A DNA stretch of 52,993 nucleotides, the filler included, from Squatina squatina (Eukaryota), in NCBI GenBank assembly GCA_031763465.1. It is 3 parts of 3 records of this genome, joined end to end, with 100 filler letters (N's around TTAATTAATTAA, not from the genome) between each part and the next. Parts side by side here need not be neighbours in the genome. Positions count along the whole stretch, not along the records: positions 36,020 to 52,993 come from JARFOE010000036.1; 2 more parts are not named here. The stretch is one strand, 5' to 3'. Shown here piece by piece: positions 1 through 52,993 of this stretch (positions are counted from its first letter, which is position 1; every line of letters begins with the position of its first letter). The translations under genes were made by a program, and so were the position numbers. Below the pieces are notes generated by a model. That model made no database searches. It saw nothing but the letters and a program-made list of their open reading frames with translations, and had not been told where the DNA came from.

Positions 1-219
1 GCGTTAATCTCCTCTTTAACCAGCAACGCTACCCCAACCAATGCATCCACTTTTTTTCGGGTTGAAGGGGTATCATAAAATGAGGAGAGAGGTAGAGAGG
101 TGGAGAAGTTGATGGAGGGAATTCCAGAGCTTAGGGCCAAGACAGCTGAAGGCATGGGAAATCAGGGATTCAGAAGAGACCAGGATTGGAGGGACGCAGG
201 GATCTTGGAGGGTTGTCGG

Positions 220-336
220 TAACGTTCCCCCTAATTTTTTTTCCACAGTTTTGCGCACGCGTGAAATTTAACATTGAAAAAGTTGGTCCCAGGCTGTGTG
301 GGACTGGCTGAGAGCTGCGCTATGGAGGGAGCATTG
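220..336. mobile_element. Non-autonomous hAT-like (Tip100-type termini) MITE, copy A
   Basis: Imperfect terminal inverted repeats taacgttcccccta...tggagggagcattg. Flanked by the 8-bp direct repeats gttgtcgg (212-219) and gctgtagg (337-344). Confidence 0.6.
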
Positions 337-344
337 GCTGTAGG

Positions 345-489
345 CAATGTTCCCATTAAGCTGCGCGGCCACGCAGCTCTCCCGGCCTCCCGCGGAACCA
401 GCTCGCCAGCTTTTCAACACGAAGAACCGCGCAATGCTCGGTACTTTGAAAGGGGTCGCGAACCCAAAAACAAATTAACGGGAGCATTG
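345..489. mobile_element. Non-autonomous hAT-like MITE, copy B, inverted relative to copy A
   Basis: Termini caatgttcccattaa...ttaacgggagcattg. Flanked by gctgtagg (337-344) and gttgtagg (490-497). Internal sequence is the reverse-complement homologue of copy A (ttgaaaag.tgg...gagagctgcg). Confidence 0.65.
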
Positions 490-1374
490 GTTGTAGGGGC
501 TGGAGGAAATTACAGAGATGGGACGGGGGCGGGGGGGTGGTGCGGGTGGTGAGGTCATGCTGGGATTCGGACACATTGGAGCTGAATGTGCGGTTGGGGC
601 CTTGTTGAGGACGCAGGCCTCCGGCCGCTGAGATCACCCACTTCTGCTGGAAAAGAGCTTTTCAGGGCGGAGATATTTCCTCAACTCTTGCTTTAATTTT
701 TTACCCATGGTAAAAGCAAGCGTACCGGCTTGGTTTTACCAGCGTAAGAGTTTAAAAAAATGTAAAAATCAAATAAATTAATGGTACATTACTTAAAAAC
801 CATTCCCATTATGGTAAGTATGTTTTTAAACATTTTAAAAGATTTCTTTAAAAACTGTGAGAATATGTTTTTTGTATTATTTATCCCATTTTTATTAAAT
901 GTTAACGTTACAATCATTTTTATAAATTTTTTGAGATACTTGTGCAGTTTAGTATCTCCCATTCATACTTTTACAAATCTGCTATTTCTGGAACAGATCT
1001 GTTAAAGCTTGAATGGGAGATACTCCTACCTGATAGGTTGGGGCCTCCCAGGTGACCTCTCCAGTCTCTCCAAAGCACTTAGACAGGAGAGAGGAGAGCT
1101 GCTCTGTGCATGCCCAACTGTGGAGGCAGAAGACAGCAACTTTATGTGGCTCCCAGACCCTCAGGTAAGTTCGTAGAGATACTTGTGATCGGAGGCACCC
1201 GCATGCAGGAAGCCTCCGATCGCAATATTTCATAGACACCGAGACTGGCCGGATGGGTCACAATTGATATTTCCAGTCCTGTAGATTGCTGTGTTCTTTT
1301 CATGAATGAGAAAATGCCTATTTCCCGTTGCTAGGTTATTGATGTGTTTGGCAGTATTTGAATCAGTCAGTGGA

Positions 1375-1437
1375 GAGCCATGATCTAATTGAATAGTGGA
1401 ACGAGCTCAAGAGGCTGAATGGCTTACTCCTGTTCCT
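1375..1437 (+). mobile_element. CR1 LINE 3' tail remnant
   Basis: agccatgatctaattgaatagtggaacgagctcaagaggctgaatggcttactcctgttcct is the same tail found at 29915-30008, and on the minus strand at 31055 and 41488. Confidence 0.55.
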
Positions 1438-2374
1438 GAGAGGAGAGTTGTAATTCCCATTGCCGTAGTGAAGATGTGATGCAGGCAGACCTAGACATAA
1501 AAACACACTACATGCAGCTATGGAATTGTCACTTTATTAGTGTAAACTGCTGCTTTACTAGAATTGCCATTCATGATCACAATATCCAGAAATTTTAATT
1601 AATGTGTTCACATTTGGTCTGTTTTTTTTTACATATTGCATAGATGCAAACACCATAATAATATGGGTAATGGCGGTTATCGAACAAATTATACCATCCA
1701 TAGTCTTTGGTATTTTAATGACCTTATCGGGGTAAATTTCCCAATTGCACAATTCTAATGTCATTAAATGTATTATATTTTTCACATTATGGAGCAAAAT
1801 TATGGGGCTGTAGTCCTGCTGGGACTATGAAAATGTTGATTGTGGAATGCAACTAAGCTTGAATAATTTGGACTAATAATGAATTTTCCACTCAATTGCT
1901 TTCCAGCATTAGGGAAACATTTTACTGTTTCCTCTTTTTGAAACTGTTACTGATGACTATTTCTTTCAGTAGGTTAAATAAATTCGCGAGAATGGTTGAC
2001 ACTGTAAATTGTACAACAACTTTAAGGAGGAGTGGGCTACATCAGTCAAGTGGTCCTTTTATTTCCTCTCCATCCATTCATAGGTTTTTATATTTGTATG
2101 TGGAGGAAGTGGATCCATGAAGTTGAAGTGAGGTTGAATGTGAAGAAAACTTTGACAGCAAATGGACAATCGAATGCAGAAGTCTACACACTAGAAAATT
2201 AAACTGGCTACAATAATTCAAGGCAATATTAAAATTCTTGATTATGTAAGAGTGGAGCAGTACAGTTCAATTCTCAGATGATCAAATCAATGCAAAAGCT
2301 AAAGAACCCAACAGAAGACAAACATATAAGCATGCATTTTCTTGCCGAAAGCTGCTTGTTTCCTGGAGACAGTA

Positions 2375-2619
2375 TTGGGGCAGATGATGCTGGAGCTGTG
2401 ACTGGAGTCACTGTGATGCATCTGTGAGGCTGAGGTCTTCGTGGATAGCCCGTTTAGCGAGGTGGTCACACCGCAGCTTAAGAGTGGGCAGGCAGAAAGG
2501 GAATGGGTGATTGCCAGGCAGACTAAGAGAACCAGGCAAGTAGTGCAGGAGTCTCGTGAGTCCATCTCGCTAAGTAACAGATTTTCCGTTTTGGATACTG
2601 TTGAGGAAGATGGTTCTTC
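2375..2619 (+). mobile_element. CR1 LINE ORF1 fragment
   Basis: Translation EWVIARQTKRTRQVVQESRESISLSNRFSVLDTV contains the LSNRFSxL motif characteristic of CR1 ORF1. Confidence 0.6.
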
Positions 2620-3473
2620 NNNNNNNNNNNNNNNNNNNNNNNNNNNNNNNNNNNNNNNNNNNNNNNNNNNNNNNNNNNNNNNNNNNNNNNNNNNNNNNNN
2701 NNNNNNNNNNNNNNNNNNNAAATCTGGCCCAATTATGTTTCAGCAGTAAGTGCTCCGCCAACTGCTAAGATCTCTGGATGTAATTACCGGTTCTGTGGGC
2801 ATTAAGAGTAGTTGAGTGGTAATTATGCATAGTTACCACCCAACCATCGTAAAATCATTTGTAACTTTTTATAGTCATTTCTTTCCAACAGTAAACTAAG
2901 ACTGCAAATCAAAAATATTTTATGAAGCATTTTTTTTCTTTTTAAGTGTATAATTTTGCGCACATCAAGAAAAAATTTGTTGGTGTCTGTGAATGTAATA
3001 TTTATCCATTTTGGACTCTGCTGTTGAGTTTCTTTGTGCACTTACATGAGAAATTTCCACAGGGTTCCCCCCAATCAGAAGCTCCATTTACGTCTGCTTT
3101 CCAATAAAGTTACGGCGGCCAATTCGAAAAACCCTTGAGGAAATTCTGGGTGTTCAGTGTGCACTTAGGGCAATTAATTCGAGAAATATCTGTCGAAGGT
3201 GAACCATTTACAAACATGTGAATGTTACAGTTTCCAATCAACAGCTCATTCTCCGTAATGTGCTGCAATAATAGTTGATATCACTGCAGTCCACCATGGA
3301 AGGAACAGCAACCAAAAAGTGTCATGATGGTGACATGAAAACTAAACAATATAAGGGTATAATTTAAATGCTCNNNNNNNNNNNNNNNNNNNNNNNNNNN
3401 NNNNNNNNNNNNNNNNNNNNNNNNNNNNNNNNNNNNNNNNNNNNNNNNNNNNNNNNNNNNNNNNNNNNNNNNN

Positions 3474-4220
3474 GGCCTCTGCCTCCGCCCTCTAGGAGGA
3501 GGCTGCAATGGCCTGGGCTGTGCCACCAGTGGTGCAGCTGGCTCTGGGAGATCAGGTGGTTGTTGTGGTTGGTCTGGTTGAGGAGCTGCTGCTTCCTCAG
3601 TCTTCGCCTCATTTGCCTGTGCCCTCATGGCTCTCTGTCTGTTTCTAAGATGTCTTCTGTGTCTGAGGTAGCACATGTGATGTCGGATGAGTAGCCATTC
3701 AACCACTAGTGCGGCACCCATGGCAACTGGGGCCAATATCTGAAAGATGGCCAAAACACAGGACAAACCAAAGAGAAGACAGCAGTGTCTCAGAGTGAGG
3801 CCAAAAAGTGAAAAGTCACGTGATTTGAGCGAGATGGAGCTGGGAGACAAAGTGAGAATGTAGCCCAGTCCCAGTGCTTTCATTAGCGCTTAAAATTCTT
3901 AGATGAGGCTTGTCAATGCCCACAAAATGGGGTCTTATGACAGCTAGTTTTAAGGCTTAGCAGCCTTATCGAATTCTACAGCAGGCGGCCATTTTAGGCT
4001 TTGCGCCCACTGATGATGTCATCAAGTCACTCTAACTCTGAACTTTGCGTTTTGAGCCTTAAGGGGTTAGCGCCCATTTAGCGCTGGTGTTCAGTGGGGC
4101 CGAATTTTGCAATGCTAAATTTAACGCCCAAAATCGGCGGTAAGCCCATAACGCCCATTTTGCGCCAGTTTAACACCGGAAAAAAAGGACGAATTGGGAC
4201 GAAATGAGCCTGGAAATTAC
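3474..4220 (-). mobile_element. Probable PIF/Harbinger-type DNA transposon fragment (5' end and Pro/Arg-rich ORF start)
   Basis: CpG-rich subterminal region with repeated aacgccca/gcgccca motifs. The minus-strand ORF MGAALVVEWLL...RHRRHLRNRQR...PQPDQPQQPP...RGRRQR resembles the N-terminus of shark Harbinger transposases. The catalytic domain is not visible because of the gap. Confidence 0.35.
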
Positions 4221-6629
4221 TGTGATCAATGTCATCATCCAAACACTCAGCACATTTGTATCAAATTCCTTTCTGTGCTGTAGTGGAGATTGGACTATGA
4301 CAGTGATGTTTAAAGATGTAAGCATTGAGAAGATACATATCAGAGGCATAGTTATAAAAACTGCTAAGCAAATAAGCAGAGATAATGAACGTGTACTATC
4401 AGTTACACCAAGCATATGCAATATGCATGGCATACAAATCATTTCTGCAAATCAATTTCTGGAGCTCCAGCAGCAGTTCTTGTTCTTCAAAAGTAAAGTT
4501 AAAAAAGAGAGTTAAATGCACATTTTATCAGTGTTATTTTTTCAGTTATGAAATCTGATAATCCAGTGGTCTAGTGAAATTCACTTTATCAGACCTTTGG
4601 CATCTCTACGTAATGCTTCAGTTCGTAGAAAAGACGAAAGTATGAAGCCTCATTATTTATGCTTCATTCACTTTAATTTCAGAACAGGCCTTGTGGTTTG
4701 TTCTTTGTAATAAAAGNNNNNNNNNNNNNNNNNNNNNNNNNNNNNNNNNNNNNNNNNNNNNNNNNNNNNNNNNNNNNNNNNNNNNNNNNNNNNNNNNNNN
4801 NNNNNNNNNNNNNNNNACAGTATCTAAACACTCTGGACCTACAAAGAGAGAATATGCACACTATGTCAGGCAAACATGAACTCTACAGCTATGGATTACT
4901 CAGTAGCTTGTTTTAGAGACTCTTAAACATGACGATGGGGCTTCCCTGTGTGTCAATTACACAAAAATAAACTTCAACACGGACCATAGAATCACCCAGA
5001 GTCTTTCCTTATCTAAATGACACACTGATGCTCCATGCATTACAATTCCCAAAGAATAGCCTCTTGGGTGAGCTATTTATTGGAAGCCTTCCACTACTTG
5101 TGGAACCTTACTTCACAATAAACCACCTTTCTTCAGAAAAGGAGTAGCAGGGAGGAGAGTTAGAGGAAAATNNNNNNNNNNACTCTTGAAATTCAACTTC
5201 TCTGTAATTTTAACTCATTAATTTATTCTCCCTTTTAGGTGAGTGATTTTTACTTTTGGTCATTGGGTTGGAACAAAATCCTGTGCAAGTCTCGAGGTAA
5301 TTGTGCAGTACTTCTCGTTTCTGGATTCATGGCTGTTGCATACAACCTGGCTAAAACAACAAAAACGCACGCAAGAAAATAGGAATGCAAAAAAGGTTAT
5401 TTAGTTAGTCTTGAATATCTCATGTCTGATCATGTACGATTATGGATTTTAGTTTGGATCCATACAGACTGGTTTCATGTCCATGCTGCATGAGGACATT
5501 CACATATGAAGATTAATGAACAGTGAATGTGAGTGATTTTAAGGCAGTAATCTAATCAGCGGCTCCAGGTGCTATCATTGGCACAAGAGCAAAATGTAAG
5601 CATTTTATATCTATCATGTGAACCCCATGGTTTAACTAGAGCTTAAACCATTCATTTATGTCTGTTTTTGTTTATGGTATTCACTGTTTCAATTTGATGT
5701 GGAATTTTATTTTGTTGTCATGCTGCCGTGTGAGTGCCAGCTGGTGGAACAGTCCTGTCCAAGAGTCAGGAAGACAGTCAAGCAAGAGGATTAACGACTA
5801 TGATGCAATTGCTATAGATTTACCGAGAAGTAAGCTGCAATTACCAGGAAATTCTACACCCACATGGTATGACACATGAAAAAATTAGTAATATTTGTGA
5901 CAATCAGATCAAATGTAGTTGTGTAGCCACTGCACATGAATAAATTTTGTTTATTAGCTAAACTACGCAGTATGCCAAAGGTTCAGTCATTGCTGAAGTT
6001 TATTCTGAAGAATGGATCGCTGCTGCCACCTTAGGGGCAAAACAATGTTTTGCATGAATTTCAGATTCACTGAATGATTATTTGTGTTAGGTTATTTTTA
6101 ACTTAATTTAAAAACATGTATTTTATATATATATTAAAATGGCCAATTTAATGAACTGAAGTCTATTAGCATGAAAAGGAATTGATTAAATGCTAATGGT
6201 GAATTGATTTATATCAGTTCAGAATATGAAACCTATTTATTTTCTAGTGCTAAAATTTAAATGGAATGTTTGAATTTTCTGTTGCTGATNNNNNNNNNNN
6301 NNNNNNNNNNNNNNNNNNNNNNNNNNNNNNNNNNNNNNNNNNNNNNNNNNNNNNNNNNNNNNNNNNNNNNNNNNNNNNNNNNNNNNNNNGATCAAAACCC
6401 TCTGCTAGTTCCAGTTAAAAAACTTATGCCACAGGTTCTCCTTCTGAACTGTACATTGCTGCCTAGGCATTTTGTTCAACGTCAGATAACAATATCAAAA
6501 TAAGTGTTGGAAGGGGATGCTATCAGTGCAGGTCCTCACTCAATAAATTAGGACTCTAAAGGCAGATATTGTAAACTGCTGGTCAGAAGCATTATCCCTT
6601 TGGTCATGAGGCTAATTCGCAGTGTCAGG

Positions 6630-6990
6630 TGAATGAGAAAAGTTCAGAAAAAATTTCAGCTTGGAAATGAGCCATCAGAAAGGTGATCTTATATAGATCT
6701 TATAAGATTGTTAAGAAAAATTTAACCTGGAGTATTACATTAAATGAACTGCCGGACTACAACTAGGGAACACGGGTGCATACTGGAGAAAGATAATACT
6801 TTTCCGACAGATATAGGGAAATCCTACTTAAAATCAAAAAGTGATCAACACGTGGAATGAGCTTCCAGATAAAGTCATGGAAGCAAAACCTTGGAATCAT
6901 TTAACAAACAGTTGGATGCTGCAATGGGCGGGAGGGTTTCCGTTCTCGCCGGATGGATGAATCAAACAGGCCCAATGCCTTCCTCATCGG
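6630..6990 (+). mobile_element. Old CR1 LINE 3' end
   Basis: Degenerate RGDLI...WNxLP-type coding remnant (ggtgatcttata; tggaatgagcttcca), followed by a CR1-like 3' UTR (ggatggatgaatc...ggcccaatgccttcctcatc). Confidence 0.55.
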
Positions 6991-7856
6991 TAATGATGTC
7001 ATCTTGTAAATCAGATCTATCCTTGGATGAGCTGGACTTGCTGAATGGACAGCACTGATCCCCCTATATACATCCTGATGCCATTGTCACTTGTACCTTG
7101 GACTTAGTCTTGATCTCAGTTTTATATCTTATCCCTGCTTGATCATGCCCTGACCTGATTTTAACTTCTTCAGCAGCTCCATGGAAAAGGATAAGTCTTA
7201 CTGTTTCCTATCAGCTCCCCTTCTCTTAGTTCAATTCCATGTATTGACTGCCTTGTCTTGACTGTCCATTGCACTGGGCAACTAATAGATCATATTACAG
7301 AACGCACATTATAAGTCTCCAGCATGTCAGAGTATGTGAGACCACTGCTATATTCCGATCCTCGGGGCTTCCAAGGATATAGCAGGGTAGGAATATGACG
7401 TAAAGAGAATTCACTATGTGTCACAATTTATCATAACCCTCAATGCACCAGGAACCCCTTTCAACATATATGTTTCTGGATAAAGGTGCAGAGAAATCTA
7501 GTACACATTGAAAATGCATCTGCTGCAGTTTCAAAACGCAAGTTAACGCCCCCAACAGCTGGATTAACTCAACTGACGTCTATGAAATGACAGTAAATGC
7601 GATAGTAGAGCAGCTTTTAAAAAAACATGCCAACGATACACGAAACCCGCTCTGTTAATGAAGCTTCTAAATTATTTAGGGATTCCTAACAACAAACTGG
7701 ATGAACTGCAGTGACTTGTAGTGAGGGGCGGAGACGCTGGGCAGCAGGTTCTCAGTGACTGCTCACGGCTGTGTGTAACTGACCGAGAAAGGCGAGTCAG
7801 AGTGCAGCAGTACTTACTCCGGGAGCAACACTAACTCTGGCTGGACTCGGGTCAGC

Positions 7857-7935
7857 ATGGCTCTCATAGTCCACCTGAAAACCGTCACCGATCTCCGGGG
7901 CAAAGGCGACAGGATCGCCAAAGTAGCCTTTCGAG
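7857..7935 (+). CDS. OTOF: Otoferlin first coding exon (C2A start), [26 protein letters not shown](G)
   Basis: ATG in good context (agcATGg), 79 nt, GT donor at 7936. Near-identical to the human OTOF N-terminus [27 protein letters not shown]. Confidence 0.95.
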
Positions 7936-8633
7936 GTAAATGGAGAGACATTTTTGTAACTCTAATACGCAGAGTGCATGTACGCATGGATGCAGTGGTG
8001 TGTTTTTAATGCGATGCCAGATAATAAGAGGTGGCATAGATCAAGGTGCCCATGTGTCAAGTAACAGCTTAGCCAGGCGGAGTGTATTGACTGCGATATA
8101 TCGTGATGAAATCTATCCAATTTTGGCACCAAAGTAAGTTGTGATGCCCGGAGAGCTGGCGTTGCGATTGTAGACTCGAGCTCCCGGTATTGAAGTCGGT
8201 CTAAACTGCGGTGCCAAGCCGAGTTAGCTGGTTATATGGGGTATTATGGTAGTTCATCTATTTNNNNNNNNNNNNNNNNNNNNNNNNNNNNNNNNNNNNN
8301 NNNNNNNNNNNNNNNNNNNNNNNNNNNNNNNNNNNNNNNNNNNNNNNNNNNNNNNNNNNNNNNTGACGCATGTACAGAACATAAACTAGGACTCCGGAAC
8401 CTTGAGTTTTGTCACACATTATTTCACTGAGAACATGTCAACCCAAATTTGCTTAAGTACTCAGAATTCATTAGTTAAACTGACAAGGCCCAATCAAAAG
8501 TCACTTTGGGTGATTTCGGCAGATTAATGTTCATTTTAAATTGTAACTATAATTGAATTTAGTTTGTAAAATGTCATTTAATTCTGTTCCAGTTGTCTTT
8601 CTTGACTGACTTGTTTTTTTATGAAATTTCAAG

Positions 8634-8692
8634 GGCTCTCATTTTATACAAGAGTTCTAGAAAACTGTGAAGATGAGGCACAATTTGATGAG
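8634..8692 (+). CDS. OTOF: Otoferlin coding exon 2, (G)[19 protein letters not shown]
   Basis: AG acceptor at 8632-8633, GTAAGA donor at 8693, 59 nt, phase-compatible with exon 1. Matches human [20 protein letters not shown]. Confidence 0.95.
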
Positions 8693-9474
8693 GTAAGAAT
8701 ATTTTGCCTGTCTTGTTAATTTTTCATTATTCAAACTGCATTGAAGTTAGAAAATTGCATGTTCTGGCTGACACTGGATTCATATGCACTCACTGGTTCA
8801 ATTCCTTAATCTGTTTGCATTTGAGTTTCAAATAATTTTAATCATAGATCATCTGAATTTACCATATTTTTTATGAGAATAAATTGTATCACTGAAACAA
8901 CAACATAAATGATCCTGGAGTACTTCTTTATTACACAAAACTCATTCAAGTGTTTCTGTGTAATTCTATTGCTGAATAGAACTGTTGTACCCTCTGGAGC
9001 TATTGTTCAATTACGTAGACTCGGAAAGGTTTCACAGTAGTGGCTGTTGATGATAACTTTGCTGAGTTCTGTTATGCATTGTGTGATGGTAATTGAGATT
9101 AAACAATCACAAAGTACCTAGAAAGACCATATTTAAATCTGGAGGAAGAACTTGCTTGAGCGTAGGGTGTATTGTATTCTGGCAGCTATCAAACCAATAT
9201 AATTTTATATTAAACTCTTAAAATATCAAAATTCATTGCCTAATTACAAATGATCATTGATATAGTAAAGTTTGATTTTTTGAAAATGTTAACCATTCAT
9301 AGATACCTTCCCTCCCTCGCCTGCNNNNNNNNNNNNNNNNNNNNNNNNNNNNNNNNNNNNNNNNNNNNNNNNNNNNNNNNNNNNNNNNNNNNNNNNNNNN
9401 NNNNNNNNNNNNNNNNNNNNNNNNCAGCCCACCACCACCACCACCCACCGCACGCCCCATTTAACATCTCACCT

Positions 9475-9595
9475 AAAGGGCAGCACCATCCAGCACTGCA
9501 CATCAAGGGTATGTTTTCAAGTCTGGCAAGTGGGACTTAAACCCCCAACCTTCTGTCTCAGTAAGTAAGAGTGCTACCACTGAGCCAAAGCGAAC
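9475..9595 (-). mobile_element. tRNA-derived SINE head fragment
   Basis: Reverse complement gives tggctcagtggtagcactctt...gaaggttgggggtttaagtcccact (A box and B box), the same family as 50592-50680. Confidence 0.6.
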
Positions 9596-11788
9596 GCTTA
9601 CAGTATATGGAAATTGTCAACAATATATATGAATAGGGACACGTTGAAGCATTTTGAGATGCTGTTCAGGTGGCGAGTTTGTGCTTCACTACTAGAGACA
9701 ACTAATAGCATCAGTGCTGATGGCCGTGCCAATAACATTTCAAGCCACTTCATCCCGAAAGTTAACAGTTCCTCAGAAAATATGACAATTGATACAGTTA
9801 ACTGTCAAAATGTTTCTGTTCACAAAGAAGGTGATAAGATTTTTGCTGAGGTAGAACTGGGGGAAAAGAGAGAACAGTTGCTTTCTATTTATGTAGTAAG
9901 GCACTGAGTTTATTTGCAGACTCGGAACTTAACTCGTAGAGAAATGATATATTTTAAAGGGGCATCAGCTTATGAAAAGTGTTTGAAAAACCTTTTCTTG
10001 TTTATTTACAAATATATGAAGTAATGTTAATGGTATTGAAATACATCATCATGTCACTTGCACATGATGTCATAGCATTTTTTGAGCATCTCTTTAAAAA
10101 AACAGAAAGTAGGTTTTCCAGATACTTTAAATGAAGCCATTGCCCTTTTATTTATATTTATAGGATAAAGTGCAGATATGCCAGTGTATGCAGAGGTTTT
10201 AGCTGTATGATGGTTGATGTGTGATTAGTTAACTCTGGCATCTCTACACTGTGTGGCTTTATTGTAAATGACATCTAGAACTAGAATTTATAGCATTACT
10301 TTCTGTAGGACGTTCATTTTATTTTATATTGATTATTTGTCATAGTTGCTTTGGAATTTTTTTTGCTGTGTAAACATGCCATGGTCGTCATGGACACATA
10401 ATTGATGTGATTGATTTTGTGATTGCAGAAGTAAGGGTAACAAAGACACAAGGCCAAGCATTATACCATTCAGGTACTGTGCTGCATCTCTGAAACCATA
10501 ACAAAGATCCATACGGAGCTCAATATGATATCTTTGAGCTGCTTTAAAACAAACCTGATATNNNNNNNNNNNNNNNNNNNNNNNNNNNNNNNNNNNNNNN
10601 NNNNNNNNNNNNNNNNNNNNNNNNNNNNNNNNNNNNNNNNNNNNNNNNNNNNNNNNNNNNNAACATCCCACCCAACCCAAACCCACCCATTTTTGGGGGT
10701 TAAAAGTCCCCCCAACATTTTATACATCTCACTAAATATTTTAATATTTTGTCTTGGAAATGTTGACTCCCCTATTTCTGAAATCAAAACCTCCTGCATG
10801 AACATGATAGAAGATTAAAAAAAAATACATACTTAGTAAAAACATAGAACAAAATTATGTAGCACCACATTACAGAATTCATAAAGAAATAAGAAAGAAT
10901 GGGGAAAATGAGCAGATAAAAGACAAAAAGGAATTATGTGACTGGCATTTTTAATATCTAATTATGTATTAAGAAAATAACATGCAGAAATTTTAAATTT
11001 CGATAATGAATAATAGACAGAAATGGTAGGAAGTTATACAGAGGAAAGTGATTTTGGAAATTTTTGAATTGTATTTCATGGATGATTATAGCTGTAAGGT
11101 TGTGTGTGTCACTGCTGCCCTTGAAACGTAGGATGGTGCCAGTGTGAATGAATGATCTAAGCATTCTTTTCAGAGTCTCAGGTTCTCTCCATCTTATGCA
11201 ACATTCAACAGATGCCCTCTCACAGCAGTACAGTCTTTTGCTTCTGTCCCAATTAAAGGTTTTTTTTGTCACATTTCCCATTTGTTGCTTTCCCTGTTCT
11301 TTTTGAGTGCCATCAATATCACCACCAAGATGGGTTTGCAAAATAATAAGGGGAGCAATATATTCTGAGGAAGTTCTTTTTTTAATTTTTGCTCGTTCCA
11401 ATGTGGGGAATTTTGACGGGTGAAAGAAATTCAAACTGAAGAAACAAGAGTTTTATANNNNNNNNNNNNNNNNNNNNNNNNNNNNNNNNNNNNNNNNNNN
11501 NNNNNNNNNNNNNNNNNNNNNNNNNNNNNNNNNNNNNNNNNNNNNNNNNNNNNNNNNATGTAGGTCAGCGAGCATAGGGGAGATAGGTGCGCAGGACTTG
11601 GTGCGGGTTAGGACAAGGGCGGCAGAGTTTTGGAGTTGAGGGGAGAACTCATGTCATTCTTGCTGTTCTTAAGTGTTAATCACATTACAGTTAATTATCA
11701 TTCCTCATAATCATAATGCTAATCAGTTTTGCTGTTTAACCCTAATAACTCTGTCTCAGTTATAACTAGTCTTTTATTCTTTTGCTAG

Positions 11789-11928
11789 GGAAAGACCTCT
11801 GTCCAAAAAAACACTTATGAACCAACATCGAATTAAAATCCAGATTCGTGATTCAGACAAAGTAAACGAAGTTGCTATAGGAACCCATTTTGTCAACCTG
11901 AGAAAGATCGCAAATGATGGAGACAAAG
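11789..11928 (+). CDS. OTOF: Otoferlin C2C-domain exon with an apparent ~47-nt deletion and frameshift
   Basis: AG acceptor at 11787-11788 and GT donor at 11929. The 5' part reads [12 protein letters not shown] and then hits TAA at 11834-11836. The 3' part, [33 protein letters not shown](G), is in another frame. Confidence 0.9.
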
Positions 11929-12000
11929 GTAGGCTAGTGCCTTACATCTGTCAGTTTTTCCTGATTGTCCAACAGCAGGATCTAAAGGCATATCTTATAG

Positions 12001-12369
<369 letters not shown>

Positions 12370-13320
12370 TAAATGGGGATTTTTAAGTTATCCTACTTTT
12401 CTAGCTCACATGAAAGAAATCAGATTTGTAAATACCACATTGCCAAGTGTTGAGATCATTGCAGCCTGGAAAATACTGTCTCCAATGTAATTGTACAAAT
12501 GTTTCATGTACTTGTATCAAGGTCCTCCCTCTCCTAATTAGTGGAGATACCATCCCATTTGAAATAAACAGATTATTGCCTTCATTAAAATAGTCGAGAA
12601 GAATTGTTACATGCATGCGAAGTATTCATGCAATAGCCCCATCAAAACTAATTTCTACCTCTATGCCTTTAGGCAGGCTAAGGTTGGTGGGCAAGCATTG
12701 GTGCAGTAATCATTTCAGCGCTACAAATGGTGTCACAAAGGTGTCCTCGGTGGTTTGTTTAGGATGTTTCACTGTAATCGTTCCGAAACAGCCAGAAGGA
12801 TGACACAGGTTCCCTGCCCCTCCATAACGGACTATTTTGACTGCAACTCTGCATTCTTAAATCTGAGGGCTGAAGACATGAAGCAATAGTTTGTTACTAA
12901 ACCTTACTAGCCAATATAAAGCAGCGATTTTCCACATTGTTCAGTATGCGGACCCACTATAAATATTGATAAAATTACCCCAAGGAAAACTGTGCTAATA
13001 TTGTTGAAAACATTTTACAAAATATCGTGCTAGTAAATCTACAAATACAGACAAATTGAGAAACCTGATGACAACAGACTTCACAGACCCCATTGGTTCC
13101 CTTGCTCTGGGGTTCAGGGATCCCACTTTGAAAATCCACAGTGCAGGGATATTTACATTGTGCGTATTAGTTTACATTTCAGAAACTAGCCCTTAGTTTT
13201 GTCATTTTTACATTTACCTGNNNNNNNNNNNNNNNNNNNNNNNNNNNNNNNNNNNNNNNNNNNNNNNNNNNNNNNNNNNNNNNNNNNNNNNNNNNNNNNN
13301 NNNNNNNNNNNNNNNNNNNN

Positions 13321-13416
13321 CCCTTTAAGTATCACTCGCCAATCTACCCTCGCCAATTCCCTTCTCATACCCTCAAAGTTACCTTTCTTTAAGTTTAGAA
13401 CCCTTGTTTCTGAATT
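13321..13416 (-). mobile_element. CR1 LINE ORF2 fragment
   Basis: Translation VLNLKKGNFEGMRRELARVDW is the typical CR1 linker between endonuclease and RT. Confidence 0.7.
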
Positions 13417-13724
13417 CAAGTGGAAGGTGCAATATCTAGTGGGGAGTGTAATTTTTACATGTGCATCATCAGTTACTTTTAGTGTGAAATAACATTGTTG
13501 GGGCTGTGAAAATAAAACTGCTTAATTACATTAAGCAGTTGATTTAATAAACACATTAAATAAATATTTAGCATTTTTGGAGTGGTGAAGAATGGTATTA
13601 GTTTTGTGTAATTGAAGATGTTTTTCAGCAATGCTGTAATACTGTAGTAGTGAATAGATTCCAGAGGAAAGCAATTACAGAACAGACCTAATTCATACAG
13701 TAACTTCTTCTCATTTCTTTTCAG

Positions 13725-13845
13725 AAACTACTTCCACTTGCCATACTTTGAAAAGAAGCCTTGCACATATATCAAAAGTTGGTGGCAAGACCAGCGGAGG
13801 CGACTTTACAATGCAAACATCATGGACAAGATAGCAGATAAACTG
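13725..13845 (+). CDS. OTOF: Otoferlin exon, (R)[40 protein letters not shown]
   Basis: Pyrimidine tract and CAG acceptor at 13722-13724, GT donor at 13846, 121 nt. Matches human [40 protein letters not shown]. Missed by the ORF track. Confidence 0.95.
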
Positions 13846-15602
13846 GTTAGTATTTCAGTATGATTTTTTTTTCTCCTAAGGGTCCAGATCTTACAAAGAG
13901 TTTCAAAGGGTATCTGCCTGATGAGTAATCCAGCAATTAGCATAGATTCTTACCTATTTCCGAACTGCTGTGCATTGTCCTGTTTCATCAAAATATCTGT
14001 GCAGGATAAAATGTCTCAAGGACTGGATCATGCAGGTGAAACAGTGGATATGATTAGCAACATGTTGACATGATCCCCTCACTTGATAGCATCTACTGCA
14101 TAAAAAATCTTTACTGGAGTTTTCATTTGAACTTTTATTTGAGAATAAAATGAGTGGCCAATATGGCCAGCACTGTAGCTACGTGTGTGATTCCTCAACT
14201 GTTTTAAAACTATATTCAAAATCTCTTCTGCAGCATGAAGGCACTAAGATGGCCAACATGCAGTAGTTATCTGGAACAGGCTGATTCTGCCTGCAAGACC
14301 TGAAAAAGACAATCATAGTTTTGGGAAGCAATTGACTGCAAGGGTTTATGCCAGCACAAGGGAACTTGGGGCTTTGACATGTTGATGCTCCAATGTACAA
14401 TATGTGCACTGTATAATGTCAGGACTGTAATTTGCACTTATGATTCCCTGGATGCCCAGTTGTTAATTTCAGCTTCTCCAGTTCGATGGGAGACCGGTCA
14501 TCCCAGAGTGCCCTCATGCACCCCCTACTGGCCAGATGAGGAACAGCACTTAAGGACTCCTGGTCTAAGATGCATAATGCAAGGCATTTAAATAAGATTA
14601 TGAGAAACATAGAAACATAGAAAATAGGAGCAGGCGTAGGCCATGAGGAAAATAAATAGAACAGAGAAATATTAAAAAGATCTTTTTAAAGAAATAAACT
14701 CCCGGTGTATGGACTGTATTACCAAAATCAAATTATTACTGAAATTGTAAATTAGTTGCAAATATTAATTGAATTATTTGACATAAACCTTTAACCAGGG
14801 TTAATTTGTCACTTCCTTGTAAACTAGTGTTAAGTACCTGTAGATTGCAGCACACTTCATCTACTGAAAGGCAAATAAAATTTGATTAATTGAATCTGAA
14901 AGGTTTGTACTTAAGTGATTGGTTATTTCAATGAAGTGTTGCATTTTGCTTGTATATCAAAAAAAGTCCTATTTTAAACTGTTTATTAAACATGGTAGGG
15001 GGCAATTCGGCATCTGCCCGCAATAGGCCCAAAGTCAGGTGCATGCCCGCCCGAAGCCAACTTTGGGAGGCCCAAACCATTTAAATGTTTCCAGCAAGCT
15101 NNNNNNNNNNNNNNNNNNNNNNNNNNNNNNNNNNNNNNNNNNNNNNNNNNNNNNNNNNNNNNNNNNNNNNNNNNNNNNNNNNNNNNNNNNNNNNNNNNNN
15201 ATCGTCAATGGAGATTCACAGCCATTTTTAGCTTCTTTGGATAAAAAAGGTTAAAAATCTAGACTAATATGATGTTTAGTGGGAGCGATTTTGACTATTA
15301 ATTACTTGCTGGCGATCTAAGGGGCAATATTCTGACTTTTTGATGCTGGCAAAAATCCTTGCCCACTAACATTTCCTACAGACTGTTCAACCCCACTTTA
15401 TTTTTTGTAATTTCTTCACGATTTTCCCAGGTACATATGAGGGCAACATTTTTGACAATGTTTCTGTATGCTTTAACCTCAACTAAAGGGGGCAGAGAGT
15501 GGGGCTGGAGGTGAGGGGCTATGGAAATAGTTGTGGGAATGAAATCAAATATATTGTATTCTCAGGTTTCTGATTTCAGTTTCATCAATCTGTCATCCAC
15601 AG

Positions 15603-15737
15603 GTTTTACAGGAGACTCTATGTCCTACCTGGGACCAGTTGTTGGTGTTTGATAACATTGAGCTATACGGTGAAGCACAGGAACTGAGAGATGACCCTCC
15701 CATTGTAGTCATTGAAATTTATGACCAGGATACTGTG
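15603..15737 (+). CDS. OTOF: Otoferlin C2D-domain exon, [45 protein letters not shown]
   Basis: CAG acceptor ending at 15602, GTAAGG donor at 15738, 135 nt. Matches human [45 protein letters not shown]. Confidence 0.95.
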
Positions 15738-15900
15738 GTAAGGAGTTCTAACTGACTGTACTTTTCAGGCAAACAGTTGGAAATTTCAGTCCCATATCAA
15801 TATGTGTATTAATATTTTAAACTACAAAGTAAAAAATAAGTTATAAAATATTGTAGNNNNNNNNNNNNNNNNNNNNNNNNNNNNNNNNNNNNNNNNNNNN

Positions 15901-15912
15901 TTAATTAATTAA
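15901..15912. other. Artificial six-frame-stop scaffold linker TTAATTAATTAA
   Basis: Palindromic 12-mer centred between 44 N on each side, 100 nt in total. Confidence 0.95.
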
Positions 15913-18900
15913 NNNNNNNNNNNNNNNNNNNNNNNNNNNNNNNNNNNNNNNNNNNNAAGCAATATTAAACTACATTGATGTGAATAATCACAATTTGTGT
16001 ATGTAAATTAATAAAACAATTGCCACAGGTACCTCATTTCACTCAATAATACAAAGAGTTCTTTAAATGCCTGAAATATTTAGAAACACAGAGATGAATG
16101 CTTTGAACAATTAGCAATGTAGTCAGTCTTTTTGTTAAACTGGTGAAAGATTTGCTGCTGAACCCCTGTTACCCCTTTTCTCCCTCCACGTCTGTTACAA
16201 AACCGAGCCAGGATAACAGGCGAGTGTACACAAATGTTTATCCTAATCACTGTCTAATGACAGGGACTTATGTCCTTAACACAGTTGATTTGTTTCTCAG
16301 GGTTTAAAAGTAGATTATTTCCATGGTTTGGGCTTAGTGTAAGCTGTTGAAAAACCACAAGCACTGCACTTCAGTCTGCTTTTGGGAAGTTAGCCAAAGG
16401 TAATCTGATTAAAAGGGCATTTTTCCTACATGAAACTGCTTTAAAAGTTGTGTTTGTTCAGATAGCACTGGGCCAGAAACAAATTGCTTTTTGAGTAGAA
16501 CAAAATCTGTTGGAGAAAATTAAACGTAGCTTCACCTCAATAATTTTACCGAAAAAATAAATAACATCAGTCCTCTGATACCTATTGTAGAACATTGCAC
16601 CATTTCCAAAAACTAAGAGGGNNNNNNNNNNNNNNNNNNNNNNNNNNNNNNNNNNNNNNNNNNNNNNNNNNNNNNNNNNNNNNNNNNNNNNNNNNNNNNN
16701 NNNNNNNNNNNNNNNNNNNNNNNNNNNNNNNNNNNNNNNNNNNNNNNNNNNNNNNNNNNNNNNNNNNNNNNNNNNNNNNNNNNNNNNNNNNNNNNNNNNN
16801 NNNNNNNNNNNNNNNNNNNNNNNNNNNNNNNNNNNNNNNNNNNNNNNNNNNNNNNNNNNNNNNNNNNNNNNNNNNNNNNNNNNNNNNNNNNNNNNNNNNN
16901 NNNNNNNNNNNNNNNNNNNNNNNNNNNNNNNNNNNNNNNNNNNNNNNNNNNNNNNNNNNNNNNNNNNNNNNNNNNNNNNNNNNNNNNNNNNNNNNNNNNN
17001 NNNNNNNNNNNNNNNNNNNNNNNNNNNNNNNNNNNNNNNNNNNNNNNNNNNNNNNNNNNNNNNNNNNNNNNNNNNNNNNNNNNNNNNNNNNNNNNNNNNN
17101 NNNNNNNNNNNNNNNNNNNNNNNNNNNNNNNNNNNNNNNNNNNNNNNNNNNNNNNNNNNNNNNNNNNNNNNNNNNNNNNNNNNNNNNNNNNNNNNNNNNN
17201 NNNNNNNNNNNNNNNNNNNNNNNNNNNNNNNNNNNNNNNNNNNNNNNNNNNNNNNNNNNNNNNNNNNNNNNNNNNNNNNNNNNNNNNNNNNNNNNNNNNN
17301 NNNNNNNNNNNNNNNNNNNNNNNNNNNNNNNNNNNNNNNNNNNNNNNNNNNNNNNNNNNNNNNNNNNNNNNNNNNNNNNNNNNNNNNNNNNNNNNNNNNN
17401 NNNNNNNNNNNNNNNNNNNNNNNNNNNNNNNNNNNNNNNNNNNNNNNNNNNNNNNNNNNNNNNNNNNNNNNNNNNNNNNNNNNNNNNCCGTGCAACTGAT
17501 ATGAAGTAAAATTCATGTTATTTTACAGGAACACGAATTGTAGTGAGATAATTTTGTTTGCTTTAGTGATGATTTCAAACTTAACACTTTCTCAGATTTG
17601 TAACATGATTTGTAAACTAATGAAAGACATCCTTACAAACAGGCCTGCAGGGTTAATTGCTGCAATTTCTTTACAATGAAGAATTTCATTTCCATCAATT
17701 CATCATGAATTTAATAAGGTTTCTATGGGGTTCTAAACTGATGGTCAAGATCACTGTGCACAAGAAATGTTTCGGCAAATATATTGCAAACTTGTACAGT
17801 AGTAAGTCTATGGAAGATTTATTATTACATTCCGTATACTTGTCCTTGTTTAACTCTTGTTCAGATTGGCTCCTTTGATTGTCTGCTTTATTTCCGCTGC
17901 GTTATTTCCTATGGAAGTGTATCGACTACCCTGAAAATGTTTGTTCTTTGTCACTGGTTACATTAGCAATGGTACAACAGGCTCTCGATTTACTGTTTTC
18001 AAATAACTGNNNNNNNNNNNNNNNNNNNNNNNNNNNNNNNNNNNNNNNNNNNNNNNNNNNNNNNNNNNNNNNNNNNNNNNNNNNNNNNNNNNNNNNNNNN
18101 NNNNNNNNNTGTGCCCTTCAGCATGCCATTCTATTGAAAGGAACAGTGCCTCGCCAGAAAAGTTCAGCACAACCAGCAATAAAACACAAGTGCTGCTTTG
18201 TCAAGTCACGAATGATTACTTGGACAAGTGCCTTGGTGTGAGGCAAACATTATAAAACAACGGTTCAAACAGTGAAAACAAAGAGGCAATTCACTCTCTC
18301 CATTAGTTTTAATGTCATTTGGTAAACACAATTACTGCATCTTTGGCACAGATCACAAGCACCTTGTTAACTGATGTGTAGGTACAGTCTTTGGGAATCA
18401 GCTCCTCCATTGAACATATTCAAAAATGTGTGATGAAAGAAAATAAGTTCCAGTTTTTGAAAGCCTATGTATAATTCTTATTGTACAATTTTGATAATCT
18501 TATGCTTTTTATAAATGCAATAGCTTTGAAGCTGTGCACTCCCTTACAGGAATGGCACAGCTATACAATTTCAGATGCAGGAAGTAGCAGATCTTTCTGA
18601 ATTTGGACTGGTAATTTAGTGGGTCCGTCAGGAAATTTACCAACCACTTTTACATTTAGTGATTGGGAACCAAAGGCCTGTTTTCAATTAGTGTGCCTGC
18701 TGCTTTAAAGGGAATTCGGAGCCACCAACTTGGTACCATGTCCCAGATTAGCACACTTTACTTAAACTCACAACACCCCTTTAAGACTCAAAAATATCAA
18801 ATTGTTATCAGCACTGTGTAGTTGAGTTTCTAATATGCGTTTATCTAATTAATTAAACAATATAAGAAGCAAGAATCTTCAGTAAATATCTACAGCTTAA

Positions 18901-21900
18901 TCTTCTAAAGTAAAGATATAAAGTGCACAGAACTAAAATAAAAACAAAATTATACTATCTATCTATTTTGGTTTTGAAAAGTAAAATAGAGTTCTCAAAG
19001 TGTTAAATGACCACTAATGTATTTTAAGCTTTCCCTTTCAGCTTCTCTACCTCATGGCCACTGAATAAAAGATGATGGCTATTCAATTTCAATATTGTTT
19101 AAGTAGCACTGTCATCTCCAGATTGGAGCACGCAAAGAGTGTCTCTGTATGTAGATGCAGTTATTCTTAGGCTAGCTTTCCATTGAGCATAAAACTATTC
19201 TATAGCAGCGTTCAGAGTAAGATATTATAGTATTACTAGTGGATTTTATTCTCATGTAGACATACTTCCACATAATTTTCCAAACCGCTCATTTACAACT
19301 AATATATAGCTTTATCTTTGTTTCTATATCATTTTCTCTACATCATTTTCAAACTCCATGTCTCATTTTTATGCGTACACACTCTCATATGCACATTCCC
19401 TCCTAGCACATGTGACTGTGTTTGACAACCTGATCTGCAGTATATTTAGGTCACTGTCTTTGTACCAAATGGAGCTTGTTTGGTTAATGCCAACTTAATG
19501 GTTATTCTTAGTATTGTAACATTACAAACCACCATTGGTTTTTTTTGAGCAAAGTGAATCCATGTATAATAAATACATGTGGGGAAATACTTGCTATAAT
19601 ATTGCTGATTAAGAACACTTGTGTAATTACTGAAGTTCACACCCACTAAATAAAAACAGAGATGATGCTGTTCAGAGAATTGTCCTTACTCATTTATGGG
19701 TGGGCGCAAAAGCACGGATGTAGATGGTGGGGAAACTATGATGATGGACAGCGTGGGAGTGCTTGTGTAAGCTGAGGGGATGTCACGTGATGGAATGATG
19801 CAGTGTAATGTTAACGTAGGAGGCCTTGCAAAGAACCTTAGCCAAAGGGTATGATGCCTTTGTGTAAGTGGTAGTACTTTTTATAATTAGTAGATCTCTA
19901 ATGACTTTACACATGGGTAGCCCAGGGCACTCGCTGCAGATGCTACTGTTATTGCTGCCCGACTCTTAAGTTCTCAGATGGAGACTGGTCGGTTAAGGTT
20001 GCTCNNNNNNNNNNNNNNNNNNNNNNNNNNNNNNNNNNNNNNNNNNNNNNNNNNNNNNNNNNNNNNNNNNNNNNNNNNNNNNNNNNNNNNNNNNNNNNNN
20101 NNNNNNNNNNNNNNNNNNNNNNNNNNNNNNNNNNNNNNNNNNNNNNNNNNNNNNNNNNNNNNNNNNNNNNNNNNNNNNNNNNNNNNNNNNNNNNNNNNNN
20201 NNNNNNNNNNNNNNNNNNNNNNNNNNNNNNNNNNNNNNNNNNNNNNNNNNNNNNNNNNNNNNNNNNNNNNNNNNNNNNNNNNNNNNNNNNNNNNNNNNNN
20301 NNNNNNNNNNNNNNNNNNNNNNNNNNNNNNNNNNNNNNNNNNNNNNNNNNNNNNNNNNNNNNNNNNNNNNNNNNNNNNNNAAGTAATTCAGCTAGCATAT
20401 TGTAGTAGAATGTGAGTTTATCTCATTTCTAACCCCTGCTGGGACGTTTGAAAATTTTATGGTACACCTATTTGGATCTAATGACCATTGTTACATTGAT
20501 AAAAGCTCCATTCCATATTATGTTTTAATCCTCTTAATTTCCTTCTAATTTGGATCAAGCCTTATAATTTTATTTTCCAATTACTTATTTGCTAGCTTGA
20601 CTGGTATTCTATAAATGTATTGATTGATATCTATCTATGTATATATATATCTGACATTCTGAGCTGAGTGCCAGATTTTCTTCCTGATTAATATTTTTAT
20701 ACAACAATAATGAGTGATGAAATGCTCAGTGTTGTTTCTACCTTGTTTCCTATAAAGTGCAAGGATTTGTGTTGAAAGGGTCTTTGACTAATGTTGTGCA
20801 ATAGATTGCGCGAAGGTCACACTAGGCAGAACACAATTCATGCAGTAAACTTTATTGTGTCATCATCCTCTCTTCATTTGTTGCACTTATTATATTCCCT
20901 GTAATAAAATAAAATAAAAATGAACAAATCCCAACCACAAAAGAATAAACAAATAAAAACATTTCCTGGAATGAGGAATCGATGTGCTAATCTGATATAT
21001 CAGTTACTCCCATTCAAGATTCACAAAGTATTTTATATATTTCTGTAAATACGTAAACCCTCAAACCACGTAGCTGTGTACAAAACATTTACCTTTTAGT
21101 CTGATATGGAAGAGGGGAAAAACTACAGTGACATTACAAGACTGTTGATGGCAATTTCCATGGCTTACTAACGGTATATAAAACAGCTTAACGGGCAGCT
21201 CTCTTTCCACATTGGTGGTTCTTACATTTATGATGGAAATGAATCATAATCAGAATGTCATTTTCCATTCTTGCCATTAAAGCCCATCCAATAATTATTG
21301 TTGGTATAGTCTTACTACTCAGTGTGTTGACTGATCCCCTTTGATTTTATTGGAATAATTTTGAATATTTAAAAGTAAACAAGGCTGTCTGCCTCAGCTC
21401 CATTTTGCACAATCTGCAGTGACTGCTAATTCTGCAAATGCACTTTCCATTGAAGCAGTCATTAGATCTGATTGTTGGTGAGGTTTTATGGCTCTATTGT
21501 TATTAATGGAGGCTCTCTGTATAATGATATAAAGAGTCAGCTGCATCATTGAACTCAGTCATTCTGTCAAATACTTGAGACACTATGATGCCACTGCTCC
21601 CTTTTTCCTCATTTGAAACAACAGTAAAAAATGGTTTCATTTTCACAAGAGGTGAAATGGGGAGTTTTTGTTTTCCACGAGCTTCCACTGTGTGATGTTG
21701 CATTTCTGTAAGGTCAAGCCGCTAATATTTTTTGAGACAACAGTACGCTTTGATTATCAGGGATTGGGAGCAGTGTGCCATGCTATTTGAAACCCTTCAC
21801 TGGCTTACCAAGTGGATCAGAAAGCCCTGATTACAACGTCATGTTTAAGGAGCCTAAGGAGTTTCGTGTAAAGTTCATAGTTGAAGTATTAGTTTACTAA

Positions 21901-24900
21901 TTTAAAAATTAGAACCAAAATTGTGGCATCTAAGAACAGTTAGACTCTATTAATGTGAGGCAGGAAAATGTGAACAATATTTCAATCTCACAAATTATTT
22001 TTGTTCAAATCAGTATGCATACAAAATATATATTTCATGCATTAAAGGTCACCAAAAATCTTATTGAGGTACTCAGGCAGATCTCAGCTGAACTTTATTT
22101 TGACTTGGAGATAATGTTATCAAAATTAGGATGAGGTTTACATGTTAACCCTACCCTATTGAATTGAGGTTGTGGCATCAGTCACTTTCACATTCAAAAC
22201 AATGAAAATTTCCAACATTCTTAGAAATAAAAGGGTTAATTCCAGCTTCTCTTTCGAGAAATGTTTGGACAATCACCATTCCACTATCACGGTAATTATT
22301 CATAATATTGAAGTGAATTTATTTTGTTAAATAAAGTTGCCAAATACTTCAGAATTTAATTTGGAGAAAATCAGTAATTGAATTAACCCTTGAGTCTTTT
22401 TATTATATTGTAGATTTTATAAATGTCACTTTTCTAATCAGCATTTCTGATTGAAAGCTCTGATTCAGCAAACTAGAGGTGCAAGTCTGATACATATTAA
22501 TAATGGGATGGGAGGGAGGGTTTATTCTAGAAATCACTGGTCGTGGCTGCCTAAAACTAGATGAAACTAGTTCTGACTGGGGACATGCACGTCACTGTTG
22601 ATTTTCATTAAGGAGGCCTAGACTGTTTATCCTTTTGCAACATGTGACGACACGCACTGCAGTAGATGTGAAAGTGTCCCATCACCTGATAGTCAAGCTT
22701 AATAATTTATCTATGGTTTGGGTTTCAGACACTAAGAGCTGGGTGGTTTTAGTGTTCAGTGCACTCACAAGGAATCCTGAGAATATTTCCGCCTTGGCCA
22801 GTGCCAGACTCGGCTCTGGGGCTTTCAACATTAATGAGGTGAAAAACAGGAACTTTTGAAAGTAAAGGCTTAAAATGGTACCATACATGGTTGGAGGGAT
22901 TTCAGCATCTTTATAGAGGAGATTGGAAAAGCGTGTGAAAAGGGGGAAGGGGTATTTGCACTATGTGGAATACAGAATGAAAAGAAACAGTAAAACAAAA
23001 AGGTTTTCGCACTTTAGCATATGTGTGTTTAATAATTAATAGTTTAAAAAAATTACCTCACACTGTAGTCACTTGGCAGCACATTTACTGTTTAGAATGT
23101 TAACAAATAAGCAGCATCCATTTTTAAAGAGCAAACAGGTTTCCATCTTTNNNNNNNNNNNNNNNNNNNNNNNNNNNNNNNNNNNNNNNNNNNNNNNNNN
23201 NNNNNNNNNNNNNNNNNNNNNNNNNNNNNNNNNNNNNNNNNNNNNNNNNNNNNNNNNNNNNNNNNNNNNNNNNNNNNNNNNNNNNNNNNNNNNNNNNNNN
23301 NNNNNNNNNNNNNNNNNNNNNNNNNNNNNNNNNNNNNNNNNNNNNNNNNNNNNNNNNNNNNNNNNNNNNNNNNNNNNNNNNNNNNNNNNNNNNNNNNNNN
23401 NNNNNNNNNNNNNNNNNNNNNNNNNNNNNNNNNNNNNNNNNNNNNNNNNNNNNNNNNNNNNNNNNNNNNNNNNNNNNNNNNNNNNNNNNNNNNNNNNNNN
23501 NNNNNNNNNNNNNNNNNNNNNNNNNNNNNNNNNNNNNNNNNNNNNNNNNNNNNNNNNNNNNNNNNNNNNNNNNNNNNNNNNNNNNNNNNNNNNNNNNNNN
23601 NNNNNNNNNNNNNNNNNNNNNNNNNNNNNNNNNNNNNNNNNNNNNNNNCATATCTCAGCAGATGGTTAATTCTGCTGACCTTGAGGAATGATGATGGTGG
23701 GGGGACATTTGCAACCTTGCTGCTCAGGCTTCTCCAGACAACCAGCCTTATCGATGTTTGATTGCTCAAGTGACTGTAACTGACCTCCAGTCTATACCTC
23801 TCAGTGAATTAGTCTAAGCAAGAACATTTAGAAAAATGATTTTCAAATACTGCATTTATGATTTTTTTAATAGTATTTTTTAGTTGTGTTTTCTGTGGTA
23901 TAGTTTGTTATAAAGCTTCATCTACCTAATGTTCCAAAACTATTTAAAGAACAATCTCATAGGAATAAAAGGAGGTAATTCCTGTTAATCCATTTGTCAC
24001 AACCTTTTATACAGAAATATCATGACTTTGTCCTGGCAGTAATATGGGTGAACATGAAAATGTAAGAATATGTTTTATAAAGCTATTTTTAGATTACACT
24101 ATGTATGAAATTCCAGAGCTGTAAAGTATTAATAAACAGAATTCAATATTGACTTTCATAACTGAAGCTGCTGTGACATGATGTTNNNNNNNNNNNNNNN
24201 NNNNNNNNNNNNNNNNNNNNNNNNNNNNNNNNNNNNNNNNNNNNNNNNNNNNNNNNNNNNNNNNNNNNNNNNNNNNNNNNNNNNNACCTATTTTGCCAGT
24301 GTCCCTGCCATCATAATTTGAACAGCTAAGAAATCTATTTTATCTCATAGTTTATTTTTTATTATAAAATCAAAAACTATTGATATTCACATTTTTGTCC
24401 AAAAATGTAAACCGTTGCTGTGTTTATTATATAGTCAAAGATTGCACAAACTGCATGATTTTGCTCTCATTTTCACTGCCTCTAAATCACTTGTCTTGTC
24501 ATTCTAGCGATTGCAAAAAATTCCCCGAATGAGTGAACAAATATTCACTGCCGTATTATTGCTGGGACGCATTAGTTTTGATATGATTTTCTTGTATATA
24601 TCTAACAGGATACATGTGGAATGAGCAAGAATATAATTTCAAACTTGAAATCAAAGCAACGTATAATTAACAACAAAAACAGACTCTAAACAGTTTTTCT
24701 TTATCACTGTTGCCAGATGCAACACAATGAGCCATGCAAAGTGAAGAAAACCATCCATATTTGAAAGCCTATAGTTGTCAAAGGCTTCGGACAGTACAGA
24801 AAATGGTACTCTGCTGGAAAAATAAAATGATGTGAATTATGCAGTAAAAAAAGAAAAAATGTAACCTGAGAATTGTGAGATCTGAAAGAGACCATACTGT

Positions 24901-27900
24901 GTCCTCTTAGAACAAGGAACAGCAGGAGCCCACTTTAACCTCCAGTGTCTGCCCTGGAGCTGTCCACAGGAAGGTGCTGAAGATGACAGCCACAGATGTT
25001 CCAGGTATGCAATTATTTCAGGGCTGTAATGTATCATAATAATCAAGCCTGGGCAGATGTGACCTGCAAACTAAATAACTGACCAAAGCCTGCATGATAA
25101 CCCTGGCTTCGGTCTGTAAGTCAGGAGAGAGGTTTTGATGCCTCAGTGTTCCTCCAATCCTATACAATAAGAGGGAATGGTAGTCAAGGATGTAGCAGCT
25201 TATGTTGAATTTCAACTGCAGAATTACATTTCTGTTAGTCCCCTTTGCAAAAATAAACTGGTTTTCAGTTTCCTTTCCTTTTTTAAATAACTGTACAATT
25301 ACAACTGAATAGGATAATTAATTTTAATAATTCACATAGGATAAAATGCTGTTATCAGTTTGTTTGAAATATTGTACTTCCTGCTTTCATGGGTGGAGGG
25401 AATTAATTTTGCAATTACTTTGACATGGCAGCTGCTCTTAGCTGACATGTCAACATGCATCAGCATTTTGCTTTCCACCACAATGCCACTTTGACCTTCA
25501 GTCACAATGTGCAGTTGTGTCATGTGTTTCTATCCTGGTTCTCACTACTTCCTATTGCAAGCAAGCAAGAACCTGAGAGACTGCCTGCACAGGAAGATAA
25601 CTTTATGAGTCCCGAGGGGTCAGGGCTGCTACTTATTTGCTGCTGGCTAAACTCTCTGCTGTAAATCTGCACTAAAATCCTGAGTGTTAAATTGTGTAGA
25701 CCTTTTTTCCCCCCAGAACACGGAGAATTGTACCTCCTATTTTAAAGCTCTCATTGAAGTTACAGCCCTACAATAATCCAACTGGTACCTGCTGAGCAAT
25801 GCAGCTAAACAACATTAGTCAAATAATTCTAAACTACAGATGATATGCAGCATTTAAAAAAAATAAAGCAGCTGATTCTCTGCGTAACAACTTCATTATA
25901 ATGCATTTTAACAGAATTATATTCTTTTCTCCATTGTAACCATTTGCACATGGTGATGCTGCACTGTCCTTTAATTGACCTTGTTTGTGCTTTGGGATGG
26001 CTGCTTCCAATAGCTGCCGGCACCTATTGCAGTATTTTGAACCACGCACTAGTGACTCTGTACTGTAGCAGTGTTCAGGAATCAATACTGCATCATCAGC
26101 AGCCAATAAAGGAGCTGCCAGCATGAATTAGCTGAATGTGGCTGCTTTAACAGAGAGCTGCAGTCTTTAAGGAAAATCCTTGCGTGATTACTAGCCCCCA
26201 TCACTGAACCAATATTTTAATGCAAAGTGTGAATCTGCTGTAATTTAATTTTGGCCTGCTGGTCTGAGACACTTCTCTGCACCAGTGCCTGATGGAACCA
26301 AAGCTGGTAATGGCTAAAAACCATTACAGAATGGAGTGCAAGTNNNNNNNNNNNNNNNNNNNNNNNNNNNNNNNNNNNNNNNNNNNNNNNNNNNNNNNNN
26401 NNNNNNNNNNNNNNNNNNNNNNNNNNNNNNNNNNNNNNNNNNNNNNNNNNNNNNNNNNNNNNNNNNNNNNNNNNNNNNNNNNNNNNNNGTGTGCTTCCTC
26501 CCCCCGCACCCACCCATCTCTCTGTCTGCCGCCCTTTCCTTCTCCCTCTCTGATTAAATGCTTTTACATTTACTGCCTACACCAAGCTGAACATTCACAG
26601 CACATTCATTCACTTAGGTCTTATCCCCATAAAAATCAGCTGCAAGTCTCCTCAAGGACTTTTTCAAGATCATGACCTTACACAGAGTAATCATTAGACA
26701 GACTTATTATTATTTTGCTAATTAATCCAAAACAACTTTGATTTCCTATGGCTCTTTCCTGCTGAGCAGCGATTTGATTGTACCCATGTTGACAAACAAA
26801 GAGTCACAAATTCTGCTTCATTTATCATTTGACACGGACTGTGTCAGTCTGCTTGCTCATGCGTTAATTGGTGGGGGTGGGTAGCAGCATAAAAGGCCAG
26901 CAGAAACGGGTAAAAAAATGCTGCATTTTAAATTCTGTCCCAGCCCATAAGGTAAGACAAAAGCAGTAGGATATACTAACAGCATCTTAGCCAATTNNNN
27001 NNNNNNGTATAATCTATCTGGTTTGTGAGCCTCAGTTTTACATGAGATGCACTCAGGCAATGATTTTAATATTAACAGACTGGAAGCCATGTTCACACTG
27101 TGCAGAGCCATTGTCTTGTGAACATCTAACTAAGTGACTTTAATTTCATATGTATCTTTGCATTATGGAGACCACTGCTTCTTTAATCATAGAAACGCCA
27201 GTGTTTATTACAACCAGTACAGCGATTGCATGGTAAAGATGGCTGGAAGTTTCAGTACAAAATAATTTGTTTCACAAATACAACTTAGTAACTATGTCTT
27301 GGAAATTGGAGGTGTTAGCGCTGGCCGTTAGGCCACCTCACTTTCGCCCGCTTTTGGTGGGTCAAGCGGCGGCTGCCATTTTTGGCAGTTCGGCAGCGCT
27401 GCCAATGTCCGTGCTCACTGAAGAGATTTAAATGATGCAGATCATGACATCAGTGAGTATGCAAAGCTCACTTGATGCCCGATCTGTCATTTTCGTGTTC
27501 GCCACTCCACTTACTGGCCTGTGCTAATTACAACCAGCTCACCAAGCATTCAGTAGCAGGAAGGAGCCTCCAACAGTGAAATTTAAACGTTGCATCAGCA
27601 ATTACTTGCAGCTGACATGGTTTTTCAGTTTGACTGACTCTGTTTAACTTTCTACAACTCTTGCAGCTTTCTAAACTTGTTTCAAGTTCCTCAGGTGACA
27701 GGGAGTGTNNNNNNNNNNNNNNNNNNNNNNNNNNNNNNNNNNNNNNNNNNNNNNNNNNNNNNNNNNNNNNNNNNNNNNNNNNNNNNNNNNNNNNNNNNNN
27801 NNNNNNNNTCAATACACCCAGTCAGGAAAATCAGACTTTATAAAAGCACAGACTTGAAAGGACAAGAAAGGAACATTTGGTTTATTTTTCCTTTTGATTA

Positions 27901-28960
27901 TTTTTAATTATTTTACTTTAAATCAAAAACACGCATACATTTTCTTTATTCATCCTGGGGGAAATTACTTTAATATTAAATAGAAATACTATGTCTCTGA
28001 ATACAACTCAATGGCAATGACATGGCAATAATAAGCAGCAAGTGTCTAATGAGTCATTGCTATTAATGTCTAGTGATATTCCCCACCTCCAAAATAGGCA
28101 GGGAACCAAAGACAGCTTGAAGATTTAAGCAGGTCCGTACTAAATGCTCTCATAGACCGGCTCACTGGCCTTCTGGAAAATCATTAAAAGAAAAAAGCGC
28201 ATCAGCAGTGTGGTACAGCAAACCATCTGACATCCCTAATCTATAACTGCTGCATAAATAAAAATATGGATATAATTACAGAATACAATCAAATATAGGC
28301 ACCTATTACATTAATACGGCATTTAAAAAAAAAGTCATAACAGGGGGAGTTTCCAGGGACAAAGTATTTCTCAGTGATAGCGATTTAATGCTTAATCATT
28401 GCAGCTCTATCAGGGTAATTAGGCATGCTTACAATGTAAATAAAGTCTCGCCCAATGAGCCACCTCCCATGTGTGTGACTTTGATAGTCGACTTGTCTTT
28501 AAAACTAGTGAACCAAACCGCTTGCTGGATATTACCTCTGCATAGCAAACACATGAAAGCACACACGCAGTTAAGTACACAAGGCTGAGCTCATTTTGCT
28601 TTTTGCGATTCTGTCCGTTCCTCGCGGCACTATTTCCAAATCAATTGTGAAAGTAGACCGAGGGCAGCTGTCAGCAACAGGGAAGTCAACGTTTGCTCAA
28701 TGTTATGCGGCATATTATGATTTAATAAAACAAGTTTACCACTTGAATCCTATTCTGAGTGAGCAGAGCTGTTCCCACGGAGCTGACAGTTCCTTTGTCA
28801 ACAAGACTTTCATTTGTGGATGCTCTTTAGAAAGACTCTGTTAAAAAACCCCACCTATGTNNNNNNNNNNNNNNNNNNNNNNNNNNNNNNNNNNNNNNNN
28901 NNNNNNNNNNNNNNNNNNNNNNNNNNNNNNNNNNNNNNNNNNNNNNNNNNNNNNNNNNNN

Positions 28961-29064
28961 CAGTGACTACATTTCAAAAAGTACTTCATTGGCTGTAAAG
29001 CGCTTTGAGATGTCCGGTAGTCATGAAAGGCGCTATAGAAATGCAAGTCTTTCTTTTTCTTTTC
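28961..29064 (+). mobile_element. SINE 3' tail (L2-derived tail of the Deu-domain/SacSINE1-like family)
   Basis: aagtacttcattggctgtaaagcgctttgag...tgaaaggcgctatagaaatgcaagtctttctttt is the reverse complement of the tail at 46690-46770. Confidence 0.7.
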
Positions 29065-29094
29065 TAACACTTCAGACTTGAGTAGTAGTGTGTT

Positions 29095-29570
29095 GTGCAG
29101 AATTTGAGCACATGTTTTTTTGGAAGGCTCACAGGTCTTTCCAATTTGGGATGTCATTTCCTCAAAAAAGTCGAGGAGATTGGTCAAGCAAGATCTCCCC
29201 CTTCTGAGTCCATCATGGCTATTGTTTACTGAGTTATCATATCGATTAATCTCAAGTTTACCTCTGATAAACATTCTATTTGTTTACTCAGTATTGAAGC
29301 ATGACTAATGGGCCCATAGTTGCCTGGGTCTGTTTTGCCACCTTCTTTGAAAATGGCACCATGTTAGCCTGTTTCCAAGGGATATCTCCAGAGTTCACCA
29401 ATTCCCTCATATTCAAGGCTCACAGATCCCTTCCAATGATCTCCTTTATGCTCTTAGATAAATGTCCATCTCCAGGTAAGCAGATCACGATTTTAGCCTT
29501 GAGTCTTAATGACAGTAACTCCATCATCTGTCCTGAGCTAAAAGTCCCCTCCGATGACATGTTCAAAGAT
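29095..29570 (-). mobile_element. Old CR1 LINE reverse transcriptase fragment
   Basis: Minus-strand translation GLRRGRSCLTNLLDFFEEMT is the CR1 RT motif GFxxGRSCLTNLLxFFE. Confidence 0.75.
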
Positions 29571-29574
29571 CATT

Positions 29575-29900
29575 ACAGATGATGAAGACCATTCGACCCA
29601 TATTAGTTCATCCATCCAGAAATCCTCTACAGTTCCTCCCGTGGCAATAGCCAATTGGTTCTTAAATGCATACAGGATTTTGCCTCCATAGATATATCTG
29701 GGAGAATTTATCATTCTCTGCATGAAGAAGAACTTCCTGATATCAGCCCTAAAATTACCTTTTGCAAGTTTGAGCCTAAGTCCCCTTATCCTATTTCCAT
29801 AATTTAAATTAAAGTAATATTCAAATGTACCTTTTCCATGCCATTTGCTAATGTATATACCTTTACAAGGTCAACTCTTTGCCAGACTGAAAAGCACAGC
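29575..29900 (-). mobile_element. Old CR1 LINE 3' end
   Basis: Reverse-complement homologue of the CR1 3' end at 6630-6990 (gatgaagaccattcgaccc...gttcatccatcc; aagaagaacttcctgatatc). Confidence 0.55.
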
Positions 29901-29914
29901 CCAGGAAACCCTGG

Positions 29915-30008
29915 TCGAAAATCAGCCATGACCTTATTGAAAGGCGGAGCAGGTTTGAGGGCCATATGACCTACTCCTGCTCCTACTTCTTAATTCTTAT
30001 GTTCTTAA
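29915..30008 (+). mobile_element. CR1 3' tail with (ttcttatg)-type terminal microsatellite
   Basis: atcagccatgaccttattgaaaggcggagcagg...cctactcctgctcctacttcttaattcttatgttctta. Confidence 0.65.
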
Positions 30009-30795
30009 TTGATATAAATTAAATATTAGGATGCATCTGATCCTAAGCACTTTTGAGCTTATATTATTAGTAGAATTAGGATTTTTGCACTCTCTTCAAT
30101 CTCTCTCATCTCAGAATCCTCCCAAACATACTCCATAAACCTCTTACTACTTTCTAAACAGATTTCACAATTCTTAAATTTCAACATCTTCATGTTTTGG
30201 AGTGTGTCGGGCAGTTACTGCAATGCAAATACAATGCAAAAATTTTAATAATCATTGAAATACTGCACATCATCATTTTACTCTTTAAATTCTACAAGGT
30301 AATAAATACAACTCAAAAGCTCATGTATAGGAAGTGTTGGAAACTTAGCCAAGTCTTTTGTGTAATTAATTTCCAATCATATCTTGCCACCTTTTTTCCA
30401 AACATTGTCTTTACGAGTAATTTGTTCACTGCTCTTCTGCTTCCACAGATCTCGCTTTGTTTATTATGATACGATAATGTATGCCCGTTTTGTAACTGCC
30501 TAGGAAAGTCCACTCTTGACGTTATACCTATGGAGTGTAGTGCAAGTTATGTTTTACGCTGGAACATCGCACCTAGTGGCCAAGCAGATCATTTATAAAG
30601 TTCATCACATCTGCATGTTTGCTAATGGGTTCTACCATCGCCCAAGACTCTGACTGACTTGGTTGGTATGTAAAGGTCAAAGTGGAAAACTTTCCATAGA
30701 AACCATTCCAATGATAGTGTGGATAATAATTCATACTGAAAGGGATAAAACTCGTTAGGATAATTGATTATTTTTGTTTCTGAAAATGTCCAATT

Positions 30796-31050
30796 ATCAT
30801 AGAATCATAGAATGGTACAACACAGAGGCCATTTGGCCCATCGTGGCTCTGCCGGCTCTTTGGTAGAGCTATCCAATTAATCCCACTCCCCTGCTCTTTC
30901 CCCACAGCCCTGTAAATATTTTCCCTTCAAGTATTTATCCAATTCTCTACTGAATATCACTAATGAATCTGCTTCAACCACCCTTTCAAGCCGTGCATTC
31001 CAGATCACAATAACTCGCTGTGTAAAAATATGTTTCCCCATGTCGCCTCT
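30796..31050 (-). mobile_element. CR1 LINE 3' end
   Basis: (atcataga)n terminal repeat and minus-strand translation FTQRVIVIWNARLERVVEADSLVIFSRELDKYL. Confidence 0.8.
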
Positions 31051-31052
31051 GA

Positions 31053-31273
31053 TTAAGAACATAAGAGCATAAAAATAGGAGCAGAGGTAGGCCATTCAGC
31101 CCCTCGAGTCTGTTCCGCCATTCAATATGATCAAGGCTGATTTTCTACCTCAACGCCATTTTCCTGCACTATCCCCATATCCCTTGATGCCTTTAATATT
31201 GAGAAATCTATCAATTGCTGTTTTGAATGTATCCAATGATTGATCCTCCACAGCCCTCTGGGGTAGAGAATTC
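31053..31273 (-). mobile_element. CR1 LINE 3' end (second subfamily)
   Basis: taagaacataagagcataaaaataggagcagaggtaggccattcagcccctcgag terminal signature. Confidence 0.75.
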
Positions 31274-34200
31274 NNNNNNNNNNNNNNNNNNNNNNNNNNN
31301 NNNNNNNNNNNNNNNNNNNNNNNNNNNNNNNNNNNNNNNNNNNNNNNNNNNNNNNNNNNNNNNNNNNNNNNNNTTGTTACACAATTTCTTGTGGAAGCAC
31401 ATAAGAGTTGCCTTATTCATTTAAAATGATCACCAATAACAGCTAATGTCCAAAGAATGTGGGAATGACAAAGGTGTAATATTATTGTGGATGCTTATAT
31501 ATATTTTCCATTTTCTATACTTCAAAAAGTGATTTGAAATATAATAACGTAAGTCAATTCTGAAATAAATATATCTCAATTCACAATACTACGATGTGAA
31601 GATTAGAAATTAATCTAGTTGGGACGCATTAATTCTTAGGCTGTCAGGGTACTCTTCATCCAACTAAATCATTAGGGAAATCCAAGGGCTTGGGGACAGG
31701 CATGTAATTGTGATAACTCTCCACACATCAGGATGGCTGATCATATATCCCAGCTGAGACCTATGAGGGCAGGGGGCCCCTCTATTATGGGGAGAGGGAA
31801 TGAGCATGGGGTCAGCAGCGTGACGATGTAAAAAGGGACAAAGGTACAGAACCTGCCACAGCAGATAAGCAAACTGATTGCTCACAGTTGCAATCAACAT
31901 GGTATAACATACTTCAGTAAAGCATAGCAGGAAACAAGCTCAAGAGAGCACATAAAAAGCCATTGTTAACCAAAAATACAATTCAAAAAACAATGCAGTA
32001 AAAATGTTGCACTTAAAGATTTGTGTGCAAAATTTTTAAGCAGACCTGGCTCTTGATGTGAACTAATGACACCAAAATAAATCAGTTAAAGTGCAATCAA
32101 TTAACATTTAAAAGCTGAGTACCCTTGTTTCCCAGTGATCTGCCTGTCAATTCCATACATTTAAAATTAACCTGTCAGCAATTGTTGCTTGCTGAGTCAA
32201 TACTGTTGTACAGTTGATCAAGATGCCTTTTCAATTTTCAAAGTACATTCAATTACTACAAAATATTTTCTAATTATTGTTAATTTTCACAATAGCTTTT
32301 CAGGACATTTCAATACTGTCCTTTTTGATTCAAAGAATCCACAAAATAACCAATTGATCTGTACAGCATTTCAAGAGCTGCTGTAAGGTAATGGTTACAA
32401 ACAAAAAATGCTGTAAAAACTCAGCAGGTCAGGCAGCATCTGTGGAGAGAAAAACAGAGTCAACGTNNNNNNNNNNNNNNNNNNNNNNNNNNNNNNNNNN
32501 NNNNNNNNNNNNNNNNNNNNNNNNNNNNNNNNNNNNNNNNNNNNNNNNNNNNNNNNNNNNNNNNNNAGCTTTGATGGGCCATCCTGATCATCCTTTACCC
32601 TCTTTAAAGTTGGCTCCTCACGCTCATAAGTTGTATTCTTGGGATGCCAAGGGGCAGGCGTGCGTCAACGCCACTATTCCCTTCAAGCTGTGGGGCCACG
32701 TGGCCGCACAGCGTCTGCAGGATCCATACAGCCAGTGAGCTGGTTTTTAAATAGAAAAAAACACGCATGCGTGAAATTCTGAATGGCCCGCCCAGCCCGT
32801 TAAAGGGGGACAACACAGGCCAAAGAAAAAATTAGCGGGAACATTGGTCAAGACTGTAAATGGCTCGGGCCAGGAACATTATGCTTCCTTCTCCCATTGC
32901 AAGTGCAGAGCACCTCCAGCACGCTGTGCTATTCACTTGCCCAGCGGGGGCGAAGAGAGGAAAGTCACCCCCGAAAAATCTAAAGGTTATGCTCTGTGAA
33001 TTTGCACTACTACCCAAGAAATTATCTTCCTAAATTCTGTCCCATGTATCCTTTGTCATCAACTTTTATCAGAAATAGCCCAACAGCTGCTAATGAAGAG
33101 CTTCATCTGTAATGCTTATTGACCTTGACCTTGGTGCTTTGTGAGCGATGCTCAGCAGGTCTCAGGCTGCTATTGTCCATAGTCACCCTCCAGTTTCCTT
33201 GAGTATGTATAGCACTTAATGCATTTCCTTCGCAAGTCCAATGCGTCTGTTGTGCCTGTTTTGATGCTAATAGCTTTGTACCAGCGTCTTGGTCAGTTAT
33301 GGAGCATCATTCATTTCTTTCTTGCTCTGAAAATAAAAAATGTGTCGGACATTTAGCAAGGGAAAGACAAAGGCNNNNNNNNNNCCGCAGAATACTACAA
33401 AATGAATATCAAATGTGTGACGGAAATGCCCGCAGATTAATTTAACTACAGCTACAAGACTACAAACATTTGAGGTCCTTGAAAACTAAGTGACAATAAG
33501 AAAACATTTTCTCTAACAATGTTATCAATTATTTACTACAGATAACAATTAGAAATTCTCACAGTTGTTTGATGCCAGAGATAGATCTAACAAATGTTGG
33601 CACTGCTTGGAAGACAGTGCATACCAAACCCACAGAAAACCTCATACTGTGCGTACAACAGAGGATTTCCAAATGCTTATCACCCTCATTTTAAAGAACA
33701 GCTTGTGACTCTCCCCTCCCCCCCCCACCATAGTGATATGATTCACATTCCAGTTTTGCAGTATTAAAATCAATAAGGCCCTCTACTGGCAGGATTGCAT
33801 CAACTCAATCANNNNNNNNNNNNNNNNNNNNNNNNNNNNNNNNNNNNNNNNNNNNNNNNNNNNNNNNNNNNNNNNNNNNNNNNNNNNNNNNNNNNNNNNN
33901 NNNNNNNNNNNAGTGAAGGGACAGTGACTGAGAACAAGGACCTGGCTGGTTTTACTCCTCCCTCGTTTAGAGGCAATGAAACCAATTGTAGCCCCCCAAC
34001 CCCTGCCCTGAATAAGATCAGCTGACTCAGCACAGGCCAGTTTGTAGGCTCCCTATCACATTGGCCAGTGAATTTATCAACTGAGACTGAGGCATTGGAA
34101 AAGAATGGATCTTGGTTAATGCTAATTGTAAATGGCTGGGTTTCTTTGTGAAAATTGCACTGACAAATTTTCCATTAATAATGTACTTACACAGTTTTCT

Positions 34201-35963
34201 GATTCTATCCTACATTCCTCATCTGAATGGATCGGCGTGATTCCAAAAGGTCTGTGAAAACACTGTCACTTGAGAGTTAGCTGAACAAAAAGGTATTTTA
34301 ATATTATAATGATGCTTCTGTACACTGTGCACACATAATTATCTGGAGTAAATAGAGAATTTTTCCATTACATTAAAAATCCATTAAAAAAAAAATTGAG
34401 GAAAAATATTCATTCAATGTTATGTATCACTTTCATTTATTTTATGGTGCTTAGACTTGGAGAAATCTACTTAGAAAATGAAGCTGTTCTGATTTTGTCT
34501 GTATATAGTCTAACATCTCAGAACTCTGCAGCACTATTTACACAGTGAGGTTTGGTACAAGTGGTTTGGTACAGGCTAATAAGTTCAACTTCTTCTTACA
34601 CAGACTTCAGATCATATATAAAAAAAAATCCTCTAAATATCCTACTCTCTTCTAAAGTGCCTACGTAGGCATGTCACTGCCAGTAATCACAGAAAGGTGA
34701 CCACATTTGTAATCGGATCATTGGCTAAAACGAATGAGTCAATCTGATCAATATAAACTGCATATGCAGCAAAGAGCTCTTAATGGCTCTTAATCTCCAT
34801 TAGGTTGAGTGGAGGAAGTCAGAGGAAGCTGCATCGCTTTTCACCCCATTTNNNNNNNNNNNNNNNNNNNNNNNNNNNNNNNNNNNNNNNNNNNNNNNNN
34901 NNNNNNNNNNNNNNNNNNNNNNNNNNNNNNNNNNNNNNNNNNNNNNNNNNNGCAGAAATTTACCCAAAACGGGTGCTCCTCCCAGCCGACAATCTCATAC
35001 TTGACCAATACACACAGCCTGGAAGATGTATCTCCCTCACAGATTCTCAAAATGGTGAAACTCTCATTTAATATTGCTGTTATCACATAAACACGTCATC
35101 ATCTCCCTCTCATTCTTTCATAACCATAAGAGGTATTTTATCAGTGTGCACTTGTGTCTGAGTCATATATCATAGCCTGTCAATATCTGTAAGGCCCTGT
35201 AATGCCATTAAGTTTGTGGCTGTCATGGTTTCACAGCGGATAGCCGCAAAAGTCATGAAATTCTTGTTGAAACTGTAGCAGCAAAGGATATAAAATTGAA
35301 CGTTGTACTTCAGTGATAAATGGCAGTAGTTGTAATGCAGGCACAGTTCCTTTATGCAGTATGAACTACTCCCTTTCTGTTGCTCAAGATTCACAGTGCA
35401 AAGAGACACGGTTATTATGGTATTTAGGCTGTCTCTCTGTCACAATTAGAATGAGAAAAGGAGCCTGTGAAAAATATCAACAGCTTCAGGATGCAAAAAC
35501 CACAGCATCATGTCAGCTGGTGATCCTGCCAAACATCGTGGAAAATTCCCCAGCACTGTTATTTCAAATGAACTCTGCAATTTTGAGCTCTTTTCAAATA
35601 CTATACCCAGAAAACAATTACTGTGAATTACCATAGATTTTGTTGTCAGAAAATTTGCCATTGAGTCTCTGGGTAGCAGTAATATGTTTATTGGTATGAC
35701 AGGAGTAGTTTTCTTGTGGCTGAGCAGACAATGGAGAGTTCCTAAAGAACCCAGCTATTTTTGATAGTACGCCCTCTGGTGCATCAGTTAAATTCATTTG
35801 CTTTAGTATTCCCCAAATAGTTCATATAGGCAAACTCATCGCCGAATAAATTGGACGTTGACGTGTCCATTTTTCGAACATGAAATAGATGAAACAGGGT
35901 CCAAAATCGGATTGCAATCNNNNNNNNNNNNNNNNNNNNNNNNNNNNNNNNNNNNNNNNNNNN

Positions 35964-35975
35964 TTAATTAATTAA
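35964..35975. other. Artificial six-frame-stop scaffold linker TTAATTAATTAA
   Basis: Same 44N-TTAATTAATTAA-44N structure as at 15901. Confidence 0.95.
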
Positions 35976-36473
35976 NNNNNNNNNNNNNNNNNNNNNNNNN
36001 NNNNNNNNNNNNNNNNNNNATTTAGCAAGTCAAAGCCAAGTCAGCAGCAGACTCCATGCTGGACTGGCAGCTTCCACACTAATACTGGGCAAAAGGATTA
36101 AAAAAAGCTTGCTGGCAGCTCAATCCAAGAGGTAGAATCTCCTCTCTAAACCCCAAGGATGGCCTCAGCAGAGCCACTAGACACAAGCCTTCCTGTCTGG
36201 GGCATGTAGGATGGGGAGGAGAGACTGGGCAGAAGGTGGTACACACAACCGTAGATAGTTGCAGCAGAGGAGGCCGCCATTTGGCCCAGGAACTTGCTAG
36301 AGCAATCCAAAACTCAGCCAATGCCCTGGCCACACTCATCTGGGTTGAATCATAAACGCTGGGGATAAAACAATTCTTTAAAACCCCGCTTTGTCTGTAA
36401 TATCTAGCAGATTCACTGATTCTCAGCCACTGCAGGTTAATCTGTGCCCTCAATTAGGTCACGTCCTTCATAC

Positions 36474-36556
36474 CTTTCTCATGATCTTGCGTCCGTAGAA
36501 CATCACTTTGTCACGTTTTCGGAATCTGTATTTTGGAGTTTCCTGAGCTTGAATTT
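36474..36556 (-). CDS. PNPLA6: Neuropathy target esterase family exon, (E/K)[27 protein letters not shown]
   Basis: 83-nt exon with CAG acceptor and GTATGA donor. YRFRKRDKV(L/M)FYGRKIMRK is the juxtamembrane motif of PNPLA6/PNPLA7. PNPLA6 is preferred over PNPLA7 on synteny with MAP2K7 and PKN1, not on sequence. Confidence 0.85.
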
Positions 36557-37465
36557 CTGAGGAACAGCAACAAATACACAAGCAATCTGTGAGGCTGGAC
36601 AAAAATAACTTCCAAAATGAAACCTGCTTTTCCAAAAAGAGCGAAGGTTTGCGTTTCCCATATCTGGAGTCAGCATAACTGAATATACCAGGGCGCAATC
36701 ACACCCCATTATAGCCGTCAGCTTATTTTGATATCTATTCAATAATTAATCAATACTTCAAGGGGCCTCTGAATCAGGGCTGCTTCAGGCACTGGTTCTT
36801 TAGTATGAGTCAGCTCTGACACAGCCAACATACTTTGCAAAATGGATTACCATGCCGAGACGGATTTGGTTCGCAGAGTTCGATGAATGCTTGCAAAAGA
36901 ACTTGGCCCCAGAAATCTGCCCTTGCGAGGCTATAAATGTAATGTCGGCCCAAGGCCGGGCCTGGCACATCCAGAGATTGCAGTATGTCTGGCAGAGTCN
37001 NNNNNNNNNNNNNNNNNNNNNNNNNNNNNNNNNNNNNNNNNNNNNNNNNNNNNNNNNNNNNNNNNNNNNNNNNNNNNNNNNNNNNNNNNNNNNNNNNNNG
37101 ACATACTTGGATCCTGGTTAACTGCGTTTGGTTAAGTGGCAATAAATCCACAAAGAATGACAGGGACATGCAGAGTTAAGAGTTTTAATGAGCCAAATGT
37201 AGATGAATCAAGCCATTTGGACCATTCATGCAACACACATGCCACTACCCAATCTAAGACGTACACACAAACGATGGGTCTGAGGGAAGACTTACATTTT
37301 CCCCAGATAGGCACACCCCAAAACTCTCAAATCCAGGAAAAGCCCGCAGGGTCACACACATGCTCATTCTCAGTCAGCACCTCCAGAACTCAGCACAGAG
37401 AGACCAACACAAGCTTCAAAACAACACCTCGGTAATAAGCCATTGTGCCGTTTTGCATGATGTAC

Positions 37466-37504
37466 CTCCAAATCCTCCGCCTGGTGAGCTTCATTCTGCC
37501 CCAT
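37466..37504 (-). CDS. PNPLA6: Candidate first coding exon of PNPLA6, MGQNEAHQAEDLE (an upstream in-frame ATG would add MGGLDSELKR)
   Basis: agaATGg start, GAG|GTACAT donor and an upstream pyrimidine-rich acceptor. Correct strand and position upstream of the 36474-36556 exon. The transmembrane exon expected between them is not visible (gap). Confidence 0.45.
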
Positions 37505-39764
37505 TCTTTTCAGTTCACTGTCAAGTCCTCCCATAGGGCTGGGTGCTTGTCCAGAACACAAGGGCATAAAGTGTAAATAAAAAAAAAACATACTGAAGTA
37601 TCTTTTGCCTCTTGCATAATTGAAGGCCTTTGGGGAGATTTTTTTCTGGCCATTACGTGTTAGTAAAATATCACGATTTCTCAAGAAAACATAACAAATC
37701 TTTCTGCTATGTTTGCAATGTCAATAGTACAAAGCCCAACAGAGGAATTCTCATCCCCCAATCCCCTTTTGTATCCAGGAACAATGCTTGGCATTAATTG
37801 CAATAAACATATGTTATTGAACTCCAGCAAATCAACCGGTGAGTTCTACCAACACTCAGTTANNNNNNNNNNNNNNNNNNNNNNNNNNNNNNNNNNNNNN
37901 NNNNNNNNNNNNNNNNNNNNNNNNNNNNNNNNNNNNNNNNNNNNNNNNNNNNNNNNNNNNNNGTCGATGTAAAGCTTGTATATAGTCCCAGCCTAGACAT
38001 AGTGTTAGTCTAGTGCTGGAGAGTTTGTTACTCAATACAATGAGTTGTTTTAAGTGCTGTGTCACCTCAGTCATTCCAGCTCCACCCTGCAAGCGATGCA
38101 TAACAATCCTGGCTGCATGTGCAATCTTCATACTGCTGGGCAGGCTGCAGTCTCAGTACCACCGTGCTCCCATTGTTTTCAAAGTGAGCAGTGTGTAAAT
38201 GATGTGTTAAATGCTGTGCAGTCGCTACTATTTAGTTCACGCCGATCATTTCGGATAATCGGTGGAATAGCCCGTTGTTTGTGTGGAACCAGAGTCCTGA
38301 TCCTCAGGTCGAGAAATCTTGTACTGCATATAACTGAAAGCCCAGCTTGTTCACACTCAGAATTGCAATGAAGGTGTCAAATGCAACAAGCGCCATGACT
38401 AAGAATGGTGAAATAAATACATTTCTGCTTCGGTTTGGTGAGAAACTACAACGATTGGTGGTGGGTTAAGTCAGAGACAGCGAAAACACATGAATTTTGC
38501 CGCTATTGTGTCAGTCAAGATGATTGCCTTCCTCATTGATATGTCCGCTTTTTTATTTTTTATTACATACCTATAATAACACTCTGGGTTGGATACTTTT
38601 TCACTGGGTATGCACAGAGACTATAAATTCAGTGTGTGTGTACGCACATGCATGGGCGCTTCCATACTCACACGTGCATGTTGGTCTGTGTAATTATTTC
38701 AATTTGTGTTATTTGACATTTCAATCCGAACATAATCAAGTGCAGCTTATTCTTACAGGGAAAGTGCATTCTTCTAACCTATCCATTGTGTCTTCAGCGT
38801 TTACAGGGATTACCTGTACACTGACTGCTGTCTTCAGACACTGGGTCCTGTTCAGCTGCTGCTTGAAGGCAGCTCGTGAAGACGAATTTTACATGAAAGT
38901 TTCCCTACTGTGACATCATAGTCAGCCTCTACCCTGTGTCCTGCTCATGTTGCGGATGGAGTTGAATGGAAAATATCCCACAAGAAATTCTTTACAAAAC
39001 ACAGCCCTTGGGCTCGTGCAACCTGCAACACTGAGGTGTATATTACCATGACAAGGGGCAATTCTAATGAGCAGCACTCCTCTTAAAAATGTCACAACTA
39101 AAAGGCGATTGCCTGAAGGATGCATCACTTTAACCAAATACTTTTGACATTTTATTGGACTGCATATTACTGGACTGCAACTTGTAAACAAACGCTGGGA
39201 AATTTATATAGAAATTTACTTCTACACTTAACATGATATCGGGAAATAAGCAGAAAAGAAATGATTCAGCTGCCTTAAGTTGACACCATTACAGATTTCA
39301 GTTGATAGTGGAGTCAGGAAAGAGTACAAAGGAAAATAGCGAATAAAATCTCAGTTTAATGTGTACACTGTCTGTTCCTGCATTTAAACCGCACTATGAG
39401 GTGTCATAACTGCTGCAATGCAACACACAGTAAGTATTCAGTGTGTTGCTTATTAACAGCTTAACGTAAAACTTGAACTGCAGCAGCAGAGATGTGCTAA
39501 AGAGTCATGTTCTTTTTTTTAGAAATACACGCGACGGTGTCAGTATTTAGCAATACCTGATAGTATATCAACAAACCTAGGCCTGTAAAGCGGTGGCTAC
39601 AGAGATGGTGGATACATTGGTCTTGGTTTTCCAGAACTCCCTACATTCAAGGGAGTTTTCTGGATGAGGAGTCGGCCATTCGGCCCTTAGAGCTCCGCTA
39701 CTCAATCAGATCTACTGCTTGAACTTCACCTCCCCCATACCTGTTCAGCTATCCAGCTATTCAA

Positions 39765-39986
39765 AGTATATATCAATGATTTGTATGAAGGAACCAAATG
39801 TTTGCAAGTTTGCTGATGACCCAAAACTAGGTGAGTTGTGAGGAGGATGCAAAGAGGCTCCAAGGCGATTTAGACAAGTTGAGTGGGTGGGCAAAAACAT
39901 GGCAGATGCAGTATAACGTGGATAAATGTGAGGTTATCCACTTGGTAGCAAAAACAGAAAGAAAGTATTTTTTAAATGGTGATATA
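39765..39986 (+). mobile_element. CR1 LINE RT fragment
   Basis: KFADD motif followed by EEDAKRLQGDLDKLSGWAKTWQMQYNVDKCEVIH. Confidence 0.85.
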
Positions 39987-40104
39987 NNNNNNNNNNNNNN
40001 NNNNNNNNNNNNNNNNNNNNNNNNNNNNNNNNNNNNNNNNNNNNNNNNNNNNNNNNNNNNNNNNNNNNNNNNNNNNNNNNNNNNNNCTGTCCCAGAAGAG
40101 AAAT

Positions 40105-41487
40105 TTGTGATGCACTGTCCCAGTAGTGCAGTGTGTGACTCAGTATTCCAGGAGTGCAGTGTGTGAATCACTGGTCCAGTAGTGCACTCTGTGATTCACT
40201 GTCCCAGGAGTGCAGTGTGTGACTCACTGTCCCAGGAGTGCAGTGGGTGACTCACTGTCCCAGTAGTGCAGTGTGTGACTCAGTGTCCCAAGACTGCAGT
40301 GTGTGACTCACTGTCCCAGTAGTGCAGGGTGTGATTCAGTGTCCCAGGAGTGCAGTGTGTGACTCAATGTCCCAGTAGTGCAGTGTGTGATTCACTGTCC
40401 CAGTAGTCCAGTGTGTTACACAGTGTCCCAGTAGTGCAGTGTTTGATTCACTGTCCCAGTAGTGCAGTGTGTGATTCACTGTCCCTGTAGTGCAGTATGC
40501 GACTCACTGTCCCAGGAGTGCAGTGTATGACTCACTGTCCTAGTAGTGCAGTGTGTGACTCACTGTCCCAGGAGTGCACTGTGTTACTCACTGTCCCAGT
40601 AGTGCAGTGTGACACTCACTGTCCCAGTAGTGCAGGGTGTGACTCACTGTCCCAGTAGGTCAGTGAGTGATTCACTGTCAAGTAGTGCAGTGTGTGACTC
40701 ACTGTCCCAATAGTGCACTGTGTGACTCACTGTCCCAGGAGTGCAGTGTGTGACTCACTGTCCCAGTAGTGCAGTGTGTGACCCACTGTCCCAGTAGTGC
40801 AGTGTGTGACTCGCTGTCCCAGTAGTGCAGTGTGTGATTCAATGACCCAGTAGTGCTGTGTGTGACTCACTGTCCCAGTAGTGCAGTGTGTGATTCATAT
40901 TCCCAGTAGCGCAGTGAGCGATTCACCATTCCCGGAGTGGAGTGTGAAACTCACTGTCCCAATAGTGCTGTGTGTGACTCACTTTCACATTAGTGCAGTG
41001 TGAGATTCACAGTCCCAGGAGTGCAGTGTGTGACTCACTGTCCCAGTAGTGCAGTGTATGATTCACTGTCCCAGTAGTGCAGTGTGTGACTCACTGTCCC
41101 AGGACTGCACTGTGTTACTCACTGTCCCAGTAGTGCAGTGTGACACTCACTGACCCAGTAGTGCAGGGTGTGACTTACTGTCCCAGTAGTTCAGTGAGTG
41201 ATTCACTGTCCCAGTAGTGCAGTGTGTGACTCACTGTCCCAGTAGTGCAGTGTGTGACTCGCTGTCCCAGTAGTGCAGTGTGTGACTCACTGTCCCAGTA
41301 TTGCAGTGTGTGACTCACTATCCGAGTAATGCAGTGTGTGACACACTGTCCCAGTAATGCAGTTTGTGAAAACTGTCCCAGTATTGCAGTGTGACTCACT
41401 GTCCCAGTATTGCAGTGTGTGACACACTGTCCCAGTATTGCAGTATATGACTCACTATCCCAGTATTGCTGTGTGTGACTCACTATC
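40105..41487. repeat. 28-bp minisatellite, about 50 units, consensus tcactgtcccagtagtgcagtgtgtgac
   Basis: Head-to-tail units without spacers; unit length counted at 41231-41258. Confidence 0.95.
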
Positions 41488-41563
41488 ATAGAAATATAGA
41501 AACATAGAAAATAGGTGCAGGAGTAGGCCATTAGGCCCTTCGAGCCTGCACCGCCATTCAATA
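41488..41563 (-). mobile_element. CR1 3' tail abutting the minisatellite
   Basis: atagaaatatagaaacatagaaaataggtgcaggagtaggccatt terminal signature. Confidence 0.75.
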
Positions 41564-41683
41564 NNNNNNNNNNNNNNNNNNNNNNNNNNNNNNNNNNNNN
41601 NNNNNNNNNNNNNNNNNNNNNNNNNNNNNNNNNNNNNNNNNNNNNNNNNNNNNNNNNNNNNNNATACCACTATTCAAGAAAGG

Positions 41684-42567
41684 GGAGAGGGATAAACCAG
41701 GAAACAACAGGCCAGTTAGCCTATTATTGGAAACCATTATCAAGGAAAAATAAACTTTCATTGGAAAGGCAAGGGTTAATCAAGGAGAGCCAGCGTGGAT
41801 TTGTTGAAGGCAAATTGTGTGTAACTAACTTGATTGAATTCTTTGCTGAGGTTACAGAGAAGAATGATCAAGGAGGTGCAGTAGATTTGTATATATGAAC
41901 TTTCAGAAGGCGTTTGACAAAGTGTCACACAGGAGACGTATTAAGGAGATGGAATCCCATGGAATTAAGGGGGAAGTTGCAGTATGGATACAAAATTGGC
42001 TTTGTGACAGGAAGCAAAGGCTGGTAGCAGATGTATATTTTTTAGAGTGGGAGGTCATTTGCTGCGGTGTTGCCGAAGAGTAAGTTTTGGGTCCATTACT
42101 CTTCTGAATTTTTATAAACGACATAGGCTCGGGCGTAGGGAGCAGCATTATAAAGTTTGCAGATGATAGGAAACTTGACAAAGTAGTAGATAGTGCTGAG
42201 GATAGTTATAGGCGCCAGGATGGTGAAATGGGCCAAAGCATGAGAGATGGAGTTTCATGCGGAGATGTGTGAAATGATGCACTTTGGGAGGAATATGGAA
42301 AGACAGTATACTATAAAAGGCCCAATTGTTATAAGTGTAAATGAGCGAAGAGACCTTGGTGTCCATTTACACAAATCCTTAAAGGTGGCAAGGCAAGTTG
42401 ATAAGGTGGCTTGAAAACAGCACACAGGCTCCTTGAGTTTATAAATAGAGGCATAGAATATATAAACAAAGAGATCAGTCTGGAAGTTTACAAATCACCG
42501 GCTAGGCCTCAGCTGGAGCACTGTGGGCAATTCTGGGCACCACACTTCAGGAAAGATATAAAGACCT
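41684..42567 (+). mobile_element. Degenerate CR1 LINE reverse transcriptase region
   Basis: Motifs MNFQKAFDKVSH, WIQNWLCDRKQR, KFADD and RPQLEHCGQFWAPHFRKD, with stops and frameshifts. Confidence 0.9.
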
Positions 42568-44030
42568 NNNNNNNNNNNNNNNNNNNNNNNNNNNNNNNNN
42601 NNNNNNNNNNNNNNNNNNNNNNNNNNNNNNNNNNNNNNNNNNNNNNNNNNNNNNNNNNNNNNNNNNNTATGTTTCACGGGGCACGGGCCTGGCACTCACT
42701 GTGCACAGGCCGTAGGCCAAAGATGCAACTTACCATGCCGCGCAGAGATAATCAGATAACTTGTTAAATATCGAATTTGTTGTGAGGCTTGCTCCAGGGA
42801 AGGTTTAAATAAACAGGCAGCAGGCTCCACACTGGGCTAAATCATCTTATTCAGACAATGTACATCTGTGGTAATGATATGTGGAACAAAAAAGGTTATT
42901 TATAACAATAAGATATTTTTCTTTCTTAAAAAATACACCTTTCTATGAATAAAAAAATAGTCACGTTTCCTTAACAATCTAAGTTATTGTTACTAATGAG
43001 ACAACGAGCCCTTGGAGTGAAGAGGAATAGTAAAACCTTCAGTAATTCAGTAGCGTGTTCTGCTTGGACCCTTCACTCAAACCCATGCTGCTTCTTCATT
43101 TGCTGAGGTTTGAGCTCCAGGCATTCCGCAGTGGCTGAGAGAGCAAGGATAGGATTGATGGAAATGCACAGGCAGCTGGGACCAGCATCAGAGTGCATGA
43201 TTCACAGAGGAGATGAAGAATCCTTCAAAATACACCAGCTACCACCCATTGGCTCATTTCAAAGTAGCATCTGGAATAATTCTTGAAAAATATCCTCCTG
43301 GAGTATCAGCAGCATTCCAGGGGAATGAGGCGTATCCCGAAGGAGGAATGGTTACTATGAGACTGTGAAGCAACACTTCATCTTACTTTTCTCATGAGAC
43401 GTTNNNNNNNNNNNNNNNNNNNNNNNNNNNNNNNNNNNNNNNNNNNNNNNNNNNNNNNNNNNNNNNNNNNNNNNNNNNNNNNNNNNNNNNNNNNNNNNNN
43501 NNNCCCCCACCAGCAATGTCCTATTTTTTCACATGTACTCCCTTTAACTGCAGTCCATTCAAGTTTTCGTGCGTGCACTGTTTCTGCTATGTGACAGCCA
43601 GTGAGAAGCTTGCACAGGACCTTCAGGCCGCTGTGCAATCGCGCAGCTTAGCACGGACATTTCCCAGCACCCCTCTCCTGCCTTTTCTGCCCACCTTACC
43701 TCACTCCCACCCCTCCCTCGGTCCAATTACAGACTAATCCTGCATGGCCTGAATTTGGCTTTACTCCCAGCGTGTAAGATTCCAGGAAGTCAACTAATTA
43801 TATTCACACACACCAACATACATATCACCCAAAGTGTTTTGTATGCATGTGCTCTTTATTTTGTGTGTACCTCATGCATTTTCTGTGTCTGAGAGCACGG
43901 GGGAAGGAGGAACTAAACAAAGGAGTGAGCAGCAATAAGGCAAGAAAACATAAGTAAAATAGTTTTACTTCTACCAAGTTTCTAAAAGCCTGCAATAGTA
44001 AAAATGATGCAACCAGAGCATGGTGTGTAC

Positions 44031-44174
44031 CTCTGCCAGGAGTACTCCCTGAGGCTCCAAATCCAGGTGAATTTCATGCCGCTGATTATCCAGGAAGTCT
44101 TCCAGCTTGAGATATTTTAAGGCACAGAGGGAACGCCAGTCCCGCCAGTAAACACTGATCTCTAATTCCCGAAA
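44031..44174 (-). CDS. PKN1: Protein kinase N C2-like domain exon, [48 protein letters not shown]
   Basis: 144 nt, TTGCAG acceptor, GTACAC donor. [16 protein letters not shown]..LD.EPQG is closer to PKN1 than to PKN2 ([26 protein letters not shown]). Confidence 0.88.
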
Positions 44175-44589
44175 CTGCAACATAAAACATTTTAAAATTC
44201 AAATTAAAACTTCCAGGCACGTTTAGAGAAAAGCCCATTCCGAGAAACCTACGATTTCCTCCATCACACCATTTAACTGCCCGATGATTGACCAGAGATT
44301 TACCTCCACTCCCCCACTTGCATATATTTCTAGCTATCGGTCACTCTCCACGAAGGAGGGATTCCTCACGTCAGTCTTGAACCTGCCGTTCAGCAGTTTG
44401 CATCCGACAGTCATCATCCTCATATAGTTGTGCTAAAGCGTCCACAAATGTTAAAAAATCCTTCCAATTTCAGAGACCAAATGAATTATTTAAGTGAACA
44501 GGTCTGAGTAACTAGCTTTAACCCTTAATCTGTTTTGTAGCCAGCTTGCTACTTGTCCCCTGACTGCACATGTTTGACTGTAGTCATGT

Positions 44590-44970
44590 GTCTACTATGT
44601 GATGTATATTACCTCTGCTACATTATCCTGGTCTACTCTTGGTTACTTTTCAAAGAATTCAATAAGGTTGGTCAAGCGTGATCTTCCTTTTGAAATCTGT
44701 GCTGACTATTCTTCACTATATCCTAAGTTTTTAAATATTTTTATATTACATCTTTGAGTAAAGATCCAAATGTCTTTCCTACCACCGACTTTAATCTGAC
44801 TGGTCTATAGTGCTCTGGGTTTGTTCTTCCTTTTTAAATGTAAATGTAACATTAGCTGGCCACCAGTCCTCCNNNNNNNNNNCCGCTATCAGTTCCCTAA
44901 CTTCTTTGAGTATGCGTGGATGCAATCGATCTGGACCAGAGCTCTTATCCTCTAAGTTTGTCCAGCTAAT
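44590..44970 (-). mobile_element. CR1 LINE RT fragment
   Basis: Minus-strand DKSSGPDRLHPRILKEV...EDW..ANVT.TFKK and RSRLTNLIEFF motifs. Confidence 0.8.
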
Positions 44971-45009
44971 CAATTAATTGGTCGGAAGAAGAAGAAGGAG
45001 AAGGAGGAG

Positions 45010-45453
45010 AGGCAATATAAACTAAATAGTACCATTTTAAAGGGGGTGCAGGAACAGAGAGACCTGTGGATGTATGTACACAAATCTTTGAAAGTGGCAG
45101 GACCAGTTGAGAATTCTGTTAAAAGCATAAGGGATACTGGGCTTTATAAAGAGAATAGAATACAAAAGCAAAGATGATATGCTCACTCTTTATAATTCAC
45201 AGGTTAGGCCCCAGCTGAAGTATTGTGCCAAAGTCTGGGTACCACACTTCAGGAAGGATGCCAAGGCCTTGGAGAGGGTGCAGAGGAGATTTATTGGAAT
45301 GGTTCCAGGGATGATGGACTTCAGTTATGTGGAGAGACTGGAGAATCTGGGAGTTTTCTCCTTCGAGCAAAAAAAAGTTAAGAGGAGATTTAATAGAGAT
45401 GTTCAAAATTATGAAGGGTTTTGACTGACTAAATAAGGAAATACTTTTTCCAG
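45010..45453 (+). mobile_element. CR1 LINE ORF2 C-terminal fragment
   Basis: LYNSQVRPQLKYCAKVWVPHFRKDAKALERVQRRF...YVERLENLG. Confidence 0.9.
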
Positions 45454-45992
45454 NNNNNNNNNNNNNNNNNNNNNNNNNNNNNNNNNNNNNNNNNNNNNNN
45501 NNNNNNNNNNNNNNNNNNNNNNNNNNNNNNNNNNNNNNNNNNNNNNNNNNNNNGAAAATTAACGTTTACAAGTGTGGAGTCTCATTCCTTCAGATTTTAA
45601 TTGCTGGAGACTATAAAAAAAAATTTTTTAAATTGAAATAAAAAGTTTGTTTGCTTTTTCCTTCCATCTCTCTCTCAATCCAGTCTATCTTTCCCTCTCT
45701 TTATTTCACACTGAATTCAATATTCTTACTGACACTTCCTGGTTCAGGGTCTGCACTGCTCATTAACGATTCTTCAATCTGATTGGTTAAGGAGATACAC
45801 GGTTGCTGGCCCGGTTCACAGGTCCCCGATGCTCTGTAGAGGGCGCTGTGCCTCTCTAATTTACAGTAAGTTCCAGTGTAAAATCCCATCGAAAGTATAT
45901 GGGCAAGCACAAGTGCAATGAACGGCAGGCACCATTCGTTCACCACTGGGAGCAAAATCCGACCCACTGAAAACTGTAGTCTGGAGTGTTTC

Positions 45993-46179
45993 AAAAACCA
46001 AACTGGTTCACTCATGCCCTTCAAGGAAGGAAACCTGCCAACCCTACCCAGTCTGGCCTACATGTGACTCCAGTGCCAAGCTATGTGGTTGACTCTTAAT
46101 ACCTTCAGGGCAACTAGGAATGGGCAATAATTGCCAGCCTTCTCAGTGACACCCACACCCCAAGAATGAATGAGAAAAG
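45993..46179 (+). mobile_element. Shark SINE 3' portion
   Basis: aactggttcact...ggaaggaaacctgcc...gtctggcctacatgtgactccag...gggcaataa...aagaatgaatgagaaaa is a common chondrichthyan SINE body and tail. Family name not assigned. Confidence 0.55.
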
Positions 46180-46188
46180 ACTGCATAC

Positions 46189-46402
46189 CTGTCAGTGGTG
46201 AAGGCTTGTAGAGCGTGCTGTACTGGTTCAGTTGGTAAGAAGTGCTGTTCCGATTGCTGAATGCTGGAGAGCATGCCATAACAAGCTCCTCTTTAATAAT
46301 ACAGCCTTTGGGATGATCCTCTGGCAGTTCATTTAATCTCAGTTCCAGAGAATGCTTTAATAGGTCCACCTTCTCACTCGACTCATTCAGCCTGGATTGA
46401 GC
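46189..46402 (-). CDS. PKN1: Protein kinase N exon (end of HR1c and linker), [33 protein letters not shown]...[12 protein letters not shown](G)
   Basis: 214 nt, TTAG acceptor at 46403-46404, GTATGC donor. DHPKG and KPxPLTG are PKN1-like. Lies upstream of the C2 exon in the correct order. Confidence 0.88.
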
Positions 46403-46686
46403 CTAAGATTAAAAACAAATAGATTTTTGGGATATATAATGTACATTACTTGAAGCTAGTTTTAAAAAACTTGGCACACAAACCAGAATTGCATGGCCGA
46501 TCTCAATGGCTGCCAGTGAGTAGCTGAACCATACAAAGAAGGTCCCACACACGACGATAGAATCATTGAATTGTAGAGCACAAAAAGGCCTCTGCTGGCT
46601 CTTGGACAGATCTGCCCACTGAATCCCAGCTCCCCGCATGGTTACACTTGTCCATTTATACCCATTTCCAACTCAGAGCTCTGATA

Positions 46687-47088
46687 GAAAGAAAAGGACT
46701 TGCATTTCGACAGGACCTTTCATGACCTCTGGGTGCCCCAAAGCGCTTTACAGCCAATGAAGTACAAGTGTAGTCACTGTTCGAATGCAGGAATCACAGC
46801 AGCCAATACTGCACACAGCAAGATCCCACAAATAGCAATGTGACAATGACCAGATAATCTTTTTTAAACTGATGTTGGTTGAGGACACCAGGGAGAACTC
46901 CCCCGCTCTTGTTCCAACAGTGCCATGGGATCTTTTACATTAACCTGACAGATGTTTAACAACTCATCTAAAAGACGGCATCTCCCAGTGCTGCTCTCCC
47001 TCAGCACTGCACAAGAGTGCTTGCCTGGATCTCCCATCAAGTTTCTGACTCAAAGATGAGAGGGTTACCGACTAAGCCACGACTGACA
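46687..47088 (-). mobile_element. Near full-length tRNA-headed Deu-domain SINE (SacSINE1/AmnSINE-related)
   Basis: The reverse complement has a tRNA-like head (gtggcttagtcggtaaccctctc...tgagtcagaa), a central taaaagatcccatggcact...ggggagttctccctggtgtcct domain, and an L2-type tail (ggctgtaaagcgctttggg...aatgcaagtc). Confidence 0.75.
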
Positions 47089-47133
47089 CGGACGATGGAT
47101 TCTGGTAGGGCATTCCACATCCCTTGAGTCACT

Positions 47134-47229
47134 GATAAACGGGGATAAACGCAGAGTGAGAGAAACGGGGATAAACGCAGAATGAGAGAAACGAGGATAA
47201 ACATAATGTGAGAGAAACGGGGATAAAAC
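47134..47229. repeat. 26-bp tandem repeat, about 3.5 copies (gagagaaacggggataaacgcagaat)
   Basis: Directly visible repeats of aaacggggataaac at 26-bp spacing. Confidence 0.85.
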
Positions 47230-47517
47230 TGATCAATGAAAATAGTTTTTCCTGGTTTACCGCTCAACTTTGAACGCCTCCATCAGGTCTCCCTGCTCGA
47301 TTCCTATGAAAAGCTTTTCCAGTTTCTCTTCATAAAGAAAGCCTCTCATCCCCGAATTAGTGCTTAGTTAGCTGGTCCCATGTGGAGTGGCAGTCTAGAT
47401 GTTATATCGGTGTCAAANNNNNNNNNNNNNNNNNNNNNNNNNNNNNNNNNNNNNNNNNNNNNNNNNNNNNNNNNNNNNNNNNNNNNNNNNNNNNNNNNNN
47501 NNNNNNNNNNNNNNNNN

Positions 47518-48444
47518 AGGCCTTGCCCTGGTATTCCAAGTACTTCCCTTATGTAGCTCTTGTCCACACTATTATCCTGATGGTCAGCGGCAACTTCTGG
47601 TTCAAATTCCCAAAGACCTCCTCAAAGGTCGAGCACTTTGTCTCCATTCTGGGCAAGTGCTTCGAGTCTCCTTGGACCACCAAAGCGGTCTCCGAGACCG
47701 CCAATGAAGACTCTGAAAACAGCCAACACCGGACAAAAATGTTCAAGTCGATGACGCTGGACCCCAGCGAGAACTCTGACACCTGCTCCTCGCTGACCTC
47801 CTGCCCCGAAGTCACCTTTGAGCCCCCCGTCACCGGCTCCCCCTCGATGAACATCCTGGATAAGCAGGACGGCGAGCAGGCCAAGGCCCTCTTTGAAAAG
47901 GTCCGCAAGTTCCGGGCCCACACCGAGGACGGGGACCTGATCTACAAATTCTATGTTGGTCAGACGGTGGTGAAGGCCTTAAAATTCATGATCATTCTGG
48001 GCTACACCTTCACCTTTGTCAACTCAATCACGTTTGAGCACATCTGCAAGCCCAAGATTAAAAATGTCACTGGCTACTCTGTGTTCTTCTGTACTCACAG
48101 CATGGCCTACATGCTGCGGAAGCTGCTCATCAGCTATATCATTCTTATTGCGCTCTACGGACTGGTGTGTCTCTACACATTGTACTGGCTGTTCCGAGGT
48201 TCTTTGAAGGAATACTCCTTTGAGAAGGTGCGCGAGGAGAGCAATTTCAGTGACATTCCCGATGTGAAGAATGACTTTGCCTTCCTGCTGCACATGGTGG
48301 ACCAATATGACCAGCTCTACTCCAAGAGATTTGCCATCTTCCTGTCAGAAGGCTGTGAGAACAAACTGCTGGAGATGAATCTGAACCATGAGTGGACTTA
48401 CGAGAAGCTGAGACAGCACGTGTCCAAGAACCTCCAGGGCAAGC
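47518..48444 (+). CDS. LRRC8D: LRRC8D-like volume-regulated anion channel subunit, partial (TM2 to start of LRR domain; both ends in gaps)
   Basis: Open frame ALPWYSKYFPY...HFVSILGKCFESPWTTKA...GEQAKALFEKVRKFRAH...CTHSMAYML..LLISY...HMVDQYDQLYSKRF...LNHEWT.EKLRQH contains LRRC8D-diagnostic residues. Probably a paralogue rather than the strict orthologue. Confidence 0.9.
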
Positions 48445-48544
48445 NNNNNNNNNNNNNNNNNNNNNNNNNNNNNNNNNNNNNNNNNNNNNNNNNNNNNNNN
48501 NNNNNNNNNNNNNNNNNNNNNNNNNNNNNNNNNNNNNNNNNNNN

Positions 48545-49809
48545 ATCACTGTGTGCATTCCTTGGCAACTATATTCAAACTCTTAGCATCTTTTTATTCA
48601 GTACTGGTTGTGTTACATGGGTTCCTTAGTGTCTATAGCCTGTACTGGATGCTCAGACGCTCACTGAAGCAATATTCTTTTGAAACTGTTCGAGAGGAAA
48701 GTAGCTACAGGGATATTCCGGACATTATAAATGACTTTGCATTCATTCTTCACTTATCAGACCAGTATGATCCCCTTTATTCGAAGCGATTCTCAGTTTT
48801 CCTCTCAGAGGTCAGTGAAAACAAACTGAAACAGATTAGCCTTAACCTGGAGTGGACAGCAGAGAGATTAAAGCACAAGCTGCAGAAAAACTCTCAGGAC
48901 AAGGTAGAGTTGTCCATGTTCATGTTGAGTGGACTCCCAGATGCTGTCTTTGAACTTAAAGAACTTGAAGTGCTAAAGCTGGAGCTCATCACTGAAGCCA
49001 AATTCCTAGCAGCAATGTCTCAGCTTACCAACCTTAAAGAGTTACACCTTTACCACACACCAACCACTGTGGATCCACAGGCACTGAATTGCTTATCCGA
49101 AAATCTGCAGATATTGCACGTCAAGTTCACTGATATTGGTGAGATCCCCCTGTGGGTGTACTCACTGAAAAACCTGGTGGAGCTGCATCTTTCCGGCAAT
49201 CTCAACTCTGAAACCAACAAGGCCATTGGACTAGAGTCCCTGAAGGAGCTGAGACATCTCAAAATTCTCATCCTGAAAAGCAATCTCTCCAAAATCCCCT
49301 CAAATGTTATGGAGCTCGCTACTCACTTGTCCAAGTTGGTCATTCAGAACGATGGCACAAAGTTACTGGTCCTCAACAACCTGAAGAAGCTGGCCAACCT
49401 GTCTGAGCTTGAGCTGCAGAACTGTGAGCTGGAGAGAATCCCACATGCAATATTCAGCCTGGCTAGCCTTCAGAAACTAGACTTGAAATCCAATAACATT
49501 CAAACCATCGAGGAGATCATTAGCTTCCAGCACCTCAAGAGGCTGTCCTGCCTCAAACTTTGGCACAACTCCATCCTCTCAATCCCAACAACCATCAGCC
49601 TCATCAAAAACCTTGAGCAGCTTTTCCTCTCCAATAACAAACTTGAGTCCTTACCCAATGCTCTCTTCACCCTGAGAAAGCTCAGGTACCTGGACTTCAG
49701 CCACAATCTCCTCACTGCTATCCCGCCAGACATTCACCTGCTCCAGAACCTGCAGCACTTCTTCATCACCAAGAACAAAGTGGAGACCCTGTCTGTCCAG
49801 CTCTTCCTC
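48545..49809 (+). CDS. Second LRRC8 gene, partial large exon (TM4, intracellular loop, LRR domain); LRRC8B-like 5' part and LRRC8D-like 3' part
   Basis: Open frame HCVHSLATIFKLLASFY...LKQYSF...DQYDPLYSKRF...LRRs...KVETLSVQLFL, followed by a GTAAGT donor at 49810. It re-encodes the TM4/IL2 region already present in 47518-48444 with a different sequence, so it is a distinct gene. Confidence 0.92.
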
Positions 49810-50591
49810 GTAAGTATAACTTCTCAGTTCGGGTATCACCTTTGTAAATCTTTTCTACACCTTNNNNNNNNNNNNNNNNNNNNNNNNNNNNNNNNNNNNN
49901 NNNNNNNNNNNNNNNNNNNNNNNNNNNNNNNNNNNNNNNNNNNNNNNNNNNNNNNNNNNNNNNTTTCCTCTCTTCATTTTTTGTTTCTCTCTCTCTCTCT
50001 CTCATCCTGTTTTTCATTGTTCCATTCTTTCCCCCCTTCGCCTTGTGTTTGTTTCTTGCGCTCTGATTACCCTTTGCTCTTTACCGCTCTCCTTCTCTCT
50101 TTACTCATTATCCTCACTTTTTTTTACTCACCACTCAAGCATACACTGGAGAGCCTGATCTCTGGCTGATGCATGTTACCTGTAGTTCTAATTGAAATGG
50201 CTGCTCTTCTGCATGACCACAGCATGCAGTCTTGGAATTTGCCCTATAGCATGACCGAGATAGAATGGCACTGTTATCCTTCTCTCCTCACAATGCAAAC
50301 AAATGTACATGTGTGCAAATTTATGAATGAATGTTCTATTTTCTAGCTGCAGTATTTCAGGGGGAAAAAGATCACCCATTCATGGATGGGTCAGTCGCCA
50401 TGACACGATTCCTCAACCTTGTTTAGCTTAGTGACTGTTGTTGATATTTTTATTTTTATTTTCTCCCAAATATTTTGAATTTGCCAGCAAACTGTTAAGT
50501 AAAACACAAGAATATGTGCGTATTGATTACAAAATTATTCTCCCCTTTCCCCTGTCGAAAACAGTCTATGTTTAGATGAATTTCATGAGAA

Positions 50592-50680
50592 AGTGGCTCA
50601 GTGGGCAGCACCTTGCCTCTGAGACAGAAGGTTGTGGGTTCAAGTCCCACTCCAGAGACTCGAGCATGAACTCCAGGCTG
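50592..50680 (+). mobile_element. tRNA-derived SINE 5' head with Pol III A and B boxes
   Basis: gtggctcagtgg (A box) ... ggttcaagtccc (B box), followed by SINE body actccagagact rather than a tRNA acceptor stem. Confidence 0.75.
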
Positions 50681-50866
50681 NNNNNNNNNNNNNNNNNNNN
50701 NNNNNNNNNNNNNNNNNNNNNNNNNNNNNNNNNNNNNNNNNNNNNNNNNNNNNNNNNNNNNNNNNNNNNNNNNNNNNNNNCACATTTCTAATATTACGAT
50801 TAAATGCTGTCAGTAGAGCTTATAATAACCATTCCATCACTGCTTCTGTTTGTGTGTTTGTGCCAG

Positions 50867-50980
50867 CGATATCAGGCTGAGATCAGTGACCTGGAAAACC
50901 TGGGCGAGATTGGCAGTGGCACGTGCGGGCAGGTCTGGAAAATGAGGTTCAAGAAATCAGGACACATAATTGCAGTGAAG
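50867..50980 (+). CDS. MAP2K7: MAP kinase kinase 7 exon (Gly-rich loop to VAVK lysine), RYQAEISDLENLGEIGSGTCGQVWKMRFKKSGHIIAVK
   Basis: CAG acceptor ending at 50866, GTACGT donor at 50981, 114 nt. Matches human RYQAEINDLENLGEMGSGTCGQVWKMRFRKTGHVIAVK. Confidence 0.96.
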
Positions 50981-52993
50981 GTACGTCAGTAAGGCACAGC
51001 CAGACAGGTTGAAGGGGAGCAGGATACATTCCTGTGTACTTCTGTGTTTAGTCCGGACTCCTCTTACTACTGGGATTGAAGAAAACATTTTTCTGTGACG
51101 TTTTTCAAAACTACATCAGCATTTTCAGTGGGCGAATGGTGTTGTTACAAGGCTTGTTTATTGATGACTGCGAGAGTATTGTCCTAAACGCACTGTGAAA
51201 ATCACCGAGTTCCCTTTTTAGCTGCACTGTGTGGAGAGAGAGTATTTTGCGCTGCATTGCTCGCGGCTGAAGTGCTGGTGGGAACAGCTGTCACTGAGGT
51301 GAGCAATTTGAAGGGATGGGTTACAAGTATCACAGAACATTGAAGTGTTTTTAGCTTAACTGTAGCTTTTTTCCCCCAGTCATTGCTCCATGTTAATATT
51401 CNNNNNNNNNNNNNNNNNNNNNNNNNNNNNNNNNNNNNNNNNNNNNNNNNNNNNNNNNNNNNNNNNNNNNNNNNNNNNNNNNNNNNNNNNNNNNNNNNNN
51501 NCTGTGTAAAAGCATCAGTGCAACTGTCCCTGTGGTACGGTTCTGTGTGAGAGCCTTGTTATGAGGGTGGAGTGTCCAAGTAAAGGTTCTGTCACAGCCT
51601 GCGGACCCACACTGAGATTGTGCAGTCCATGCTTCCCTTTCGACTGTTATAATTACAGAGAGCTGTTGCTTGAAATATAGGGGGAAAGGTATGTGAGAGA
51701 GTATGGGGAAGTGGGAAGGTACGAGAGCCGAGACTAAGGAGGATTGCTGAAGGAAATTTGATGGTAATATGATGTTTATTGATTGTTCTGTCTCCCCTTC
51801 ACACTGCTTTGCACAGGCCAGTTTTGCATTAAAAATTTATTTTTAAATATTCAGCTTCCCCAATCTGCAATTAAAGCTGTAACACAAGGGCAAGATTTGT
51901 TTGCTGATGTGTTGTCAGCACAAGAACATGGGAGGGAGAGAAGCCCATTTACCCCGTGGTGTACACTTCCCTCCCCCACCCCGCTTTCAGGGTCATTGTT
52001 TGTTTATTTTCCCACCCCAAACCCACATCACTTCACTCCCGCATGAATCGAAATGAATGCTGAGCGATTATTTCCTGCACATAAAGTTAGCACACTAAGA
52101 GTGTGTTCCACACTCTCAGGCTAAGTTAATCCTGAGGAAAGTTTTTAACTGGCTCCTGAGGTTCCAGGCTTTTTGCCATGAACCATCTGTGAAACATTTT
52201 CAATCCAGCTCAGAGAAATCTTGTAGTTTAGGCCTAATAAGATCAACAACAAAAAAGCCAAAGAAACTTATCACCCAATAGAAGCTTTGATCTTATTGGG
52301 AATTGTATCGCTTTAAAATGGCAGGTATTGACCACAACAGATTGTACTAGTAAGCTGCATCTTATGAAGCTGTTTGTTCGATTGGAGTTCTCTACCATGT
52401 ACGTGTAAAAGCGAATTCTGGACAACTGGAAACCTCGAACAATTTCACTGTCACAGCAACTCCGCAAGGCTTTCAATGTTGAACCCTAAAGCCTCAAAGT
52501 GACTTTGTGCAATATTAGTGTACAAACATGCTAATATAGCACACAATGCACGTACGTGTACGGTAACATGGCACTGTCTGATCAGTGTGCAGACACACTA
52601 AGTGTTTGTGCACGACAGCACAACTGCAAGGCCTGAGAAGGTGATCATTTCCGATGGGTTGTCGACTGTTAGTTCTCTTGACCCTTGCTATGGATAACGG
52701 CAATGGCTGTGGGGACTGCGTGTGAATGTGTGGAGGATCGGACCGCAGGTGAAACCATCTCCTAATGTTTCTATTTAATTTGAAATCCTCGGTACTGAAT
52801 GTGTTTCACAGGGACGAGCTGGCCAATAGTTTGTCAAACCCCCCTTTCTGATTGGACGTAAGCTCATGTTCATGATTCTGGTAGATATTGCAACCACAAT
52901 ATTTATATCAAATATGTTTCGATGGAGTCGGTAGTTGTAGAAATTTGAAACTTTCTCCCCCAAACGGCTGTGGGTGCCGGGGGTCAATTGGAG

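What the first reader, a model, noticed from the sequence alone, without database searches (positions are those of the whole stretch)
48545..49809. Apparent chimeric LRRC8 subunit: LRRC8B-type membrane-proximal half fused in frame to an LRRC8D-type LRR domain
Seen: one gap-free, stop-free reading frame of about 420 codons. Compared with recalled human paralogues, the part up to about 49115 carries LRRC8B-type (partly A-like) residues: CVHSLAxIFK, YSL.WML, LKQYSF, FAFILHL, DQYDPLYSKRFS, KLKQI, LK.KL.KN, VD..AL..L.ENL.IL. From about 49117-49200 onward it carries LRRC8D-diagnostic residues: GNLNSE.NK.IGLESL.ELRHLKIL, PSN, HL.KLVI.NDGTKLLVLN, ELELQNCELERIPHAIFSL, LDLKSNNI, QHLKRL, SNNKLESLP, LLQNLQH. 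Third codon positions also look more A/T-rich before the switch and more C/G-rich after it, like the neighbouring D-like gene (judged by eye). The neighbouring D-like contig breaks off just where its own LRR domain would start. Inference: gene conversion or unequal crossover between tandem paralogues produced a VRAC subunit with a B-type pore-proximal region and a D-type LRR domain. Alternatively, the two genes share a homogenised LRR region that the assembler collapsed. VRAC selectivity and gating depend on subunit composition, so a natural B/D hybrid would be a new subunit type.
Basis: partly seen in the sequence, partly recalled or inferred. Interest (0 to 1): 0.8.

Follow-up and report, generated by a model that had tools for sequence, protein, structure and literature searches.

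The report
False hybrid channel gene from misassembly
This shark DNA reads as a hybrid of two cell-swelling channel genes, but related sharks and rays keep the two genes apart, and the join is most likely an assembly error at a short shared stretch of sequence.

Summary
The mosaic is in the sequence. Of 127 informative sites, 61 LRRC8B-type sites precede 66 sites of a second paralogue with no mixing; the switch lies at 49108-49137. GC3 steps from 0.48 to 0.70. The right half is not canonical LRRC8D but a separate 'LRRC8D-like' paralogue of cartilaginous fishes and coelacanth, the same gene as the upstream contig. A hybrid subunit is not supported. In 4 of 4 runs of relatives, one contig fits up to 49133-49136 and a different one from 49114, overlapping by 20-23 bases. 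None of 332 fetched proteins shows the mosaic. The parents lie on different contigs in 11 of 11 informative species. A second seam at about 49807 joins the frame to a high-copy repeat and removes the last 83 residues. The window is 43 contigs of median 961 bases. Best reading (0.9): a misjoin at a conserved word, scaffolded beside the broken D-like gene. No run holding this organism's own sequence was available, so a real recent recombinant is not excluded. The scan had no earlier LRRC8 note; it has an unchecked note of a paralogue mosaic (TLR8) in this genome.

The parts
47518..48444 (+). Contig holding residues 145-452 (Heptranchias numbering) of the LRRC8D-like paralogue; ends about 15 residues into the LRR domain
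   Evidence: 88-98% identical to 31 D-like proteins; PF12534 319 bits; D-like clade; coordinates
48445..48544 (.). 100-N gap of fixed size; 69 codons of the D-like gene (453-521) are absent from the window
48545..49113 (+). Fragment of the LRRC8B orthologue (residues 297-484, Heptranchias numbering): end of the pore domain and start of the LRR domain
   Evidence: 83-93% to 15 chondrichthyan B proteins; groups with LRRC8B of coelacanth and tetrapods, support 100; GC3 0.48
49114..49136 (+). First seam: 23 bases that both the B contigs and the D-like contigs of relatives fit; encodes a word conserved in both paralogues
   Evidence: table 8; alignment of residues 189-196
49137..49806 (+). LRR-coding part of the LRRC8D-like paralogue, to residue 753 of 836
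   Evidence: 84-97% to 31 D-like proteins; tree support 98/96; GC3 0.70
49804..49863 (-). Second seam and a piece of a high-copy repeat, antisense to the LRRC8 frame; LINE (CR1-like) label is recalled
   Evidence: summed contig depth 2676-6026 against 5-21 on the gene; best, though weak, match in the window is the LINE-like piece at 45275 (score 56, median 35)
50867..50980 (+). MAP2K7 exon (38 codons, AG/GT ends), two unsized gaps downstream
   Evidence: E 5.6e-19 to MAP2K7 chains in the PDB

Best explanation
The reading frame joins a piece of the shark LRRC8B gene to the LRR part of a separate LRRC8D-like gene, and the join is most likely an assembly artefact made at a 23-base stretch that the two genes share. 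Shown: two parents, a single sharp in-register switch, separate contigs in relatives, a second seam into a repeat, a very fragmented scaffold. Inferred: the D-like gene broke in thinly covered short-read data across 69 codons; the loose start of its LRR part was extended through the shared word into an LRRC8B fragment, and its loose end through a short look-alike into a repeat (by a small-word assembly graph or by chimeric library reads, which cannot be told apart here); scaffolding then placed the contig beside the D-like N-terminal half because most of it belongs there. In the animal both genes would be ordinary, separate VRAC accessory subunits that likely assemble with LRRC8A.
For: 4 of 4 runs (4 organisms, 3 studies, contigs): a B contig fits from 48545 to 49136 (49133 in one) and goes on for 559-895 letters unlike the window; in one run it re-matches 368 bases later at the same spacing, diverged, i.e. 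it continues into its own B-type LRR. A different contig fits from 49114 and has 126, 1675, 1695 and 1796 letters before it that do not fit. In 3 of 4 runs a D-like contig fits to 49807 and goes on for 734-739 letters, where the window turns into a repeat; 0 of 332 proteins reach 70% on both halves; all 31 that match the right half at 80% or more also match the upstream contig at 88-98%; no interleaving of sites; end branches 0.023 and 0.018, so no divergence since any fusion. B and D-like on contigs of different length in 11 of 11 informative species; B shares contig length with canonical D in 4 of 4; parents 60% alike in DNA; 43 contigs, median 961 bases, 42 gaps mostly of exactly 100 N, two of them holding a six-frame-stop spacer.
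Against: All read evidence is from relatives about 5% diverged, as contigs; none is from this organism. Letter-by-letter identity of the two genes across the 23 bases is not known, so it is not shown that an exact shared word long enough for an assembly graph exists. The look-alike at the second seam is imperfect (4 bases of overlap for most repeat contigs, 15 for one). The first seam is in frame and in register, as a homologous crossover would also be. Whether the rest of LRRC8B lies elsewhere in this assembly could not be checked.
Confidence: 0.9

Rival explanations
1. A real but very recent rearrangement in this animal or species: microhomology-mediated joining of an LRRC8B piece, a D-like LRR piece and a LINE piece, giving a truncated, probably dead extra copy.
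For: Both seams lie at short look-alike stretches, as microhomology-mediated repair would give; a recent event would show no divergence and would be absent from relatives.
Against: Needs two rare joins within 700 bases between loci on different chromosomes; the D-like gene then has no LRR of its own in the window; the assembly is very fragmented.
Confidence: 0.06
2. One reading: in this lineage the LRR of LRRC8B was replaced by the D-like LRR, giving a working hybrid subunit, and the two near-identical LRR copies collapsed in the assembly.
For: In-frame, in-register switch with no indel; only one D-like LRR is present in the window; engineered LRRC8 loop chimeras can form working channels (PMC6028502, abstract).
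Against: Parents 60% alike in DNA and unlinked in 11 of 11 species; no homogenisation in 14 species with B proteins; the second seam would still have to be an artefact.
Confidence: 0.03
3. An old hybrid subunit shared among sharks.
For: None beyond the mosaic itself.
Against: 0 of 332 proteins are mosaic, and the search was ranked against the whole mosaic (best full-length single match 78%); each half sits inside its orthologue clade on a short branch.
Confidence: 0.01

Closest known systems
Chondrichthyan LRRC8B (e.g. Mustelus, Pristis, Pristiophorus, Heptranchias 'LRRC8B-like' proteins)
   Same: Residues 1-189 are 88-93% identical to elasmobranch B proteins and fall in the clade that holds coelacanth and tetrapod LRRC8B.
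   Different: After residue 196 identity drops to 51-55%; the N-terminal 296 residues are not in the window.
Chondrichthyan 'LRRC8D-like' paralogue (XP_067829307.1 Heptranchias; UniRef name Si:ch211-106h11.1 for chimaera and coelacanth)
   Same: Residues 198-420 are 84-97% identical; the upstream contig is 88-98% identical to the same proteins.
   Different: In the window 69 codons (453-521) and the last 83 residues are missing, and an LRRC8B piece stands in front of the LRR part.
Canonical LRRC8D (PDB 6m04, 9dx7; shark, coelacanth and tetrapod D)
   Same: Sister clade of the D-like paralogue, support 100; best PDB match.
   Different: 0 of 33 diagnostic sites in the right half are canonical-D type; sharks have a separate canonical D on the B contig.
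Engineered LRRC8 chimeras (Yamada and Strange 2018, PMC6028502, abstract read)
   Same: Show that parts of paralogues can be swapped and give working channels.
   Different: Made in the laboratory, with loops of A, C, D and E; not a B pore with a D-type LRR.
Chimeric contigs of short-read assembly (PMC3656733, passages read)
   Same: Repeats, related sequences, uneven coverage and reduced stringency are named there as sources of chimeric contigs.
   Different: That paper treats metagenome and transcript assembly; the same cause is inferred here, not shown.

Membership tests
LRRC8 / VRAC subunit | Pannexin-like four-helix pore domain (PF12534) | tested here: inconclusive
   The frame holds only the last 32 profile positions (16 bits, cut-off 25); the upstream contig passes at 319 bits but belongs to the other parent
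LRRC8 / VRAC subunit | Cytoplasmic LRR domain after the pore | tested here: met
   LRR families; colinear with LRRC8A 310-728; last 83 residues absent
LRRC8B orthologues (left half) | Groups with LRRC8B of bony vertebrates | tested here: met
   12-row clade with coelacanth, paddlefish, frog, lizard and mammal B, SH-aLRT 100 (quick tree)
Canonical LRRC8D (right half) | Groups with canonical D and carries its residues | tested here: not met
   0 of 33 sites; D-like clade 98/96
LRRC8D-like paralogue (right half) | Groups with chondrichthyan and coelacanth D-like proteins | tested here: met
Natural chimeric gene | Reads or transcripts of the same organism cross the junction | not testable with these tools
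   Best listed run holds 0.15 of the words; no whole genome held
Natural chimeric gene | Same junction in a relative | tested here: not met
   0 of 332 proteins; separate contigs in 4 of 4 runs laid
Natural chimeric gene | Parents tandem or highly similar, as conversion or unequal crossover usually needs | tested here: not met
   60% DNA identity; different contigs in 11 of 11 species
Natural chimeric gene | Complete reading frame | tested here: not met
   Starts at a gap; runs into a repeat at about 49807
Assembly misjoin | Seam at a short stretch shared by both sources | tested here: met
   20-23 bases fit by both contig sets at 80% or better; exact identity not shown
Assembly misjoin | No crossing reads, or a depth step, in the source data | not testable with these tools
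   No run of this organism was listed

The most novel reading that the evidence does not exclude
This shark lineage carries a real, recent hybrid VRAC subunit with an LRRC8B pore and first LRR turns and the remaining LRR domain of the LRRC8D-like paralogue, made by recombination between unlinked genes only 60% alike, through a 23-base shared word.
Probability: 0.03. Interest if true: 0.65.

Novelty: not a real feature. Interest (0 to 1): 0.12.

Why it matters
If real, a natural B/D-like hybrid would test what the LRR domain adds to gating apart from the pore, since subunit make-up sets VRAC properties (PMC12182595, passages read), and it would be a rare crossover between very distant paralogues. 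As an artefact it is a warning: in this assembly, gap-free in-frame paralogue mosaics can arise inside a contig. The by-product is of modest interest: cartilaginous fishes (23 named species) and the coelacanth have an old sister gene of LRRC8D beyond the five human subunits; it is annotated in databases, and four paper searches listed no study of it.

Tried and rejected
No whole genome is held, so the rest of LRRC8B could not be sought. The stretch without cover in one run (about 49650-49800) is no evidence. The search of 50%-cluster representatives was swamped by generic LRR proteins. The two top-scoring hits (1386 and 1651 aa, 65-66%) are long teleost gene models, not this mosaic. The donor-like GTAAGT at 49810 was rejected as a real splice site: it lies in the repeat, and D-like proteins and contigs of relatives go on without it. 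A retro-chimera made by a LINE was judged unlikely because the repeat piece is antisense to the frame (reasoning from recall). Pfam scan of 142 other stop-free frames of 62 residues or more: 6 weak hits, all under the curated cut-offs. Paper searches on the gap spacer, on a reference-guided finishing method, on LRRC8E with MAP2K7 and on misassembly gave only listings; none explains this window's spacer. No structure or complex was predicted, since a fold cannot tell artefact from gene.

Full report
The observation. Window 48547-49809 gives 421 residues without stop or N, in a contig of 1319 bases between two 100-N gaps. The upstream contig 47518-48444 gives 308 residues of another LRRC8 frame. 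The two overlap in protein position over 119 codons and are 55% alike in residues and 60% in bases, longest exact run 11, so they come from different genes there.

The parents. A search with the whole frame listed 120 of 780 hits; the best single matches were two chondrichthyan groups, 'LRRC8D-like' at 71-78% and 'LRRC8B-like' at 69-71%. In 30-residue windows the first 180 residues are 70-100% identical to the B group and 30-70% to the D-like group; from residue 211 to 420 it is 66-100% to D-like and 30-66% to B. With 10 B and 9 D-like rows (the Pimephales 'B' row, which groups with LRRC8A, and the coelacanth D-like row left out), 61 B-type sites at residues 3-188 precede 66 D-like-type sites at 197-418, one site is neither, and none of 10,000 shuffles comes near. 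Split trees put residues 1-189 in the chondrichthyan B clade (100/100) and 198-420 in the D-like clade (98/96), on end branches of 0.023 and 0.018. A full-length quick tree joins shark B to coelacanth and tetrapod LRRC8B (100) and makes the D-like clade, with a coelacanth member, the sister of canonical LRRC8D (100). The right half has the D-like residue at 33 of 33 sites that separate it from canonical D. GC3 is 0.48, 0.70 and 0.75 for the left half, right half and upstream contig. By the alignment to LRRC8A the switch is at 497-504, about 85 residues inside the LRR domain as bounded in PMC8440666 (412-810; passages read).

Is the join in nature? Proteins: of 332 fetched up to, 15 match the left half at 80% or more, 31 the right half, none reaches 70% on both, and all 31 also match the upstream contig at 88-98%. 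So in relatives the upstream contig and the right half are one gene; the window lacks its residues 453-521 and 754-836. Linkage, read from contig lengths: B and D-like differ in 11 of 11 species with both lengths given; three species were left out (two without lengths, one with draft scaffolds); B and canonical D share a length in 4 of 4, matching the human B-C-D tandem (PMC12182595, passages read). DNA: no listed run holds more than 0.15 of the words. Four were laid at 80% likeness. In each, one contig fits 48545 to 49136 (49133 in one) and goes on for 559-895 other letters, and another fits from 49114 with 126-1796 other letters before it. One B contig re-matches at 49502-49568 at the same spacing, so it continues into its own LRR. 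The shared 20-23 bases encode residues 190-196, a word found in both paralogues. These are relatives' contigs; they show the two genes as separate there and cannot show what this animal has.

A second seam. After residue 420 every D-like protein goes on for 83 residues. In 3 of 4 runs the D-like contig fits to 49807 and then goes on unlike the window, while 49804-49863 is covered at summed depth 2676-6026 against 5-21 on the gene. Read on the other strand this piece aligns, weakly but best in the window, to a LINE-like stretch at 45275, and the likeness runs on into the last D-like codons; the CR1 label is recalled. Two seams at short look-alikes within 700 bases point to one systematic cause.

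The assembly. The window is 43 contigs, median 961 and longest 2770 bases, with 42 gaps, most exactly 100 N; two gaps are 44 N, a six-frame-stop spacer and 44 N. An internal MAP2K7 exon lies about 1 kb after the LRRC8 contig, with no earlier MAP2K7 exon noticed between, so true distances are likely much compressed. Two unchecked scan notes on this genome describe a paralogue mosaic and a misplaced exon; they agree but are not support.

How it most likely arose. Shown: parents, sharp in-register switch, separate genes in relatives, second seam, fragmentation. Inferred: the D-like gene broke across 69 codons; its LRR piece was extended at one end through the shared word into an LRRC8B fragment and at the other into a repeat, by a small-word graph or by chimeric reads; scaffolding set it beside the D-like front half (0.9). 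PMC3656733 (passages read) names repeats, related sequences and uneven coverage as causes of chimeric contigs. Against: exact identity over the 23 bases is not shown, the second look-alike is imperfect, and no read of this organism was seen. Rivals: a real recent microhomology-joined dead copy (0.06); a real working hybrid with a collapsed LRR (0.03); an old hybrid (0.01).

Comparison with what is known. Five human subunits A-E are described (PMC12182595, passages; PMC6028502, abstract); zebrafish has no lrrc8b and two lrrc8d genes (PMC6994961, passages), and the teleost D and Db proteins here fall in canonical D. Engineered chimeras work as channels (PMC6028502, abstract); the 15 of 35 papers listed show, by title and abstract start, no natural one. 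The D-like paralogue is annotated in NCBI and UniRef; searches for 'LRRC8F', its UniRef name, LRRC8 with genome duplication, coelacanth and shark found 0 papers, and one search listed none on it among 20 of 1,074. Abascal and Zardoya 2012, the main study of the family's evolution, was seen only as cited by others, and no supplements were read; either may mention it. Its place beside MAP2K7 would fit a genome-duplication twin of LRRC8D in the region of human LRRC8E (chromosome 19 in PMC12182595; adjacency to MAP2K7 recalled), but the link here crosses unsized gaps, and coelacanth D and D-like share one contig length, which does not fit simply.

Verdict. The mosaic is real in the file and most likely false in the animal. 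Interest 0.12.

Noticed in passing
window 47518-48444 and 49114-49806; P0005, P0017, P0072 and clusters: An old sister gene of LRRC8D in 23 named cartilaginous fish species and the coelacanth, apart from canonical D. At the position of the pore filter residue (LRRC8A R103, D F143) it has F, Y or P in the five rows aligned. No paper on it was found in four searches.
   Followed up: partly
P0072 and P0091: Coelacanth D-like and canonical D are both listed with a contig of 172,207,807 bases, unlike the split seen in sharks; unexplained.
   Followed up: no
window 50867-50980: MAP2K7 exon about 1 kb after the LRRC8 contig, across two unsized gaps.
   Followed up: yes
window 15857-15956 and 35920-36019: Two gaps built as 44 N, a 12-base palindrome with stops in all six frames, and 44 N: an artificial spacer, not genomic DNA.
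   Followed up: partly
window 40087-41490: Tandem repeat array with a period of about 28 bases, copies about 85% alike (self-BLAST).
   Followed up: no
window 41868-42080 and 45020-45453: LINE fragments: weak RVT_1 hit (E 0.00019, under cut-off) and a decayed ORF2-like tail (label recalled).
   Followed up: no
P0150 and P0123: Database labels that disagree with the comparisons here: a Pimephales 'LRRC8B' groups with LRRC8A, and a Cetorhinus 'LRRC8A-like' is 91% identical to the B half.
   Followed up: partly
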